A DNA stretch of 64,000 nucleotides from a virus (taxonomy: Duplodnaviria > Heunggongvirae > Uroviricota > Caudoviricetes): IMG/VR virus record IMGVR_UViG_3300026549_000070; one strand, 5' to 3'. Of this stretch, positions 1 to 64,000 are shown piece by piece. Both the position numbers and the translations under genes were made by a program. A model generated the notes under the pieces. It was not told the DNA's origin. It saw nothing but the letters and a program-made list of their open reading frames with translations, and made no database searches. Positions within the stretch are counted from its first letter, which is position 1. The number at the start of each line of letters is the position of its first letter.

Positions 1-832
1 CCAAGCAGATAAAGATGCTGAAGACCAGATGACTGCAGCAATTAAAGCAGCAAATGCTCAAGAAGCTAAAGCAAAAGAATGTATTGCAAAAGAACTTGGT
101 ATTCTTCAATCAATTCTTGCTTTATTAAAAGTTATCAATACATTAAAGAAAGTACTTCTCTTAATTCTTTCTATAGTTGTTCCTGTTGTAAAGATGATTG
201 CATTTGCAGCACAGTGTTGGATAAATCCTCCTGCAGCAGCTCAAGTTGCACAGATGGTTGCAGAAAAAATTGCTGCATTACTTATGTCTGTTATTGGTGA
301 AATCATTCAGATGATCTGGGATTTACTTGATATGGACTGTATGACAGAACAAGTTCAGAAAGTTCTTGACGAAATCAATGAAACACTTTCAGGCGTTGAC
401 TCTGTACTTAGCGTGACAAATAACCTTATTTCATTTGGTATGAAACAATACGATGCTAATAAGAAAAGTCTTGTTGATTCATTCATAAAGTTTGCAGATA
501 AAGGTGATAAGTTTAATAACCCAATCAAAGAATATGGTAATAAAAATGCTTGGAAGAAAGCTGGAGATACATTTAAAGATTCATTTGTTACTTCAATATT
601 TGGCAAAGATGGCATTGGTGAAAACGGCGTAAATGGCGCAGGTCTCAAAAATATTCTTTCAGCTGCTATACCTTCAGATATTAAGTCTGCAATCAATAAT
701 CTTATGGACTCTACACAGGGCATTCTTGAAAGAACTAATGACATTCTTGGAAAAGCTAAAGTTAAAGATACCGTTGTTAATGCTACAATCACTGATATGA
801 CCGACTTCTTAGGTCCAATCAGAATTAAGTAA
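1..832 (+). CDS. C-terminal part of a virion structural protein with a hydrophobic segment (possible tape-measure or internal virion protein); the reading frame is open to the window start
   Basis: ORF 29..832 is in frame with no stop back to position 2. There is a hydrophobic stretch ILALLKVINTLKKVLLLILSIVVPVV. It sits directly upstream of the giant structural gene. Confidence 0.4.
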   Translation, partial: QADKDAEDQMTAAIKAANAQEAKAKECIAKELGILQSILALLKVINTLKKVLLLILSIVVPVVKMIAFAAQCWINPPAAAQVAQMVAEKIAALLMSVIGEIIQMIWDLLDMDCMTEQVQKVLDEINETLSGVDSVLSVTNNLISFGMKQYDANKKSLVDSFIKFADKGDKFNNPIKEYGNKNAWKKAGDTFKDSFVTSIFGKDGIGENGVNGAGLKNILSAAIPSDIKSAINNLMDSTQGILERTNDILGKAKVKDTVVNATITDMTDFLGPIRIK

Positions 833-858
833 TTCTTACTAATTACTTATTAGAGGTT

Positions 859-3800
859 TTGATGAATACAGAAGAATTTTACAATGGCTCACCTTATGAA
901 GTGGGCACTATGGATAACCTTGCAGAAACAAAGGTAAGCTATAATAACCTTGTAAAAGTTGTCCACGATGCTGCAGGCAGAAAAGGTTTAACTCTTTCTG
1001 AGTTTCTTAATTTGCAAAAATCTTCAGAAGAGTCTTCTGAGCTTGTTACATACCTTGATGAAAAAGGGTACTCTGTTCGCTCAATGGGCGAGGACGCAAA
1101 AATCTTTAATAATCAGATAAACACTCAAGCCGCTTTACAAACAATTCAAAACTTCTATGATATGTATATCTCTCCAACACAAGGAGACGCTCAATATCGT
1201 TTAGGAGAAGTTACAGGTCGCGCACTCCCAGGAACTGTAAATAATCAAACTGACGATCAAGGTCGTTTATTTACAAGATCTTTATATAACACAGTACTTA
1301 AATATAAAATTTGGAAAGTTGACCGTCTTGTAGATACTGAAGAATATTATTCTGTTCTTTGGTTCCCACCTTTTAAGCCAAACAGCGTTAAAGCTACTTC
1401 TTGGAAAGGCGCATATGTTTCTGACAACAGTGAAACAATTTCTCTTTCAATGGGAGAATATCTTTCACAAGCAAAAGCAAAGCGACAAGAAGAACTTGAT
1501 GAACTTAATGCAAAGCTGATTGAAGCTGGTGAAGAAGTTACACAAACAGAAGCAGATGATACACGCCTCGTTAAAAATCCATCAGCAACAAATGATAGCG
1601 CAAAATATTATGATACATTTGACTTAAACAAGTTTCTTGCAGCTCGTTCTTCATTTACATACCGTGCGCCTGGCTTCAAAGCAATCAATGATAACATTAA
1701 TATGATTCAGTGGCTTTTTGAAGGCTGCACAGGAATTGTATCAACATATCTTACAGAATGGGATATTTCATTATATCTTCAAGAAGGCCTTATATCTGAT
1801 TTTAATGGCACAATGCCAAATTACATTTTATTGACTCATCGTATGGATAAAGACAATCCTTCAGGATATACTGATGAACGGGCAGCTTCTTACGGTGTAG
1901 TAAACTGTGCTGTTTCAAAACTTAACTCAGATTATCATAAAACTTGGTATATCAATGCTTATCCATATTCGTCTTGGCATACTGCGTATCCTGACCCTTG
2001 GAAGATGGCAGGCTGGCTTGATAAGATTGAACAGAATGGCCAAATCGTTTATGTGCCAAACTGGTTTAAGTTTGGTCGTGAAGGCGTAAGCAACTACCTT
2101 GCTGGTAAAGATCTCGGTTATAAACCACGCCGTGACTGTATTAGTTCACGCTTGCTTTATCAAGATTTTGAAAATGCTGCTCTTTCAGGTTACACTGATT
2201 GGTCTTTTGATAAAAAGATTTGGAAAGCTCTTTACACTGGCGATGATGACGGCTTTACAGATATTGACTTAGTTTATTTATCAACATCTTGTGGTATGTT
2301 CAAAAAAGCTGACTTAATTGACCAAGTTGAAATGATTCTTTATGGCGTTTCTGCTGACGGTGTTCCTTATGATGGTTCAGAAGTCATAGGCGGTGATAAC
2401 GGCTCTGGTAACGGCAATATTACAAATGATGAAGAATATTCTTATTCTTCTGCTGAAGGTTCTGGCGGAAATAAGTACTGTCCAGGAAGTGTTTTCAAAG
2501 GTGCATTAACATTCTTAAATATGTTCAACACAAAAGATAGTAAGAAGAATGCTTCAATGTCACAAGCAGAAAGCCGTTTGCAAAGTGATAGCGGCAACAC
2601 TTATGGAGTAATGCAAGATTCACTTGGTATTACAAAACAGGCATCTACAGGTCAGCCAGCCACTTTAACAGAAGATGGTTACATTCTTGGAACTAAAAAA
2701 GCATTTACTGAAAACTCTATTGGCGTAGGTGTTCCTCAGTACAACCCAACATTATATGGTGGACCTCACGGATACTACCGTTCACCTGAGTCATATCAAT
2801 CTTACTATGAAGAAAACTCTGTTTACTTAAGAAATGTACCTCGTATTGATAAATGTCCTAATAGCTTCAGTCACGACTCTTGGGCAGGAATTACTTGGCC
2901 ATCACTTCCAAACTGGCAAGATAACTACTACTATAAAGGAAATGAAAAATGGACTTCAAACGTTGGCGCAGTTGCAAATGGTGAAAAGCAGTCATTTGAA
3001 CAATCTTGGTCTGCTGGTTTTGCTCGATTAAAGCAAGGTGTTCACTCTTACTCAATGCAAACTGCATACATCAGACGCCGTCACGATACTATCATTGAAG
3101 GTCACTTACATAGAAAACATCGTTGGTGGGCTGGCTGGAGAGGCTGGTACTCTTGGCGTTATTTTGGCTACGACGTTGGTTGGGACCAGCGTGCAAGTAA
3201 CGGTGAGTTGCTTAATCGCTATGGCAACTATTGGTGGGAGTGGCGTAAATCAACATTGTACAGCAATCGTTGGTGGTGGAATTCACTTTGGAATAATTGG
3301 GCATATTATGATGCTTGGCTAAACTATTACAACTTTTATTTCTCTTGGCAATATAGCTGGGGCTGGAAATGCGTATTGCATCGTTATGTACCTTGCACTT
3401 GGGCTTGGCATTATGAATGGTGCTATGCTGACTTCAAAAGATATGTTATTCATAATGGCTTCCACGATTATAAGTGGAAGATTGCTATGGTTCAGCACTA
3501 TAATGCAACTCTTGACCCACGGTCAAATGATAAGTTCCGTAACAGATGGGCTGCAACATTCTCAAAGATGTTTGGCTATTCAACACCTTATGAGAGAGCG
3601 TATCTTTCAGCATCAACAGAAGATTATGAATTATTTATTGACGACTCAGGTAAGCAGCCAGGAACACTGTTTGAAAAATACGATGACAAATATAAACAAG
3701 TAATTTCTTCTTATATGACAGTTAAGGAACATAATGTAATGGACTATTTAGTTGACTGGGGACGAGGCGTCGGTGCCCATAATAAACTTATGTTCTTGAC

Positions 3801-6438
3801 TCGTGGTCCTAAAGATCAACCTGACTGTCTGTTCCGTTGTGAAGTCTATCATAATATGAAGCCAATTTGGTATTGGTGCGAACATTCTAAAAAATATTCA
3901 TCACATAAAACTAAGTATTGGTTTGAAAAACATTGTGGATGGAAGCACTATCTTTCTGTAAGAATTGATACAACAGACAGATTTTATGCTGGTCTTTACA
4001 AGCCTGCATTTACAAACTATGGTTCAGACTATGGTAAGATACCAAGATCAAAAGCAATTCAGGATTCAACTGTTCCTGTAAATGGACAGATAAGTTCAGC
4101 TGTTGCAAAACACAGTTTCTTTGGCTCAGGTTTAGGTAACAACTGTTCTGAAACTCGTAAGTCACCTTATGATCTTATGGAGAATATCAGTGGTCGTCGT
4201 TTTCCTTACTACAATGTTAACAAGGACTCTGACGAAATGCATAATTCATTCAGTGGCATTCGTGGCAAAGGTATTCTTGGTGACATCCCAGGTCTTGACT
4301 TTGTTGCTGACGATTCTAATATTGAAAAGTTTAGTGATAAAACTCGTATTACTAAAGGCGATCCACTTAATACAGCATTTGGACAGCTACACTTTCCGTT
4401 CTGGAAGATTGCATCATTCACTAAAGGTAATGTTGCTCTTAACGGTAATACATACCGTGTAGCAGGCGGACGTATGAATTATGTTGAAGGCAGAGCCCCT
4501 GATTGGTGGAATAAAATGATTCTTAATATGAGTTTAAGAAACACATTCTACCGTGGTGATATGTCAGGTCCAAAAATTGCAACATTCTCATTAAAGAATT
4601 TTGCTATTGATGTAACAAGCCTTGACATAGGTATGGGTAAGCAAACTATTGAAGCAAGAAAATGCAAAGTTAGAAACAATGGCAATGAGTTCCTTATTAC
4701 AGCTGACAACATTCGTTCATATACAACTTATCAGCAGTTAGGCGGTGACGGAAGACTTCACGATTATGTGGATAAGTGTACCTTAAAGAATGCTTGGGTT
4801 GGCGCAAAATATTACTTCACGTCATATGATATTGCTCCAAGATTTATGTATAATCTTGTATCAACTCAAAATGGATTCTTATCGGGCGCAAAAGACTTGC
4901 TCTGTGGACATATTAAAGATTCAAAAGGCCGCGATACTGGTAAGTACATACTGTCTTTTGACTATATTCGTGACATTATGGTAGGTACTAATCGTTCAGC
5001 AGCTCTTGTTTCGCCTCGTTCATACTTTCTTGCAAATCCTGAAGGAAAGTTTAAAGATGAAGAAACTGGCGAAATTTATAATTGTGAAGATATGTATGGT
5101 TACAATCAGTTCTTAGTTTGGGCAAGAGAGTGGTTTGACAATGACTCACTGACCAACTTTAATAAACATAAAGAACTTGAGAACGCATTCAACTTAAGAA
5201 TAAGCACTCTTGCAAATATGAACAGTAAACTTGAAGTTTATAAAGATCTTGATATTAAAACAATGTCATATAATACAATGATTGCAAGTTGGCGTGATAT
5301 GAATGCATTCATTGACTTAAAGTATGACGAAGGTATTGAACAGTTCTTCCTTGCTTATTTGAATGTTTTGTATGAGTCAAGAAGATATTTTATCAATAAA
5401 AGATGTAATAAACAAGACGGAACATTGTGGGCTTGTCGTCATCTTGAGAAAATGATTCCTCAAATGGTTGCTTCAGCTGTTTCATCTGGTGCAGGTGTGT
5501 ATCCTGCTGAGTTTAGCAAATCAACAGGAAAAGAAAATGTCGCATTCTACGAAGTTCAGAATACACTCGAAAAGAAATCTGAAACTTTAAAGAAGATTGC
5601 AAACGGAGAATCTGCTGCACTTGAACCTGATATGATTAAGACTGTTTATGTAAAAGTAAAATATGCAACTGAAGCTGATTATATCAAATGTCAGGAAAAA
5701 CTCAAATCTGGTGAGCTATCTCCAAATGAAGAAACCATTATTAAAGTTCGTCCTTGGAATTATATTAAGAAAAGAGATGGCTCATATAAGAATATAAATG
5801 CAGGTGACACAATCAATACAGCAAAAGGTGAAATGTGGAATAATGCGGGTTGGGCAATCAAATATGGTAAAGAAAAATATATCATCAAGCCTGTAAACGG
5901 ACCTTATGGAATATTCTCAAAAGAAGTAAAAAATGAGTTCAAAACTCGCAAAAAATTGGAGCAAAATGATACATTAAGTCTCACAATACACGAGTATGAT
6001 ATGTACATAAGTCCTGTTTATTCTGATAAAAACTCACTTAAACCATTTGACATCAACTGGGATAATCTTGCTGCAAGCGAGTCAGGAATCGTATTCAACT
6101 TATTCGGCGGTACAGCAGCAGATAAGATTAGAGAACTTACACAAGCTGGTGTTACAGATCCTCAAGCATTACTTTGTGGTGCTAAACAGAGCACAGATTA
6201 TTGGAGAATTCCTGTAAGTGGAAAACTTCCAAAAGCAGAAGGATATAAATCCGACATTACACTTGAATTCTGCAATCAAACAGAAAGTGGACTTATATCA
6301 ACTATGCCATCTAAAAATCCTGCAGCTTTATCTGGCGCAGCTGCTTATGCAATGTGGCCAATCATCGAGGAACAAACTGATGTTATTCCAAACTCAGGAG
6401 ATTTTGCAATTTCATTAAAAGACTTTGGTAAAAACTAA
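859..6438 (+). CDS. Very large (1859 aa) virion structural protein, a putative tail fibre, baseplate or host-recognition protein, containing an unusual Trp-rich segment
   Basis: Uninterrupted 5.6-kb ORF with a GAGG RBS. Residues ~735-890 are extremely W/Y-rich (HRWWAGWRGWYSWRYFGYDVGW...NRWWWNSLWNNWAYYDAW). No enzymatic motifs were recognised. Confidence 0.5.
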   Translation: MMNTEEFYNGSPYEVGTMDNLAETKVSYNNLVKVVHDAAGRKGLTLSEFLNLQKSSEESSELVTYLDEKGYSVRSMGEDAKIFNNQINTQAALQTIQNFYDMYISPTQGDAQYRLGEVTGRALPGTVNNQTDDQGRLFTRSLYNTVLKYKIWKVDRLVDTEEYYSVLWFPPFKPNSVKATSWKGAYVSDNSETISLSMGEYLSQAKAKRQEELDELNAKLIEAGEEVTQTEADDTRLVKNPSATNDSAKYYDTFDLNKFLAARSSFTYRAPGFKAINDNINMIQWLFEGCTGIVSTYLTEWDISLYLQEGLISDFNGTMPNYILLTHRMDKDNPSGYTDERAASYGVVNCAVSKLNSDYHKTWYINAYPYSSWHTAYPDPWKMAGWLDKIEQNGQIVYVPNWFKFGREGVSNYLAGKDLGYKPRRDCISSRLLYQDFENAALSGYTDWSFDKKIWKALYTGDDDGFTDIDLVYLSTSCGMFKKADLIDQVEMILYGVSADGVPYDGSEVIGGDNGSGNGNITNDEEYSYSSAEGSGGNKYCPGSVFKGALTFLNMFNTKDSKKNASMSQAESRLQSDSGNTYGVMQDSLGITKQASTGQPATLTEDGYILGTKKAFTENSIGVGVPQYNPTLYGGPHGYYRSPESYQSYYEENSVYLRNVPRIDKCPNSFSHDSWAGITWPSLPNWQDNYYYKGNEKWTSNVGAVANGEKQSFEQSWSAGFARLKQGVHSYSMQTAYIRRRHDTIIEGHLHRKHRWWAGWRGWYSWRYFGYDVGWDQRASNGELLNRYGNYWWEWRKSTLYSNRWWWNSLWNNWAYYDAWLNYYNFYFSWQYSWGWKCVLHRYVPCTWAWHYEWCYADFKRYVIHNGFHDYKWKIAMVQHYNATLDPRSNDKFRNRWAATFSKMFGYSTPYERAYLSASTEDYELFIDDSGKQPGTLFEKYDDKYKQVISSYMTVKEHNVMDYLVDWGRGVGAHNKLMFLTRGPKDQPDCLFRCEVYHNMKPIWYWCEHSKKYSSHKTKYWFEKHCGWKHYLSVRIDTTDRFYAGLYKPAFTNYGSDYGKIPRSKAIQDSTVPVNGQISSAVAKHSFFGSGLGNNCSETRKSPYDLMENISGRRFPYYNVNKDSDEMHNSFSGIRGKGILGDIPGLDFVADDSNIEKFSDKTRITKGDPLNTAFGQLHFPFWKIASFTKGNVALNGNTYRVAGGRMNYVEGRAPDWWNKMILNMSLRNTFYRGDMSGPKIATFSLKNFAIDVTSLDIGMGKQTIEARKCKVRNNGNEFLITADNIRSYTTYQQLGGDGRLHDYVDKCTLKNAWVGAKYYFTSYDIAPRFMYNLVSTQNGFLSGAKDLLCGHIKDSKGRDTGKYILSFDYIRDIMVGTNRSAALVSPRSYFLANPEGKFKDEETGEIYNCEDMYGYNQFLVWAREWFDNDSLTNFNKHKELENAFNLRISTLANMNSKLEVYKDLDIKTMSYNTMIASWRDMNAFIDLKYDEGIEQFFLAYLNVLYESRRYFINKRCNKQDGTLWACRHLEKMIPQMVASAVSSGAGVYPAEFSKSTGKENVAFYEVQNTLEKKSETLKKIANGESAALEPDMIKTVYVKVKYATEADYIKCQEKLKSGELSPNEETIIKVRPWNYIKKRDGSYKNINAGDTINTAKGEMWNNAGWAIKYGKEKYIIKPVNGPYGIFSKEVKNEFKTRKKLEQNDTLSLTIHEYDMYISPVYSDKNSLKPFDINWDNLAASESGIVFNLFGGTAADKIRELTQAGVTDPQALLCGAKQSTDYWRIPVSGKLPKAEGYKSDITLEFCNQTESGLISTMPSKNPAALSGAAAYAMWPIIEEQTDVIPNSGDFAISLKDFGKN

Positions 6439-6459
6439 TTAAAAGACGGAGGTTATAAA

Positions 6460-6903
6460 ATGACACTTAATTCAAAGTTACCAACTTATAAAGAAGAAGC
6501 TTCAAGAATAGTTGAAGAGTCAAAAGACTCTTCTTATATGAAGTCTCAAATTATAAATCTTGCACAGCGTGCATTCACTGACGGTGTAGTTTCAATTATG
6601 CAGAAGCAAAAAGTAAAGTCAAAGAAGGAAGCTGTCGAAAAACTTAACGAGGATATTTCTGATTACTATCTTGATAAGAACATTGAAGTATTAAATGAAT
6701 ACTTTATGTCAATCATTCGAGAATATACAAAAAACGGAAAGCTTGTTATGGGCTATGAGGAAGCTATCATAAAAGATTTCATAAATGTTGCTAAAGCGAT
6801 TTATGATATGGGACTCATAAGTGGTGTTACAGTTGCACAAGACCCTATCAAGCTTGAAGTATTCTTAAAGAATAAGGAGAAGCTTGAGGATGGAACATAC
6901 TAA
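6460..6903 (+). CDS. hypothetical protein (147 aa)
   Basis: ORF with a GGAGG RBS (gacggaggttataaaatg). Confidence 0.5.
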   Translation: MTLNSKLPTYKEEASRIVEESKDSSYMKSQIINLAQRAFTDGVVSIMQKQKVKSKKEAVEKLNEDISDYYLDKNIEVLNEYFMSIIREYTKNGKLVMGYEEAIIKDFINVAKAIYDMGLISGVTVAQDPIKLEVFLKNKEKLEDGTY

Positions 6904-7168
6904 ACGATATTCATTCACAAACTATTTCTATAAAGTATTTTACGAGCGAGTGGGTATTGAGTTAGATGATGACACAAGAGCTTATATTCTTAGTGTTTGT
7001 CATAACAGTGAACCACATCGCAAAATCGACAATAAAGGTCGCAACTCTGAATACTTTACAATGCGTGTGAATGACCAATTGATTACTGTTGTATGTGATG
7101 GAAATACTCACAAGATCATTACTTGTGTTATTGAAACACATCACAGAAAAGAGTTTGATACTCTTTAA
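6884..7168 (+). CDS. hypothetical protein (94 aa)
   Basis: ORF overlapping the previous stop; RBS gaggatgg. Confidence 0.4.
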   Translation: MRMEHTKRYSFTNYFYKVFYERVGIELDDDTRAYILSVCHNSEPHRKIDNKGRNSEYFTMRVNDQLITVVCDGNTHKIITCVIETHHRKEFDTL

Positions 7169-7173
7169 TCCTT

Positions 7174-7425
7174 TTGGAGGTTTTTATGAAAATGATGTTT
7201 AAGGAAATCAACGGCAAAGATGAGGCAATGCGCTTTATTATTTTGGCTGATGATGACGGCGTTGAAATAAAAAAGTTTCCAATTTACATAAACAAAGAAA
7301 TGACCACAAAGTTGCCTGTTCTTTCTGAAACTTATGGTACACTCCCCGAGCTGTTCAAAATGGTTTATCAGTCAGGTGTTAATGGTGAAGATATAGAATT
7401 TATTGAAGAAAATGTTGAATTATAG
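7174..7425 (+). CDS. hypothetical protein (83 aa)
   Basis: ORF with RBS ttggaggtttttatg. Confidence 0.45.
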   Translation: MEVFMKMMFKEINGKDEAMRFIILADDDGVEIKKFPIYINKEMTTKLPVLSETYGTLPELFKMVYQSGVNGEDIEFIEENVEL

Positions 7426-7455
7426 AACTTTTGATAAAAATCTTTTATATTATTT

Positions 7456-7728
7456 ATGGAGGAACTGGGTATGATACAGACAAAATACTACAAGAGAACT
7501 CCTGACGCCACTGAAAGAAGGGGTTTTCTGACAAAGAATGAGAGTCTTGCTCTCGCAGCTGCAGATCAACTCGCCAAAAACATCAAGGTAAGCTATTACA
7601 ACGATAAGGGCACGATTCTTATGGTGGAAGCAGAAGTTGATGGAAATGATAATCTTAAGGCTATCAATGCGTTACTTGCTGACAATGGTTTCAGCACAGA
7701 TCTTGAAACAATGTTGCGGAAGGCTTAA
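7456..7728 (+). CDS. hypothetical protein (90 aa)
   Basis: ORF with RBS tggaggaactgggtatg. Confidence 0.45.
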   Translation: MEELGMIQTKYYKRTPDATERRGFLTKNESLALAAADQLAKNIKVSYYNDKGTILMVEAEVDGNDNLKAINALLADNGFSTDLETMLRKA

Positions 7729-8483
7729 TGAAAATTATCAACTGTAAGAACGAACGCGACATAAAGAAATGTCTCAGACAGAATCGTCCATATATGGCAA
7801 ACCTTATGGACTTTAATGATAACATAAAACCTCAGCTTTTTGAAGGAGCAGAGAAACTTCACTTTGTCTTAAGTGGTCCTCAAACAGAAACAATCGGTGA
7901 ACGCGCTTTTGCAAACTGTTGGGAACTTGAACGATTCGATGGACTTCCAAAGATCATTGGCCCTGCTGCATTTACTTTCTGTGAATCATTAAAAGACTTT
8001 AACTTTACAACAATAAACAACTTATATCCTGATGCATTTTCTTATTCAGGATTGCAACAAATTGACTTACCGCCGAACATTGAAAATATCCCACCTAGAT
8101 GTTTTCAAGCTTGTCTTAGACTGAGAAATCTTAATCTTAATAAAGTTGAAACAATTGAAGAAGAGGCGTTTCAATCATCTGGGATTAGAGTACTAGACAT
8201 TCCTGTGTCTTTAGCAACAATAGGAAAGAAAGCTTTTGAAGGCTGCATTTATCTTAGTGATATTGTTTGCGAAAGATTCTTGCCGCCTAAGCTTTCTGCA
8301 TCATCTTTTTATGGTTGTTCAATCAAGAATGTTTGGGTTTTCTCAGAAGCTCAACTTGAGTATTATTTGAAAGACCGTTATTGGTCGAAGTTTGATGGAA
8401 TCTTCAGAATTGGTACACCTAAGATTTTGAAACAAAGAATGGAAGACATTCGTAACAACAAGGATTCATTATGGCCTATTTGA
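7728..8483 (+). CDS. BspA-type leucine-rich-repeat protein (putative adhesin or tail accessory protein)
   Basis: Repeated IxxxAFxxCxxLxxIxLP units (e.g. LDIPVSLATIGKKAFEGCIYLSDIV). ATGA start overlaps the previous gene. Confidence 0.45.
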   Translation: MKIINCKNERDIKKCLRQNRPYMANLMDFNDNIKPQLFEGAEKLHFVLSGPQTETIGERAFANCWELERFDGLPKIIGPAAFTFCESLKDFNFTTINNLYPDAFSYSGLQQIDLPPNIENIPPRCFQACLRLRNLNLNKVETIEEEAFQSSGIRVLDIPVSLATIGKKAFEGCIYLSDIVCERFLPPKLSASSFYGCSIKNVWVFSEAQLEYYLKDRYWSKFDGIFRIGTPKILKQRMEDIRNNKDSLWPI

Positions 8484-8577
8484 ACATAAACAACTATGCT
8501 CTTTATCGAGCAATAAAATACATCATCTTTCCCGCAAAACTACTTTTCTGTATTGCGGTACTGTTAATATTGTAATT

Positions 8578-10221
8578 ATGATAGACTATAAGAAATATTT
8601 TCCTTATGACCAAATTCGCCCAGAGCAGGAAACTGTACTTAAAGAAATTGCCTCGCACTGGAATGATAAGAAGTATTTCATTTTGCAACTTGATGTAGGT
8701 ACAGGAAAGTCAGGTATTGCAAAATCAGTTGCTAATTGGAGCAAGGATGCTTTCATTATTACTGAAACGAAACAACTTCAGGAACAGTATGTTCACGACT
8801 TTGGAAGTGATAAAGAGTTCGTTTCAATTAAAGGTAAAGCAAATTATGAATGCAACAAGAATGTCCGTTTGAACTGTGAAAACGGTCCTTGTACTTTGAA
8901 GAAGTCAACTCATCTCCCGCCTTGTATGGCAACTTGTAAGTATTATGCTTTAAGAAAAAGAGCACTTGCATCTCATACAGTTTTGACATCCTATGCATAC
9001 ATTTTCCGCGCGTTTGACTGTGCAGGCTTTTGGAAGCCTCGTCAGTTGATGGCTTTTGATGAATGTCATTTGCTTGAAGATCAACTTGTCAACTTTGCTT
9101 CATTTGAAATCAATCCTGAAGAACTTGACAGAACTTATGGATTGTTTGATCTTTGTGAAGACAGAAAAGATTACTTGGCAAAGTTTACAGAAGAAGGTTG
9201 GGAAGCAAACAAAGAACGCTTTACAAAGTTTCTTAATCTTATTAGATGTAAACGCGATGAGTTGCATACAATGATGGAAGAAGAGATGGAAGGCGAAGAT
9301 GCTGAAAATCTCGATGAAGACACACTCGAGTCATTGGGCAAAACACATAAGCTTTATTACAAAATTGATAAACTTTACAAAAAGATGGATGTCTTTGTAA
9401 GCCAAAGAAAAGATAATTGGATAATTGCGCCTAATTCAACAGATGGTTCACTGTCATTTACTCCGCTTTTCGTTGACTCTTTATTTCATCAGTTCTGTAA
9501 CACTTGGGCTGAAAAGTTTTTGTTTATGTCAGCAACAATTCTTGACATTGATGGATTCATTAAAGACTTAGGCATAAACAAAGATGACTGTCTTGTAATT
9601 AAAATGGAATCAACTTTTGACCCTGCGAAGTCTCCAATTTATTATATGCCTTGTGGTTCAATGAATTATCAAAACATTGAAGAAACTTTGCCTAAAGCTT
9701 GTGCAGCAATTGGAAAAATACTTGACAAAAAACAGAATGAAAAAGGAATTATTCACACAGGAAATTATCGTATTGCAGAAGCAATTTGGAATGACTTTGA
9801 ACATATTGATAAAGATGATCACAATCGTTTACTTGTAAAAGACAAAGATAACAATGAGATAACAAATCAAAACTTATTAAGAGTTCACGAACGCTCAAAA
9901 GACACAGTTTTGCTTTCTCCTTCAATGACAACTGGTGTTGACTTAAAAGATGACTTGTCAAGATTTCAAATTGTTGTAAAGATGCCTTTTAGCTCTTTAG
10001 CAGATCCGCGTATAAAAAGAAAGTCGGAATTGTCTTCCGACTGGTATGCTTGTCAAATGTTGAAAACTTTGGTTCAGGCGTGTGGTCGTTCAACTCGTTC
10101 AGCTGATGATCATTCTGCAACTTTTGTACTTGACTCATCTTTCAATTATTGGATAAACAAATACAAAAAGTGGCTACCTAAGCAGTTTCTTGCACGTCTT
10201 AAAGGCGTTACATTAACCTAA
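8578..10221 (+). CDS. DinG/Rad3 (XPD)-family ATP-dependent helicase
   Basis: Walker A DVGTGKSG, DECH box (FDECHLLED), a four-Cys Fe-S insertion (CECNKNVRLNCENGPCTLKKSTHLPPCMATC), and motif VI QACGRSTRSADDHSATFVLD. Confidence 0.7.
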   Translation: MIDYKKYFPYDQIRPEQETVLKEIASHWNDKKYFILQLDVGTGKSGIAKSVANWSKDAFIITETKQLQEQYVHDFGSDKEFVSIKGKANYECNKNVRLNCENGPCTLKKSTHLPPCMATCKYYALRKRALASHTVLTSYAYIFRAFDCAGFWKPRQLMAFDECHLLEDQLVNFASFEINPEELDRTYGLFDLCEDRKDYLAKFTEEGWEANKERFTKFLNLIRCKRDELHTMMEEEMEGEDAENLDEDTLESLGKTHKLYYKIDKLYKKMDVFVSQRKDNWIIAPNSTDGSLSFTPLFVDSLFHQFCNTWAEKFLFMSATILDIDGFIKDLGINKDDCLVIKMESTFDPAKSPIYYMPCGSMNYQNIEETLPKACAAIGKILDKKQNEKGIIHTGNYRIAEAIWNDFEHIDKDDHNRLLVKDKDNNEITNQNLLRVHERSKDTVLLSPSMTTGVDLKDDLSRFQIVVKMPFSSLADPRIKRKSELSSDWYACQMLKTLVQACGRSTRSADDHSATFVLDSSFNYWINKYKKWLPKQFLARLKGVTLT

Positions 10222-10506
10222 TGGCAACATATCATTTCCATCAGTAAGGCGGCGGTCTGTACGGCGCAAAATCGCTTCAAGATCGCTGTCATTCAAAATG
10301 TTTACAATTTAAGATATTTTTGTATCTCTTTTTCTGTAATACTTTTCTTTTTCTTTTTGAATATGTTCGCGTTTTTCTTTTGATAGTGTTCTTGATTATG
10401 ATCCTGAAACTTCACATAGCTAAACTATAATGAATGGTTGAAAGGAAAACAAACTAAATAATAACTTCGTGGAGACAATAAATGTCTCGATAAATGGGAG
10501 AAAAAA

Positions 10507-12594
10507 ATGGAAATAAAGATTGAGGATGTTAAAGGCAAGAAAGTCCGCTATGTTGAAATGGCAGACGGTCGTAAATTGCCACATATGACTGAGTCAGCAC
10601 TTCGTATGCCCAACTCAACATATAAATTACTTTCTGAGTCAGAATTGTCTACAAGCTTAAGAGAGTCAATTTCAAGAAAAGTCAAATCAACACACTTTAC
10701 AGAATCAGATAACGATGGAGCATTAAAAGCTGCTATTCGTATGCGTGAAAGCGCAACTGAATCTGATAAGAAAGAGTTTGATAAGATCATCAAAAAGCTT
10801 CGTGAAGGTTCTGCATCAACCGAAAGAAAACTTTGGAAGTTTCCTATTTCAAGATTTGGTAATGTAAACGGCAATGGTCGTGTTTACACAAGGGAATTGT
10901 GGGAAAATGTTATCAACAATCAGAGAGACAACTGGGTAGGTTCTTATGGTCTTGCAGATCATCCTATGGACGATTGTGACCCAGGCCAATTCAAGAATGC
11001 GGCAATCGTATGGCTTGATATGATGATTGATGATGCAAACAAATTGATTTGGGCTATTGGTACATTCGTTGGTACTTATGGTCGTTTGGCACAGGAAATT
11101 ATTGAAGCAGGTGGCCGCGTAGGTTTCTCTTCTTCAGGTTTTGGTGAAACACTTTCGGATAAGAAAACAATCAACCCTGAGACTTACATTCTTGAAAGAC
11201 CAGCCGACATTGTTACTAATCCATCACAATCTGTATTCGGCGATGCATCTAATGAATCATACAACCCAGGAAATGTTGAGTACACAAAACAAACTAGAGA
11301 ATCAGTTGAAGCAACTTCAAACTTGAGAGAAGGCGCTCCAAGATCAAATATTTTAAGAGGAAAACAGATGAACACAGTAGACGCAGTTAAAATGGACGAA
11401 GGCAAAAAGCCTAATGTAGGACCTGTCGCTATTGATAAACTTACAAAGAAAGTTATCGAGAAGCAGGTAGAATCAATGATGAACGACACAGACAAAGCAA
11501 CTAACCCTGCTTCAAAATTGTCTGAAGTAAATGAACTCTTGTCAATGGTTCGTGAGTCAAATGATGAAGACCTTATTGCTAAGGTTGAAGAAAAATTAGT
11601 TGCAACTCGTGATGAATTGTTCGCTCTTTGCGAATCTGCATCAAAAGTTCAGAATGAGTTCGGTGACTTGAATGAGTTTGCTGAAAACACAAAGAAAGCA
11701 GTTGTAACTGGCAAGTTGCTTGCTGAACAGGTTGACGACTATAAAACACTTTGTGAAGGACTTGAAGAAAAAGTTCAGAGCCTCAGCAAAGAAAACAACA
11801 TCTTGAAAGCAAAACTCGCAATCAAAGAAAATAAAGAAAAGACTGCTGCTGAAGCTGCTAAAATCCGTGAAAACGAAGATAAAAAAGCTGCTGAAGAAAA
11901 AGCTAAAAAAGATAAAGAATGTGAAGATCTCAAAGAAATGGTTGCTAAACTCAACAAAGCAAACCGCAAACTTGAGTCTGAAAATGGAGTATTACATACA
12001 CGCGGCAACCACGCTCTTGCTCAGATAAAAACATTGAAAGAAGCAGTTGCTTCTGCACAGGCTGAGGTTGAAGCTGCTAAAGCTGAAACAAAGAAAATGG
12101 CAGAAAGCCGCAATGAATATCGTCAGCAGACAATCCGTCTTCAGACAAAACTCCGTGAATCTGCTTCAATGCTTGATGCTGCAAAAGTTGAGTTTGAAGA
12201 ATATAAAGAAGCGCATCAGGAAAAGATTTCATTCAAACCTGCTGAAAAAGACTATGTTGGCAAATATTTGAATATGCGCGAAAACCGTGGTCTTGATGTT
12301 GAAAACTATTGGAATGACTTGGTAACTCAGTTTGGTGAGTCTGTTCTTCCATTTGAACGCCAGATACGTGGTGCAAAAACATATAATGAAGCATTTGCTG
12401 CATTTATGAAATATCGCAACCGCATCGATGAATCCGCTGGTGCTGCAGCTGCTGCAACAATCGACCCAAGTGTTTCTTCTTTGAAAGAAAGAAAAACAAT
12501 TCTTGAGGAAGCAGGAATGCAGAAAATGAGTGAAGACCTTGATGACATCAACGCTCTCGAACTTGAAAGAATGAAGAAAATGGGATTGATGTAA
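10507..12594 (+). CDS. coiled-coil protein (695 aa), possibly a scaffolding or prohead core protein; the N-terminal domain function is unknown
   Basis: About 230 aa of E/K-rich heptad-like sequence in the C-terminal half. RBS gggagaaaaaaatg. Followed by a rho-independent terminator. Confidence 0.4.
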   Translation: MEIKIEDVKGKKVRYVEMADGRKLPHMTESALRMPNSTYKLLSESELSTSLRESISRKVKSTHFTESDNDGALKAAIRMRESATESDKKEFDKIIKKLREGSASTERKLWKFPISRFGNVNGNGRVYTRELWENVINNQRDNWVGSYGLADHPMDDCDPGQFKNAAIVWLDMMIDDANKLIWAIGTFVGTYGRLAQEIIEAGGRVGFSSSGFGETLSDKKTINPETYILERPADIVTNPSQSVFGDASNESYNPGNVEYTKQTRESVEATSNLREGAPRSNILRGKQMNTVDAVKMDEGKKPNVGPVAIDKLTKKVIEKQVESMMNDTDKATNPASKLSEVNELLSMVRESNDEDLIAKVEEKLVATRDELFALCESASKVQNEFGDLNEFAENTKKAVVTGKLLAEQVDDYKTLCEGLEEKVQSLSKENNILKAKLAIKENKEKTAAEAAKIRENEDKKAAEEKAKKDKECEDLKEMVAKLNKANRKLESENGVLHTRGNHALAQIKTLKEAVASAQAEVEAAKAETKKMAESRNEYRQQTIRLQTKLRESASMLDAAKVEFEEYKEAHQEKISFKPAEKDYVGKYLNMRENRGLDVENYWNDLVTQFGESVLPFERQIRGAKTYNEAFAAFMKYRNRIDESAGAAAAATIDPSVSSLKERKTILEEAGMQKMSEDLDDINALELERMKKMGLM

Positions 12595-12610
12595 TCCTGA
12601 AATAATCAAA

Positions 12611-12644
12611 GCCCATTCCACTTCGGAGTGGGCAATTTTCTTTT
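12611..12644 (+). terminator. rho-independent terminator
   Basis: gcccattcc-acttcg-ggagtgggc hairpin followed by aattttctttt. Confidence 0.6.
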
Positions 12645-12655
12645 AAGGGGATCAT

Positions 12656-13087
12656 ATGAACGGAGAATTGACAAACCTTCTTGAAGGTATAGAAACAGCA
12701 AATAAGCTTGAAGAAAAAGCAGGAATTGTCAGCGGTCTTGCAAAAGCTGCAGGCGCTGCAGTAAAAGGTGCTGTGAAAAATGCTGGTCACGCAGTTAGAG
12801 CAGGTGTTCAAGGCGCTTATAATTCTGCAAAAGCAGGTCTTCAAAATGCTGCTAATAACATACAGCAAAAGCAAGCAGGCAAAGATCTTGATAATAAACT
12901 TGAAAACTTAGCAAACAGCTTATCAAGTCTTCTTACTAGTACTGCTGCAGGAGATGTTCAGAAAGACGCTGATAAAGCAAAAGCTGCAAGTACTGAAGCT
13001 AATAATGTTAAGAGAAATGCCAATAAAGAACTGCAAAATGCAGAAAAAGAGGCTAATGATGGCGGAGATAAGGGGGCTCAGGTATAA
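12656..13087 (+). CDS. Ala/Lys-rich low-complexity protein (possible internal virion or DNA-associated protein)
   Basis: ORF with RBS aaggggatcatatg; composition is A/K/G/N-rich. Confidence 0.45.
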   Translation: MNGELTNLLEGIETANKLEEKAGIVSGLAKAAGAAVKGAVKNAGHAVRAGVQGAYNSAKAGLQNAANNIQQKQAGKDLDNKLENLANSLSSLLTSTAAGDVQKDADKAKAASTEANNVKRNANKELQNAEKEANDGGDKGAQV

Positions 13088-13701
13088 TGATTGATACTTC
13101 ATTTGAGAAAGCGTTATTTGAAAATGCTCCAAAAGATCCTGTTCAGCAAGCTGCTGAAAATGCAGAAGCTGCTAACAAAGCATCTGCACAAGCACACAAA
13201 GATGCAAACAAAGCTCAAGCAAACTCTAATGCAGCAAACAATTTAGCTGCAGAAGTTTTGGGACTTAAACAAGGCGCAACATTAAAACCTGCTGATGTTT
13301 TAGCAAAGTTGAAAGCAGATCCTTCAATACTTGATAAGATTGCAGGAAATGGAAATCTTTTAGGATTGTTGAAAACTTCTAAAGAAAACATTCTTGCATT
13401 AAAGAATGCTCCAATGTTAAAACCTGAAGAAACTCAACAGAATGATTCTGAGTCTGCACAAACAAATCAAGGCGAAGCTGCACCAGCAACAAACACAGAA
13501 GGTCAGCCAGAAAATGCTGAAAATGCTCCCGCTCCAGATGGTTCACAGCCTCAACCACAACCTGCACAGCCACAGCCTGAACAACCTCAGGGAGATGCAA
13601 GTAAAGTAACTGCTGCAGATCAAAACTTGCTTAATACAAGAATACTTAAAAACTGTTCACCACAAGATCTTATTGCATATTTACAACAGCAACAAAAATA
13701 A
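13087..13701 (+). CDS. Ala/Gln/Pro-rich low-complexity protein
   Basis: ATGA start overlaps the previous gene. Contains PQPQPAQPQPEQPQ repeats. Confidence 0.45.
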   Translation: MIDTSFEKALFENAPKDPVQQAAENAEAANKASAQAHKDANKAQANSNAANNLAAEVLGLKQGATLKPADVLAKLKADPSILDKIAGNGNLLGLLKTSKENILALKNAPMLKPEETQQNDSESAQTNQGEAAPATNTEGQPENAENAPAPDGSQPQPQPAQPQPEQPQGDASKVTAADQNLLNTRILKNCSPQDLIAYLQQQQK

Positions 13702-13710
13702 ATCTATAAA

Positions 13711-13736
13711 GGCGAGCTTCCTGCTCGCCTTTTTTG
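13711..13736 (+). terminator. rho-independent terminator at a convergent gene junction
   Basis: ggcgagc-ttcct-gctcgcc followed by tttttt. Confidence 0.65.
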
Positions 13737-13764
13737 ACCTCCAATAAACCTCCGAAAAATTACT

Positions 13765-14418
13765 TTAGTTTATAACTTTAGGGCTAAAAGCAACTTTCTT
13801 TGGTTCAAAAGAAATCTTTACAGTGCCATTCTTGAACTCAACAGTTGACTGTTCAATGTCGTAACGGTCACGGTCGACATAGAATGGACAAGTGTGATCT
13901 TTTACAACAAACTTCTGGTAGTCGTAAATGATCGCCTTTTCAACTTTTGGCTCTTCTTTCTTGTCCTCATCGTCATCTTCTTTTTCAGATTCCTTAACCT
14001 CAGTTAAGCCAGACTTGAGAATAAGATTGATGTAAGATGGATTGTTTTCGTCTACAGCAAATGAAACATTTTTAGGGTCATAGCCTGCGATTGCAAACTC
14101 ATAAACCTTTCTTTTGTTTTCATCAGTGTAAATGTTACAAGGAGGATAATTACTGCCAACAAGACTTGATGGCGCATTAGAACGACCTGATGAGTATGTG
14201 CGAACAATAGTCTTTCCAACTTTGTTGCCATCATCATCAAGAATGTCTTTCTGATAAGTACGAGTTCCTTCAGGACACTCACCTGTCATCAAGGCATTCA
14301 AAATCTTTTCTCCAAAAAGTGGAGAACCAAAGACTCCCAAACCAGGGACGTCAAAATCCAATGATCCACGCATAGTGCGATCTCCTATAAAAATATATTC
14401 TATCCGCTTTCGCGGCAT
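13765..14418 (-). CDS. Hsp20/alpha-crystallin-like small heat-shock protein (tentative)
   Basis: C-terminal region EFAIAGYDPKNVSFAVDENN...VEFKNGTVKISFEPKK resembles the alpha-crystallin domain ending (AxxxNGVLxIxxPK). Confidence 0.35.
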   Translation of the reverse strand: MPRKRIEYIFIGDRTMRGSLDFDVPGLGVFGSPLFGEKILNALMTGECPEGTRTYQKDILDDDGNKVGKTIVRTYSSGRSNAPSSLVGSNYPPCNIYTDENKRKVYEFAIAGYDPKNVSFAVDENNPSYINLILKSGLTEVKESEKEDDDEDKKEEPKVEKAIIYDYQKFVVKDHTCPFYVDRDRYDIEQSTVEFKNGTVKISFEPKKVAFSPKVIN

Positions 14419-14501
14419 AGTTGCAAAATGAAGGCCAAACCGAGCCGAAGCTCGCGTTTGGTACTGTTATCCATTTAGTATATTTTACAAAAATGTAGGC
14501 T

Positions 14502-15179
14502 TTATTGTTGTCCCATTGCAGCAAGTGCAAGTGTTGCAGTATCAACTGGGTCCTGATCTTCGTACTTGTCAGTCATATCAGAAGAGTTCTTTTCTGCAAT
14601 ACCATTTCTTGACAACTGACCGAGCTGGAATGCGTATTGGTTCCAACTGTCAATCAATCTTCTGAACAATGAAACTTTTGCATCAGCAAGTTGGATTCTT
14701 GCTTTGAAGTCTGCAACTTCTTTTGTATATTTTGCAATAATCATATACTCGATTTCAGTGTCCTTAAACCACTTTGCTCGAGCATCTTCTTTCTTGTTTA
14801 CCTCCATACGGATTTCAAGAAACTTTTTTGCGTGCCATTCTGCATAAGATTCTTTCGCAGTGTTCCAAGCCCATCGAGCCTGTTCATAAAGAGCAGTCAA
14901 TGCCATTGTGACATGCTCGTGCTGCATAATAGCTTTATCAATTAAAGGTAACGGAGGAGACGAGTTTCCATCAAAGAGCAGCTTTTGGTCCATTTTTGTA
15001 ACTTGTTCAGAAACAAACTTAATAAGCTGATCTTCATAGAAGTTCATTACTCCTGAAATGCTTGTATCATTTATGTCTGCTTCTGCTGAGCCAATACCAT
15101 CATCTGCAGGTTGATACAAAGTTTGTGGAGCTTCTTGTGTATTTACCGTCTCTTCTTTTTCAACGATAGTTCTTCCCAT
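14502..15179 (-). CDS. hypothetical protein (225 aa)
   Basis: Minus-strand ORF in an operon with its neighbours. Confidence 0.45.
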   Translation of the reverse strand: MGRTIVEKEETVNTQEAPQTLYQPADDGIGSAEADINDTSISGVMNFYEDQLIKFVSEQVTKMDQKLLFDGNSSPPLPLIDKAIMQHEHVTMALTALYEQARWAWNTAKESYAEWHAKKFLEIRMEVNKKEDARAKWFKDTEIEYMIIAKYTKEVADFKARIQLADAKVSLFRRLIDSWNQYAFQLGQLSRNGIAEKNSSDMTDKYEDQDPVDTATLALAAMGQQ

Positions 15180-15188
15180 AATGATATA

Positions 15189-15545
15189 TTAACATTTTTT
15201 GCCGCGCTTCATTGATGCAATACGCATCTTAATAAAGTCATCTTCATCACGAAGTCTTTTCTCGTATCTTCCGCAAGCGCATTTTCCTTCACTGTCACGC
15301 AAACGGAAATCTTTACACATACAAGTGTTTGATTTATTTGTTAAGCAGTGATGATTGCTTTCAACAAACAAAGGCTTAAACTTGGCTTCATCTACAATGT
15401 AAACACCGTACTTATCTTCAAGAAAGATGTCAAGCTGACTTTCAGTTGTTGGAGGAGTTATCAACTCTTTGAGCAAATACCCGCCGTACTGATTTCTTTC
15501 TTCCTGTTCTCGTTTCTCTTTATCAGTCATTTTCTCTTTAGCCAT
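15189..15545 (-). CDS. hypothetical Cys-rich protein (118 aa)
   Basis: ORF with a Cys cluster CLTNKSNTCMCKDF...CACGRYEK. Confidence 0.4.
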   Translation of the reverse strand: MAKEKMTDKEKREQEERNQYGGYLLKELITPPTTESQLDIFLEDKYGVYIVDEAKFKPLFVESNHHCLTNKSNTCMCKDFRLRDSEGKCACGRYEKRLRDEDDFIKMRIASMKRGKKC

Positions 15546-15556
15546 TTTAACACCTC

Positions 15557-15805
15557 TTATTCGTTTTCTGTTTCAATAAACACTGCATCATTGTTTTTAC
15601 CTGCAAGGTAAAGCGTCTTGATGATGTCAGTGAAACTCATCTTATCATTTGTTGAAATAGCATCACCTTCAACTTCCTGAAAGTTGAACTCACGATTTGA
15701 ACTCTCAAAAACTACAGTTGTTCTGTCTTTTGATTTCTTTACTTTAATGTCCATTTGACAGTCCTCCAATAAAAATATTAACATAAATAATAAATAAAAT
15801 ATCAT
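15557..15805 (-). CDS. hypothetical protein (82 aa)
   Basis: First gene of the minus-strand operon; RBS ttggaggactgtcaaatg on the minus strand. Confidence 0.45.
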   Translation of the reverse strand: MIFYLLFMLIFLLEDCQMDIKVKKSKDRTTVVFESSNREFNFQEVEGDAISTNDKMSFTDIIKTLYLAGKNNDAVFIETENE

Positions 15806-15845
15806 TTCTTATTATTTATTATTGTCCAATATAGCTAAAAAAGTG
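15805..15845 (-). promoter_or_regulatory. class II conserved promoter-like element (reverse complement of TTTTTTAGCTATATTGGACAATAATAAAT) driving the minus-strand operon
   Basis: The same 23-nt core recurs at 46769 and 54142 on the plus strand. Confidence 0.45.
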
Positions 15846-15854
15846 GGAAATTAT

Positions 15855-15893
15855 TTGAACTTTGATTTAGTTTCTTTTATATTATTTTTGTAA
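15855..15893 (+). promoter_or_regulatory. class I conserved promoter (TTGAAC-N17-TATATT with CTTTTATATTATT context)
   Basis: ttgaactttgatttagtttcttttatattatttttg. It diverges from the class II element. Confidence 0.55.
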
Positions 15894-15917
15894 AAAACAA
15901 AAAATAGGAGGATATAT

Positions 15918-16124
15918 ATGAGAGCAGTTGTTAAGGTTATGTTGAAAGACAAAGCAGCAAAAAAGATGTTGTCTGTAAAAGACACACTTGAAGATATGTA
16001 CGGCTTGACCGTATCAAAAACAGGCCGTGTTGTTGAAGGTCTTGCTGAGGATCTTGATGACGCTGGCCAGGCTTATTCTGAAATAAGCGAGGCAATGTAC
16101 AATGGCGACACAGAATACATCTGA
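15918..16124 (+). CDS. hypothetical small early protein (68 aa)
   Basis: RBS aataggaggatatatatg located downstream of a class I promoter. Confidence 0.45.
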   Translation: MRAVVKVMLKDKAAKKMLSVKDTLEDMYGLTVSKTGRVVEGLAEDLDDAGQAYSEISEAMYNGDTEYI

Positions 16125-16473
16125 TGATATAAAGACAGTTGACATTCTTGGGTCAACTTGGACAATCAAATATGTCGATGATGACCCTGCTTTTGAACAA
16201 GCGAATGGTATCACAAATGATGCCGCTCGTGAAATTATCATAGAGAATGTCAAAATGACAGATGATCCTCTTGCGTTTGATATGCAGTCACAGTATATCA
16301 ATCAGAAAAGGGTTCTTCGTCATGAATTGATACACGCGTATCTTTATGAAAGTGGTCTTGGCGACAGTTCAAACAGTTGTGATGCTTGGGCTGTAAATGA
16401 AGAAATGGTTGATTGGTTTGCGAGAAACATTCCTAAAATGCTTGCAACCTTTAAGGAGCTGAAATGCTTGTAG
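16102..16473 (+). CDS. putative zinc metallopeptidase-like protein (HExxH)
   Basis: A single HELIH motif (RHELIHAYLYESG). Confidence 0.3.
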   Translation: MATQNTSDDIKTVDILGSTWTIKYVDDDPAFEQANGITNDAAREIIIENVKMTDDPLAFDMQSQYINQKRVLRHELIHAYLYESGLGDSSNSCDAWAVNEEMVDWFARNIPKMLATFKELKCL

Positions 16474-16727
16474 CGAAAATTGTTTACTTCACTTTCGCAT
16501 TTGGAATGGCTTTAATCGACATCTTTTGGTTTACGCAGAAGTTGTCGCAGCAGAAAGTGTGGAATTATCTTATGGGAGTTTTGGGCTTTCTAAAGTTTTT
16601 GCTTATTGCAATGGACTTTGGTACTGAAAACTTTACACCAAAAATGATTCAGGTTATAACTGAGCCACTGTTCGCAGTTTCTGTAGGACTTTGTGCTTGG
16701 TTCTTGTGGAGGACAAAACACCAATGA
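16464..16727 (+). CDS. small membrane protein
   Basis: Two to three hydrophobic helices. Confidence 0.4.
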   Translation: MLVAKIVYFTFAFGMALIDIFWFTQKLSQQKVWNYLMGVLGFLKFLLIAMDFGTENFTPKMIQVITEPLFAVSVGLCAWFLWRTKHQ

Positions 16728-16927
16728 GATTTATCATACCTTATTTTGCAGGTTCGATTTCAACTGCTTTAATAATCGGATGTGTTCTTGGCGCATCTGA
16801 TCCTAATCAATTTGGAATGGGAATTGCTCTTGCAATCATCATAACGGTTGCCGCAATTATTGCTTGTTTCAAAAGACATAAGCGTAAGCAGAAGGAATAC
16901 TACGACCGCTTTAGGAGCAAGAAATGA
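16691..16927 (+). CDS. small membrane protein
   Basis: Hydrophobic helices followed by a basic C-terminus. Confidence 0.4.
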   Translation: MCLVLVEDKTPMRFIIPYFAGSISTALIIGCVLGASDPNQFGMGIALAIIITVAAIIACFKRHKRKQKEYYDRFRSKK

Positions 16928-17289
16928 TTACAATTAAACATCGCGGAGAAGAATTGACTTCCGCGGAATTGAAAGAGATTTATGACAATCTCTTTATTTC
17001 TGAACATGCTCGTGAAAGACTGCGGGAAAGAGTTCATGTTAATATAAAACAGTTGTTTGAGAGTCCACTTGTTGCATATTTCAATACTGATGGTTCAGTT
17101 AATGTGGCTCTTGATGAATACAATTACTTGGTTGTTCAATACTGTGAACATTTCCAAAATTGGAAGGTTGTTACTTGGAAAGAGAAGTCTTGGAACAGTA
17201 AGACAGTTTTTGACAAGCAGCGAATGGCAAAAGCAGGATACGGACGAAAGGTTAAAAATGAAGATAAGATTTGCGTGCCAAAAGCCTGA
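16924..17289 (+). CDS. hypothetical protein (121 aa)
   Basis: ATGA start overlap with the previous gene. Confidence 0.4.
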   Translation: MITIKHRGEELTSAELKEIYDNLFISEHARERLRERVHVNIKQLFESPLVAYFNTDGSVNVALDEYNYLVVQYCEHFQNWKVVTWKEKSWNSKTVFDKQRMAKAGYGRKVKNEDKICVPKA

Positions 17290-17560
17290 GCAGGAAAAGG
17301 AACTCAAACATATTGTTGAAGTTGAGGCAAAGAAACACTTCAAAAGATGGATTTCTTTGTATGGCAATTTTGGCGGTAAAGTCCCTGGTGTAAAGGAAGA
17401 TCATTTCTGTCTTCAACTCGACATTTGGGACAGTGACTTCTTTGATGATTTGCAGCGGGCAAAGCAGGAAATGTACAAAAACGGCAGAGTTATGCTGCCT
17501 GACTTTTTGTCTGATGTCGAGGATAACTTAAGTTTTGTTTCAAAGGTAGGATGTGTATGA
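17257..17560 (+). CDS. hypothetical protein (~101 aa; start adjusted to an internal ATG with RBS gaaagg)
   Basis: The track ORF 17057..17560 overlaps the previous gene in another frame, so its 5' part is probably not coding. Confidence 0.35.
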
Positions 17561-17787
17561 AAAAGATTTTGATTATTTCATTGGTTGCAGTACTTGCATT
17601 GTTTACAAGTTGTACATACATGTCTGAAAAAGATGATGCCACAGGATACTATAACACTCTTTACAGCGGAAGAGTTTATCACAATCAAATTGTTCTTTTT
17701 AATCAGAATGAAAAGATTCTTGAAAATCAGGAACTCATTATTAAACAGAACGAAGAAATATTGAAGGCATTGAATGAAAAGAATTGA
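17551..17787 (+). CDS. small lipoprotein
   Basis: Signal peptide with lipobox LFTSC. Confidence 0.45.
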   Translation: MCMKKILIISLVAVLALFTSCTYMSEKDDATGYYNTLYSGRVYHNQIVLFNQNEKILENQELIIKQNEEILKALNEKN

Positions 17788-17838
17788 CGACATAAAATAT
17801 GTTATTTCTATGGAAGAAACTTTAAGAAAACTTGGATT

Positions 17839-18351
17839 TTGGAAAGGAGACAAATAATGTACGCACCAAAGATATATGTTACCGTGGGAATCTCGGGAGC
17901 GGGTAAGAGTCATTTTGCAAAAAGATATTGTTCTGCTTTTAACGCGGTTGAACTTAATCTTGACAATTTCCGTAAAAAGATAAGCGGAGACATCTCAAAT
18001 CAGAATGTTACTTTCGAAGCAATTAAGCTTCGTGACAAAGAATTGATTGCCCACTTGGCAGGCGGTCACAATGTAATGATTTCTGATACAAACTTGCACG
18101 CAAAAGGCATTAACGATATTGCGAAAAAGTTTCCTTACAATGATGTTGAAGTTTTCTTTATTACCGACTCAGAAAATGTTCAGCTTTGTAAAGACCGCAT
18201 TGCTGATGATCTTGCAAATAAAGTTGACCGCAGTAATGTACCCGATGAAGTTATTGACCATCAGCACGAAAACTATATGAAGATGATGGACGCAACTTTT
18301 GCTGAAAACGTCCACATTCATTTTGTTGATACAAACGGCAAAGTATCTTAA
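17839..18351 (+). CDS. polynucleotide 5'-kinase-like P-loop kinase (T4 Pnk kinase-domain homolog; stand-alone)
   Basis: P-loop GISGAGKS. An exact ISDTNL motif and the NLDNFRKKI region parallel T4 Pnk (GCPGSGKS, ISDTNL, NRDDYRQSI). Confidence 0.55.
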   Translation: MERRQIMYAPKIYVTVGISGAGKSHFAKRYCSAFNAVELNLDNFRKKISGDISNQNVTFEAIKLRDKELIAHLAGGHNVMISDTNLHAKGINDIAKKFPYNDVEVFFITDSENVQLCKDRIADDLANKVDRSNVPDEVIDHQHENYMKMMDATFAENVHIHFVDTNGKVS

Positions 18352-18379
18352 AAGACTAATTTAATCAATAGGAGTTCGT

Positions 18380-18709
18380 ATGAGTGAGAAAAAAGCTCCA
18401 GAAACTCCCGTTGATAAGTACAATAAACTTATTCGGGAAATAAAGCATCAAAAGAAGGTTTTAGAAACTGCTCAACGCAATGTTGAGAAGTCAACTAAAG
18501 CCTTAAATGATTTAATGAAAAAATTGTGGTTTTGTCCTGTCTGTAATAAGCCACAGCTTATCCCAAACAAAAAAGAAATAAAAGAAGTCCTTGAAAGCAA
18601 AATGAATGAAGACGGCACAGATTCTTTCTATAAATGTAGTTATGCTCAATGTTCAATATGTAATAGGTTTGTTCTTATTGGAAAGGACTTTATGGGCGAT
18701 GATGACTAA
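18380..18709 (+). CDS. zinc-ribbon protein (109 aa)
   Basis: CPVCNK...CSYAQCSICNR. Confidence 0.4.
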   Translation: MSEKKAPETPVDKYNKLIREIKHQKKVLETAQRNVEKSTKALNDLMKKLWFCPVCNKPQLIPNKKEIKEVLESKMNEDGTDSFYKCSYAQCSICNRFVLIGKDFMGDDD

Positions 18710-18727
18710 ATACTAGGAGTAGCGAAA

Positions 18728-21700
18728 GTGAACGAAACATTATTTAAGGCAATTCGTGAAGGCGGTAATATGTCTATAGCAGGTGAAGACGGAACCGAAG
18801 TAATGGCAACAAAACTTCAAGTTGCAAAAATGACACCTGAACAGTTTGAAGAATTCAAGACGTCGTTCTTTTCATTTTTGATGGAATTGAGCGATATGTA
18901 TAATGAAAGATTTGGAACTCCAATTTGGAAAGATGAATCTTTGATAACAAAAGGAAAGATTTACTCAGGCTCAACAAGAGCTTTCTTTCAAAAGCCTTTT
19001 GAAGAGTTTACAAAATATAAGAAATCAGTAGGTGACTTCGATATACAGTTGCCTGAAAGTACAATGGAACACTTCCCAAGTTTTGTTGAAGAACTTACAG
19101 GAAAAACTGTTGGCGACTTTACTTTTTACGGAAGTAGAACGAAGTCAATGCAGTCACATTCTTTGGTAACAGCAAATCCTGAAAAGTTTGCAGGCATTGG
19201 CGCAGAATATATGCAGTTTGATTGGGAATACACTCAATGGGATGATGAAGCAGGAAAGCCTGCTGAATGGAATGATGTATCACATTATTCTTCTTGGGAA
19301 GACATTGAGAATAACATTAAAGGTGCATTTGTAAAGATACTTCTTAAAGCAGCTGTTGCAGTAAAATCACAAAGAACTGATAAGCCATTTTACTCAATTA
19401 AGACAGGAAAGCCCGTTAAAACTCCTGCTGATGCAAAAGAATACTCATTCCACGTTGATAATGGCGTAACACGCTTACTTAAAGATGTAAATGATGGTTA
19501 TGCAAAACTTGACATTGGCGACAGAACATCATCACATAGTATGGACTTCTTGTTTGAAGTTCTTTTTGATAGAAAACCTGAAGCTGATGAAAAGCGCAAC
19601 CTTGTATCTTTTGTTCGTTTGATTAAGTTTATGAACAAAGAGTACGATGACGCTCTTTTAAGAAACATCTTTACAAAGTTTACAAAACTTCTTTTTGATG
19701 TTCACGAACAGCAGATATCTCGTGACCTTACAGAAGATCGTGAAGTTAAGCACGCAGCTGAAATGAAGTTTATTGAACTTTGTCCTGCAGTTGCTGATAT
19801 GAAAGATTATGCTGCAGATGCTGAAGAAGATTACTACACTTCTGAGTTCCGCAAGGAAGGCAACCGTTATGGACAAGCTGATAAGAGAGCTGCTCGTCTT
19901 GCAGCACAACAGGAAGGCATATCTTTTAATGGAAGCCATTTGAAGGAAGAGGTGGCTGCTGATGGAAAGACATTATATGTTTACTCTTCCTCAAAAGACC
20001 AAGACTTATTCAAATACTATTTTGGAAGAAATCTTAAGTTTGGTTTGAACGGCGGTTCTGCTTATGGTTTTGCAACATACGCAATTATGTCTGATCCTTT
20101 TAGTGGTGCATCTGATGTAGGCTATTCTGAAGCAGCTCGTGATAACCTTTATGGCACAAACTGCTTCGAGTTTGAAATTCCTACAGATAAAGTTTTCTTC
20201 TTTGAGTATGCTGACTATGTAAAGACATTAAGAGGAAAGAACTCAACACCTGCCAACTTTGTAAAGCAGCAGGTTGACTTTTTCAAACTTCCACTTAGTG
20301 ATGAACAGATTGCAAGTCTTACTCCTGAAGAAGGCGCTGAGTTTAGTTCAAAAGCGGCTCAGGCATTCTTCCGCTATATGAGCCGCATTTACTATCAGGA
20401 CAAACTTGGTGCTCTTATTACACCTTGTGCAGGTTTTGTTTACAAAGGAAGAAACGACGGCCGTACATATGTAGGCTGGGATGGTTATGCTCTTATACCA
20501 AGACGCTTTACAAATGATTTTGGAAAGACTTGGAAAGAAGTTGATAGAAACTCTCCTGAGTACAAAGAGTATGTTGAAAAAGCAAATGGTGAGCGTGAAG
20601 CAGCAGATGTGTTTGATGGACACAAAACTCCATTAAAAGAAGCAGTGTACCGCTTGTTTATGAAGTTTGGCTCAGGCGATGATACTGCAGACAAACTTGT
20701 AGATGGATTGTTTACTGACATTGTAATTCACGATGATAAGACAGTTGACTGTACATTCAAAAGCAACTTACCATACATTGACCAAGACAGACATTATCTT
20801 CGCTTGACAAATGACAATCATCTTATTCGTTCGCTTCACAAATTGGGATTTAAGTTTGGTAAGCTTAACGCAGGTATCAAGATTGGTAAAGAATCACTTG
20901 AACTTTATAAAGATGACTTGATTGAGTCTATTGACCCAAGCATTTGGCCTGATAGTTGTACAGGTGGAATTAAGATTGCAGGCGGTCGAATTGCAAAAGA
21001 TACTTTCCAAAAGATTCCAACCACAATTGGTGAACACTATGCTTATATTGTAAATTGTCAAATTGATGACGATGTACTTAAAGGATATGAACTTCACGGA
21101 AATCCTGACAAGCCAAACTGGACTACTGGTGAAGAAACAAAAGCTAAATTAGTTGCTGCTTATGGTGAGTTTGCAGAAAATTGTATCTTGCCTGAAAAGC
21201 CGTTACCAAAAGCAAAAAGACAGTTGAAGAATCCTGATGCTATTGCAAAAGCTGAAGCAAGAGCAAAAGAGAAAGCTGAAAAAGAAAAAGCGGACTGGGA
21301 AAGAGTTACAAAGAACTGGGACGATGACGTTGAAAAAGCAATGAAGTTTACTGAAGCAATGGCTGGTAAGTCTCATTTGCCACATTTGTTCAATTCAGGT
21401 TCTTCAACACAGATGAAACAGAAACAGTTTGATGAACTATTGAATTACATCCAAGAAAGCGGCAATGTTTTTGATGAAGAGCACTTCAATGTATCTGAAA
21501 AGATTGACGGTTCAACAACTTTATTTGGTGTTGATGAAAAAGGCGTCTTTGTTGAAAAGTTTGGTATGAAAGAAATCTACCGTCCTGTTGATTTGCAGCG
21601 AGAAGACCTTTCAAGAAAAGTACGCGCATTCCTTGAAATTGCAAATAACCCAGAACTTGTTGACTTTCTTGACGATACAAGAAAAGAGTACAATATGCAG

Positions 21701-22846
21701 TTCATTAAGGTTCAAATTGAAATGCTTTTGACTGGTGCTTCAAAACACGAAGACAAGTCATTAATGCAAATCGTACTTGTACCTTATAAGCGTGAAAAGT
21801 TTGCAGAAGAAGGCGGTGCTTTTGTTGTAAGAGTTATCGGTGATGATCTTCAGCCTCTTCCAGGACAGGAAGAATTGCTTTCTGCAATTTCTTCAATTCT
21901 TACAACACCAAAGTTTATTGTAAAGCCAATTTCTGATACAGATCTTGACTTTGCTCCAATCGACTTAAACGAATACATTGCTGAAGTTCTTCCTACATTA
22001 AATGTAAAAGACAGAAGCGAAAGAAAAGCTGCTTATGAAGCTGCTCAAGAGAAGTTGCAAACACTTTTAACATCACATTTCCCAGAAGGAAAGTATGGTG
22101 AATTTTATGAAGGTCTTGTTGTTACTTGCAACAATGGATTCACTTTCAAGATGACTTCTCCACAGTTTAAGGAATGGATGGCAAAACATAACGAAAGAAA
22201 GCCTGTAACATTAAGTCCTGATGATCCTTACGGATTGGTTATGAAAGATTACGGTGAAAAGAAAATACTTCTTAATCACATTGGCCCAGGCACTGAACTC
22301 GTTGGTTTATTGTTTGGACATTTTGCTCCGTTTACAGGACCTAAAGGTCACGGCAGAATGATCACTGCTTTTAGAGAAAAGGGTTGTAACAAGTTCTTAA
22401 TTGGTATCCCAAGAAGTGGAAAGTCTTTTGATGATGACAGAGAAATGTACACAACAGAGCAAAGAGCTGAAATATGTGATGCATATTTGAAGCAAGAAGG
22501 ACTTGAAGGCAAAGCAGTTATACTGAAAACAGGAATGCCCGCCATTACAGTCAAAGGACTTGTTTGGGAAGCATATAATATGTTTGGACCAAAGATTCGT
22601 CCTGTTTACATTGTGGGTCCTGACCGTGCTGATTTGTTCTCAAAGAACAAAGATTTTGATACTGACCCAACAACAACATTCCCAGAAAAGATGGTTCTTA
22701 CTGATAGAGGTGAAGGAGCAGTTTCAGGTACAAAAGTTCGTGAGTTGATACGAAAAGGTGATGTTGATGGAATTGCTGAAATGACGGGCTACTCCAAACA
22801 AATTGCACAAGAACTTGTTGACTTACGAGAAGACAATTTGATGTAA
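18728..22846 (+). CDS. 1372-aa multidomain enzyme. It carries an ATP-dependent (RNA or DNA) ligase-like nucleotidyltransferase domain and a C-terminal HxGH cytidylyltransferase-like nucleotidyltransferase domain. The N-terminal and middle domains are unassigned; the middle may be ART-like.
   Basis: Motif I SEKIDGSTTLFG with motif IV/V-like EGLVVTCNNGFTFK about 200 aa downstream. C-terminal LLFGHFAPFTGPKGHGRMI matches the GxFxPxHxGH signature of NMNAT, PPAT and TagD-type enzymes. Residues ~420-500 carry YVYSSSKD...CFEFEI, reminiscent of the STS and ExE motifs of ADP-ribosyltransferases; this last point is weak. Confidence 0.45.
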   Translation: MNETLFKAIREGGNMSIAGEDGTEVMATKLQVAKMTPEQFEEFKTSFFSFLMELSDMYNERFGTPIWKDESLITKGKIYSGSTRAFFQKPFEEFTKYKKSVGDFDIQLPESTMEHFPSFVEELTGKTVGDFTFYGSRTKSMQSHSLVTANPEKFAGIGAEYMQFDWEYTQWDDEAGKPAEWNDVSHYSSWEDIENNIKGAFVKILLKAAVAVKSQRTDKPFYSIKTGKPVKTPADAKEYSFHVDNGVTRLLKDVNDGYAKLDIGDRTSSHSMDFLFEVLFDRKPEADEKRNLVSFVRLIKFMNKEYDDALLRNIFTKFTKLLFDVHEQQISRDLTEDREVKHAAEMKFIELCPAVADMKDYAADAEEDYYTSEFRKEGNRYGQADKRAARLAAQQEGISFNGSHLKEEVAADGKTLYVYSSSKDQDLFKYYFGRNLKFGLNGGSAYGFATYAIMSDPFSGASDVGYSEAARDNLYGTNCFEFEIPTDKVFFFEYADYVKTLRGKNSTPANFVKQQVDFFKLPLSDEQIASLTPEEGAEFSSKAAQAFFRYMSRIYYQDKLGALITPCAGFVYKGRNDGRTYVGWDGYALIPRRFTNDFGKTWKEVDRNSPEYKEYVEKANGEREAADVFDGHKTPLKEAVYRLFMKFGSGDDTADKLVDGLFTDIVIHDDKTVDCTFKSNLPYIDQDRHYLRLTNDNHLIRSLHKLGFKFGKLNAGIKIGKESLELYKDDLIESIDPSIWPDSCTGGIKIAGGRIAKDTFQKIPTTIGEHYAYIVNCQIDDDVLKGYELHGNPDKPNWTTGEETKAKLVAAYGEFAENCILPEKPLPKAKRQLKNPDAIAKAEARAKEKAEKEKADWERVTKNWDDDVEKAMKFTEAMAGKSHLPHLFNSGSSTQMKQKQFDELLNYIQESGNVFDEEHFNVSEKIDGSTTLFGVDEKGVFVEKFGMKEIYRPVDLQREDLSRKVRAFLEIANNPELVDFLDDTRKEYNMQFIKVQIEMLLTGASKHEDKSLMQIVLVPYKREKFAEEGGAFVVRVIGDDLQPLPGQEELLSAISSILTTPKFIVKPISDTDLDFAPIDLNEYIAEVLPTLNVKDRSERKAAYEAAQEKLQTLLTSHFPEGKYGEFYEGLVVTCNNGFTFKMTSPQFKEWMAKHNERKPVTLSPDDPYGLVMKDYGEKKILLNHIGPGTELVGLLFGHFAPFTGPKGHGRMITAFREKGCNKFLIGIPRSGKSFDDDREMYTTEQRAEICDAYLKQEGLEGKAVILKTGMPAITVKGLVWEAYNMFGPKIRPVYIVGPDRADLFSKNKDFDTDPTTTFPEKMVLTDRGEGAVSGTKVRELIRKGDVDGIAEMTGYSKQIAQELVDLREDNLM

Positions 22847-22854
22847 AAAAAATA

Positions 22855-22882
22855 AAGGCAGCGGTAAGCTGCCTTCTTTGTT
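22855..22882 (+). terminator. rho-independent terminator
   Basis: aaggcagc-ggtaa-gctgcctt followed by ctttgtt. Confidence 0.55.
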
Positions 22883-22915
22883 AATATATCAATATGAAAA
22901 CTTTTAGGAGAAACA

Positions 22916-23617
22916 ATGAGAAAGATAACGATTTTACCACAAACAACTAAAGATCCTTTACAGCTTATAGGGATAACATCCGCTGTATGTTATAATTCAG
23001 ACACTAGTGATAAAGAAAAGAACATAAAACGCGCATTAGATTGCATACACTCAGGACACGGCAGAGTATTAGAATGGCCGAATGTTGAAGTTATAGTTGA
23101 AGGATTTTCTGCAAAGATGATGAGAGAAGCTATGCGACATATTGTTGGTACAAGTGTTTTGCAAGCATCAACTCGTTACATTGATTATGAAAAAGGATTT
23201 GACGTTATCACCCCACCTGCTATTGCAAACAACAATGATGCAATGGAAGTTTGGTGTAAAGCTATAAGTGACATCAAAATGGCTATGGGTGCATTGAAAG
23301 CTTTGGGCGTTCCTAAAGAAGACTACACTAACTTACTTCCGCTCGCTTATCAGTCAAAAATGATTTGGAAAGTTAACTTAAGAGCTTTAACTCATTTTAT
23401 GAACACAAGAACCTGTTCTCGCGCCTATTGGGAAATCCGTGAGTTTTCGAATATGCTGAAGAAAGCTCTTATGGAATACTCACCTGAATGGGAAATCATT
23501 TGTAAAGAACTTTTCGTTCCTAAGTGTGATGCTGTAGGATACTGTACAGAAGCAAAATGCTGCGGAAGACACAAAACAAAGTCGGAGGTTATTGGTGAAG
23601 ATGTCAAACAAGATTGA
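22916..23617 (+). CDS. thyX: flavin-dependent thymidylate synthase ThyX-like protein (variant motif RHI instead of RHR)
   Basis: HGRVLEWPNVEVIVEGFSAKMMREAMRHIVGTSVLQASTRY aligns to the ThyX core HxSVLEH...RHRxxxxxxxSxRY. NLRALTHFMNTRTCSRAYWEIREF matches the ThyX C-terminal motif. Confidence 0.65.
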   Translation: MRKITILPQTTKDPLQLIGITSAVCYNSDTSDKEKNIKRALDCIHSGHGRVLEWPNVEVIVEGFSAKMMREAMRHIVGTSVLQASTRYIDYEKGFDVITPPAIANNNDAMEVWCKAISDIKMAMGALKALGVPKEDYTNLLPLAYQSKMIWKVNLRALTHFMNTRTCSRAYWEIREFSNMLKKALMEYSPEWEIICKELFVPKCDAVGYCTEAKCCGRHKTKSEVIGEDVKQD

Positions 23618-23987
23618 TGATAAAGATGAATGGGAAGAAGAAGACACCATTCTTGATGAATACCAAAGACAAAAAGAATTAGAAGAAGCTTCTGTTAATA
23701 AGTTTCTCACAAGAGAAGACTTTGCTGATATGATAGCACAACAGACTGGTTCTGGTGTTGGTGATCCTTTCCAAAGGATGGCTTACACAAATGACTACAT
23801 TGCAAAAGCATTGGAAAGAAGCCCTAATGGTTGGATGGTTACTTCTGTAAATCAAATGATGAACAATGACTTAAGCATTCACGGCTTTCAAATAGCACCG
23901 CCAGGCCCTGAAGCAGAAGTAAACATAAAAGTTTCAGATCCTCAACTTATAGCAACATTGCATCACGCAATGCAAGGATATTGTTAA
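23592..23987 (+). CDS. hypothetical acidic protein (131 aa)
   Basis: ORF overlapping the thyX end. Confidence 0.4.
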   Translation: MVKMSNKIDDKDEWEEEDTILDEYQRQKELEEASVNKFLTREDFADMIAQQTGSGVGDPFQRMAYTNDYIAKALERSPNGWMVTSVNQMMNNDLSIHGFQIAPPGPEAEVNIKVSDPQLIATLHHAMQGYC

Positions 23988-24709
23988 TGAATTATATTCA
24001 GCTTAATGACCATTCAAGATTTGATGATGAAGAATGGGAAGTTGCACACAAACTTGGTTTTCAGAATGTAACGCCTTTTTATAAAAAGCATCTTATACAA
24101 AGAAAGTTTAAGATTGACAAAGGCGACTTTATTATGGGTGAAATACCCGTAATGTTGAACGCAATGAAACAGCTCGGAATTGAGTATCATTATAATGACT
24201 ATCCTGAGAGTTTGCAAAAGTACTTACATCGTAAAGTATGGACTTCTACAATGAAAGAAGTTCGTAATCTTATGTATGACAGTAAAGATGGTACACTTGA
24301 TTGGTTCATTAAGCCGAAAGACAAATTGAAACGCTTCACAGGATTTGTTTGCTCAATAATTGATGATTTGCAATTTGTAAATGGCGCAGGAAATCAAACA
24401 AAGCTTTGGTGCAGCGAGCCTGTTATATTTGTAAGTGAGTATCGTTGTCCTGTAATAAATGGCAAAGTAATGGGAATGTATGCAGCTCCTGGGAAAGATG
24501 GGACACTTCCTGATATGAAAGTTGTTGAACAGATGGCGAAAGACTTCGTTGATGCGCCGTCTGCTTATGCACTAGATGTTGGCGTTTTGCATACAGGAGA
24601 GACTGCTTTAATTGAAGTCAATGACGGATTTTCATTAGGCAGATATGGAATCCCAGTTGACATATACACACAATTATTGCAAACAAGATGGAGTGAATTA
24701 TGTTCATAA
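23981..24709 (+). CDS. ATP-grasp family ligase
   Basis: FIKPKDKLKRFTGFV (ATP-binding Lys region), SEPVIFVSEYRCPVINGKV, and ALDVGVLHTGETALIEVNDG (ATP-grasp Mg/ATP loop). Confidence 0.5.
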   Translation: MLMNYIQLNDHSRFDDEEWEVAHKLGFQNVTPFYKKHLIQRKFKIDKGDFIMGEIPVMLNAMKQLGIEYHYNDYPESLQKYLHRKVWTSTMKEVRNLMYDSKDGTLDWFIKPKDKLKRFTGFVCSIIDDLQFVNGAGNQTKLWCSEPVIFVSEYRCPVINGKVMGMYAAPGKDGTLPDMKVVEQMAKDFVDAPSAYALDVGVLHTGETALIEVNDGFSLGRYGIPVDIYTQLLQTRWSELCS

Positions 24710-24894
24710 GCCTTATCAACAGACAAACACGAAAGCCCAATGATGTTAATGTTGACCACATCGTTTCAATTTGGTCAGCAGATGACACAACTGGAGTTTG
24801 GGAAGTTACCCGATGCCGTGATGTAAATGGCATTGAATATGAAATGCCTATCCTAAAAGATTTATTTTTACAAAGAGTTGGCATAAAAAATTGA
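24700..24894 (+). CDS. hypothetical small protein (64 aa)
   Basis: ATG overlaps the previous stop (ATGTTCATAA). Confidence 0.3.
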   Translation: MFISLINRQTRKPNDVNVDHIVSIWSADDTTGVWEVTRCRDVNGIEYEMPILKDLFLQRVGIKN

Positions 24895-24930
24895 ACTTTT
24901 TAATTGCTTCTTTTATATTATTATCGTAAC
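24891..24930 (+). promoter_or_regulatory. class I conserved promoter
   Basis: ttgaactttttaattgcttcttttatattattat, followed by the aaaggagcaatttatg RBS and start. Confidence 0.55.
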
Positions 24931-24953
24931 AAACCTGATAAAAGGAGCAATTT

Positions 24954-25292
24954 ATGGAATATACTTCTAGAGCCCAGCTTGTAACACAGATGAAGATCAA
25001 TCTTGAAACACACAAGGATGTTCGCGTACGGGCTTTACTCCGCATTTTTGAAAATCAGACATTTGACGAGCAGAGAACCGAGTCAACAAACCGCTACAAC
25101 GGAATCGGTTTTACAGGTTCTGATGCTCGTTTTCTTTCTTCTCTCGCAAAACAGTACAAATACAAAAAGTTTCTTACTGACAAGCAGGATGCAGTTCTTC
25201 GCAGAAAGATTGTAAAGTATGCTGCACAACTTATCAATGGTTCAATCAATGAAGGCAAAATCCGCTATGTTGACGGAAAATATATTTGGTAG
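24954..25292 (+). CDS. hypothetical early protein (112 aa)
   Basis: Class I cassette upstream. Confidence 0.5.
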   Translation: MEYTSRAQLVTQMKINLETHKDVRVRALLRIFENQTFDEQRTESTNRYNGIGFTGSDARFLSSLAKQYKYKKFLTDKQDAVLRRKIVKYAAQLINGSINEGKIRYVDGKYIW

Positions 25293-25302
25293 GAGTAACA
25301 TT

Positions 25303-25761
25303 ATGAAGAAGACTTGGAAATCATTGGAACATCTTTCAGAAACAGAACTGAAATCATATTATCTTCACGGAGCAAAAGCTCTTCCTTTTGGGGTTGTAAA
25401 TCGCAATTCACAGAATGGCTACACAATGGGAAGGGGAAAGAAAAATTCTCAGTATGCAACTGTTCTTCGTGACCTTGAAGCAAATGGACCTTCAAAGAAA
25501 ATTGAAACATTGGTTCGCGCTTTTGGAATCGATGAAGAAGACGCTGTTCGCCGACACAAGAATTGGATTGCAGCTTGTAAAGCTCGCCATCCTGATTGGA
25601 ACTGGGTTCACCTTGAAAACGGACATCCACTTCGCGGTCAGAACTGCTGCGTTTATTCTGCTCTTCATCAGGGCAAATTGATTTCCTACTCTGCAAAAAC
25701 TCGCAAGTGGGACTTGACAGAGTTGGGTCGCTGGTACATCCGTGAAGTTTTGAATAAGTAA
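25303..25761 (+). CDS. hypothetical protein (~152 aa; start adjusted to MKKTWKSL with RBS aggagtaacattatg)
   Basis: The track ORF 25219..25761 has no RBS at its first Met; the internal ATG has a strong SD. Confidence 0.45.
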   Translation: MKKTWKSLEHLSETELKSYYLHGAKALPFGVVNRNSQNGYTMGRGKKNSQYATVLRDLEANGPSKKIETLVRAFGIDEEDAVRRHKNWIAACKARHPDWNWVHLENGHPLRGQNCCVYSALHQGKLISYSAKTRKWDLTELGRWYIREVLNK

Positions 25762-26099
25762 TGGCTTTAATTACAATACACGAAGCAAAGAGACAGAAGC
25801 CAAGTAACATTGAAGTTTCTGCCTCAATGCAGGAACTACAGAAACATCTTCCTGACATCGTTAAAGCAGTTAACGAAGGTCAGTCTGCCTATGTCTTTAT
25901 TAACCACTTATCAATGGTTCACGAGCCACGCTTGCTCGATAACATTCGAGGAGTTAAAGACAAAAATGAAGTTTTGAGTAGGATATACAATTATGTCCTA
26001 TACGCTGAAGGAAATGGCGTTTTGAAAGAATACGAAAGTAGAGTTATTAGATATAAAGGCTCTGCAATTGGAGGAATGGAATGTCACAGCCCAAGATAG
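25761..26099 (+). CDS. hypothetical protein (112 aa)
   Basis: ATGG overlap start. Confidence 0.4.
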   Translation: MALITIHEAKRQKPSNIEVSASMQELQKHLPDIVKAVNEGQSAYVFINHLSMVHEPRLLDNIRGVKDKNEVLSRIYNYVLYAEGNGVLKEYESRVIRYKGSAIGGMECHSPR

Positions 26100-26269
26100 C
26101 TTGTGTTTATTGCAACAATTGGATTCCGCCTTTTATAACAAGTACAGGAAAACTCATTGATGCAACTTGTAAAATTGAGATGTGTTGTCCTCTTTATACA
26201 AATAGGAGTAAATATGAATCATACAACACACGCCAACAGCAGCAAATGGAGGAGTGTTAATATACAATT

Positions 26270-26488
26270 ATGTTGAATCCGAATGAAATCCCAAAAGCGT
26301 GGGAAAACTTTAAGCAGCTTGAAAGCGGCGTTGCAAAATATCCAACTCTTATTCGTTTCCGTCTTATGGACTTAGTTTACTTTGGAGCAGTTGATAACAA
26401 AGGCAAATATTGGATAAGACGGGCACCAATATCAATAAAAGATCTTACAGGCTGTTCAGCAGCAAAAATTAAGGAGTTGCAAAAATGA
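26270..26488 (+). CDS. hypothetical protein (72 aa)
   Basis: Plus-strand ORF with an AGGAG RBS 17 nt upstream of the ATG (ggaggagtgttaatatacaattatg). Confidence 0.35.
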   Translation: MLNPNEIPKAWENFKQLESGVAKYPTLIRFRLMDLVYFGAVDNKGKYWIRRAPISIKDLTGCSAAKIKELQK

Positions 26489-27183
26489 TTCAGAACTTGG
26501 TATTTTTCAGAAATCACAAAAGAGATAATAATGTATGTTGGGATAACTGTCACGAGTTTGATGACATAACGGATGTTGAAGTTTGGACTCATCACAACGA
26601 AAATGATGATGTTTATGACTTTACAGATGAAGCCGCAAGAGTTTCAAAATTGATTGACGACTTTCCTGAAGCAAACATTATTGGAAGAGTTGACAGTGAT
26701 AAAGGCTTTGGTACAAACATCATTACAATAAATCTTCGTCAGGCAAAAGCTTTCCTTGGAGTTACTGAATCATTGAAGCAGCTTTCAAAATGTACACGCC
26801 TTAAAGTTTGTTGCGTTATTGAAAAGAACGGACGAATCGTTTCCACAGGACTCAACGGCACTCCTTCAGGTTTCAAAAACTGTAGTGAAGTATTTACTCC
26901 TATGGACCGTCTTAAGAAAGATTACAGTACAAGACACCACGAGTTTTCAGAAGCTTATGAAGTTCACGCAGAAATGAATGCTGTTCTCGAACTTGGTAAG
27001 AACAGCTCAATGGACAACTATGATGACTTGACCTTGTACTGTTCAACTTGTCCTTGCCCAGGCTGCGCTAAAATGATTGCACAGGCTGGTATCAAATATG
27101 TGTTCTATCACAATGAATATGATCGTTTACCTGAAGGTGCAAAGCATCTTAAAGAGTTCGGCATTTATGTATTCAAATGTTAG
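26485..27183 (+). CDS. dCMP deaminase (cytidine/deoxycytidylate deaminase family)
   Basis: Zinc-binding motifs VHAEMNAV and TLYCSTCPCPGCAKMI (HAE...PCxxC). Confidence 0.75.
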   Translation: MIQNLVFFRNHKRDNNVCWDNCHEFDDITDVEVWTHHNENDDVYDFTDEAARVSKLIDDFPEANIIGRVDSDKGFGTNIITINLRQAKAFLGVTESLKQLSKCTRLKVCCVIEKNGRIVSTGLNGTPSGFKNCSEVFTPMDRLKKDYSTRHHEFSEAYEVHAEMNAVLELGKNSSMDNYDDLTLYCSTCPCPGCAKMIAQAGIKYVFYHNEYDRLPEGAKHLKEFGIYVFKC

Positions 27184-27194
27184 GAGTCAGCATA

Positions 27195-27386
27195 ATGGAA
27201 AACGAAGAAACAATGAGCGATGAAGAGTTTGATAATCTTTATGAAGACATTCTCAACAACGGACTCGTAAATGAAGAGTATAAGCAGAAGCTTATAAAGT
27301 TGATGGATGCCTACAGAAAGAATGTTGATGCTCTTTCTGATTATGCTGAAATTGATGTTACGCAGTGGGGAAATCTGATTTATTAG
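27195..27386 (+). CDS. hypothetical acidic small protein
   Basis: RBS taggagtcagcataatg. Confidence 0.4.
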   Translation: MENEETMSDEEFDNLYEDILNNGLVNEEYKQKLIKLMDAYRKNVDALSDYAEIDVTQWGNLIY

Positions 27387-27400
27387 GTGGGAGAGATAAT

Positions 27401-27622
27401 ATGATTGTTTTTACAGTAAATGAAGATCTTGCAAACGCAGCTTATCGTAAGGCACAGGAGTTTGCAAATACATATAAAGAGTGGAGATGGGGTCAGTGTA
27501 TCTTTAACGCATATTATGCATTCTTCCCAAATGAATGTAATGAGCTGCGTGGCACTGATGATGACTGCTTTTATCAAAATGATAGAGTAGAAAAGTTTCT
27601 TTCTCATTTCAATGTGGAGTAA
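27401..27622 (+). CDS. hypothetical small protein
   Basis: RBS ggtgggagagataatatg. Confidence 0.4.
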   Translation: MIVFTVNEDLANAAYRKAQEFANTYKEWRWGQCIFNAYYAFFPNECNELRGTDDDCFYQNDRVEKFLSHFNVE

Positions 27623-27625
27623 AAT

Positions 27626-28165
27626 ATGGCAATAAAGTATGTTTGTGACTTTTGCGGACAAGAAGCAAAAAATTTTCATAAAGAGTTCTCATCAGGTGAA
27701 ATAGTTTGCGATAATTGCTATGATCATCTTAAGAAGCAAACTTGGCGCCTTGCGGAAGAGCCTGCTGAACTTGAAAAAGCAAAAGAAAGTATTCGACAGG
27801 AATCACGACAGATTGAAAGTCAAAGAAAAGAACTTGCAAAAGAACAAGCAATGGACAGCAGAATGGCTGCTCGTTATCAGAACGGCTTTCACACAGTCAT
27901 TCGACTTTATAATCAAATGGTAAAAGCTTTAGATGATGCTGTACCTAAAGGCTTTTTATTCAGAAGAAATCCTTTTAGAATGATTTCTGAAACTGAGGTC
28001 TGTGACTTGGAACAGCGAGCTGTCGACGATGTTATACGAGAAGTTGAAAGAAACTTTCACGACAACTTTGACTATCTCTTTGAGAGAGACCCTTTACGCG
28101 ACAGAGAAGCTTTGCGTCTCAATGATATTCCAACAGTGAACTTACCTTGGGACAAAGATAACTAA
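27626..28165 (+). CDS. zinc-ribbon protein with a coiled-coil region (179 aa)
   Basis: CDFCGQ...CDNCYDH at the N-terminus. Confidence 0.4.
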   Translation: MAIKYVCDFCGQEAKNFHKEFSSGEIVCDNCYDHLKKQTWRLAEEPAELEKAKESIRQESRQIESQRKELAKEQAMDSRMAARYQNGFHTVIRLYNQMVKALDDAVPKGFLFRRNPFRMISETEVCDLEQRAVDDVIREVERNFHDNFDYLFERDPLRDREALRLNDIPTVNLPWDKDN

Positions 28166-28276
28166 ATATTGTTCATAAAACACAAGTAAGTGTTAATATT
28201 AAAATTGCAAGTAACTGCATAGCAGTTATAAATAAATTATAGATGCCAAGTTCAAGGCGTCAAATAGGAGAAACAA

Positions 28277-29785
28277 ATGAACGAAACACAATTCACTGCA
28301 TCGAACGACGATGACATCTTTAACTCTTGGGTTGCCTCTGAAGACGAAAGAAAAAAGAAGGAAGAGGAACGCAAGAAAAATTCCGGAAACTATCAGAAAC
28401 GCGAGTATGAAGCAATTAAGTATGTTGGCCTTTCAAAAGAGCATCCAACTATCGTACGCTTTGTAGGCAACTTTGTTGCAGAAGACCTTAAGGCTCATCG
28501 CCCAAATCCTTCTGATATGAAGTTTATGCACATCTCAAAAGTTAAGTCTGATGACGGAAAAACTGTTTTCTATCTCTACCTCCCACTTCGTGCTGATGAA
28601 CCTGAACAGGATCACTTGATGTGGAAAATCATTGACAAGGTTTATGCAAAGGAATGGGTAAAGGACCCTGCTACAGGAAAGAACAAACCTATTGAAACAT
28701 TCAAAATCAATCACCCAGATGTATACGAAAAGGTAAACAAAGGCGGCTATACAGAAGCTGACGGCAAATGGCCTTATATGTATGCACGCGGTTGGAAAGG
28801 TCCTGAAATGTTGCTCATCAATGTTATCGACCGCCGCGACGATTGGTGTAAAACAAATAAACACACAAAGTTGATTTCAAAGAATGTAAATGTTACACCT
28901 GATGGAAAGGAATATGCTGACTTCGGTGTACCTGCATTTGGATTCTTTGGTCCACTTACAAATCTTCGCAACAACTTCAAAATGGGTTGGGAGAAGTATG
29001 ATGTTGTAATCACAAAGACAGGTGAAAAGCTTGATACTGTAACAAATATGTTCAACGGTACAGCATTTACAAATCCTGCTGCAATCAAGGCAAATCTTGA
29101 CAAGTCAATGGGTATTGACCCTGCTGAGTACAAGTTCATTTCTCAGGAACCTGCTTTGACAGCAGAAGAGTTGAATTACGCTCGTTACGACCTTGACGAA
29201 AACTTCCGCGTAACATCTTATCATACTATTGATAAGTACCTTGGAAAGACAATTCAGTTGATTGATGCTGCTTGTAATGAAGACGCTTTGAAAGCAGGAA
29301 AGAAGGCAGACAGCCACTTCTATGAAGATCTTCAGGCACTTGTGAAAGAAGAGTCTGAACAGTGGGCAAAGGAAAAGGCTGCAAGAGAAGCCGCAGCTGC
29401 AAATGCTGCTCCAGCTGAAACTCCTGCACAGGAAACTGCTCCAGCTGCTGATGCTGCTCCTACAACACAGGCTGCTCCTTCATTCGACAATATTGCTCCA
29501 GTACAGGAAGCCGCTCCAGTAACAAGAACTGTTGCTCAGGAAGCACCTGCTTCAGGTTTGACTCCTGAAAAGCTTGCAGTTCTCAAAGGCTACAATGAAC
29601 TTTCAGCAGAACAGAAATCTTACATCAAAGATGTAATTCTCAACTCTGACGGTTCGCTTAACCACATTGAATGGACTGACACAGCTCCTTCACTTCTCGA
29701 TTGCCCAGTAGAACAGGGAGGATGTGGACAGCTGAGTCCCAACTCATTTGCGGTCTGTCCAGCTTGTTCAAAACATTTTCAGTAA
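28277..29785 (+). CDS. 502-aa protein with an Ala/Pro-rich low-complexity linker and a C-terminal zinc ribbon; possibly a DNA-binding protein such as an SSB, but unproven
   Basis: RBS aataggagaaacaaatg. Repeat-like linker AAPAETPAQETAPAADAAP. C-terminal CPVEQGGCGQ...CPACSKH. Confidence 0.4.
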   Translation: MNETQFTASNDDDIFNSWVASEDERKKKEEERKKNSGNYQKREYEAIKYVGLSKEHPTIVRFVGNFVAEDLKAHRPNPSDMKFMHISKVKSDDGKTVFYLYLPLRADEPEQDHLMWKIIDKVYAKEWVKDPATGKNKPIETFKINHPDVYEKVNKGGYTEADGKWPYMYARGWKGPEMLLINVIDRRDDWCKTNKHTKLISKNVNVTPDGKEYADFGVPAFGFFGPLTNLRNNFKMGWEKYDVVITKTGEKLDTVTNMFNGTAFTNPAAIKANLDKSMGIDPAEYKFISQEPALTAEELNYARYDLDENFRVTSYHTIDKYLGKTIQLIDAACNEDALKAGKKADSHFYEDLQALVKEESEQWAKEKAAREAAAANAAPAETPAQETAPAADAAPTTQAAPSFDNIAPVQEAAPVTRTVAQEAPASGLTPEKLAVLKGYNELSAEQKSYIKDVILNSDGSLNHIEWTDTAPSLLDCPVEQGGCGQLSPNSFAVCPACSKHFQ

Positions 29786-29823
29786 TAACTAATTCATATA
29801 GGATAAAACACAATGCCACTGTG

Positions 29824-29864
29824 GGCCAGCAATTTCCTAAGTTGCTGGCCTCCTATGTTTTTAT
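29824..29864 (+). terminator. probable rho-independent terminator
   Basis: ggccagcaa-tttcctaa-gttgctggcc followed by tcctatgttttta. Confidence 0.4.
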
Positions 29865-30040
29865 ACACCTGACAGAGAGTTTGCATTGACTTATGAATAC
29901 GACTGTTGTGACTGTCTTGTTATGGGCCTTTTTACAGCAGACGGAATAAAAATGTACGGAACATATGATAAATTAAAAAGTTGTATTGAATTTAATGTAT
30001 TTGCAGACGGCGACCTTTTAGAAGATTTTTGCATAAATAT

Positions 30041-30080
30041 TTGAACTTTCAAATATTTGCTTTTATATTATTACTGTAAA
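30041..30080 (+). promoter_or_regulatory. class I conserved promoter
   Basis: ttgaactttcaaatatttgcttttatattattactg, followed by aaggagcaaattatg. Confidence 0.55.
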
Positions 30081-30101
30081 TCAAACAACAAGGAGCAAAT
30101 T

Positions 30102-30437
30102 ATGGCAAAGGCCCAGTACACCGAAGAACAGTTTAAAGATTTTGGAGACTTCTACGCTTACACTGATGTTTTTGACTGGCATTATGTAAATATCCTTGAA
30201 TGGAAGAATGGAATTGCTCTTGTTGAACTTGAGAACGGTAAGGCAATTTTCAACGGACACAACAACAAAGCTTATTTCTTCGAGGAAGGTAAAGTTCCTG
30301 AAGATTGGATAAAAGATCAGTTTGACAAATGCGCAATCAAATACAGCTGCGCTTATACCGTTGCAAAGATGATTGAAGACAAAGCTTATAATGAGCTTCA
30401 GGAAATCTGGGAAGCAAAAAGAAGAGCTGACTACTAG
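30102..30437 (+). CDS. hypothetical early protein (start adjusted to MAKAQYTEEQ)
   Basis: The class I cassette RBS sits directly before the ATG at 30102. The track start at 30057 lies inside the promoter. Confidence 0.5.
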   Translation: MAKAQYTEEQFKDFGDFYAYTDVFDWHYVNILEWKNGIALVELENGKAIFNGHNNKAYFFEEGKVPEDWIKDQFDKCAIKYSCAYTVAKMIEDKAYNELQEIWEAKRRADY

Positions 30438-30449
30438 GAGGTAGGATAT

Positions 30450-30839
30450 ATGGAAGAAAGATTGCACATGCTGACTCAACAGTCAATCGATGCTATGAAT
30501 GAAAACGAGAATGACAAGAAGTACAAAGTTGCTTCAGTCGGCATTTCCAAACGGAAGGTAAGCTTCTGGGAACGCTGGACAGGATGGTACACATTCCTTG
30601 TTGCTGATCTTGTTGCAGATGTTGCATTTGAAATTGCAAAAGGACTGGGTGCTGTTGCAGGATTTATCGCAATGTTCGTAGCTGTTGCTGCTTTTGTTGC
30701 CGCAGGTCTTTGGTACTACAGATGGTTTGAAAAAATCTTGGAAAGAACTTATGTTGTTAATTTAATTGAAAAGGAGAAAGCTGATGTCAAAGAATCAGAA
30801 GGAAACGAAAAAGTTTCCGAAAGTGAAAGTAATTCTTAA
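30450..30839 (+). CDS. membrane protein (129 aa)
   Basis: RBS ggaggtaggatatatg; two TM helices. Confidence 0.45.
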   Translation: MEERLHMLTQQSIDAMNENENDKKYKVASVGISKRKVSFWERWTGWYTFLVADLVADVAFEIAKGLGAVAGFIAMFVAVAAFVAAGLWYYRWFEKILERTYVVNLIEKEKADVKESEGNEKVSESESNS

Positions 30840-31089
30840 TACAGTTCTTGCTTTGCTTTTCGGTTCTGCTGGCCCGCTTGCTGAAACTTTTGTTCAGAAC
30901 AATGCCCAGACGGCTGCAGTAATTGAAGGTTTGAAAAATGGCAGCAATGCAGTTGCAACTTATACTGCAAGCTTGCCACACATCGCTGCGGTTATCTTTG
31001 TGATTATCGCAATATGTTTTGCAATCAGAGCAGCAGATCTTGTAGTAAGATATATCAAGGACAAGATCGATGAAGACAAAGACAATTAA
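30784..31089 (+). CDS. membrane protein (~101 aa; start adjusted)
   Basis: RBS aaaggagaaagctgatg; hydrophobic helices. Confidence 0.4.
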   Translation: MSKNQKETKKFPKVKVILNTVLALLFGSAGPLAETFVQNNAQTAAVIEGLKNGSNAVATYTASLPHIAAVIFVIIAICFAIRAADLVVRYIKDKIDEDKDN

Positions 31090-31453
31090 GTTGCTTTTTG
31101 CAACATTACTTGTTGGACTTCTTGCTTCCTGCGAGCCTGCGAAAAGCTATTACCCGTGGGAAAATGAAAGTCCAATTGAGAAGCCCGCTCCTGTTACAGA
31201 ACAGGTTGTTCCTAAGCAGTTTTCAACAAATGCAAAACTGCTTGATACTAAGGCAGGTTATAACGGGTATTTATTTCTGTTGTACTATCCAGGGAATGAC
31301 AAAGCACCTGGTGAATGGAAAACAGAGAAATATGTTATAGTTGCTTTGTGGTTTGATGGAGATAAATCTTATCACGATGATTCGCAAACTTATACAGATT
31401 ACACTACAGCTAGAGACACCTTTGATAAAGGTCGTGTAAAGCCTAAAAACTAA
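31070..31453 (+). CDS. lipoprotein (127 aa)
   Basis: Lipobox LLASC. Confidence 0.45.
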   Translation: MKTKTIKLLFATLLVGLLASCEPAKSYYPWENESPIEKPAPVTEQVVPKQFSTNAKLLDTKAGYNGYLFLLYYPGNDKAPGEWKTEKYVIVALWFDGDKSYHDDSQTYTDYTTARDTFDKGRVKPKN

Positions 31454-31476
31454 AATAATTTTTTGGAGGTATATGA

Positions 31477-32478
31477 ATGAAAAAGTTGTCATTCATATTC
31501 GCATTGCTTGTTGCAATGACAGTATCTTTTACAGGTTGTGTTCGTCCTTACGACAAGCCTGAGTATGTGGAAGTTGGTCCTAATGAGACTGCCTTCGTAA
31601 TTCCGATGTTCACTGACAAAAATGTGAAAACAGAAGATCAGGTTCAGTTGAACGAAAATGTTGAGTTTTATCAGAACCACTTGGTTTCAAGCAAACTCAT
31701 TCAGATTCCGCACAAGTGGATTAAGACAGGCCGCTTTGCCCGCTCAGGTTATTACAAAGGTACAGTTCGTGTAATTACAGTCGACTTAACACCGCGCTCA
31801 GGAAACTGGCTACCGAATGAAAAGAATGCAATCAAAGTTGAAACAGCAGCTTCACAGGGTATTACAATTCCTATGTCATACACAGTACGAATTAAGCCTG
31901 AGGATGCAGCTCTATACTTAAGTTACTACAAAGCAGTTGACTTCCAGTCGGTAATTGATACGCAGATTAACCGTTACTTTGCACAGGAAGCAGGAAAGGC
32001 ATTTCATACAGTTGAATATAAAGATGTTGCTAAACAGCGTGATGTAATTTTAGAAGCTGCAGTTAAATCGACTAAAGAACACTTCAAGGCGCAAGGCATT
32101 ACTATTGACCAGTTGGCAATCGTTGATGGTTTAGTTTACGAAGATAAGTCTTTACAGACAAATATTGATGAACAGGCTAAGATTCAGGCACAGATTGTTC
32201 TTGAGGAACAGAAAGCAAGTCTTATATCTAAACAGAAAGCAAACAAGATTGCAGAAGCAAACATTGAAGCAGATGTTGCTCGTGCTAAAGCATCTACTCT
32301 TGACCTTGAATTAAAGCGTAAGCGTGGTGAGCAGGAAATTGAAAATACAAAAGTTATTGCACAGGCTCAGGCTGAAGCAATCAAGCAGGGTAAATACGCT
32401 CCTGTACCTGATACAGTTGTAGTTCAGGATTTGAAAGCACTCGGTTCGGTTCGAGATTTGATGCAGCCAAATAAATAA
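31477..32478 (+). CDS. SPFH/band-7-like lipoprotein with a C-terminal coiled coil (tentative)
   Basis: Signal with lipobox FTGC. GITIDQLAIVDGLVYEDKSLQTNIDEQ plus an AQ/AE-rich coiled coil resembles the HflK/C or stomatin C-terminus. Confidence 0.35.
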   Translation: MKKLSFIFALLVAMTVSFTGCVRPYDKPEYVEVGPNETAFVIPMFTDKNVKTEDQVQLNENVEFYQNHLVSSKLIQIPHKWIKTGRFARSGYYKGTVRVITVDLTPRSGNWLPNEKNAIKVETAASQGITIPMSYTVRIKPEDAALYLSYYKAVDFQSVIDTQINRYFAQEAGKAFHTVEYKDVAKQRDVILEAAVKSTKEHFKAQGITIDQLAIVDGLVYEDKSLQTNIDEQAKIQAQIVLEEQKASLISKQKANKIAEANIEADVARAKASTLDLELKRKRGEQEIENTKVIAQAQAEAIKQGKYAPVPDTVVVQDLKALGSVRDLMQPNK

Positions 32479-32492
32479 TAAATCTAAAAATT

Positions 32493-32530
32493 AAGGCCAG
32501 GTTACAAGCCTGGCCTTAAATGTTTTTGTT
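32493..32530 (+). terminator. rho-independent terminator
   Basis: aaggccagg-ttacaag-cctggcctt followed by aaatgtttttgtt. Confidence 0.6.
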
Positions 32531-32551
32531 AATATTTTATTGGAGGCTTAA

Positions 32552-33382
32552 ATGAGAAAATTTACAGTTGAAGAACCGATTGAGAAAAGTCGTAACAATG
32601 ATGATATCGTTGCAGGATCTTTTCTTTACCCACTTTACAACAAAATTATTAGAAAGGACTTTGTTACCACAGGCACTAATGCTTCACAAACTGCAGGACA
32701 GGAAGCTTATGTTGAGATACTTGCGAAGCAAGTTCAACTTGACCCTTATGCTCCTTACATTTATCTTGACAAAAACTTTCAAACACCAAAGAAGTATGTA
32801 AAATCTGAACTTGACTGGTATAAGTCAATGGACTTAAGTATCATTGGTCACGAAGGAATTGAAAGCAACCCTACTTGGCAGTCGTGTTGTACAAAAGACG
32901 AGAAGAAAGAAATCAACAGTAATTATGGTTGGTGTGTGTTCAGTGAAGAAAATGGCTCACAGTATGACAACTGTCTTGAAGTATTGAAAAAAGACAAGAC
33001 AACAAGAAACGCTATCATTGTGTATAACCGCCCAGAAATCTACAAAGATTACAAGCGCGATGGAATGCACGATATGATATGTACAATGCATTCCCACTTC
33101 TTTATCAGAAACAACAAACTTTATATGATTCACAATATGAGAAGTAACGACATTCGTTATGGCTTCATTTGTTCGGATCTCGCTTGGAATTGTTTCGTTT
33201 ATCAGAATATGTATGAAGACTTGAAATCAACATATCCTGACCTTGAAGTAGGAACAATTATTTGGACAAGTGACTCAATGCATCTTTACTCAAGACACTT
33301 TGATGATCTTAAAAACTTTTTTGAGTCTGAGCGAGAATTCAGAAACTCTATGATAAATCCTTCAGGAGGAGAATACTACTAA
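32552..33382 (+). CDS. ThyA-family pyrimidine C5-modifying enzyme, related to thymidylate synthase and dNMP hydroxymethylases; substrate uncertain, possibly dCMP-specific
   Basis: QYDNCLEVLKKDKTTRNAIIVYNRPEIY...MHDMICTMHSHFFI aligns to the ThyA DQL..VI..LK.NP.SRR.I..AWNP.DL...ALPPCH..CQFYV block; the catalytic Cys is retained. NMRSNDIRYGFICSDLAW aligns to QRSxDxxLGxPFNIASY, and an Asp may replace the Asn177 equivalent. Confidence 0.6.
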   Translation: MRKFTVEEPIEKSRNNDDIVAGSFLYPLYNKIIRKDFVTTGTNASQTAGQEAYVEILAKQVQLDPYAPYIYLDKNFQTPKKYVKSELDWYKSMDLSIIGHEGIESNPTWQSCCTKDEKKEINSNYGWCVFSEENGSQYDNCLEVLKKDKTTRNAIIVYNRPEIYKDYKRDGMHDMICTMHSHFFIRNNKLYMIHNMRSNDIRYGFICSDLAWNCFVYQNMYEDLKSTYPDLEVGTIIWTSDSMHLYSRHFDDLKNFFESEREFRNSMINPSGGEYY

Positions 33383-34131
33383 TGGAATTCATACCTTGCA
33401 AAAAGTGCAATAACGGCTGGCTTTATAAAATGACCGATGATGGTATGGTTGCTGTTGAATGCGAATGCCACAAAAAGTGGGATCACGAGAACACAGTTGA
33501 AAAAACTTACAAGCACAACGGCTTTGACATAAGACACTACAATTACAATCCTCGCACTTATGCGGGTACAAAGTCAGTTAAAGATAAAGACCGCATCATC
33601 AACTATGTTGAGCAGTTTGATAAAAATCCTGCGGTTCGTTCTTTAGTATGTTATCTTTACGGACCAAACGGAACTCAGAAAACAACAATGATGTCTTGGG
33701 TAGGACACCAGCTGCTTGATAAAGGCTATTCAGTTCGTTATATGCTGATGAATGACCTCGTAAAGTTGTTAATGGATGCTGAAGATTTCAATCAAGAAAA
33801 AGCAGAAAAAGCAAAAGCAATGGTTGAAAAGCTTGAAGAAACTGATTTGATTATCATTGATGAGGCTTTTGATAAAGAAAAGATGAAATTATATCGGTCA
33901 GGCTATCAACTTTCATACATCGACTCGTGGATTCGCAGAAGAGTTGGAGCATTGAATAAAGGCATCTTTTTTATAAGTAATGTTGAAATCAAAAACATTG
34001 AAGCAAACGGCTTGAGTCATTCAATTCAGGATTTCGTTGAAAGAGAAGTTATGTTGCATAATTGCTATCTTCAGTTCTTGGACAACTATATGCAGTCAAC
34101 AGTAAAAGAGTTTGATGGCAGCTTATTCTAA
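33382..34131 (+). CDS. DnaC/IstB-like AAA+ helicase loader with an N-terminal zinc finger
   Basis: CKKCNNGWLY...CECHKKW. Walker A GPNGTQKTT. Walker B DLIIIDEAF. Confidence 0.55.
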   Translation: MEFIPCKKCNNGWLYKMTDDGMVAVECECHKKWDHENTVEKTYKHNGFDIRHYNYNPRTYAGTKSVKDKDRIINYVEQFDKNPAVRSLVCYLYGPNGTQKTTMMSWVGHQLLDKGYSVRYMLMNDLVKLLMDAEDFNQEKAEKAKAMVEKLEETDLIIIDEAFDKEKMKLYRSGYQLSYIDSWIRRRVGALNKGIFFISNVEIKNIEANGLSHSIQDFVEREVMLHNCYLQFLDNYMQSTVKEFDGSLF

Positions 34132-34152
34132 CTTGGGAGTTAATATAACTAT

Positions 34153-35574
34153 ATGAACCGAACGATTGAAAATCTTGATGAGCAGAACCCAGTACTTATT
34201 GCTGAGTACCGTTTATTAAATGCTCTTTACTTAAATCCACAAAACTTCCTCGAGACTGGTGTTGAAAGAGATGTCTTTGTTCACGAAACTTGTAAAGATA
34301 CTTTTGATGCAATGCAGAAGTTGAATGCAGCAGGCATTCCACAATCAAAAAACGCAATCTTTCAGGATGCATCAGCCCGTAACATTAATGTTACACCAGA
34401 CTTTATTCAGGCATTTATAAATGTAAACACTGACCCAAATGTTGTTATCAAAGATGCAGTTGAGATGCTTCAGGATACTGCTTGTTCTTTGAAAGGACTT
34501 GATTATCTTGAGAAAGTTAAAAAGATTATCAATTCAAATCCTTTAAGAAGCGAAGCCGATAATGAAAAGATTCGTAATTTGCTTTATCAGGCAGAAAATG
34601 AATTGATGCCAATTACAAAGAAAGCAAGAATCAAAACTTTTGATGAAGTTGAACAGTCATATCTTGAAAACTTTGAAGCTCGTAAGAATGGTAAACAGTA
34701 TAAGTTTGGTGATCCTATTTTGGATAAAGCTGTTAAGTATGGACCTGCACCAGGAAGTGGCGGCTTGATTGCAGCAGCAACAGGTATGGGTAAGTCTGCA
34801 TTCTGTCTTAACTTAATCAACCGTTGTATCAATCAAAGAGTTCCTTTAATGTACTATTCATTGGAAATGGGCGAAACAGATACATTTGACCGTATGATGG
34901 CTTTAAGAAGCAACATCGATATGGAAGATCTTGTAAACCCTACTGACCAAGAAACTTGGCAAATGATTAAAGATCAGATTAAAGCACAGTTTGACATTTT
35001 GAAACAGAATCCCAACTTCCGCTTTTCTGAATGTGCTTCAATTTCTTTAACACAAGTTAAGCAGGATATTAAAAAGTTTCAGCAGGACATCGGACAGGAA
35101 TACTGCATTGTTGTATTTGACCTTCTTTCAATGGTTAAAGAGTTTATGATAACTGATGATAAAGGTATGAACTTTGCTCAAGGTATTGAAGTTGCAATCA
35201 ACATTCTTAATGCTATGGCAAAGGAACTTGGTTTTCATTACATTGCTGTTCTTCAGATGAATCGTAAGGGTGAAGGTGAAGGTCGTGCAGATGACCTTGA
35301 TGACTTGAAGAAGTTCCGTCCTGTAAGAAATCAAATCAAAAACTCAGGTGCATTCCTTGAACGCGTTCGTTGGGCAATTGGTTTGTTCCGCGCAAAGTAC
35401 TATGCTGAACTTTACATTGAAGATGAAGACCTTTGGAAAGATATGCCTGACTATTGTGAAGTATCTTTATTGAAGCAAAACCAGGGGACGATAGGCGCAG
35501 TGGGCAAGTATCTTTTTGACCCAAGCATAATGTCAATGGTTCCTGTGGAGGACTCAAATGAAGACGGAGAATGA
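34153..35574 (+). CDS. dnaB: DnaB-family replicative DNA helicase
   Basis: Walker A AATGMGKSAF, YYSLEMGETDTFDRMMAL (the SLEM motif), and the C-terminal RxxxxLxxxKxxRxxxKNSGAFLERVRWAIGLFRAKYY. Confidence 0.75.
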   Translation: MNRTIENLDEQNPVLIAEYRLLNALYLNPQNFLETGVERDVFVHETCKDTFDAMQKLNAAGIPQSKNAIFQDASARNINVTPDFIQAFINVNTDPNVVIKDAVEMLQDTACSLKGLDYLEKVKKIINSNPLRSEADNEKIRNLLYQAENELMPITKKARIKTFDEVEQSYLENFEARKNGKQYKFGDPILDKAVKYGPAPGSGGLIAAATGMGKSAFCLNLINRCINQRVPLMYYSLEMGETDTFDRMMALRSNIDMEDLVNPTDQETWQMIKDQIKAQFDILKQNPNFRFSECASISLTQVKQDIKKFQQDIGQEYCIVVFDLLSMVKEFMITDDKGMNFAQGIEVAINILNAMAKELGFHYIAVLQMNRKGEGEGRADDLDDLKKFRPVRNQIKNSGAFLERVRWAIGLFRAKYYAELYIEDEDLWKDMPDYCEVSLLKQNQGTIGAVGKYLFDPSIMSMVPVEDSNEDGE

Positions 35575-35743
35575 TGATGTAAAGTTTAGAAGTTGCAGCT
35601 GCGGTGCAACTCTAATTCCTATATGGAACGATTGGTGGGATGGCAATAAACACATCAGAGGCATAGACTGCTTCCGTTGTCCTGAATGTTTACAAGACTA
35701 CCCAGCGCCGTCTGACTTTGATACTATTTTGGAAACTCGTTAA
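35558..35743 (+). CDS. small zinc-ribbon protein
   Basis: CSCGA...CFRCPEC. Confidence 0.35.
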   Translation: MKTENDDVKFRSCSCGATLIPIWNDWWDGNKHIRGIDCFRCPECLQDYPAPSDFDTILETR

Positions 35744-35932
35744 TCAAGACAAGGTACAATAACTTTGTACCCAAGAAGTTCAGCAGCGCGTTCTAATGGA
35801 ACTGCTTGTTGTCGATTAAGACAATGTCTGCCTGTTTCTGCATCAGCCATTGAATGATACGGCCCATAGAAATTAAAATTATCATATAGATAATATTCAT
35901 TATGGGAAAAAACAATTTTGAACATATACGAT

Positions 35933-36829
35933 TTAGTTAATATTGATGAACTTCCAATGTAAAGGCTCACCTGTTATAGGATGATGATATGCAAAATTGG
36001 TAATACCCCTTGCTTGAGCAGATATATTACATCCTTTAGCTTTTGGCCCAATCCACTTTGCAGCATCTAATAATGAGTCAAATACTTCATTTGTTTCAAC
36101 ACACATTATTTTCTTTTTTCTGAGTTTACTACTCTTTCTTAGTCCGTTAATTCTTCTTTCAGAGAGTTCTTTATCAGTTTCATATTGCCTTTTCACAATA
36201 AGGGATATTAGCTTTTTATGTTCATCTGAAAGATGTGTTCCTTGTTTAGATTGTGATAATGCTTTTCTAAAATGTTCCTTTTGTTCTTCTGTCATTTTTG
36301 CACATCTTCTTTTTCCACTTTCAGACATTCTTTTCTTCGTATCTTCAGACTTTGGTCTTTTCCCGCCAACGCCTTGTCTTTTATGAATTTCAGCAAGTTC
36401 TTCAGCACTTTTCAAAGACATAGTATGTTTCTGTTTCTCAACTATTGCTTTAAGTTCTTCTGGTGTCTTTCTTGACATAGTCAATTTCTTCTTATTGATT
36501 GAAGCTTGCTTTTCTTCTGGTGTTCTAAATCCTGTAGAAAATTTATGAAAGAAATTACCTAAGTTGTAATTCACATTGGTTTTTGGATTGTATGCTTTAT
36601 CACTTAAAATGCACCAAGTTTCTATAAAAGACGCTTCAAACTCATCATTCGTTTGAAACAAAATGTCGCGTGAAACAAGTCTATCTTCTGGATGATTATG
36701 ATAATAAGATGATGATGTTATGTAGTTATCATTAAGTTTCTTTTGTTTATGAAATCCTACATAAGAATTCCCACTTTGAAATGTTAATTTATAAACATAA
36801 AAGACTGGTGTGACTAATTGATTAGACAT
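35933..36829 (-). CDS. GIY-YIG homing endonuclease with NUMOD-like repeats
   Basis: FYVYKLTFQSGNSYVGF (GIY...YIG) near the N-terminus; C-terminal repeats of the GKRPKSEDTKKRMSES type. Confidence 0.65.
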   Translation of the reverse strand: MSNQLVTPVFYVYKLTFQSGNSYVGFHKQKKLNDNYITSSSYYHNHPEDRLVSRDILFQTNDEFEASFIETWCILSDKAYNPKTNVNYNLGNFFHKFSTGFRTPEEKQASINKKKLTMSRKTPEELKAIVEKQKHTMSLKSAEELAEIHKRQGVGGKRPKSEDTKKRMSESGKRRCAKMTEEQKEHFRKALSQSKQGTHLSDEHKKLISLIVKRQYETDKELSERRINGLRKSSKLRKKKIMCVETNEVFDSLLDAAKWIGPKAKGCNISAQARGITNFAYHHPITGEPLHWKFININ

Positions 36830-36960
36830 TGATTATTCTCCCAAAATAATTGATGTTTAGAGAAAGAAACTGATTGCAGTCAGTTTCTTTTTCGTTTATT
36901 AAATTAGTTATGTTAATATAAAAATGTAGATAAAATTAAAGTAAAAGAGGAAAACAGTTT

Positions 36961-37020
36961 ATGGTAATTAAACGCAAACCGAACTGCCGTGAAGGTGGTA
37001 ATCGGTCTTTTTTTTTTTAG
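36961..37020 (+). CDS. possible 19-aa leader mini-ORF embedded in a terminator
   Basis: atggtaatt...tcttttttttttag encodes MVIKRKPNCREGGNRSFFF. It coincides with a strong hairpin and a T10 run. Confidence 0.2.
   Translation: MVIKRKPNCREGGNRSFFF
36978..37018 (+). terminator. strong rho-independent terminator (or attenuator) ending 8 nt before the 37026 start codon
   Basis: accgaactgcc-gtgaa-ggtggtaatcggt followed by ctttttttttttt. Confidence 0.55.
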
Positions 37021-37025
37021 CAACT

Positions 37026-37379
37026 ATGGACTTCGCTTCACTTCAGGCGCGTCTTGCTTCTATTGACACATTCTTAAATGAATGCCCTGAAGCAACATTT
37101 GATTCACCAGAAGGTCAAGCTGCAAAAGCAGACCCAGTTTTGTACAATGTTTATCGTGATGGTAGTGACACATCAGACTTGCACTCGATGACAGGATTCG
37201 GAACATTCGTTGGTTCAACACATATGAAAGGCATAAAAGTTCACGATGATGTTGATAATAAAGACTATGTTTTTGCTGCAAAGTCAAAGTGCAAAGTTCT
37301 CCGTGATGGAAATGAAGTAACAGTATTTGCTTCAGAATTGATTCCTACAGATCATATCATTGAACATCTTAAGAAATAA
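37026..37379 (+). CDS. hypothetical protein (117 aa)
   Basis: ORF; no RBS-like sequence because the terminator T-run is immediately upstream. Confidence 0.35.
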   Translation: MDFASLQARLASIDTFLNECPEATFDSPEGQAAKADPVLYNVYRDGSDTSDLHSMTGFGTFVGSTHMKGIKVHDDVDNKDYVFAAKSKCKVLRDGNEVTVFASELIPTDHIIEHLKK

Positions 37380-37592
37380 TGGTTGGTGTTATGGTAAGTC
37401 TGCAGGTTATCTTCGCAATGTTGATATGGTTGATAGATGTGATTACTGTTTAATCTTATGGGGGTGGAAAGTCAAAAGGAACAAAACACGACATTGACCT
37501 ATGTATTTCAAAAGATAAACCTCACAAGATAGTCATTTATAATAACACAAGAACGATAGTGTCATAACTAATTTATAAGAGGAAATTAAAGT

Positions 37593-38489
37593 ATGGCAAA
37601 AATGACTGAAGCTCTCGGTGTTGAAAATGTTGAGAGCCTTGACAAAAATGACTATATAGAATTCCGCAATGAACTTAAGAGGAATGGATCACTCTCATCA
37701 AAGTTTGATGAAGAGTTCTTTAACGCAGTTTACCCAGGAAGCGGATATAAAGAATATGTTGCATCGGTCGATGAAGATCTCGGCAAGATTATTGAAGACG
37801 CAAAAGCAGGAAACGAATATGCAGAATGTTATTTGATTATTGCTGCTCGTAAGATGTGCTACTATGTCTTCTGGAAGGTATTCATTGGTTCTGCTGCTTC
37901 AGCAAAAGTTATTAAAGCTCGTCTTGATAATGGCGACTTCAATGATTTTATTGGAATTATGTATATTGCTTTTGATAAAGCAATTAAGAGTTTCAAGCCA
38001 AAAGTTTACAAAGATGGTACAATGAAGATTGGTAACTGGCAGTATTGGTTCGGTCAGTACCTTCGTATGGATGCAATCTCTGAAAACATCCAGCGTGCAA
38101 AAGATCCTAACGAAAACGCTTTGAATCCTGATGGAATGGACGATAGCGAAAAGGGCGGAGCAACGGCTTGGGATAAATTGACAGGAGACAATGCAACAGA
38201 ACTTGATGTTGACGACTTCTCTGCTGATTGGCGTGACTTCTGTAATGATCCTGAAATGAACGAATCTGCATCAAAGAAAGTAAATGTACCAAAAAGAAAA
38301 ATCCTTGCAATGGTTCTTAAAGGAAAGTCAATTCCTGAAATTGCTTCTGAACTTGATGTTGCAAAGAACACAATTTATGCTGCAATGAATGTTGGAGATT
38401 TGATGAAAAAGTACAACATTGACCAAGGCGAATTGGCACAGAAACTTCACAATGATCCTGATTTCATAATCGGTTGTTTGGAAAAATAA
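37593..38489 (+). CDS. sigma-factor-like protein (divergent sigma70 region 2 plus a region-4 HTH); candidate phage middle/late transcription factor
   Basis: NDFIGIMYIAFDKAIKSFKPKVYKDGTMKIGNWQYWFGQYLRM resembles sigma70 region 2.1-2.4. C-terminal ILAMVLKGKSIPEIASELDVAKNTIYAAM is a region-4-like HTH. Confidence 0.5.
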   Translation: MAKMTEALGVENVESLDKNDYIEFRNELKRNGSLSSKFDEEFFNAVYPGSGYKEYVASVDEDLGKIIEDAKAGNEYAECYLIIAARKMCYYVFWKVFIGSAASAKVIKARLDNGDFNDFIGIMYIAFDKAIKSFKPKVYKDGTMKIGNWQYWFGQYLRMDAISENIQRAKDPNENALNPDGMDDSEKGGATAWDKLTGDNATELDVDDFSADWRDFCNDPEMNESASKKVNVPKRKILAMVLKGKSIPEIASELDVAKNTIYAAMNVGDLMKKYNIDQGELAQKLHNDPDFIIGCLEK

Positions 38490-38527
38490 AAATAAAAGGC
38501 AGCTTTCGAGCTGCCTTCTTTTTTAAG
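38483..38527. terminator. bidirectional rho-independent terminator between convergent genes
   Basis: An A-run, then aaggcagc-tttcgag-gctgcctt, then cttttttaa. Confidence 0.6.
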
Positions 38528-38741
38528 AGTATAACATCTTTTGTCCTAAGTCAATCATATCATCAGAAACAACATCGCCAATTTGAACTTTTCCAAAAAT
38601 GCGATTCATTTCTTCCCCGCATTCACATTTTGGCGGTATGGGTAGTTCTCCTACATTAAACTTCTTTACTAAGGTCTTTTGGCACTTCGGACATTGAAAC
38701 ATTGCTTTCGTCATAAATTGATTCTCCATAAATGGAAACAA
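38523..38741 (-). CDS. zinc-ribbon protein (72 aa)
   Basis: CPKCQK...CECGEE. Confidence 0.4.
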   Translation of the reverse strand: MFPFMENQFMTKAMFQCPKCQKTLVKKFNVGELPIPPKCECGEEMNRIFGKVQIGDVVSDDMIDLGQKMLYS

Positions 38742-39198
38742 GTGTTTCCTTTGTTATTATATTATCAAAAGTAAAGATATCTTTCTTAATAAGATTGTAA
38801 GGCAACTTTTCCAACTCCTTTTTATGAATTGAAAAACCTTTATGATATAATTGTGACATTGATTCATCCCACTTAAAGATATACGCTCTTTTATTACCTC
38901 TACCGCAGTCAACACCTAAGATCACATAACACAAGACATTTTTTGCGTGTGAATATGATGCCAAATAGTCATTTTGCCACTCTCTTATATTTTTGAAATT
39001 AAATGCTGACATCTGCTTTAATACCTTAGCTTCCCAGCATACAAAATGAAGTTCATCATTTACTTTACGCATCCCAATCCCATCAAAACACCTTATAGAT
39101 GATTTTGCGCCATATTGAAATCCTGATTCATCTGGTATTTTATAGCCGTCAACTAATGAATGGACTACAATAGTACAAAATCTAGCTTCATTCCACAT
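38656..39198 (-). CDS. hypothetical protein (180 aa), possibly nuclease-like
   Basis: ORF only; no firm motif. Confidence 0.35.
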   Translation of the reverse strand: MWNEARFCTIVVHSLVDGYKIPDESGFQYGAKSSIRCFDGIGMRKVNDELHFVCWEAKVLKQMSAFNFKNIREWQNDYLASYSHAKNVLCYVILGVDCGRGNKRAYIFKWDESMSQLYHKGFSIHKKELEKLPYNLIKKDIFTFDNIITKETLVSIYGESIYDESNVSMSEVPKDLSKEV

Positions 39199-40396
39199 AC
39201 AATAAGTCCTCTCTTAAAATGTTTTTTGTTGACACAACATAATCAACAAATATTTTATAGTCTTTTGACCTCAATATTTTTATGTCGTTATTTTTCATAC
39301 ATTGATATTTTAATTTATATAGCTCGTCACACTCCGGAGACCTGTCCCAAGGATTTATAAAACTTTCGCCGTCAAAAAACATATCGCCTTTTAATTCATA
39401 AAATGTGTCACCTATTAAAAAGTCTGGAAAATATCTATGTTGAATCCCATTACATTCATATATAAAATAAGCTTCTGGTTGATATATAAAGTCAATATCA
39501 AAGTCTTCTAAAAATATGTAGAAGCACACCTCTGGATAAGAATCGAACATAATGTCATTATACACTAACTTTTTCTTTCTCTTTTTATTTATTATAGCCC
39601 ATTCTTCTGGAGTTCTTTTTTGAAGCGTTTCTCGTTGTTTAAGTTTTACACGCTCATTTTTAGCAGGATTCTCAAATCCGTAAGTTTCAATGAAATATTG
39701 CTTTCTGTGTTCAATAACGCTTGGGATTTTGAAATTATGGTCCACATTATATCTCGCTAAAAGAGCGTTTCTCCTTTTTTCAAAAATCTTTTTATCATAC
39801 TCACTATCAGATTCTCTTTTTGCGTTTATTGTTTGTCTGCTTTTATTTTTAATAACCTCTAAAAAATTAGGATCTTTACAATGCTCATAATAAGTTTGCT
39901 TTCTTTTTGCAATAACATCTTGTAAATATGATACATTTGTCACTCCATATTTTTCTAAAAGAGTGTTTTCTCTTGCTTCTTTCATACTGTTATATGCTTC
40001 ATCAATAGATCCATATTTTTTAGTCCAAGTCTCTCTTATTTTTTCTTTGACACTGCTGGCTTGAAATGAGCATTCACATCCATATTTTTCTATGCAAGTT
40101 TTAATACTCTTTTCTTTTACAACTTTTTTATAGTTGTCTAATGATCCATATTTTTCTATGCAAGTTTTAAGTCTCTTCTCATTTTTCACAGCTAAGTCAA
40201 CACTTTTTGCTGAAATCTTCATATTACAAGACTTACACACAAGGCTTTTGAAATTACCTAAAAGTCCCGTATAAGTTTGTCCACATACACTGCAAGTAAA
40301 ACTTACAGTCTGTCTTTGTGGGTAAGTTTGCTTTAACTTATCCACGTCATCAATAGATTTAATAAATATTGGTTCATCAGAAAACTTCTTTTTCAT
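39188..40396 (-). CDS. putative homing endonuclease with an N-terminal zinc finger, tandem ~30-aa xEKYGxxN repeats and a C-terminal PD-(D/E)xK-like nuclease motif
   Basis: CSVCGQ...CKSC. Repeats CIEKYGSLDN / CIEKYGCECS / TKKYGSIDE / LEKYGVTNV / IETYGFENP. C-terminal HRYFPDFLIGDTFYELKG. Confidence 0.4.
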   Translation of the reverse strand: MKKKFSDEPIFIKSIDDVDKLKQTYPQRQTVSFTCSVCGQTYTGLLGNFKSLVCKSCNMKISAKSVDLAVKNEKRLKTCIEKYGSLDNYKKVVKEKSIKTCIEKYGCECSFQASSVKEKIRETWTKKYGSIDEAYNSMKEARENTLLEKYGVTNVSYLQDVIAKRKQTYYEHCKDPNFLEVIKNKSRQTINAKRESDSEYDKKIFEKRRNALLARYNVDHNFKIPSVIEHRKQYFIETYGFENPAKNERVKLKQRETLQKRTPEEWAIINKKRKKKLVYNDIMFDSYPEVCFYIFLEDFDIDFIYQPEAYFIYECNGIQHRYFPDFLIGDTFYELKGDMFFDGESFINPWDRSPECDELYKLKYQCMKNNDIKILRSKDYKIFVDYVVSTKNILREDLLYVE

Positions 40397-40495
40397 ATTA
40401 AATTAGTTAATATCATTTAATATGAAGCGTTGTCATATTGAACTTTAATAATTCTTAGATGAAAAGATATTTTACAAAGACGACTAAATACTAAT

Positions 40496-41212
40496 ATGAA
40501 GGAATCTTTATTTGAAAGTATTTATATCGGCTCAAGATTAGATGAAACGAAAGTAAACGCGTATCGACATCATTCAAAAGAAGAAGCTGAAGCAGTTGTT
40601 GCAACCATTAAAGATTCAATTAAAAGATATAAGTTTGACATCATAAACCGCGATAAGAATCTCGACTTTATGCATAATGAAAAACTTGACAAGAAAACTT
40701 CAATGTACATTATTGATAAGTTTCTTGAGCCTCGTTCTCTTATTGCAGTTGTTCAGAACCGCAACAATCCTGATGAAGAACTTTATGTGTTCTCTGTTAT
40801 GGTTCCTGTTCGTGACAGAAAGAAATACATTTATTTGAAAGTATCAATGAGAAGTGATGGTGTTGTAAAAGCAATCAGTTGGCACGGACAAACTGAAATG
40901 ATGCATCCTGACTATCGTATGGCAGTTGATAAAAGTGATGATGATAACAGATACTTTTATCGTAAGCTGTTCCAAAACTGGGAAAGAGTTTACAACAAGT
41001 TTAATGATAACAAGATGGTAGACGTTTTGCCTAATGGTCCTGAGGATGTTACAATCGTGTTTGAACATCCTATAGACGATACAGAAGAATGGCGGAAAAA
41101 CTTCTGTAAAACTGTACCTAAAGATTATGGGTACCATTACAAAGATATTGAAAAGAATATGATAGTCGACAATGATTGTGTTCGACTTCATCTTACAATA
41201 GGGAGATTCTAA
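40496..41212 (+). CDS. hypothetical protein (238 aa)
   Basis: Plus-strand ORF starting at an ATG (ctaatatgaag) with no SD-like sequence upstream. Confidence 0.4.
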   Translation: MKESLFESIYIGSRLDETKVNAYRHHSKEEAEAVVATIKDSIKRYKFDIINRDKNLDFMHNEKLDKKTSMYIIDKFLEPRSLIAVVQNRNNPDEELYVFSVMVPVRDRKKYIYLKVSMRSDGVVKAISWHGQTEMMHPDYRMAVDKSDDDNRYFYRKLFQNWERVYNKFNDNKMVDVLPNGPEDVTIVFEHPIDDTEEWRKNFCKTVPKDYGYHYKDIEKNMIVDNDCVRLHLTIGRF

Positions 41213-41214
41213 AA

Positions 41215-41232
41215 TTTTACCGAGCGGTAAAA
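41215..41232. promoter_or_regulatory. 18-bp palindrome TTTTACCGagCGGTAAAA (putative operator O1)
   Basis: Perfect 8-bp arms; a second copy lies 50 bp downstream. Confidence 0.45.
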
Positions 41233-41264
41233 TTATACCAAAATACTATACATTTTAAGAAAAA

Positions 41265-41282
41265 TTTTACCGAGCGGTAAAA
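41265..41282. promoter_or_regulatory. second copy of the 18-bp palindrome (putative operator O2)
   Basis: Identical to the 41215 copy. Confidence 0.45.
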
Positions 41283-41298
41283 ATTTTTTGAAAAATAT

Positions 41299-41344
41299 GC
41301 GGACAAATTGAACTTTGTCCGCTTTTCTTTTATATTATTATTGT
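41299..41344 (+). promoter_or_regulatory. class I conserved promoter whose -35 hexamer is embedded in a 9-bp inverted repeat (GCGGACAAA-ttgaac-TTTGTCCGC)
   Basis: gcggacaaattgaactttgtccgcttttcttttatattattattgt. Confidence 0.5.
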
Positions 41345-41440
41345 CTGGTGCTAAACCAGCGTTGAACCGAGGAAGTTCCTCGGGGGATTCGGGGTTTGTA
41401 GGCTGACCCAAGGAGTGGGAAACCTTCGCCATTTTTCAAA
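41345..41440 (+). ncRNA. structured ~100-nt leader or possible small RNA downstream of the regulated promoter
   Basis: Hairpins ccgagg-aagtt-cctcgg and gggattcgggg; GC-rich relative to its surroundings. Confidence 0.25.
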
Positions 41441-41453
41441 CAAGGAGCATACT

Positions 41454-41654
41454 ATGAATAAAGCAAGAATTGCATCAATTCTTATTAAAGGCCGTAGAGA
41501 TCAAATCAATTCAGATCAGAAGATTGTTCACAACATCAACGGCTGGGAAGTTTCTTACAACAAAGTAGGAAAAGTTTTTGTTGCAGAGAAAGGCTCACAG
41601 AGAGTAATTCGTTCTAATGAAGCAATCTTGGCAGGAGTTCTTGCAAATGCTTAA
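41454..41654 (+). CDS. hypothetical small protein (start adjusted to MNKARIAS with RBS caaggagcatactatg)
   Basis: A strong SD directly precedes the ATG at 41454. Confidence 0.45.
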   Translation: MNKARIASILIKGRRDQINSDQKIVHNINGWEVSYNKVGKVFVAEKGSQRVIRSNEAILAGVLANA

Positions 41655-41928
41655 AACTTATGTAAATCAGGTTAAGAAGGTTGTTCGAGATTTCGGAAAC
41701 GGCAGAAAGCGTCCACAGGATTTCTACATTATGTGGTCAAAGCTGCACGATCTTGGAGTTGCAGGCATTGTTCCGAATGTTACTGAAATGCAACTTCCTG
41801 ATGGTTCAATCAAAAGAAAGGCAAACTTTCACAAAGATAACGGCGAAGTTATTCCACTGATTCTTGTTCAAATAGTAAATGAAGGTGAGTACACAACTGA
41901 AATGACTGCCTATGTAGTGGAGGAATAA
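41646..41928 (+). CDS. hypothetical protein (~94 aa)
   Basis: ATGCTTAA overlap with the previous stop. Confidence 0.4.
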
Positions 41929-42350
41929 TGAGAGACACAGTTATAAAGCCAGGTGATACTTATAAAGTATTCCTTAGGAATGATATAATTTTTCCACACG
42001 CAGAAGTTCTTTCCATTGATGACAACTGGATTGAGTTTGCAATTATGCAGAGAGATGGCTCTTTCATATTTGAAACATATCCAAAGGATATGATCAAAAA
42101 GATGCTGTATCCTGAGGACCTTGACAAAAAAGTTTGGGTACTTATGAATGACGAAGAAGAAGCCAAGTTTACAGAAAGAGACTTGTCGGAGGATGAAATC
42201 AACTTCTCTCATATCAAGAACAGTACGATTATTCTTGATTCTCGAGATGATGCAATCGAGTACCTTAAGGATTTGAAAGACAAAGAGGACAATCCTCAAA
42301 AGGCGTATAAAATACAGTTAAAAGTAGGTTTTGGATATGAAGCTGTGTAA
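41928..42350 (+). CDS. hypothetical protein (140 aa)
   Basis: ATGA overlap. Confidence 0.45.
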   Translation: MRDTVIKPGDTYKVFLRNDIIFPHAEVLSIDDNWIEFAIMQRDGSFIFETYPKDMIKKMLYPEDLDKKVWVLMNDEEEAKFTERDLSEDEINFSHIKNSTIILDSRDDAIEYLKDLKDKEDNPQKAYKIQLKVGFGYEAV

Positions 42351-42518
42351 TGCAATTATTGATTGGTTGGGAAAAGATCCTGTGTTTCCTTGGTTCGCAG
42401 GAAGCGGATTGGCTTTCGTTTTCTGTTGTGTTACAGTTGCTTTCATTGTTGCACTTATTGCAAACAAAAAGCTTCGCAACAAGTTTTTCTAACTAACTCC
42501 TTATATGGAGGTTAGGTA

Positions 42519-42881
42519 ATGAAGGCATACAAACCTAATGAATGCGACTTCCTTATTCTCAATCTTTTGAATGAGTATGATAAGGAATCATTAATGAAGT
42601 CTCTTTTGCAGGATGCGAAAGAAAGACAGGAAACTTTTGGTGATGAGTTTGAAAACTGTGTTCAGTTTGCTCAAACTTTTTCAAATGCGGTTTTCACACA
42701 GACAGCTCGCTGCCTTGTAAATGAAAAACTTATAAAAGAGAAGGTTAACGAAGTTGGAGAATTTCCACAGTTTGTCAATGACTATGAATTGACAGCTGCA
42801 GGTATTGAACTTTGGGAAAATCTTAAACAGAAGTTTAAGGACGATGTTCAAAAGCCTGGGTGGACAAAATTCTATCGGTAA
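42519..42881 (+). CDS. hypothetical protein (120 aa)
   Basis: RBS atggaggttaggtaatg. Confidence 0.45.
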   Translation: MKAYKPNECDFLILNLLNEYDKESLMKSLLQDAKERQETFGDEFENCVQFAQTFSNAVFTQTARCLVNEKLIKEKVNEVGEFPQFVNDYELTAAGIELWENLKQKFKDDVQKPGWTKFYR

Positions 42882-42919
42882 TTCTTCAACAGCTGTTAAT
42901 ATAAAATTACAGTTTAATC

Positions 42920-43298
42920 GGGCGTGAGTAATGGAATCGATTGGCTGAATAGTTCTTTAACATCAGGTAAAGGTGCCGACCTTAATACGGAAAAGAATAA
43001 CTGCAACTAAACGTTCAGTTGTTGCTCGTGGTTCACGCGCAGCTTTCGCTCGCGCTGCCTAAGGCAACACCTAGTTGGACCCTTTGAGGACCAACTGCGA
43101 CTTTCACGACTCAGATAGTGGAATGTTCGTATCGCCCATCTGATAAGTTGAACAAGAGTTGGGTTGCTTGCTCAGTTCAATCGAAAACTGAAAGTAAATA
43201 TGGGTTATGACCGTCCCTACCGTCAATTCGGTTTTAAGCCTGTAAAAAGTGTTATTGGGCAGCAGAGCAAGATTTGGGTTCGACACCCAACACGTCCA
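42920..43298 (+). ncRNA. ssrA: candidate tmRNA (ssrA-like), ~379 nt
   Basis: The 5' end GGGCGUG-AGUAAU-GGAAUCGAUUGG parallels the tmRNA 5' consensus GGGGCUG-AUUCU-GGAUUCGACGGG. AAGGUGC follows, then AAUAACU-GCA (compare the E. coli AAUAGUC-GCA resume context). A 19-codon frame follows (GCA...GCU GCC UAA). The 3' end is a T-arm UUGGG-UUCGACA-CCCAA plus CACGUCC-A that pairs with the 5' end, including a G3:U70 wobble and A73 (Ala identity). Confidence 0.55.
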
Positions 43299-43523
43299 GA
43301 TCCGCTATAAGATGAGATTCGGTTTTGCGGAGCCGACGATTTGAAGTGGACTTATTGTGAGGTTTTATCCGGAGAAACAATTCTCAGAATAAGCTGCGTT
43401 CAAATAACTTTTAATATCGTTTACTAGTATAAAAATGGCTGGCGATATTAAAAGAAACCAATGAATTATAAAAGCCATTTGCTCAATGGATGAAATAGTA
43501 GTTGAAATTGAGCACAAACTTAC

Positions 43524-43638
43524 GGGGCTTGCGGGCACTAGGATTGAGTTGGTCGCATTAAAAAATGGTACTGCGCGGGTCCAACGGAATAGGGACGCTC
43601 GGAAACGAGAGAACTGGGTTCGACTCCCAGGTGCGGAA
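43524..43638 (+). ncRNA. tRNA-like or tmRNA-like structured RNA unit with a canonical T-arm (unresolved fold)
   Basis: Starts GGGGCUUGCGGGCACUAGGAUUGAGUUGG and ends with the T-arm CUGGG-UUCGACU-CCCAG. Confidence 0.3.
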
Positions 43639-44008
43639 GTTGGATATTCTTTGTTCACCGTCTAAAAAGAACAAAGTGGTGGAAGGTATGCTTGAGAAAT
43701 CGGGCATCCCCAAATGAACAAGAGCTTGTAGACAATCAACCTAGTATGCCTTATTGCTGCAGGTTTGATAGGAGAGCTCCACGCGGAAAGTTTCCTTCTA
43801 AGCAGTTGAAGGTTTAGGTTCCGCACATGTAGGACATTCAGAGTTTCTTCGGAGAGTCTGAAAAAACCTTCCACGTCATAAAATGTGGGTAACAACACTA
43901 AGACGCTAAATAAGAGATTGTTACAAAGCTACGGTTTGTCCGCTTCTAGGATTGAGAAACGCGGGTGGAATTGCGGGGAAGCATATCCCGTTGAATGAGG
44001 CAACTCAT

Positions 44009-44082
44009 ACTTCAATGGTGTAACTTGGTTAGCATACTGCCGGTGAATGGCGGCGATGTGGGTTCAAATCCTACTTGAAGTT
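44009..44082 (+). ncRNA. tRNA-like element (acceptor ACUUCAA/UUGAAGU, T-arm GUGGG-UUCAAAU-CCUAC); D and anticodon arms imperfect
   Basis: Acceptor complementarity plus a T-arm. Confidence 0.3.
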
Positions 44083-44243
44083 TTTAAGTTTTCAATTTCT
44101 TTCAAAAATTGATGGTGGAGGACTCACTTCGGTGCGTCCCTAGTTGAAAGCAGATTAGGTCGCAAGCTTTGGTAAGACCCTACAGTTTTCAACTTTTTGC
44201 GGAAATGGAATACTTGCGAATAAGCAATTTCCGCACATGTTAC

Positions 44244-44334
44244 GCGGGTCTGATAAAGGTAGGGGTTAACCGTGACCACTGCGGAGTGTACATATGCTTT
44301 GGTGCTATGGCAGGTTCGAATCCTGCGACCCGCA
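44244..44334 (+). ncRNA. 91-nt tRNA-like element (perfect 7-bp acceptor GCGGGUC/GACCCGC, T-arm GCAGG-UUCGAAU-CCUGC); interior does not fold as a canonical tRNA
   Basis: Perfect acceptor and T-arm; a long interior. Confidence 0.3.
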
Positions 44335-44351
44335 TTATAAATACGAGAATT

Positions 44352-44384
44352 AGGGAAATCTTTCATTGATTTCCCTATTTTTTT
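44352..44384 (+). terminator. rho-independent terminator closing the structured-RNA cluster
   Basis: agggaaatc-tttcattg-atttccct followed by attttttttt. Confidence 0.55.
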
Positions 44385-44424
44385 TTGAACTTTTAATGTA
44401 AGTCTTTTATATTATTTTTGTAAA
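44385..44424 (+). promoter_or_regulatory. class I conserved promoter
   Basis: ttgaacttttaatgtaagtcttttatattatttttg, then aaaggagcaaattatg. Confidence 0.55.
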
Positions 44425-44448
44425 TTAAAAAAATAAAAGGAGCAAATT

Positions 44449-44658
44449 ATGGCAAAACATCCTACAAAAAGAATTGATACTATGAAATGGTTTTGGTATG
44501 TATTGGCGGCTTGCCTTGCAGTTGCACTTGGCTGCTTTGGACACCCTATCTTAGGAGTAATTATTGCTCGTTTGATTTGGTGTATTCCGAATAAAAGAAA
44601 CAGCAAAACTATTGATGCAGAAGAAGTTGAGTACGAGGTACACGATGCAGATGATTAA
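44449..44658 (+). CDS. small membrane early protein (69 aa)
   Basis: Class I cassette; one TM helix. Confidence 0.5.
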   Translation: MAKHPTKRIDTMKWFWYVLAACLAVALGCFGHPILGVIIARLIWCIPNKRNSKTIDAEEVEYEVHDADD

Positions 44659-45034
44659 GTTCCTTAAAGGACATACGAGCTACAAAGGTATTCAATTCCT
44701 TGAAGGAAGTGAGTTTAAGGAAGATGTCATTCGCGAGTTTGCAGGCGTGATACAGGATGATCCTGTAATTCACAGTCAAGTTGTGGGAAACAATTTTCTC
44801 GCTCAGCTGCTTCTTACAAAAGATGTAAAAACTGGTAAGATAAATAATTGGAATGACTTTAAGAAAAGTATGGAAGTTGCAATTATTCAGGAAGGCACTT
44901 CTAATTCATTTTTTCAAACTTTGTATGTATTCCATAATGACTGGCTTCTTCTTGACGAAAGTACAAACCACTTATTGGTTGTTGATGAAAACAAAATATC
45001 CAACTTTATGAAGCGGATAGATGTTGAGGCCTAA
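44645..45034 (+). CDS. hypothetical protein (~129 aa)
   Basis: Overlaps the previous stop. Confidence 0.4.
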   Translation: MQMIKFLKGHTSYKGIQFLEGSEFKEDVIREFAGVIQDDPVIHSQVVGNNFLAQLLLTKDVKTGKINNWNDFKKSMEVAIIQEGTSNSFFQTLYVFHNDWLLLDESTNHLLVVDENKISNFMKRIDVEA

Positions 45035-45205
45035 ATATGTGGGTATTGACAATTCGTTATGAGAACGGTAAGTCTCGAGTCGAAAGATTTAGATTTGAAG
45101 ACGAAGCTTACAAGTTTCTCGTTGAAGTAAAAAAGAAGCGTAAAGTGAAAGATTTTGACATAACTTTCTTTTTACAAAGTTAATATATTTTTTGGAGGTA
45201 TTTCT

Positions 45206-45826
45206 ATGGGAAGAAAAGAAGATGCTATTGCGGGACTTAATGCTTTAACAGACAAAACAATCGAGAATGTAAAACTCATTCTCAATCACTATGGCTTTGA
45301 TTCATTTGAACGCAAAGCCAAGGTACTTGAAGATATGCTTGGCATTCATAGAGACTGGGGAGATGTTGACCGTAAGGCTCGCTTTGAAATGCTTGCACAG
45401 TATTTCATTGAGCAGGCTTCAAAAGCTCCAAAATCAACTGCAAAACCTAAGGCAGAAAAGAAACCTGAAGTTCACATTGTTGAAATGCCATCAGGTATGT
45501 CACGTGCAGAAGCTCTCCGCTTTATCCGCGACAAAATCGCTGAAGTAACAGGCCAGGCAATCGATGAAGAAGAGAGCGATGACGCATCAGCAAAAGTAAC
45601 ACGCGAGGCTCGCATCAATGAAATCACTTCAATGTTGAAAGACTTTGATGATGAAGAAATTGAAAAGATCCACGAAGTACTTTCTGAGCTACACGAAAAG
45701 TATGAAATCTCTGAAGAAGAGAAAGCATTCCGCGCTCTTTGCCGCAAGTTAAGTCTCGATGAAGATGATCCTATGGCAAGACGCCTTTTCCTTGCAGGCC
45801 TGTCTTTCGCAAGACAGGAGGCCTAA
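45206..45826 (+). CDS. hypothetical protein (206 aa)
   Basis: RBS ttggaggtatttctatg. Confidence 0.45.
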   Translation: MGRKEDAIAGLNALTDKTIENVKLILNHYGFDSFERKAKVLEDMLGIHRDWGDVDRKARFEMLAQYFIEQASKAPKSTAKPKAEKKPEVHIVEMPSGMSRAEALRFIRDKIAEVTGQAIDEEESDDASAKVTREARINEITSMLKDFDDEEIEKIHEVLSELHEKYEISEEEKAFRALCRKLSLDEDDPMARRLFLAGLSFARQEA

Positions 45827-45829
45827 TAT

Positions 45830-46067
45830 GGACGACGGCATCCTCAAAGAGATCTGCGAAAAGTTTCATCTCAAAAATGAAGATGCCGTTGAACTTGTTG
45901 AGTTGATAAAAAGCCACAATGAAAAGTGGCTTGAGTCAATCGGAGTAGGTTGCTCAGTCTGCAAGTTCAACAAAAGAAACAACCCAAAAGCTCATTGTGA
46001 AGGTGCAGAGAAGTCTTCTCCGCTTCCTTTTTGCAAAGACTATTGGGTTAGCGAGGGCGAGTGGTAA
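45830..46067 (+). CDS. hypothetical Cys-containing protein (~79 aa; start adjusted)
   Basis: RBS acaggaggcctaatatg. Confidence 0.4.
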
Positions 46068-46723
46068 TGCAGGACTTTAGTAAAGGATCAAATTCATTAT
46101 TGAGGATGGTTCAAAATTGGGCTAAATGGATGTGCCCGCCGAAGCCCTATTCTCAATTCATAAAGGGGATATACGATATGGATGAAGAAATGGATGTAGA
46201 ATGCTGCGAGAAAGCAGAAAAGATTGACAGAGAAGTTCTTGACATCGACAGTGACAAGTTTGATATGGATGTCTGGAAAGTCTTTACACGCGAAAAGTTG
46301 ATGCGTCAGAAAGAACGCGCCGAAAAAGAAAGAGCTTGTAAAGAAGCCTTGAAAGAAATCAAGGAAGAGATTGGCTACAAAGATGAAGATGACGACCGCA
46401 AGTCGTTTGCTTACAAGTTGAAAAAAGACTGTGAAGAGTCTTGGCTTTCAAAAGAAGAACTTGAAAAGTACAAACAAAGATACAAGGATATCCGCGATGA
46501 GCAGGATTTGATTGTGTCATCTCTTATCAATTTGAGCTTCCCAAATGACTTTATGAAAGGTTCTTATGTTCAGCAGTACAAACAGTTGGAAGCGCAGAAG
46601 ATGATTGTTGTTGATACAATTATGAATTCCTACGGCGGAAGACGCAGTGCAGACCGTGGCATTTGGAACGACAAACTGACTGAAAAAAATGTAAACACTG
46701 TTTACGCAGAAGTAGATGGCTAA
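46067..46723 (+). CDS. hypothetical acidic protein (~218 aa)
   Basis: TAATG overlap. Confidence 0.4.
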   Translation: MQDFSKGSNSLLRMVQNWAKWMCPPKPYSQFIKGIYDMDEEMDVECCEKAEKIDREVLDIDSDKFDMDVWKVFTREKLMRQKERAEKERACKEALKEIKEEIGYKDEDDDRKSFAYKLKKDCEESWLSKEELEKYKQRYKDIRDEQDLIVSSLINLSFPNDFMKGSYVQQYKQLEAQKMIVVDTIMNSYGGRRSADRGIWNDKLTEKNVNTVYAEVDG

Positions 46724-46727
46724 TACA

Positions 46728-46759
46728 AAAAGGCAACGAAAAGTTGCCTTTAATTTTTC
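46728..46759 (+). terminator. rho-independent terminator
   Basis: aaaggcaac-gaaaa-gttgccttt followed by aattttt. Confidence 0.6.
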
Positions 46760-46764
46760 AAACT

Positions 46765-46805
46765 CGAGTTTTTTAGCTATATTGGACAATAATAAATATA
46801 AGAAA
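46765..46805 (+). promoter_or_regulatory. class II conserved promoter-like element (TTTTTTAGCTATATTGGACAATAATAAATA)
   Basis: Shares a 23-nt core with the elements at 54142 (+) and 15820 (-). Confidence 0.45.
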
Positions 46806-46823
46806 TAAGGAGTATTATTTATT

Positions 46824-47171
46824 ATGAATTGTAATGTTGTTTATGAAATAACTGGAATGGATGATGCTCATTCTGTTCCACTTGGACATATCATTGATAT
46901 TGATATGTGGATTTCTCATACTCCTTGGAAAGAAGAATCATATCATTGGCACGGCAATGTTTCTGACAGAAGACATCGCCTGTTTATCAAGTCGTTAGCA
47001 ATGTTGTTGATTGTTTATCAGGAAAGTGTTTGTTTGAAAGACATTAAGAAAATGAGCTCTTATGACATTATCAAAGATTGTGAAAGTATGGACGATTGTG
47101 AAGACTTTACTTATCTTGCACATAGAAGAAGACATAAATTTTCTGATATAAAATTGAACTTTCTTGAATAG
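46824..47171 (+). CDS. hypothetical protein (115 aa)
   Basis: RBS aaggagtattatttattatg. Confidence 0.45.
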   Translation: MNCNVVYEITGMDDAHSVPLGHIIDIDMWISHTPWKEESYHWHGNVSDRRHRLFIKSLAMLLIVYQESVCLKDIKKMSSYDIIKDCESMDDCEDFTYLAHRRRHKFSDIKLNFLE

Positions 47172-47192
47172 TCTTTTATATTATATCTGTAA
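47154..47192 (+). promoter_or_regulatory. class I conserved promoter
   Basis: ttgaactttcttgaatagtcttttatattatatctg, then aaaggagcaaattatg. Confidence 0.55.
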
Positions 47193-47213
47193 ATCACCGA
47201 AAAGGAGCAAATT

Positions 47214-47504
47214 ATGACAGGAAAAATGATACAGAAATGGCTTGATTCACGCACAGATTTTACAGATTATCAGATGAAAACAAAAGACCCTCGCATCGAC
47301 ATCGAGTTTGAGTTTTTTGAAAGAGATGAAATCGGCAATTACATCGAACCTAAAGATCGAACATTTGACCGTGCTGATATTGTTCTTCCTCAGATTGGTG
47401 CAATCTTTCAGGTTGTTCAGAGAGACGGCGAATCTATGGACTCTTTCTTGACAAGAGTTGCAAATAAATACAATAAAATTGAAAAGGGAATGCCTAATGA
47501 TTAA
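47214..47504 (+). CDS. hypothetical early protein (96 aa)
   Basis: Class I cassette. Confidence 0.5.
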   Translation: MTGKMIQKWLDSRTDFTDYQMKTKDPRIDIEFEFFERDEIGNYIEPKDRTFDRADIVLPQIGAIFQVVQRDGESMDSFLTRVANKYNKIEKGMPND

Positions 47505-48270
47505 GAATTACCAAAGATCTGGAGGTTCGATTAAGGACTTCATTAAATTGTTAAGTCACTGTTATCACAATGACCAAGCAGTAAAAATGGGAGAACTTCA
47601 TATCTTCTCAGAAGTTCCAATCTCAAAAGAAAAAGCCACAGACATTTATACAGATGTTCAAAATAGGATTTATGCAATCACAAAAGCAGATATGGATGAA
47701 CCTTGTAATTATGTCATTGAAATGTTTAGTCCTGATCGTTGGGAAAGATCTGAAGATCCTGCAATAAACAGACGATATGAAACAGTTGCTAAAAAGATTT
47801 CTCGTTTGTTCTTTTATGAACGCCCTGAAGAATGGGCATTCCACATTATCGATGTAAAACAAAAGTACAACAGAACATCTGGAGAATGGGAACACGGAAA
47901 TGAACTTATTGTTGAACTCTGGTGCAAAGAGATGGAGAACATCGATGTAAAGGCTGAGTTTGACAAGATACTTGAAAAGTACAACATCGACTCAAATGTC
48001 AGTACAAACTTCAAACTTAAAAATGTAAAATACTCATCAACTCCTGCTGGTGAAGAGTACCTTGAAAAAGATTGTCTTGGAAACATTCCTGAGCCAGGTG
48101 ATACAGTAATTCTTACTGAATGCGGAGCTGATATTTTTGTTGGATTCAATAAAGCATCTTGGCGCTGTCTTAAATCTTATGGATATGGATATGTTGTAAA
48201 AAAGCATCCTGCAAATACAAACGGCGGAAAACCACTTAAAACACCGGAGGACTTTGATGTTCAAGCTTAA
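47497..48270 (+). CDS. hypothetical protein (~257 aa; start adjusted to the ATG overlapping the previous stop)
   Basis: ORF in frame; RBS gaaaaggg. Confidence 0.4.
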   Translation: MIKNYQRSGGSIKDFIKLLSHCYHNDQAVKMGELHIFSEVPISKEKATDIYTDVQNRIYAITKADMDEPCNYVIEMFSPDRWERSEDPAINRRYETVAKKISRLFFYERPEEWAFHIIDVKQKYNRTSGEWEHGNELIVELWCKEMENIDVKAEFDKILEKYNIDSNVSTNFKLKNVKYSSTPAGEEYLEKDCLGNIPEPGDTVILTECGADIFVGFNKASWRCLKSYGYGYVVKKHPANTNGGKPLKTPEDFDVQA

Positions 48271-48967
48271 GAACACTTGTAAAGGTTGGGCCCGTATGCA
48301 GGCTGCAATCAAAAAGAAGAAGACAGTTTATCACTCAATCCGAATTGCATATGATGCAAGAGACAATGAGTTCTTTGAATTAGTGCAGGCATTGAATCCA
48401 AATGATCCAAAGCTTTCGCCTATTGAAGTTGAAGGCATTAAGAACTTCAACAAAAATGAAATCGGAGAATATTGTACTCCTTCAGGAGAAGTTGCTTGGG
48501 AATGTTTGAGGATTTTTATTCGTCAGCGTTTGGAAAAGTTTCCAGAATCAGGAAGACCTGACAGTGATGCATATGACAACGAGTGGAAGTGGAGTTGCGA
48601 GTACAATGTGTATCTTGATGACGACGACAAGTGGCACGACTTCCTTACATACTTCGGTGAGATTTTGAAAGAGATCAAATGCATCACAGGGAAAGACATT
48701 TATCTTAAAAGCGAAAGTCAGTCAAGCGCAGGCATTCCTAAAGCAGAGCCTCTCGCAAACAAGTTTGCTTATGACCAGTATGGAAACAAGTTTGAAGTGG
48801 GAGACTTTGTCGCAAGAAGCAAAGTGGGAACTACAGGAACTTTTGCTGATGTAATTATTGGAACAACAGAAAAGTCGCTGGCACTTTTAAGCGGTGGAAA
48901 TTGTTCTCCTGAAAGTGTATTCGTTATCAAAAAAGGAAACGGACAGCCTGCTAATATTGCATATTAA
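48257..48967 (+). CDS. hypothetical protein (~236 aa)
   Basis: Overlaps the previous stop. Confidence 0.4.
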   Translation: MFKLKNTCKGWARMQAAIKKKKTVYHSIRIAYDARDNEFFELVQALNPNDPKLSPIEVEGIKNFNKNEIGEYCTPSGEVAWECLRIFIRQRLEKFPESGRPDSDAYDNEWKWSCEYNVYLDDDDKWHDFLTYFGEILKEIKCITGKDIYLKSESQSSAGIPKAEPLANKFAYDQYGNKFEVGDFVARSKVGTTGTFADVIIGTTEKSLALLSGGNCSPESVFVIKKGNGQPANIAY

Positions 48968-48982
48968 TGTTAATATATACAT

Positions 48983-49381
48983 ATGACAGTAGCAGTTGAT
49001 TTTGATGGAACAATAACACAGCGAAATATGTATCCTGATGTAGGGCCTTTTAGAAAGAATGCTATCAATGTTTTGAAGGCTTTACAGGAAAAAGGAAATG
49101 ATATCTGTTTATGGACTTGCCGTCACGGAGAAACTCTTGCTCAAGCACTAGCAAACTTGAAAGCACAAGGGTTTACTCCAAATTATGTAAACTGCGCTCC
49201 GTACACAACAGGCTCACAGAAGATTGTTGCAAATGTTTACATTGACGACGCTTCTTGGCCAAATTGTTGCTTTCCTGAAGAAAAAAGAATTGATTGGAAT
49301 GAAATAGGAAAATCCTTTGGACTTTCTGAGGAAGAGATAAATGCCACAGAGATTAAATGTGACACCGCGCCAGACAAATGA
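48983..49381 (+). CDS. HAD-family phosphatase resembling the 3'-phosphatase domain of T4 polynucleotide kinase (stand-alone)
   Basis: Motif I VDFDGTIT; downstream TCRHG and IDD motifs; overall pattern parallels the T4 Pnk segment DVDGTLAKMNGRGPYD...VVSGRESG...IDD. Confidence 0.5.
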   Translation: MTVAVDFDGTITQRNMYPDVGPFRKNAINVLKALQEKGNDICLWTCRHGETLAQALANLKAQGFTPNYVNCAPYTTGSQKIVANVYIDDASWPNCCFPEEKRIDWNEIGKSFGLSEEEINATEIKCDTAPDK

Positions 49382-49856
49382 AGATGAGTTCGCAGATCTT
49401 AACGAAAAGTTGAAGATTGAGATGCGTAAGATGGCTCACGATCATCTCGCTTCTCAGGAGTCTGAACTTGTTATGCAGTCTTATGGAATGTCAGCTTATT
49501 GGTGGAATAAAATTCACGATAAGAAAGAAGAGATTGAAAATGCCATAAGTAAACTTGAAAGACTTAATAAGCAACTTGATGATATGTGTAAGCCTTTTGG
49601 TGGAATTGATAAAGTTGAAGAAATCTTTAAGAATGTAGACGAAGTTGAAGCAAACTTTACTTGTTCTGATGAGGACCTTGACTATTACATTTTCAATCAA
49701 GATAAAGTTGATGAAGCACATAGTGCAAAACTTAAAAAGTTGAAAGTATATGACGGACTTCCTCAAGCTGAATGTCCGAATTGTAAAACTCTTTCACCTT
49801 TAACTGTTACAAAATGTCCATTCTGTGGAATGCAGTTTGAAGAGGAGACTAAATGA
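49341..49856 (+). CDS. hypothetical protein with a C-terminal zinc ribbon (171 aa)
   Basis: CPNCKT...CPFCGM. Confidence 0.4.
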   Translation: MPQRLNVTPRQTNEDEFADLNEKLKIEMRKMAHDHLASQESELVMQSYGMSAYWWNKIHDKKEEIENAISKLERLNKQLDDMCKPFGGIDKVEEIFKNVDEVEANFTCSDEDLDYYIFNQDKVDEAHSAKLKKLKVYDGLPQAECPNCKTLSPLTVTKCPFCGMQFEEETK

Positions 49857-50344
49857 ACGAAGATACAAGAGTAAATCATCCTTCTTATTACGAGAAGAAA
49901 GTAAATGACAACCGAGTACATCCTGAATGTATTGAACTGCTCGAAGTCATTACAAGAGGCTTCCCTGGTATTCTTGCACTTGATGCAGGTCAGTTGAAGT
50001 ATTGTTACCGTTTCGGTTCAAAAGCAGAGGAAGGACTCTCGAGAAAAGAGAAAGCTGCTGAAGATACTCGAAAGATTGTTTGGTATATGAAAGACTTCAC
50101 AAAGCGCTTCTATGATTACAAGATTGAAGAAGTTGATGAAGACTCTTACTTCAAGACAATTACAGCTTTGGTTGCAGAAGAGTTCGCTTTTGATAAACCT
50201 GAGTCAATTAAACCTGCTGTAAGAAAGTTGATTACAATGGTTATGCGTGCAAAGACAAATCACTATGATGAAACAGAACTTGTTCACGCAGCAGAGAATC
50301 TTGTAAACGCTGTTGAAATATCGGACGAAAGCGAATGGAATTAA
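49853..50344 (+). CDS. hypothetical protein (163 aa)
   Basis: ATGA overlap. Confidence 0.4.
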   Translation: MNEDTRVNHPSYYEKKVNDNRVHPECIELLEVITRGFPGILALDAGQLKYCYRFGSKAEEGLSRKEKAAEDTRKIVWYMKDFTKRFYDYKIEEVDEDSYFKTITALVAEEFAFDKPESIKPAVRKLITMVMRAKTNHYDETELVHAAENLVNAVEISDESEWN

Positions 50345-50598
50345 GCGTTTTTGAAAACGAAAAAGTTCCCAATTCTCTGTCTTGTACAGAGCCGCCTGAA
50401 ACTGGAATGTATTTGATACTTGGTACTTCCATCACAGGAAAGACCGAGTTCCAAATCGTTTATTATCGTACTGATACGAAAAAGTTTTATATGAATCTTG
50501 ACTGTCCTAAAGATCGTGACTTATCAGGATTTTGGCGGATTGAAGTAGAAGAATGGATTTTGTTGAAAAAATTGCCAATTTCTGCCTTTGAAAATTGA
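50335..50598 (+). CDS. hypothetical protein (87 aa)
   Basis: ATGGAATTAAG start overlaps the previous stop codon; no separate RBS. Confidence 0.35.
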   Translation: MELSVFENEKVPNSLSCTEPPETGMYLILGTSITGKTEFQIVYYRTDTKKFYMNLDCPKDRDLSGFWRIEVEEWILLKKLPISAFEN

Positions 50599-50641
50599 AC
50601 TTCTTAACGGCGTCTTTTATATTATTACTGTAAAACGCCGT
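50595..50641 (+). promoter_or_regulatory. class I conserved promoter with a 7-bp inverted repeat (ACGGCGT/ACGCCGT) flanking the -10 region
   Basis: ttgaacttcttaacggcgtcttttatattattactgtaaaacgccgt. Confidence 0.5.
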
Positions 50642-50657
50642 AAAGGAGGATTAAATT

Positions 50658-50951
50658 ATGGCAAAACCAACAATCATCGAAAACTTCATTCCTTGTACAC
50701 CACGCTGGGGAATCCGCGTTCAGGATGAAGCTTGCTGGGGATACGGAAAGACAATTCTTTTCATTGACCGCAAATATGCAAAGAATGATGGCAGTGATTG
50801 GGATAAAGGACAGCCCACATACTCTTACGGAGTTGATACAATCGCTGCTCACAAACACAATGTTCCGCTCTGCCTTGATATGGGTCAGGATTGGCTTGTT
50901 GATGCAGATGCAATGAATGTTGCAGTTGAAGTTGCAAAGAATTACCTTTAA
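50658..50951 (+). CDS. hypothetical early protein (97 aa)
   Basis: RBS aaaggaggattaaattatg. Confidence 0.5.
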   Translation: MAKPTIIENFIPCTPRWGIRVQDEACWGYGKTILFIDRKYAKNDGSDWDKGQPTYSYGVDTIAAHKHNVPLCLDMGQDWLVDADAMNVAVEVAKNYL

Positions 50952-50965
50952 TAAGGAGGTCCTTG

Positions 50966-51205
50966 ATGGACAAATATAAAGTTGAAGTTGAGAACACTTC
51001 TGAAGGTCCAGTTTTCTGGGTTCGCAAGAACGGAAATCGTTGGGTTCGACAGGAGCTTAAGAAAGATGTTGAAGAACTTTTGGCAATTATGATTCTTTCA
51101 ACTGCTGAAGGAACGCCAATCGAAATTGAGGATGATGTTGAAAACTCAAACTTACTTGTTACTTTTGACACTCACAAACAGAGAGTTTTGCTTGTTGAAA
51201 AGTAG
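50966..51205 (+). CDS. hypothetical protein (~79 aa)
   Basis: RBS taaggaggtccttgatg. Confidence 0.45.
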   Translation: MDKYKVEVENTSEGPVFWVRKNGNRWVRQELKKDVEELLAIMILSTAEGTPIEIEDDVENSNLLVTFDTHKQRVLLVEK

Positions 51206-51329
51206 GTTACTTTTTGACAATTAAGACTAAATAAATTATCGGCATAAGAGGTTCCTATTTACAATTGGCATTTGTTTTACTTCTCGCCGACCGTGTTTAC
51301 TGAGCATAGGAATGTTCCTATCTTAACGA

Positions 51330-51460
51330 AAATTATACTTCAGCGCTCGGGCATCTTCGGATGCAAGTGGATTGCTACACTTTCCCGAGCTGGGGAGAAG
51401 CCGCTAAGGACGGGCTTCAATAATTCCCGCTCTGCTAAACATTATCTTTTGGAGGTTTTT
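51330..51460 (+). ncRNA. structured RNA region (nested hairpins with a UUCG tetraloop), possibly the 5' part of a self-splicing intron or an ncRNA; it overlaps the 5' part of track ORF 51272
   Basis: gctcggg-[gcatc-ttcg-gatgc]-...-cccgagc and gaagcc-gctaaggacg-ggcttc. Confidence 0.3.
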
Positions 51461-51475
51461 ACGGTTCTACAGAAT

Positions 51476-51814
51476 CATTGGGTTGTAAGCTGCAATTATA
51501 ACGGCGAAATCTATGGCGTTGAACTTAAGCCTGGAAAACGGCCTGACTTGAGAATCCCAGAACTTTCAAAAGAAAAAACTGCTGTTGTTCATTATACGAT
51601 ACTTGACAAATGTAAAGCAAAGAACTACAATCAGAAGCTTTACAACAATGTAAAGAAGCTTATAACAAAGAGTCTTAAAACAAAATACAAAAACTTTGAA
51701 CTTGTCATTTCCAGAGTTGGTTCGGCCACTGCTCCTTTCAAAGTTGAACAGTTAGAAACTGTTTCAGTTGGATATTGGGGAAATGCAAAAATATTATGGA
51801 GTGAACGGGACTAG
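51476..51814 (+). CDS. hypothetical protein (C-terminal ~110 codons of track ORF 51272..51814 appear coding); possibly intron-associated; start uncertain
   Basis: The ORF is in frame but there is no convincing ATG with an RBS; the upstream half overlaps stable RNA hairpins. Confidence 0.25.
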   Translation, partial: HWVVSCNYNGEIYGVELKPGKRPDLRIPELSKEKTAVVHYTILDKCKAKNYNQKLYNNVKKLITKSLKTKYKNFELVISRVGSATAPFKVEQLETVSVGYWGNAKILWSERD

Positions 51815-52052
51815 AAGAAAGTTCGTTGGCCGCGAACAAGTATTTCTAGCCAAAGTGGAATCCAAAGTAAGACTTTGGGCATTCCGATTGGGTTTGTTAT
51901 TAGGGGGTATGCAGACCACTGAAAGCAAGCTAAGGGTCGGGTGTTGCTATGAAAGGCTGATGGTTGCGACTGCAATGATCTCACATCAGTAATCAGATGC
52001 TGCGCGATTTAAGATGGTATCGTAAGATGCTGTCTAGGGAGGTTCGACTCCT
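51815..52052 (+). ncRNA. non-coding structured region with group I intron-like R/S elements, ending in a tRNA-type T-arm plus acceptor 3' strand
   Basis: tgcAGACCActGAAAGcaAG (compare GACUAnAnGAAAG) and AAGATggtatcG (compare AAGAUAUAGUC); T-arm GGAGG-UUCGACU-CCUUC-CCACUUC-G at 52028..52052. Confidence 0.25.
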
Positions 52053-52148
52053 TCCCACTTCGCTACTTAGGCAACGGTTGTTCCTAATAAGGAATAATGA
52101 AAGTTTTTCAAATTACAACCCGCCTGTTACTTTTTAAGAGGTTCTTGA

Positions 52149-54053
52149 ATGAACTGGAAACTTATTCAGCTTTTTAACAAAGCTCCTTCTTGTACTTGTG
52201 ACCTTGCAACATTCAAAGCAGTAAACGAAAAGGCTATGAAGGCAGGTTATCTTGTCCACCCAGACTGCTGCGGAAGCAAAGAAATCAAAAAGTTTCTCGA
52301 GAACGAAACTTACAATCCAAACTCAACTTTCTACAAAACATTTGAAGATGTTGTATCAAAGGACCGCCTCGAGCTCGCTTTTGATCAGTGGATGCACTAT
52401 GCTTCAACTTATGGTACAGGCCATACTCAGGAAGGCAACGGTTATGTTCCAAACGATGAACCGCCTGTAATCGAGTTCAAAAAGTACAAAGTTATTCTTC
52501 CTGCAACAGAAGAGGAAATCTTCGAAGAATGCTATGGAATGTTGAAGTCAGGTATCGCAATCAACGAAAAGACTCTTCAGCTTTTGATGGACTACATCAA
52601 AGATTATGACTTCTTAAACAAAGTTGATGTTGATGAAATTGCAAACAAAGAAGCGCAGGCTATCTTCGCTGTTCAGATGGGCGCATACCCTAAGCAGCCA
52701 ATTTCAGTATTGCGTGTTATTATGTATCTTTTGACACAAGACACTGCAATGCTTGTTAAGTCAAGAGAGTCAATCGCTCGTATCAAAGGTTTGGTTGCTG
52801 CATTGCCTGCAAAGCAGAAGAAAGATTTGAACAAGATCTTGAGCGAAAGAGACGTTGCTTTGTCAACTATCTTCTATCGTTACAAGCCGCTTATTCTTGC
52901 AATGAAATGCGCTGAAACACATACAACAATCAACCACATCCGTAAGTTGGCTGTTAAGAACCATAAGCCGATGAAAGTTGGTTTCTGGGAAAGATGTTTC
53001 AATCCTGAAAATCAGCAGGATGCTTACCTTAAAGAAGCAGCAGAAAAAGTTGATTCTTTGACTGCCTTCAAGAAAGGCCAGCTTATGCAGGGCATTATGG
53101 AACGCGTGAACGGTCAGGATGTCAAAGGCCGTATGTTCGTTATCAGAAATGGAAAGACTTTCGTTCGTGAAGGTTATAAAGCTTCTTGTGATGAAAAGTA
53201 CCTTGCTGAGTTGTATGCAATCCTTAAGGACTCATACATCAACAACTTGGCAAAGAAAGCTATCACAAAAGTAACAACAAAAGATGCCGAAGGAAACGAT
53301 GTTGTTCTTGAAAGACCAACAAGAATCAAACTTCCTAAAGGAATTGAGTTGACAATTCCAACTTCTGAAAAGAACTTTGTTGGTAACTATCCTATGGGTA
53401 CTGCGATTCCTCTTGCAGAAAAAGACAATGTAATTGGCATTTATTGGCGTAATGAATGGGGTGTATATGATTATGACCTCCACTTTGTCAGCAAGTCAGG
53501 TCAGCATTATGGTTGGAATGGTGACTATCACGGTGGTAAGTATGGCAAGATCATTTACTCTGGTGATATGACAAATGCAGATCCTGAAGCAGCAGAATGC
53601 ATTTACATTGAAAATGGAGCTCCTGATGGCGTGATTTCAGTCAACAAGTTCTCAGGAGATAAGAACTCAAAGTTCAAACTCTTTGTTGCTGTTGACCCAA
53701 GTAAAGCAAATATGGACAGAAGAGACCGTTGGAACAGCAGCGCCAAAAATGCAATGGTTGATCCAAACAAGATTGTGTTTGAAGCAGAGCTCGAACACGA
53801 TACTTATGGTCAGAAGGTTGTTGCAAAAATTGAAGATGGCAAAATCTTTATGTCAGCTTTGGAAGCTGGTGCTACCCGCGTACCTTCTGTTTCAATGATG
53901 AAAATTATTGAAGCACAGGGCAAGGTAAAAGCAAACAGCTATATCAAGTTGAACGACTTGCTTGTTGCTGCAGGTTTTGAGTTTGTCGAAGATGAACCTG
54001 ATATTGATTTTACTCAGATGAGCAAAAACGATCTTATTAAACTTGTTGAGTAA
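52149..54053 (+). CDS. hypothetical 634-aa protein (function unknown)
   Basis: RBS ttaagaggttcttgaatg; long uninterrupted ORF. Confidence 0.5.
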   Translation: MNWKLIQLFNKAPSCTCDLATFKAVNEKAMKAGYLVHPDCCGSKEIKKFLENETYNPNSTFYKTFEDVVSKDRLELAFDQWMHYASTYGTGHTQEGNGYVPNDEPPVIEFKKYKVILPATEEEIFEECYGMLKSGIAINEKTLQLLMDYIKDYDFLNKVDVDEIANKEAQAIFAVQMGAYPKQPISVLRVIMYLLTQDTAMLVKSRESIARIKGLVAALPAKQKKDLNKILSERDVALSTIFYRYKPLILAMKCAETHTTINHIRKLAVKNHKPMKVGFWERCFNPENQQDAYLKEAAEKVDSLTAFKKGQLMQGIMERVNGQDVKGRMFVIRNGKTFVREGYKASCDEKYLAELYAILKDSYINNLAKKAITKVTTKDAEGNDVVLERPTRIKLPKGIELTIPTSEKNFVGNYPMGTAIPLAEKDNVIGIYWRNEWGVYDYDLHFVSKSGQHYGWNGDYHGGKYGKIIYSGDMTNADPEAAECIYIENGAPDGVISVNKFSGDKNSKFKLFVAVDPSKANMDRRDRWNSSAKNAMVDPNKIVFEAELEHDTYGQKVVAKIEDGKIFMSALEAGATRVPSVSMMKIIEAQGKVKANSYIKLNDLLVAAGFEFVEDEPDIDFTQMSKNDLIKLVE

Positions 54054-54067
54054 TCAACAATTGAGTC

Positions 54068-54102
54068 GAGAACCTGGGATTCTATTCTCAGGTTCTTTTT
54101 TC
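54068..54102 (+). terminator. rho-independent terminator
   Basis: gagaacctg-ggattctattct-caggttct followed by tttttc. Confidence 0.6.
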
Positions 54103-54136
54103 ATATCATTTAGACAGATTGACAGAAAATGTCAAC

Positions 54137-54180
54137 TTGACTTTTTTAGCTATATTGGACAATATAATAATAAGAATACA
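54137..54180 (+). promoter_or_regulatory. class II conserved promoter-like element
   Basis: cttttttagctatattggacaatataataataag. Confidence 0.45.
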
Positions 54181-54200
54181 AGGATAATTTATTATGATTT

Positions 54201-54240
54201 TTGAACTTTTAATGTAAATCTTTTATATTATTTTTGTAAA
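54201..54240 (+). promoter_or_regulatory. class I conserved promoter, in tandem with the class II element
   Basis: ttgaacttttaatgtaaatcttttatattatttttg. Confidence 0.5.
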
Positions 54241-54297
54241 GGAGCAAATTCGACTTCCTTAAAGAAGTTTGTTAATATTTATACGGAGGTCTCATAA

Positions 54298-55533
54298 ATG
54301 AAACATTTTGAAAAACTCGAAAACTTCGTAAAGTCAAATCCAAACTGGGAAGACATTCTCAGACCAAATATGAAATCCATTTATCCTGTTGAAGGTCGTA
54401 ACTGGGTTGTACTTATGTACAATCTTATGGATATGCCTAAAGACAAGGAAATATTTGATATAATGTGTCAGTGCCGTGGTACTGTAATTGACAAAACCAC
54501 AGGTGAAATCATCTGTGCACCGTTCACAAAGTTTTGGAATTACAAAGATGAAGGCGTTGCTGCTGATATTGATTGGGACTCTGCTTGGGTTTCACATAAG
54601 CGTGACGGCTGGATTTTCAAAGCATTCAAATGGCACGGCAATGTTTATTGGATGTCAAATGGTCGTGTGATTACTGAGAATGAGAAGGGCGCTCCTGTTG
54701 ACTATGTCCCAGGCTTGCCAAGATTGAACAATATGTCTGATGTTCTTTTACGGGCATTGACAAACGACGGTTCATCTGCTTTCTTCTCAGATGGCTTCTT
54801 GTTCTCAGATTGTGAATGGGCAAAAAGAATGCCTGAAGGTTCAACAGCAATGTTTGAATTGGAGTCACCTTGGAACAGAATTCATACTGACTTGGTAAAA
54901 GATGCAAAACTTTGGCTTATCGGTTTCCGTATGCCAAGCGGCGATGAAATAACTTTCACTGAAGCAAAAGAAAGATTCAACTTTCCTTTTGAAACGCCAA
55001 AGATGTATGATTTCAAGTCCGCAAAAGAAATGCTTGATGTACTTGCAGGTTGGAATGTAAAAGACAACGGTGAAGGTGTTGTTGTATGTGACAAATACTT
55101 CAACCGTGTAAAAGTCAAAATTGATGATTACATTCGTGTAAAGTTTGAATCAAGAGGCGAAGACTTTGGTGACAACCGCTTGTTCAAATATTATTGTATG
55201 AATGAAGTTGATGACCTTTGTGCTGCTGATCCAAAAGTAAAAGCTCGTGTTGAGGAAATCTCTCACAATGTTCAGTTGTACCGTAAATGGCTTGAAGAAA
55301 AAGTTGAATATGTCAACACTGTAATTGCAACAAAATATGCAGACAAGAAAGAGTTCTTCACTTCTGTTGATGATGACTTCCCTGAGGATGCTGCTTTGTT
55401 CAAACAGCTTTACGGCAAGAATGCAGAAAATCTTTTTAAGAACTTTATCGAAAAAGGTAAAGTGTCAAAAACTTTATACCGTGATACTCTCCATCTTATG
55501 GGTATGGAGATGACTGATGGAACAGAGGAGTAA
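54298..55533 (+). CDS. RNA ligase 1 (T4 RnlA-like)
   Basis: MCQCRGTVIDKTTGEI parallels LECRGIMFEMDGEK. Motif I SHKRDGWIF parallels TKEDGSLVS. EGVVVCDKYFNRVKVKIDDY parallels [20 protein letters not shown]. Confidence 0.7.
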   Translation: MKHFEKLENFVKSNPNWEDILRPNMKSIYPVEGRNWVVLMYNLMDMPKDKEIFDIMCQCRGTVIDKTTGEIICAPFTKFWNYKDEGVAADIDWDSAWVSHKRDGWIFKAFKWHGNVYWMSNGRVITENEKGAPVDYVPGLPRLNNMSDVLLRALTNDGSSAFFSDGFLFSDCEWAKRMPEGSTAMFELESPWNRIHTDLVKDAKLWLIGFRMPSGDEITFTEAKERFNFPFETPKMYDFKSAKEMLDVLAGWNVKDNGEGVVVCDKYFNRVKVKIDDYIRVKFESRGEDFGDNRLFKYYCMNEVDDLCAADPKVKARVEEISHNVQLYRKWLEEKVEYVNTVIATKYADKKEFFTSVDDDFPEDAALFKQLYGKNAENLFKNFIEKGKVSKTLYRDTLHLMGMEMTDGTEE

Positions 55534-55537
55534 CAAA

Positions 55538-55732
55538 ATGGGCGAATGGGAACAGAAACTTTTTGACAAAATTAAGAATCAAGAAAAGCTTGACTACGAT
55601 GACTTGCAGGTTATCGAAAGATGTTTGAGAATACACTCATTGTGGGATGAGTTGTTGGAAACATTGAAAATGAATGCTGATGATTTTCAAAATCTTGTTT
55701 GTGATCTTTGGACAAATGAAGGTGAAAACTGA
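55538..55732 (+). CDS. hypothetical small protein (~64 aa)
   Basis: RBS acagaggagtaacaaaatg. Confidence 0.4.
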   Translation: MGEWEQKLFDKIKNQEKLDYDDLQVIERCLRIHSLWDELLETLKMNADDFQNLVCDLWTNEGEN

Positions 55733-55835
55733 GAAAAAGACTATCAGAAAGAACATCAGCAGGACCCATCTCGTTTCAAAACATTTTCTTGGGGCTGCCG
55801 CTTGATGTTGAAACATTTAGTAATTGAGGTGACAA

Positions 55836-56132
55836 ATGACTAAGTATGACAAGAAAGCCGCTTGGGAAACTGTTGAAGTTGTTTATTGGATTGGCAACAC
55901 AAAATGCCACGAAACATTACGGAGTTTCTTTTCAAAAAGGCCTGTGTATCACTTCCATAAGACAATGAAATATATGGGAGTTGTTGTTGCATTCAATCCA
56001 ATTTACACTGACAGTGAATCACATCTTCCAAAAGATTGTGTTATATTTTCTTGTACAAGTCTTTATTGGAAGGCTTGCAAAAAAGTTATAAAATGGGGTA
56101 TGAAATATGACCGTAAAGTTAATATAGATTAA
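55836..56132 (+). CDS. hypothetical protein (98 aa)
   Basis: RBS attgaggtgacaaatg. Confidence 0.45.
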   Translation: MTKYDKKAAWETVEVVYWIGNTKCHETLRSFFSKRPVYHFHKTMKYMGVVVAFNPIYTDSESHLPKDCVIFSCTSLYWKACKKVIKWGMKYDRKVNID

Positions 56133-56141
56133 GGAGTCAAT

Positions 56142-56759
56142 ATGTTTGGAAAGAAGAAAGATTTTACAGATTTTGTAATCAGAAAATATGAAGGACAGGA
56201 TATTTATTATTCTGCACCTGAATATGTTGACGGCGTACAAAAAGGTGAAAAAGAAAGAGACCAACTTCTTAAAGAAAAGTTTGTTAAAATTTGGAATCAC
56301 AACATTCCTAACCTCGAACAGTATTATGCACAAGCTGAGTCTCACGAATGGAACAAGAGAGAGAAGCGCTTCATAATAAGAGGCTACAACATCAACTATG
56401 AATATTATTTGAAAAGTGAAATTGAAGCTTTGGGATTTGTTCCACTTACAAAAAACTATGAAAATATGATTGGCGTTTTGGATGTAAAGTACTATCATAT
56501 TTATAACGGTGGTGGCTATTATGTATCACCTATAGATTTGAAAAGAATTGAAAAAGCAGTTGAAACAGAACAGAAGCCGCTGGTATTAAAAGGTACCGAT
56601 TGGCCTTATTGGTTTAAGATTGATGGTGAACTTATTCCAAGTACAACATCAAATTGGTTCAATTATCTTTATACAGACCGTAAAATTATTACAGAAAAGA
56701 TGCTAGAAGTTTACACCGGCCCTGACAAATATGAGGGACACAGGAATGAATGCAAATGA
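56142..56759 (+). CDS. hypothetical protein (205 aa)
   Basis: RBS taaggagtcaatatg. Confidence 0.45.
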   Translation: MFGKKKDFTDFVIRKYEGQDIYYSAPEYVDGVQKGEKERDQLLKEKFVKIWNHNIPNLEQYYAQAESHEWNKREKRFIIRGYNINYEYYLKSEIEALGFVPLTKNYENMIGVLDVKYYHIYNGGGYYVSPIDLKRIEKAVETEQKPLVLKGTDWPYWFKIDGELIPSTTSNWFNYLYTDRKIITEKMLEVYTGPDKYEGHRNECK

Positions 56760-56922
56760 GCTGTTAATTAAACTTGGGATGATTGTTTCAAAACATCTTA
56801 ATGCGGAGGTGGTTATTCGCGATCGTTATGGTAATGATTATCATATTACTGATGTTTGTGATAACAACGATGTAATCGCTATTAAGCTCGAGCAATCAAT
56901 CTGTGAGGACGATGGAAAATGA
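56731..56922 (+). CDS. hypothetical small protein (63 aa)
   Basis: ORF overlapping the previous gene. Confidence 0.3.
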   Translation: MRDTGMNANELLIKLGMIVSKHLNAEVVIRDRYGNDYHITDVCDNNDVIAIKLEQSICEDDGK

Positions 56923-57179
56923 AAGATAATTGGTGTGTTCACGAGAACTGCTTAATTTACACAGGCCTTGACTTTGTTGCTTTTGTTGAGCCAACAAATA
57001 AACCTGAACTTGTAAAGTATCAGGTAAGAATTACAAAAGGTGATGGCAGCGAAGATAAGTCGGAGATCAAAAACTATTATTATACCTTACAATCGGCAGT
57101 ACAGTATGTTGAGCGATTCTTTGATATGCCAATCTTCAAACAACGAGAACAGTTCTCGATGGAAAGCAAAGTATCATAA
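56919..57179 (+). CDS. hypothetical protein (86 aa)
   Basis: ATGA overlap. Confidence 0.4.
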   Translation: MKDNWCVHENCLIYTGLDFVAFVEPTNKPELVKYQVRITKGDGSEDKSEIKNYYYTLQSAVQYVERFFDMPIFKQREQFSMESKVS

Positions 57180-57203
57180 AAAATTGAAACTTTTAAAATA
57201 AAT

Positions 57204-57240
57204 AAGGCGGGCTTTTTGCTCGCCTTTACTAATTTATAAG
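57204..57240 (+). terminator. possible terminator
   Basis: aaggcgggc-ttttt-gctcgcctt followed by tactaattt (imperfect stem, weak T-run). Confidence 0.3.
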
Positions 57241-57251
57241 AGGATATTTTA

Positions 57252-58439
57252 ATGGAAAAGATGATTGAAGACCTCCTTAACAGAGGATATGCATATGATA
57301 CTTTCCGTGAAGGAAATCTTTTTGATTCTTACGATGGTCTTGAAGCTGATGTTGACTTTTGGTATGGCAGATATTGCGAAGATGTTGACGCAGGCGTAAA
57401 TGACCCAGATGTAGGAATTGTTGAATATATCGCAGGAAAGATTGATGAAGAACACCCAACAGAAAATCCTGAACAGTTTAACAGCTTGATGAGATGGGTA
57501 AGAGAAATACTTCCAAAAATTGAAAAGAACTGGTCAGTAAATATTCGTGAAGCACAGATTGGCGGAACAATGCAGTACGCAAATGGCGAAGCATCAGGCC
57601 GCGCTCTTGCTGGCGATCTTGCTAACAAAGGCATTCGTGATATAACACCAGGGCCTAACGGAAGAGGACAGGCAGAAGTTGATAAAACAGGCGTTTATGT
57701 AGGCGTTCCTATGGGACCTGATAAAACCGCTTGGGCTAACCCAGTTGCAGCAAAGAACTCAATGTCTCCTGCCGCAGCTGCTCGTGTTGATAAGTTTCAG
57801 AAAGCTTACGCTGCAGCTCCAGCAAAAGAAAAGGCAGCAATGCAGGACTGGTCTCCTGAAAAGCCTGATATGTCAATGAACAAGAATGCTCAGGTTGTTG
57901 ATAACAACACTGGAACTGTAATGCCAACTGCACAACAGCCACAGGCAAAATCTTCAATTCTTCAGAAGCTTGGCCTCAAAGAAAGTTTGTTTAATAAAAT
58001 CCTTGAAGCTGATAAGCCCGCTAAAGATGAAAAGACAACATTCTTTGAAAGTCTTATTCAAATAAATGAGTCTTCTGCTAACAAAACTGCAAATGCAATC
58101 GTAAAGCAACTTAACAATTTTGATGGTACCGATGCAGGAGCTAAAGAATTGGTAAATTATATTTCTAAGTTCTTAGGTCAGGCAAATGCACAGGGAGAGC
58201 AAGGACTTCAGAATGATCTTCCTCAGTTCTTCCAAAATCACAATGGAGTCGAGAATATGATTCTCGCCGCAGCAGCAATTCGCTGTAAGAATGTTGGTGC
58301 AGCTCTTAATTTCTATAAAAGATATGGAAATCAACTTGGTGCAAATATCAATCCTGATGTCGTTGCTCGGGCAATTCAGGCTGCTCAAGAAAATCCAAAC
58401 TTGGCTTTGGAGCAAGCACAACAACAGGTTCAACAGTAA
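57252..58439 (+). CDS. hypothetical Ala/Gln/Asn-rich protein (395 aa), possibly structural
   Basis: RBS taagaggatattttaatg. Confidence 0.45.
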   Translation: MEKMIEDLLNRGYAYDTFREGNLFDSYDGLEADVDFWYGRYCEDVDAGVNDPDVGIVEYIAGKIDEEHPTENPEQFNSLMRWVREILPKIEKNWSVNIREAQIGGTMQYANGEASGRALAGDLANKGIRDITPGPNGRGQAEVDKTGVYVGVPMGPDKTAWANPVAAKNSMSPAAAARVDKFQKAYAAAPAKEKAAMQDWSPEKPDMSMNKNAQVVDNNTGTVMPTAQQPQAKSSILQKLGLKESLFNKILEADKPAKDEKTTFFESLIQINESSANKTANAIVKQLNNFDGTDAGAKELVNYISKFLGQANAQGEQGLQNDLPQFFQNHNGVENMILAAAAIRCKNVGAALNFYKRYGNQLGANINPDVVARAIQAAQENPNLALEQAQQQVQQ

Positions 58440-58460
58440 CAGCTTAAAGTGTTAATATAA

Positions 58461-58496
58461 TACCTGTGGCTGTTGCTGCAGGTATTTTTTTTTTGA
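58461..58496 (+). terminator. rho-independent terminator
   Basis: acctgtggc-tgttg-ctgcaggt followed by T10. Confidence 0.55.
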
Positions 58497-58552
58497 AAAT
58501 ATTTAAGAATTTTTTGAACTTTTTCAAACATTCTTTTATATTATTATTGTCA
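58496..58552 (+). promoter_or_regulatory. class I conserved promoter with an extended upstream element; this 54-nt block is repeated exactly at 60965..61018
   Basis: aaaatatttaagaattttttgaactttttcaaacattcttttatattattattgt. Confidence 0.55.
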
Positions 58553-58575
58553 AAAACGTAAACAAGGAGGCAGGT

Positions 58576-58800
58576 ATGACAAAGACAGTAACAGCAACTT
58601 GGAACTTCGATTTGGATGCAGGAAAGGATAAGGGATTTGTTCTTCTTGTAGGTTTCAACAGTGACGGTTCAAAGGGTATTGGATATGGTCTTTGGGATGA
58701 TCACAAAAATGCTTGGTTGTCTGACTCAACTCTTGAGCCGATGCCAAATTTCACTCCTAAAGCTTGGTTGAAAGACGCAACTCTCATTCCTGAGATGTAA
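58576..58800 (+). CDS. hypothetical early protein (74 aa)
   Basis: RBS acaaggaggcaggtatg. Confidence 0.5.
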   Translation: MTKTVTATWNFDLDAGKDKGFVLLVGFNSDGSKGIGYGLWDDHKNAWLSDSTLEPMPNFTPKAWLKDATLIPEM

Positions 58801-58806
58801 TTTTTT

Positions 58807-58879
58807 GGTTCCTTCGAATAACTGGTTAATTCGCGAGCCTCTCAAGCTCGAAAAATGGGTTCAAGCCCCGTAGGAACCA
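58807..58879 (+). tRNA. tRNA-Glu (anticodon CUC)
   Basis: Full cloverleaf by hand: acceptor GGUUCCU/AGGAACC; D stem GAAU/AUUC; anticodon stem CGAGC/GCUCG with loop CUCUCAA; T-arm with UUCAAGC loop. Confidence 0.55.
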
Positions 58880-59008
58880 TATTTGACAACTTCGATGTAG
58901 ATGGCTACACAGAGAACGGGAAATATGAGGAGTTATACTCAACCGCTGGAAGCACCGGATGGTAAAGGCCTGTATATGACGACGCAGGATGAAGTCGATA
59001 CCGTCAAA

Positions 59009-59121
59009 GGAGAACATTAGTTCGAAAGCTCAAAAAGCAGTGCACGGCAAAGTAGAGCAGGGTCTAGAACGCTGGGTGTAGTATGCTCAGAAACTGAGGT
59101 TCGAATCCTCTATGTTCTAAA
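59009..59121 (+). ncRNA. tRNA-like element, 113 nt (acceptor AGAACAU/AUGUUCU plus T-arm); too long for a simple tRNA, so possibly intron-containing
   Basis: Perfect acceptor complementarity flanks the T-arm UGAGG-UUCGAAU-CCUCU. Confidence 0.25.
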
Positions 59122-59179
59122 GGTTGGCAACCAAACCTCTAAGGTTCCATACAAGCAGGAGCAATCTGTAAGGCTTGTT

Positions 59180-59266
59180 AAGTGCGATGAAGGAAAAAGG
59201 TAAGGCTTATACACCCTCTGGGTTGACGCACACTGAGAGCGGGTTCAATTCCCGACTGCACTTATA
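59180..59266 (+). ncRNA. tRNA-like element (T-arm GCGGG-UUCAAUU-CCCGA; acceptor AGUGCGA/CUGCACU with one mismatch)
   Basis: T-arm plus acceptor complementarity; the D arm is unresolved. Confidence 0.25.
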
Positions 59267-59271
59267 CTGAT

Positions 59272-59346
59272 GGTGGAAATTGTTGGATCCGTGAAGTTCG
59301 CAAGGCTGGAGTAACGGCAAGGTTCAAGTCCTTGTTTCACTTATAT
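59272..59346 (+). ncRNA. tRNA-like element (T-arm CAAGG-UUCAAGU-CCUUG; acceptor GGUGGAA/UUUCACU with G-U pairs)
   Basis: T-arm plus acceptor complementarity; interior unresolved. Confidence 0.25.
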
Positions 59347-59351
59347 CTTAC

Positions 59352-59440
59352 TCGGGAGTAAAGAGTAATTGGTACCTCCCCAGACTTTGATTCTGGTGAC
59401 GCATATCAGCGTCGTGCAGGTTCGAATCCCGCCTTCCGAA
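59352..59440 (+). tRNA. type II-like tRNA (long variable-arm hairpin GACGC-auauca-GCGUC) with an anticodon loop reading UUG; two extra nt before the D stem; identity uncertain
   Basis: Acceptor UCGGGAG/CUUCCGA; anticodon stem CCAGA/UCUGG with loop CUUUGAU; T-arm GCAGG-UUCGAAU-CCCGC. Confidence 0.3.
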
Positions 59441-59604
59441 CTAGGAGTTCATTAAACGTCACTATGGGTGAAAGTCCCATCAACCTCGCAGCAGTGATGC
59501 TACTCGTATGGCTTGCAAAAATCGAATGCAGGTAGCGGGGCTGTAGTTTGAGAAAGTAAAACCGGCAAGAACTCTTTCTCCTTACTAATTATTAAGAGGA
59601 CAAT

Positions 59605-60204
59605 ATGATTGAACAAAATGATGCACAAGAATGTTTAGACAGTTTGCTTGATAAGCTTGAGGATGCAGGTATTCCGTGTCCAACACTTTCTATAAATGTT
59701 GTCGACTTTGACTTCACAGGAATGAAAGCAAAGTACAACATTTCAGAAAAAAGTATTTCTGTTTGGAAAAAAGTTTCTAAAGAGGACTTGTCTAAATATG
59801 TTGCACACGAATTATGTCACGCATTTGAAAGATTGAATGGTGTCCCAGTTATTGTAGGCGGCGAACTTTCAGATATGTATGATGTAATCAACACTGACTC
59901 TTTGCGTCATAAGTTTATGAAGTTGATAAGTTTATTCCAAATTCTCTCAAGAGTTTGGACAAGCTTTGAAGCAGCAGAAAATTGCATCGAGAAGCTTGAT
60001 ACACTTATTGATGAGCTTTATGATATTGCCAGCGATGGCGATCCTGAGAACAAAGAGTTCTGCAAAGCTTTCTTTTCAAATTATGATAAGATTTATGACA
60101 GCGTAACTTATTATGCAGATGGCGGTCATAACGAAGATTTCCTTAATTGGAAAGATAAGTTATCAAAATTGTTTGGAATTGAAATTCCTACAGCAGAAGA
60201 CTAA
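59605..60204 (+). CDS. hypothetical protein (199 aa)
   Basis: RBS aagaggacaatatg. Confidence 0.45.
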   Translation: MIEQNDAQECLDSLLDKLEDAGIPCPTLSINVVDFDFTGMKAKYNISEKSISVWKKVSKEDLSKYVAHELCHAFERLNGVPVIVGGELSDMYDVINTDSLRHKFMKLISLFQILSRVWTSFEAAENCIEKLDTLIDELYDIASDGDPENKEFCKAFFSNYDKIYDSVTYYADGGHNEDFLNWKDKLSKLFGIEIPTAED

Positions 60205-60446
60205 AAATATGTTAATATAAAAATACGAAAAATAAATTACCACTCTTACATTTTTTAAGAGTGGTACTAATTGAAATATATTAAGGAAGGGTTATTAAAA
60301 ATGACTTCATTGTATTCATTGACAGCAGAAGTTCTCACAACAAGATCATTATTGAATAATGATGTTAGAACTGCTATCACTACAGATGAATACGATTATA
60401 ATGAAGAAGATACGAGGTTGCCTTAGAGAACTGAGAAATGTTTCCC

Positions 60447-60484
60447 TGAGGCAAACCGATGAAGGTTTGCCTTTTTTGTTTTAT
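60447..60484 (+). terminator. rho-independent terminator
   Basis: gaggcaaacc-gatgaa-ggtttgcct followed by tttttgtttt. Confidence 0.6.
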
Positions 60485-60513
60485 ACAAAAATTGCAAAAA
60501 AAATAAAAATTTT

Positions 60514-60550
60514 TGAACTTTGAAAAAACTTCTTTTATATTATTATTGTC
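60514..60550 (+). promoter_or_regulatory. class I conserved promoter
   Basis: ttgaactttgaaaaaacttcttttatattattattgt. Confidence 0.55.
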
Positions 60551-60584
60551 AAAACGCAATATTGTTTTTATAAAGGAGTAAAAC

Positions 60585-60893
60585 ATGAAAACAATTCATT
60601 TGGAAAACATTAAAAAAATTGATGGTAAGCCTTGCAAAATTATTTACAATGGAGCTTGTGCTTTTGAAATTGATGTCGATTATATGGACGGCAGACGAAA
60701 CCTTAATTATATCATCAATAAAATCTGTGAAACCAATACAGAAACTTTTGTTATTCGTCCAGGAGACAAAATTATTTCTGATGGTAAAACAGGCGAAATT
60801 GTAAAATACAGTGATTTTGCATACGGCATCGATTATGAGGACGGCAAATCAGGTGATTTTGAGTTTTTACCTGAATGTTTCAAGATACTTTAA
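60585..60893 (+). CDS. hypothetical early protein (102 aa)
   Basis: RBS taaaggagtaaaacatg. Confidence 0.5.
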   Translation: MKTIHLENIKKIDGKPCKIIYNGACAFEIDVDYMDGRRNLNYIINKICETNTETFVIRPGDKIISDGKTGEIVKYSDFAYGIDYEDGKSGDFEFLPECFKIL

Positions 60894-60921
60894 TTGCTCC
60901 TTATAATTTGTTGTTCTTAAG

Positions 60922-60960
60922 CTCGAGAAACGAGAAAACTTATTTCTCGAGTTAATTATT
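60922..60960 (+). terminator. probable terminator
   Basis: ctcgagaaa-cgagaaaacttat-tttctcgag followed by ttaattatt. Confidence 0.4.
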
Positions 60961-60964
60961 GACA

Positions 60965-61018
60965 AAAATATTTAAGAATTTTTTGAACTTTTTCAAACAT
61001 TCTTTTATATTATTATTG
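60965..61018 (+). promoter_or_regulatory. class I conserved promoter (exact 54-nt repeat of 58496..58549) driving the downstream tRNA array
   Basis: Identical 54-mer; the first tRNA begins ~50 nt downstream. Confidence 0.55.
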
Positions 61019-61065
61019 TAAACTGATACAAAAGGTTTACAACAAAAGAAGGAAACTTCAAATAT

Positions 61066-61138
61066 GGTTCCGTAGATCAACTGGTTAGATCGCGGCCCTT
61101 TCAAGGCTGAAATCCGAGTTCAAGTCTCGGCGGATCTA
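61066..61138 (+). tRNA. tRNA-Glu (anticodon UUC), with one U-U mismatch in the acceptor
   Basis: Acceptor GGUUCCG/CGGAUCU; D stem GAUC/GAUC; anticodon stem CGGCC/GGCUG with loop CUUUCAA; T-arm CCGAG-UUCAAGU-CUCGG. Confidence 0.5.
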
Positions 61139-61144
61139 AGAACG

Positions 61145-61224
61145 TTAAACGGAATAAAATAACAGCTTGGTTGCTGCCACCTCGTGGTATCGTTCGGTGG
61201 AAGGTTCGAATCCTTGAAAAAGCA
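61145..61224 (+). ncRNA. orphan T-arm-containing tRNA-like fragment
   Basis: GAAGG-UUCGAAU-CCUUG, but no complementary 5' acceptor was found upstream. Confidence 0.2.
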
Positions 61225-61273
61225 TACGGGTAATTCTTTTCCTTGCAAAAGGTTTCTTATACCTAGAATTTTT

Positions 61274-61312
61274 GGGGTATTGGTGGAGTTGGCTACCACG
61301 CTAGCCTGTGAT
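61274..61312 (+). tRNA. 5' half of a tRNA-His-like gene (acceptor GGGGUAU, D-arm GUGG-AGUUGGCUA-CCAC, anticodon stem CUAGC and loop CUGUGAU, so anticodon GUG), interrupted after the anticodon loop
   Basis: Canonical 5' half by hand; the 3' anticodon strand GCUAG does not follow here but is found at 62008, downstream of the inserted ORF. Confidence 0.4.
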
Positions 61313-61328
61313 ATATACTAATTATTAT

Positions 61329-61988
61329 ATGAGAGAACAGAAAAACGCATATAACAATTGGAAATGTACAGTTTGCGGAAATGTTTTTAGAACAAGAGCT
61401 TTGCTTCAAACTCATAGAAAAGAGCAGCATAGTGAAATTAAGATGACGTCTAGTTTTACAGACTTAATTTCTTATGATTGTCCTTTTTGTGGAAGGCATA
61501 GAGCTAATGTTAGAAGATGCGCTAAATCAGCACATATTTTACATTGTTCTAAAAACCCAGACAGAGTTCCTAAAAAGGGGCATAAACTGTCTGATGAACA
61601 AAAAAAGCTTATTTCTGAAAAAATGAAAAAAGCACATCTAGAAGGACGTGCTGGGACATTTCCTTCTAGAAAAAATTGTGAGCACAGCTATCCAGAAAAA
61701 TGGCTAATTGGTGTTCTTAATAGAGAGCTTGGTTTTATAGAAGATAAAGATTATAAAACTGAGTATTTCTTTCATAAACAGTTTTTAGATTTTGCTTGGC
61801 CAGAAAGAAAATTATGTATTGAAATTGATGGTCAACAACACGAAAGATTTGTTGAAAGAAAATTAAATGATGCTAAAAAAGATGAAAATCTTAAAGCAGA
61901 AAATTGGAAACTTTTAAGGCTTAGGTGGTCTGATATTTGTAATAATACCCAAGAGTATATTCAGCAAATATTAAGTTTTCTAAAATAA
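61329..61988 (+). CDS. homing endonuclease-like protein (C2H2-type zinc fingers, a NUMOD-like motif, and a DUF559/Vsr-like endonuclease domain) inserted within the tRNA array
   Basis: WKCTVCGNVFRTRALLQTHRKEQH; KGHKLSDEQKKLISEKM; FLDFAWPERKLCIEIDGQQH...LLRLRW (the DUF559 signature). Confidence 0.6.
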   Translation: MREQKNAYNNWKCTVCGNVFRTRALLQTHRKEQHSEIKMTSSFTDLISYDCPFCGRHRANVRRCAKSAHILHCSKNPDRVPKKGHKLSDEQKKLISEKMKKAHLEGRAGTFPSRKNCEHSYPEKWLIGVLNRELGFIEDKDYKTEYFFHKQFLDFAWPERKLCIEIDGQQHERFVERKLNDAKKDENLKAENWKLLRLRWSDICNNTQEYIQQILSFLK

Positions 61989-62007
61989 ATGGTTTTGCAA
62001 GCAGCAG

Positions 62008-62062
62008 CTAGCAGGTCAGACTGTTTATCGGAAGGTCGCGAGTTCGATGCTCGCATATCCCG
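62008..62062 (+). tRNA. candidate 3' portion of the split tRNA-His-like gene: GCUAG complementary to the 5' anticodon strand, a 25-nt spacer, T-arm GCGAG-UUCGAUG-CUCGC, and acceptor 3' strand AUAUCCC complementary to GGGGUAU
   Basis: The acceptor 3' strand pairs with the 5' half at 61274, with G-U pairs allowed. The long spacer is atypical for tRNA-His. Confidence 0.3.
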
Positions 62063-62067
62063 CTACC

Positions 62068-62124
62068 GACAATAGGAACCGACGATAAGATGTTGACAAT
62101 AGGTTCCGACGATAGGGAATATTT
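62068..62124. repeat. four tandem ~11-bp direct repeats (CCGACAATAGG / CCGACGATAAG / TTGACAATAGG / CCGACGATAGG)
   Basis: Seen directly in the sequence between the tRNA-His 3' part and tRNA-Asn. Confidence 0.5.
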
Positions 62125-62199
62125 GCTCCGTTAGCTCTTAACGGTTAGAGCGGAGGACTGTTAATCCTAAGGTTGCAGGTTCGAATCCTGCACGGAGCG
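62125..62199 (+). tRNA. tRNA-Asn (anticodon GUU)
   Basis: Clean cloverleaf: acceptor GCUCCGU/ACGGAGC; D stem GCUC/GAGC; anticodon loop CUGUUAA; T-arm GCAGG-UUCGAAU-CCUGC. Confidence 0.65.
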
Positions 62200-62276
62200 T
62201 AAAGTTTGAAAGTCAATATATCTTTTGAACGAGCTGCTATACTTCCGTCCAGTCTTAGAAGTAGTTCACAGTTTTT

Positions 62277-62348
62277 GGTTCCGTCGGCTAACGGCTAGGC
62301 CATCTGGTTTTCATCCAGAGAACGAAGGTTCGACTCCTTTCGGAACTG
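62277..62348 (+). tRNA. tRNA-Glu (anticodon UUC), second copy
   Basis: Acceptor GGUUCCG/CGGAACU; D stem GGCU/GGCC; anticodon stem UCUGG/CCAGA with loop UUUUCAU; T-arm GAAGG-UUCGACU-CCUUU. Confidence 0.55.
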
Positions 62349-62360
62349 TACATTATGCTT

Positions 62361-62436
62361 GCCCTTGTAGCTTAGTTGGTCTAAAGCACCCGCCCTGTAA
62401 GCGGGAGATCCACGGTTCGAATCCAGTGCTAGGGCT
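62361..62436 (+). tRNA. tRNA-Thr-like (anticodon UGU) with non-canonical C33 and a bulged T-stem; possibly degenerate
   Basis: Acceptor GCCCUUG/CUAGGGC (one mismatch); D stem GCUU/AAGC; anticodon stem CCCGC/GCGGG with loop CCUGUAA. Confidence 0.35.
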
Positions 62437-62444
62437 TACAATTT

Positions 62445-62532
62445 GGGATGGTATGTCCAGTGGCGAAGACAAATGACTGTAAATCATTCACCCTTGTGGT
62501 AAACATCGGGGGTTCGACTCCCTCTCATCCCA
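62445..62532 (+). tRNA. tRNA-Tyr (anticodon GUA), type II with a 19-nt variable arm
   Basis: Acceptor GGGAUGG/UCAUCCC; D stem UGUC/GACA; anticodon stem AAUGA/UCAUU with loop CUGUAAA; T-arm GGGGG-UUCGACU-CCCUC. Confidence 0.6.
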
Positions 62533-62877
62533 CTACTTTCAACTTCATTCTAGACAGAAGTTGACAAAAGTACAAACCTTTGTGAGACGAGCTCGCATTT
62601 GTTGGCTTAATCGTAGTAAGCCTAGGCACCTGTAGCTCCTTAACCCCTGAGAGTTTCTCGCGCGAAACGAAACTCTTGGATAAGTGCGGACATTAAGATC
62701 AAGTATCGGGCGTTCCGTTTGAAAGGTGGTTTGTTTATTGGTCTATTAGTGAAGCAGCTAACACGCCTGCCTGTCACGCAGGAGATGACCGGGGCAGCAC
62801 CGGTATAGACCGTACATATCGCAAATAGCGCGATAAGTTCTTTGACATATATGATTTCTTTGTTTTGTTTTTTACAT
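62533..62877 (+). ncRNA. ~345-nt non-coding, GC-rich structured spacer between tRNA-Tyr and the next tRNA-like gene (function unknown)
   Basis: No plausible ORF on either strand; many local hairpins, e.g. gagagtttctcgcgcgaaacgaaactcttgg. Confidence 0.25.
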
Positions 62878-62958
62878 TTCAGGGTATCACTAATGGTAAG
62901 TTGCAAGGCTCATAACCTTGTGCCGAAAGGCTTGTGGGTTCAAATCCCACCCCTGAGT
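62878..62958 (+). tRNA. tRNA-like gene with a CAU anticodon and an unusual hairpin variable arm (GCC-gaaa-GGC); acceptor and D stems imperfect
   Basis: Anticodon stem CAAGG/CCUUG with loop CUCAUAA; T-arm GUGGG-UUCAAAU-CCCAC; acceptor UUCAGGG/CCCUGAG with a U-G pair. Confidence 0.35.
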
Positions 62959-63099
62959 CTTTTGGAGGACAGTAAGAAATCCTACTTCTTATTGAAGAGT
63001 TTTCATTCGAGACTTTTCTAACTCCAAGTTTCATTTTTTTTCCTTTTTATACTAAATTGTATAAAGAGCCGTAGGAAGCTCGTTAAAGGAGAAAATCGA

Positions 63100-63909
63100 A
63101 TGTATATGAAAACTTATCAATGTGAGTTCTGTAATAGAACTATTGACTATACTAATATAGGTCGTCACCGAAAAACTTGTATTAAAAATCCCAATTCTGA
63201 GAAGTGTAAAGAACAAAACAAAGAAAGGACTTGTGAAAGGTGCAAATGCATTTATACATTAAGTGAAGCAGGAAGCACGAAAAGATTCTGTTCTAGGTCT
63301 TGTGCTAATGCTAGAGATCATTCTAGTGAGACTAAACTTAAAATGAGTGAATCTTTAAAAGTTTTTTACGAAGAACATCCTAAATGTAATGCAAAATCAA
63401 AATTACCCGAAAGTTTCTGCATTGTTTGTAATAAACAAATATCTAGAAAAAATAAGTCTGGATATTGTAAGGGATGCTTTCACTTAAGGCCAGTTTCATT
63501 GGAAACAAGAGAAAAGCTTTCTAGAGCAGGAAAGAAAAGCGCTCAAGTTCAAAAGAACAATAGACGTTCAAAAATAGAAGCGTTGTTCTTTGAAAAGATA
63601 AAAAAGATTTTTGATGATGCTGAGTCAAATAAAATCTTAGTTGACGGCTGGGACACAGATGTATTTCTCCCGACGCAACAAATTGCTATATTTTGGAATG
63701 GCCCGTGCCATTACTATCCAATATATGGTCAAAAAAGTTTAAATCAAACTCAAAATAGAGACAGAATTAAAAAGTCTTTGTTTGAGAAAGCAGGATATAA
63801 AGTTTATATTGTAAAAGATGTAGATGAGGCGTATCCGAAAGAAATTCGGAAAAACAGAGATAAAAGAACAGATGTCCAATTAGACTTGTTTTTAGAATTT
63901 CTAGGGTGA
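63100..63909 (+). CDS. homing endonuclease-like protein (multiple Cys zinc-finger repeats plus a DUF559/Vsr-like endonuclease domain)
   Basis: CEFCNR...CIKN, CERCKC, FCIVCNK...CKGC. The C-terminal region aligns with the DUF559 domain of the 61329 protein. Confidence 0.55.
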   Translation: MYMKTYQCEFCNRTIDYTNIGRHRKTCIKNPNSEKCKEQNKERTCERCKCIYTLSEAGSTKRFCSRSCANARDHSSETKLKMSESLKVFYEEHPKCNAKSKLPESFCIVCNKQISRKNKSGYCKGCFHLRPVSLETREKLSRAGKKSAQVQKNNRRSKIEALFFEKIKKIFDDAESNKILVDGWDTDVFLPTQQIAIFWNGPCHYYPIYGQKSLNQTQNRDRIKKSLFEKAGYKVYIVKDVDEAYPKEIRKNRDKRTDVQLDLFLEFLG

Positions 63910-63940
63910 AGGTTCGATTCCATCACCCGCAATCATTTGG
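63910..63940 (+). ncRNA. T-arm-like remnant (AAGGUUCGAUUCC) immediately after the HEG stop; possibly another tRNA fragment
   Basis: ggtgaaggttcgattccatcacccgca. Confidence 0.15.
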
Positions 63941-64000
63941 GCAAATGGCGGAACTAGGTATACGCTCCTGTCTCAAAAGCAGGCGCCGAAAGGATTGAGA

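Follow-up and report, generated by a model that had tools for sequence, protein, structure and literature searches.

The window analyzed here is a stretch of 64,000 nucleotides from the IMG/VR virus record IMGVR_UViG_3300026549_000070 (Caudoviricetes). Within a tRNA gene array of this window, an ORF of 219 codons is bracketed by two tRNA-like segments (Table 1). The upstream segment corresponds to the 5' part of a tRNA and stops in the anticodon loop, whereas the downstream segment ends with a T-arm and an acceptor strand, ATATCCC, that pairs with the upstream strand GGGGTAT at 7 of the 7 positions. A preliminary description of this locus listed the tRNA 5' part, the ORF, a GCTAG motif complementary to the anticodon stem, the T-arm and the matching acceptor strand, and all these elements were recovered when the coordinates were checked, although GCTAG starts at 62007 rather than at 62008. 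The spacer reported between GCTAG and the T-arm exists as well, but measures 26 nt, not 25 nt, and represents the anticodon arm of a second, co-inserted tRNA sequence (type B, see below).

Table 1. Features of the interrupted tRNA locus (positions in the window)
Feature	Position	Strand	Comment
5' relic of tRNA-Asp type A	61274..61309	+	tRNA positions 1-35, from the acceptor 5' strand to loop C32-U35
Acceptor 5' strand GGGGTAT	61274-61280	+	
D-arm GTGG/CCAC	within the 5' relic	+	
Anticodon stem 5' strand CTAGC	61301-61305	+	
Apparent loop CTGTGAT	61306-61312	+	CTGT from the gene, the rest from the filler
5-nt filler GATAT, left junction	61310..61314	+	not in the ORF-free allele
Endonuclease leader ATACTAATTATTAT	61315..61328	+	14 nt; left end of the mobile unit
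Endonuclease ORF	61329..61988	+	219 aa; ATG 17 nt after the loop
AT dinucleotide and 42 nt of tRNA-Asp type B	61989..62032	+	co-inserted with the endonuclease gene
42-nt type-B part GGTTTTGCAAGCAGCAGCTAGCAGGTCAGACTGTTTATCGGA			acceptor 5' strand GGTTTTG, D-arm region with GCTAG, anticodon arm TCAGA-CTGTTTA-TCGGA (degenerate)
GCTAG	62007-62011	+	D-loop region of the type-B part
3' part of type A	62033..62062	+	variable loop AGGTC, T-arm, acceptor 3' strand, G73
Crossover zone AGGTCGC	62033-62039	+	common to types A and B
T-arm GCGAG/TTCGATG/CTCGC	62038-62054	+	
Acceptor 3' strand ATATCCC	62055-62061	+	followed by the discriminator G62062
Native downstream spacer	62063..62118	+	outside the insertion; four CCGAC[A/G]ATA[G/A]G-like repeats and a hairpin; kept beside the intact L018 gene

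A search of IMG/VR with the exact 31-nt pattern of the 5' half returned 0 matches. With shorter degenerate patterns derived from both tRNA ends, ORF-free alleles, in which these ends are separated by approximately 54 nt, were found in the same database. One such allele, with the same flanks as in the window, belongs to IMGVR_UViG_3300021255_004000 (hereafter L018), a viral contig of 259 kb that is a near-identical relative: the array around the locus (58501-60555, 62201-62350 and 62444-62787) is 89-100% identical between the two. The L018 allele (GGGGTATTGGTGGAGTTGGCTACCACGCTAGCCTGTCACGCTAGAGGTCGCGAGTTCGATGCTCGCATATCCCG) is an ordinary 74-nt tRNA-Asp(GTC) gene, with the loop CTGTCAC and G73, which is called tRNA-Asp(gtc) by ARAGORN and scores 59.2 bits with Rfam; a second ORF-free allele, L019, scores 68.5 bits. 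Window positions 61217-61309 match positions 3615-3706 of the L018 reverse complement with 95.7% identity, and 62033-62118 match 3715-3800 with 98.8% identity. Between these two blocks, L018 contains only 8 nt, CACGCTAG, which comprise loop positions 36-38 and the 3' strand of the anticodon stem; around the left breakpoint, the intact allele reads GGGGTATTGGTGGAGTTGGCTACCACGCTAGCCTGT followed directly by CACGCTAG. In the window, these 8 nt are replaced with 723 nt (61310-62032; boundaries 61309/61310 and 62032/62033), and tRNA positions 36-43 are absent.

The match between the two tRNA ends is not due to chance because L018 contains them in a single intact gene, and because this ORF-free allele is tRNA-Asp(gtc), the interrupted gene is a tRNA-Asp gene, denoted type A. 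The L018-type allele combines a cloverleaf with the anticodon GUC, C38, G73 and G10, and represents the ancestral state, from which the window copy has kept G10 and G73 and lost C36-C38. The preliminary description had offered, as its fallback, a tRNA gene killed by the invasion of a homing endonuclease gene, and this is the part of it that the ORF-free tRNA-Asp allele, with 8 nt replaced by the insert, bears out. No ORF-free counterpart was detected among viral sequences for the similar relics in the family members L008 and L010 (0 matches), and a metagenome scan for them gave one chance match, to a coding region without a tRNA.

The 723-nt insert is composed of the filler GATAT, the leader, the ORF, the dinucleotide AT and the 42 nt of type B. 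The filler is missing also at the left junctions of L008, L010 and L022, where the relic runs straight into the leader. The leader ATACTAATTATTAT likewise precedes the orthologous ORF in L008, L010 and L060. The source of the 42 nt can be recognized in four relatives, L008, L057, L014 and L060 (93%, 86%, 66% and 65% endonuclease amino acid identity to the window, respectively), in which an intact type-B tRNA-Asp(GTC) gene (GGTCTTGTAAGCAG and following) starts 2 nt past the stop codon of the orthologous endonuclease; the L008 copy scores 49.1 bits with Rfam. The window sequence is identical to the first 42 nt of the intact type B at 31-35 of the 42 positions and then, from AGGTCGC (62033) on, to type A of L018 at 30 of 30. 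Thus, the 3' "half" of the locus is a B/A chimera, the parts of which are joined in register at the 7-nt identity AGGTCGC. In this chimera, the type-B 5' strand and the type-A 3' strand of the acceptor are paired at only 3 of the 7 positions, the anticodon stem contains an A.G mismatch, the anticodon is GTT, and U8 is replaced with C. GCTAG is present also in L014, with no 5' half in front of it; its complementarity to the 5' half of the window locus is coincidental, the motif being a part of the co-inserted type B. The event was an insertion combined with a replacement, with one homologous junction (AGGTCGC), one filler junction and co-inserted donor tRNA sequence.

The product of the ORF, described in the preliminary analysis as a DUF559 homing endonuclease, has a Pfam match to DUF559 (PF04480, E 7e-10, above the curated cut-off), together with a match to the C2H2 zinc finger. 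The 219-aa protein consists of two N-terminal zinc-finger-like motifs and a C-terminal DUF559 nuclease domain, probably Vsr-like (EDxHD-type). A single-sequence search of PDB retrieved zinc fingers only, and a profile search with the family reached 3hrl (DUF559 fold, E 1e-6) and 3r3p ("Mobile intron protein", E 2e-6). We take 3r3p to be the catalytic domain of I-Bth0305I, a homing endonuclease of the Vsr-like "EDxHD" type. Across the family, no variation is seen at D154, H171 and D181 and almost none at E165 and D167; the conserved E165, D167, H171 and D181 would fit a Vsr-like active site (PMC3384342, PMC2677866). The ORF is intact, with dN/dS values of 0.07, 0.12 and 0.23 in comparisons with L008, L057 and L012, respectively, and the gene is under purifying selection; an identical protein is encoded on 9 contigs. 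Among annotated phage records, there was no close DNA relative, and the homologs of the endonuclease were only distant ones, from Rhizobium, Lak and Corynebacterium phages. The gene has the characteristics of a homing gene, namely, an intact nuclease ORF, purifying selection, presence or absence with sharp boundaries, and co-conversion of a donor flank (42 nt).

The family was surveyed at 37 distinct loci (27 IMG/VR loci and 10 further contigs). All 37 members are located in co-oriented tRNA arrays, and at 12 of these loci, an intact tRNA gene starts between -38 and +7 nt from the endonuclease stop codon. The close clade (47-93% identity) comprises ten lineages, in all of which the next element downstream of the endonuclease gene is a tRNA-Asp gene or what is left of a damaged one. 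Six lineages have an intact tRNA-Asp(GTC) gene at -11 to +2 of the stop codon; in L059 and L063, the tRNA-Asp gene overlaps the end of the endonuclease ORF. The other four lineages, the window, L010, L012 and L061, have a damaged Asp-like remnant. In L010 (81% amino acid identity), the endonuclease gene has a related 5' relic on one side and, on the 3' side, nothing but a T-arm and acceptor that match this relic; in L012, for which L019 is the ORF-free allele, a deletion between GAGTT repeats extends from the D-loop to the T-loop; and in L061, the anticodon arm is missing. An ARAGORN search in intron mode for tRNAs split by the endonuclease elsewhere, covering all family loci, produced calls that pair halves of neighboring tRNAs; the only call that spans the endonuclease ORF, in L029, is a false positive, where a normal tRNA-Lys gene overlaps the ORF end.

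Several 5' relics are cut in the same part of the anticodon loop. L008 carries an Asp-A-like relic that ends after CTGT, like the one in the window. In L018, a paralogous DUF559 gene, encoding a protein of 183 aa, is located in a tRNA-Asn gene: the relic TAGAGCGGAGGACCGT is followed by the shorter leader ACTAATTGAT, which precedes the Asn-linked paralog in both L018 and L022, and then by the ATG. This relic is the counterpart of the intact tRNA-Asn of the window (62124-62200) and is truncated at the corresponding loop position; the stop codon of the paralog is followed by another tRNA-Asn gene, which is intact, so that the pattern is reciprocal to that in the window. The position of the left junction differs by 3 nt or less among lineages, being located after U35 in the window, in L008 and in the tRNA-Asn relic of L018, and after position 38 in L010. 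Because of this variation by up to 3 nt, the junctions do not prove a single precise cut site.

The remnants of the window locus also differ between closely related contigs. Two contigs with an identical endonuclease protein, L006 and L007, show one synonymous change in the ORF and three changes each in the tRNA remnants. The substitution rate is 3/108 in the remnants vs 1/660 nt in the ORF, an 18.8-fold excess (Fisher p = 0.0097) that comes from few changes, two of which are shared by L006 and L007. None of the remnant changes is compensatory, and one of them, U35>C, turns the apparent anticodon of L006 into GCG.

We interpret the locus as a dead chimeric tRNA-Asp(GTC) gene, the anticodon loop of which was hit by a free-standing homing endonuclease cassette through ectopic homing, a reading to which we assign a probability of roughly 0.88. 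Under the proposed scenario, the type-A gene would have been cleaved by the endonuclease within or beside its anticodon loop during a co-infection. The right-hand broken end would have lost 8 nt and invaded the donor at AGGTCGC..GTTCGA, a short variable-loop/T-arm homology common to the two tRNA-Asp paralogs. Repair synthesis would then have extended through the 5' part of type B and the endonuclease gene with its leader, and the left end would have been joined without homology, leaving GATAT as filler. The predicted products are a 5' relic and a B/A chimera with an acceptor stem unable to form, neither of which is expected to be a functional tRNA or to be spliced, and an RNA joining the two halves would be absent.

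Searches for a group I or group II intron at the locus were negative. The preliminary description remarked that the flanks are too short for a group I core; there are 16-19 nt of non-coding sequence on the left and 2-18 nt on the right, and no such core was detected with Rfam. The group I/II scan proposed in the same description found no intron: at E<=10 on both strands of 58500-64000, there was no group I match anywhere and, within 61274-62063, neither a group II intron nor a tRNA, whereas inside 61313-62006, only noise was recovered (SCARNA4, SpR20). Unlike the removal of a group I intron, that of the insert does not restore the gene, given that CACGCTAG is not in the window; the ORF encodes a DUF559 nuclease and not the reverse transcriptase of a group II intron; and the absence of positions 36-43 of type A speaks against an archaeal arrangement of the BHB or split-tRNA type. 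Among 10 neighboring proteins that were scanned, there were 0 matches to a splicing endonuclease, and the sole match above the Pfam curated cut-off was an Rnl1-type ligase.

The reading preferred in the preliminary description was that of a functional tRNA-His encoded by a gene with an unconventional intron or split and obtained through processing. The Rnl1-type ligase of the phage might then join the halves. We consider this reading highly improbable. Standard ARAGORN detects no tRNA at the locus, and although its intron search does call "tRNA-His(gtg) i(40,702)", with a 702-nt intron, this call depends on a mismatch in the anticodon stem (GTCAG) and on a product that, with its long extra arm, measures 88 nt, and the same mode yields many false split tRNAs in these arrays. 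The apparent GUG anticodon is an artefact of the junction because GU comes from the gene and its third base, G, from the filler; in L006, with its identical protein, the triplet is GCG. Bacterial tRNA-His is recognized by G-1 paired with C73 and by the GUG anticodon, whereas T-1 with G73 fits Asp and not bacterial His. The window locus has T at position -1 and G as the discriminator, and so lacks the G-1/C73 pair as well as a genuine GUG. The 7/7 pairing of the acceptor strands is expected for a recent insertion and by itself does not exclude function, but the ORF-free allele is tRNA-Asp with the loop CTGTCAC, and the 8 nt required for completion are absent. Because these nucleotides include the 3' part of the loop and the 3' strand of the stem, no single excision restores a tRNA; a tRNA-like product would take two separate excisions and carry a His anticodon on an Asp body. 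The perfect complement GCTAG is accounted for by the type-B D-region, found in L014 without a 5' half, and L010, which has the same arrangement, contains no 3' anticodon strand at all. A T4 Rnl1-like ligase (54298-55533) and a CCA-adding enzyme are indeed encoded nearby, but the exon sequence that ligation-based splicing would need is missing, and this pathway was rejected for that reason. The genome also has an unrelated, intact tRNA-His elsewhere, and the comparison with homologous arrays lacking the endonuclease gene uncovered a differently organized tRNA (Asp) in L018, an observation that the preliminary description itself had named as contradicting its proposal. We give virtually no credence to another reading, in which the relic is confined to the upstream 5' part, and the 72-nt B/A chimera (61991-62062, anticodon GTT) serves as an Asn-like tRNA: its T-arm is regular, and the overall tRNA length and register are kept, but a working tRNA-Asn is ruled out by the stem pairing, with the acceptor at 3/7, the A.G mismatch in the anticodon stem and C in place of U8; moreover, the chimera is detected neither by ARAGORN nor by Rfam (E<=10), and near-identical contigs differ at non-compensated positions.

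A different explanation, which we regard as unlikely, retains the chimera but not the homing: ordinary homologous or illegitimate recombination of tRNA-Asp paralogs in co-infecting phages could have generated it, with the endonuclease gene as a passive passenger. The tRNA arrays of these phages are highly mosaic, and the homology to L018 is interrupted at several tRNA genes, one such break, at 62787, lying within another tRNA-Asp, but a passenger would hardly account for the tRNA-Asp gene or remnant found in the same relative position in each of the ten lineages of the endonuclease clade. The right junction is a plain homologous crossover in AGGTCGC, and the specificity of the endonuclease for this site is putative; the lesions in the linked remnants (the window, L010, L012 and L061), however, all remove or break the anticodon arm, and the loop position at which relics end recurs in independent contexts, one of them the tRNA-Asn gene that harbors a paralogous endonuclease. 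Such a pattern is what cleavage in the anticodon arm predicts, unlike random recombination.

Two broader propositions, to be taken jointly, go beyond this single locus and are advanced as tentative. The zinc-finger Vsr-like clade in large uncultivated phages might home to the DNA of the anticodon stem-loop in tRNA(GUN) genes (Asp, Asn), and the mobile unit might be a two-part cassette that consists of the endonuclease and a tRNA of matching isotype, divergent and immune to cleavage, located 2 nt after the stop codon or overlapping it. If so, the element would replace the tRNA gene that it destroys itself, and the window would represent a failed case, with the crossover inside the passenger tRNA.

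The loss of the type-A gene can be set against the other tRNA genes of this genome. Contig L001 matches the window with a single mismatch up to position ~63041, where the ungapped comparison breaks, consistent with a 1-nt indel. The intact tRNA-His(GTG), unrelated to the locus, is located ~4.8 kb downstream in the same genome, at 15417-15487 of L001. ARAGORN predicts 26 tRNAs in L001, with no tRNA-Asp among them. Rfam identifies a tRNA at 62740-62812 (44.8 bits), which its loop, CTGTCAC, identifies as Asp(GTC); its T-loop, GGCAGCA, is unusual. This third tRNA-Asp(GTC) probably takes care of Asp decoding.

Among the known systems, SegB is the nearest biological parallel. According to PMC13096335, SegB of phages T4 and T6 cuts inside tRNA genes and promotes the preferential inheritance of the tRNA region as well as its rearrangement (citing Brok-Volchanskaya 2008, PMC2330249), and is widely associated with tRNAs. 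In both systems, a free-standing endonuclease gene is embedded in a phage tRNA array. SegB adopts the GIY-YIG fold and has no link to one particular isotype, whereas the window nuclease is a DUF559, probably Vsr-like protein with zinc fingers, the clade of which is tied to tRNA-Asp, 2 nt upstream of its 5' end or overlapping it. Also unlike SegB, the endonuclease of the window, for which cleavage is presumed, landed inside a tRNA gene and destroyed that gene. The EDxHD/Vsr-like family has been described (PMC3384342, PMC2677866), with members found mostly in introns, inteins and fractured genes; the window protein, a putative member, differs in being free-standing and tRNA-linked and in its C2H2-type zinc fingers.

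The insert shares with other mobile elements some features of both its site and its junctions. The tRNA-fMet gene of Synechocystis contains an anticodon-loop group I intron that encodes the PD-(D/E)xK endonuclease I-Ssp6803I. The likeness to the window lies in the placement of an ORF of the broad PD-(D/E)xK superfamily within the anticodon loop of a tRNA gene. Unlike that intron, the window insert has no ribozyme core and almost no non-coding RNA, and it came with a loss of exon sequence and a co-inserted foreign tRNA, and for these reasons, it cannot splice. The I-Ssp6803I enzyme is reviewed in PMC3384342. With respect to the junctions, the window locus combines a homologous one (AGGTCGC) and a non-homologous one with filler, along with a co-converted donor flank. 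Such a combination would be an outcome of the illegitimate double-strand-break repair by which, as Parker, Belisle and Belfort reportedly found in 1999 (Genetics), homing endonuclease genes move to ectopic sites of limited homology. Those cases were experimental and involved T4 introns, whereas the window locus would be a natural product, reconstructed from the comparison of alleles.

The analysis of this locus removes a false lead, namely, that of a new system for the splicing of tRNAs or for split tRNAs in a phage. The event is of an ordinary kind, the remodeling of a phage tRNA array by a free-standing homing endonuclease, and provides a clean natural example, at nucleotide resolution, of such reshaping, with a chimeric pseudogene as the outcome. 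For genome annotation, the lesson is that intron-tolerant tRNA finders call such wrecks "intron-containing tRNAs" and assign them the wrong isotype. The strict linkage of the nuclease clade to tRNA-Asp extends the association between SegB and tRNAs to a second, unrelated nuclease fold and points to target sites at which new sequence-specific nucleases could be tested.

A paralogous DUF559 endonuclease without zinc fingers was found in L018, the near-identical relative carrying the ORF-free tRNA-Asp allele. There, it is located in the tRNA-Asn(GTT) gene, which is broken at the same anticodon-loop position as the tRNA-Asp gene of the window and of which a relic persists upstream of the endonuclease; the uninterrupted allele is the window tRNA-Asn at 62124-62200. 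The intact tRNA-Asn following the L018 endonuclease differs from the interrupted one and has a long extra arm. The window encodes another endonuclease-like protein, of 269 aa, which contains several Cys-rich motifs, is weakly alignable with the DUF559 family and appears to be the product of a further free-standing mobile gene of the tRNA array. This ORF lies just upstream of tRNA-Leu(CAA); in L018, tRNA-Met and tRNA-Leu(CAA) are separated by 3 nt, too little for an ORF of this type.

Among distant members of the family, the endonuclease ORF enters the downstream tRNA gene and terminates within it at six loci (see the table). A TAG at tRNA positions 8-10 visibly ends the ORF of both L044 and L063; the L029 ORF ends at the TAA of the anticodon loop CTCTTAA of tRNA-Lys(CTT). 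A recurrent (T)ATAAATA motif, which resembles the T4 late-promoter consensus, is present 5-20 nt 5' of the endonuclease ATG in many family members (L023, L024, L027, L030, L041, L043, L045, L046, L048, L054 and L055); in the window, its place is occupied by ATACTAATTATTAT.

The remaining tRNA-Asp copy is probably the sole Asp decoder in this part of the genome. It has an aberrant T-loop (GGCAGCA), scores 44.8 bits with Rfam and was not called by ARAGORN. Because the homology to L018 stops within this gene, at 62787, it may represent another recombination joint.

The 77-nt stretch 3' of tRNA-Glu, 100% identical to L018, contains the T-arm-like GGAAGGTTCGAATCCTT and no recognisable tRNA, and is possibly a further tRNA remnant or processing element; L018 has 80 additional nt immediately 3' of its counterpart. 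The 11-mer repeats (CCGACAATAGG, CCGACGATAAG, TTGACAATAGG and CCGACGATAGG), in which an inverted repeat, GGAACC...GGTTCC, is embedded, form a stretch with 98.8% conservation in L018.

The 90-nt UUG tRNA, with a long, stem-forming variable arm unusual in tRNA-Gln, is kept in three phage contigs, namely, the window, L018 and L012, a close-clade locus with a damaged tRNA-Asp remnant (Rfam, 28.3 bits in the window, just below the threshold, and 32.9 bits in L018). The related contig L010 encodes a tmRNA within its tRNA array, and L019, the ORF-free allele of L012, a tRNA of the ochre-suppressor type. Together, the Rnl1-type RNA ligase and the CCA-adding enzyme, the latter encoded on L001, a contig of the same genome continuing past the window, are a tRNA repair and maturation module flanking the array.

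Coordinates of features in the tRNA array and related loci
Feature	Location	Strand	Details
T4 Rnl1-type RNA ligase	window 54298-55533	+	PF09511; upstream of array
90-nt tRNA	window 59352-59441	+	UUG (Gln) anticodon
Its counterparts	L018 c3960-4048; L012 2430-2519		
77-nt stretch	window 61140-61216	+	
11-mer repeats	window 62063-62118	+	n=4; immediately 3' of tRNA-Asp gene
tRNA-Asp(GTC)	window 62740-62812	+	loop CTGTCAC; acceptor GGTCTAT/ATAGACC
Endonuclease-like ORF	window 63100-63909	+	NUMOD3, E 4e-4
CCA-adding enzyme	L001 17914-19302		PolyA_pol + HD; downstream of array
tRNA-Asn, 87 nt	L018 c1711-1797		6 nt past endonuclease stop
Paralogous endonuclease	L018 1804-2355	-	183 aa
tRNA-Asn(GTT) relic	L018 about 2356-2385		
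tmRNA	L010 7218-7586	+	Rfam 53.8 bits
tRNA, UUA anticodon	L019 2838-2910	+	Rfam 47 bits
Loci with endonuclease ORF ending in tRNA gene	L044 about 1850-1925; L039 about 1778-1855; L048 about 1490-1565; L063 1160-1236; L059 1229-1307; L029 1667-1738
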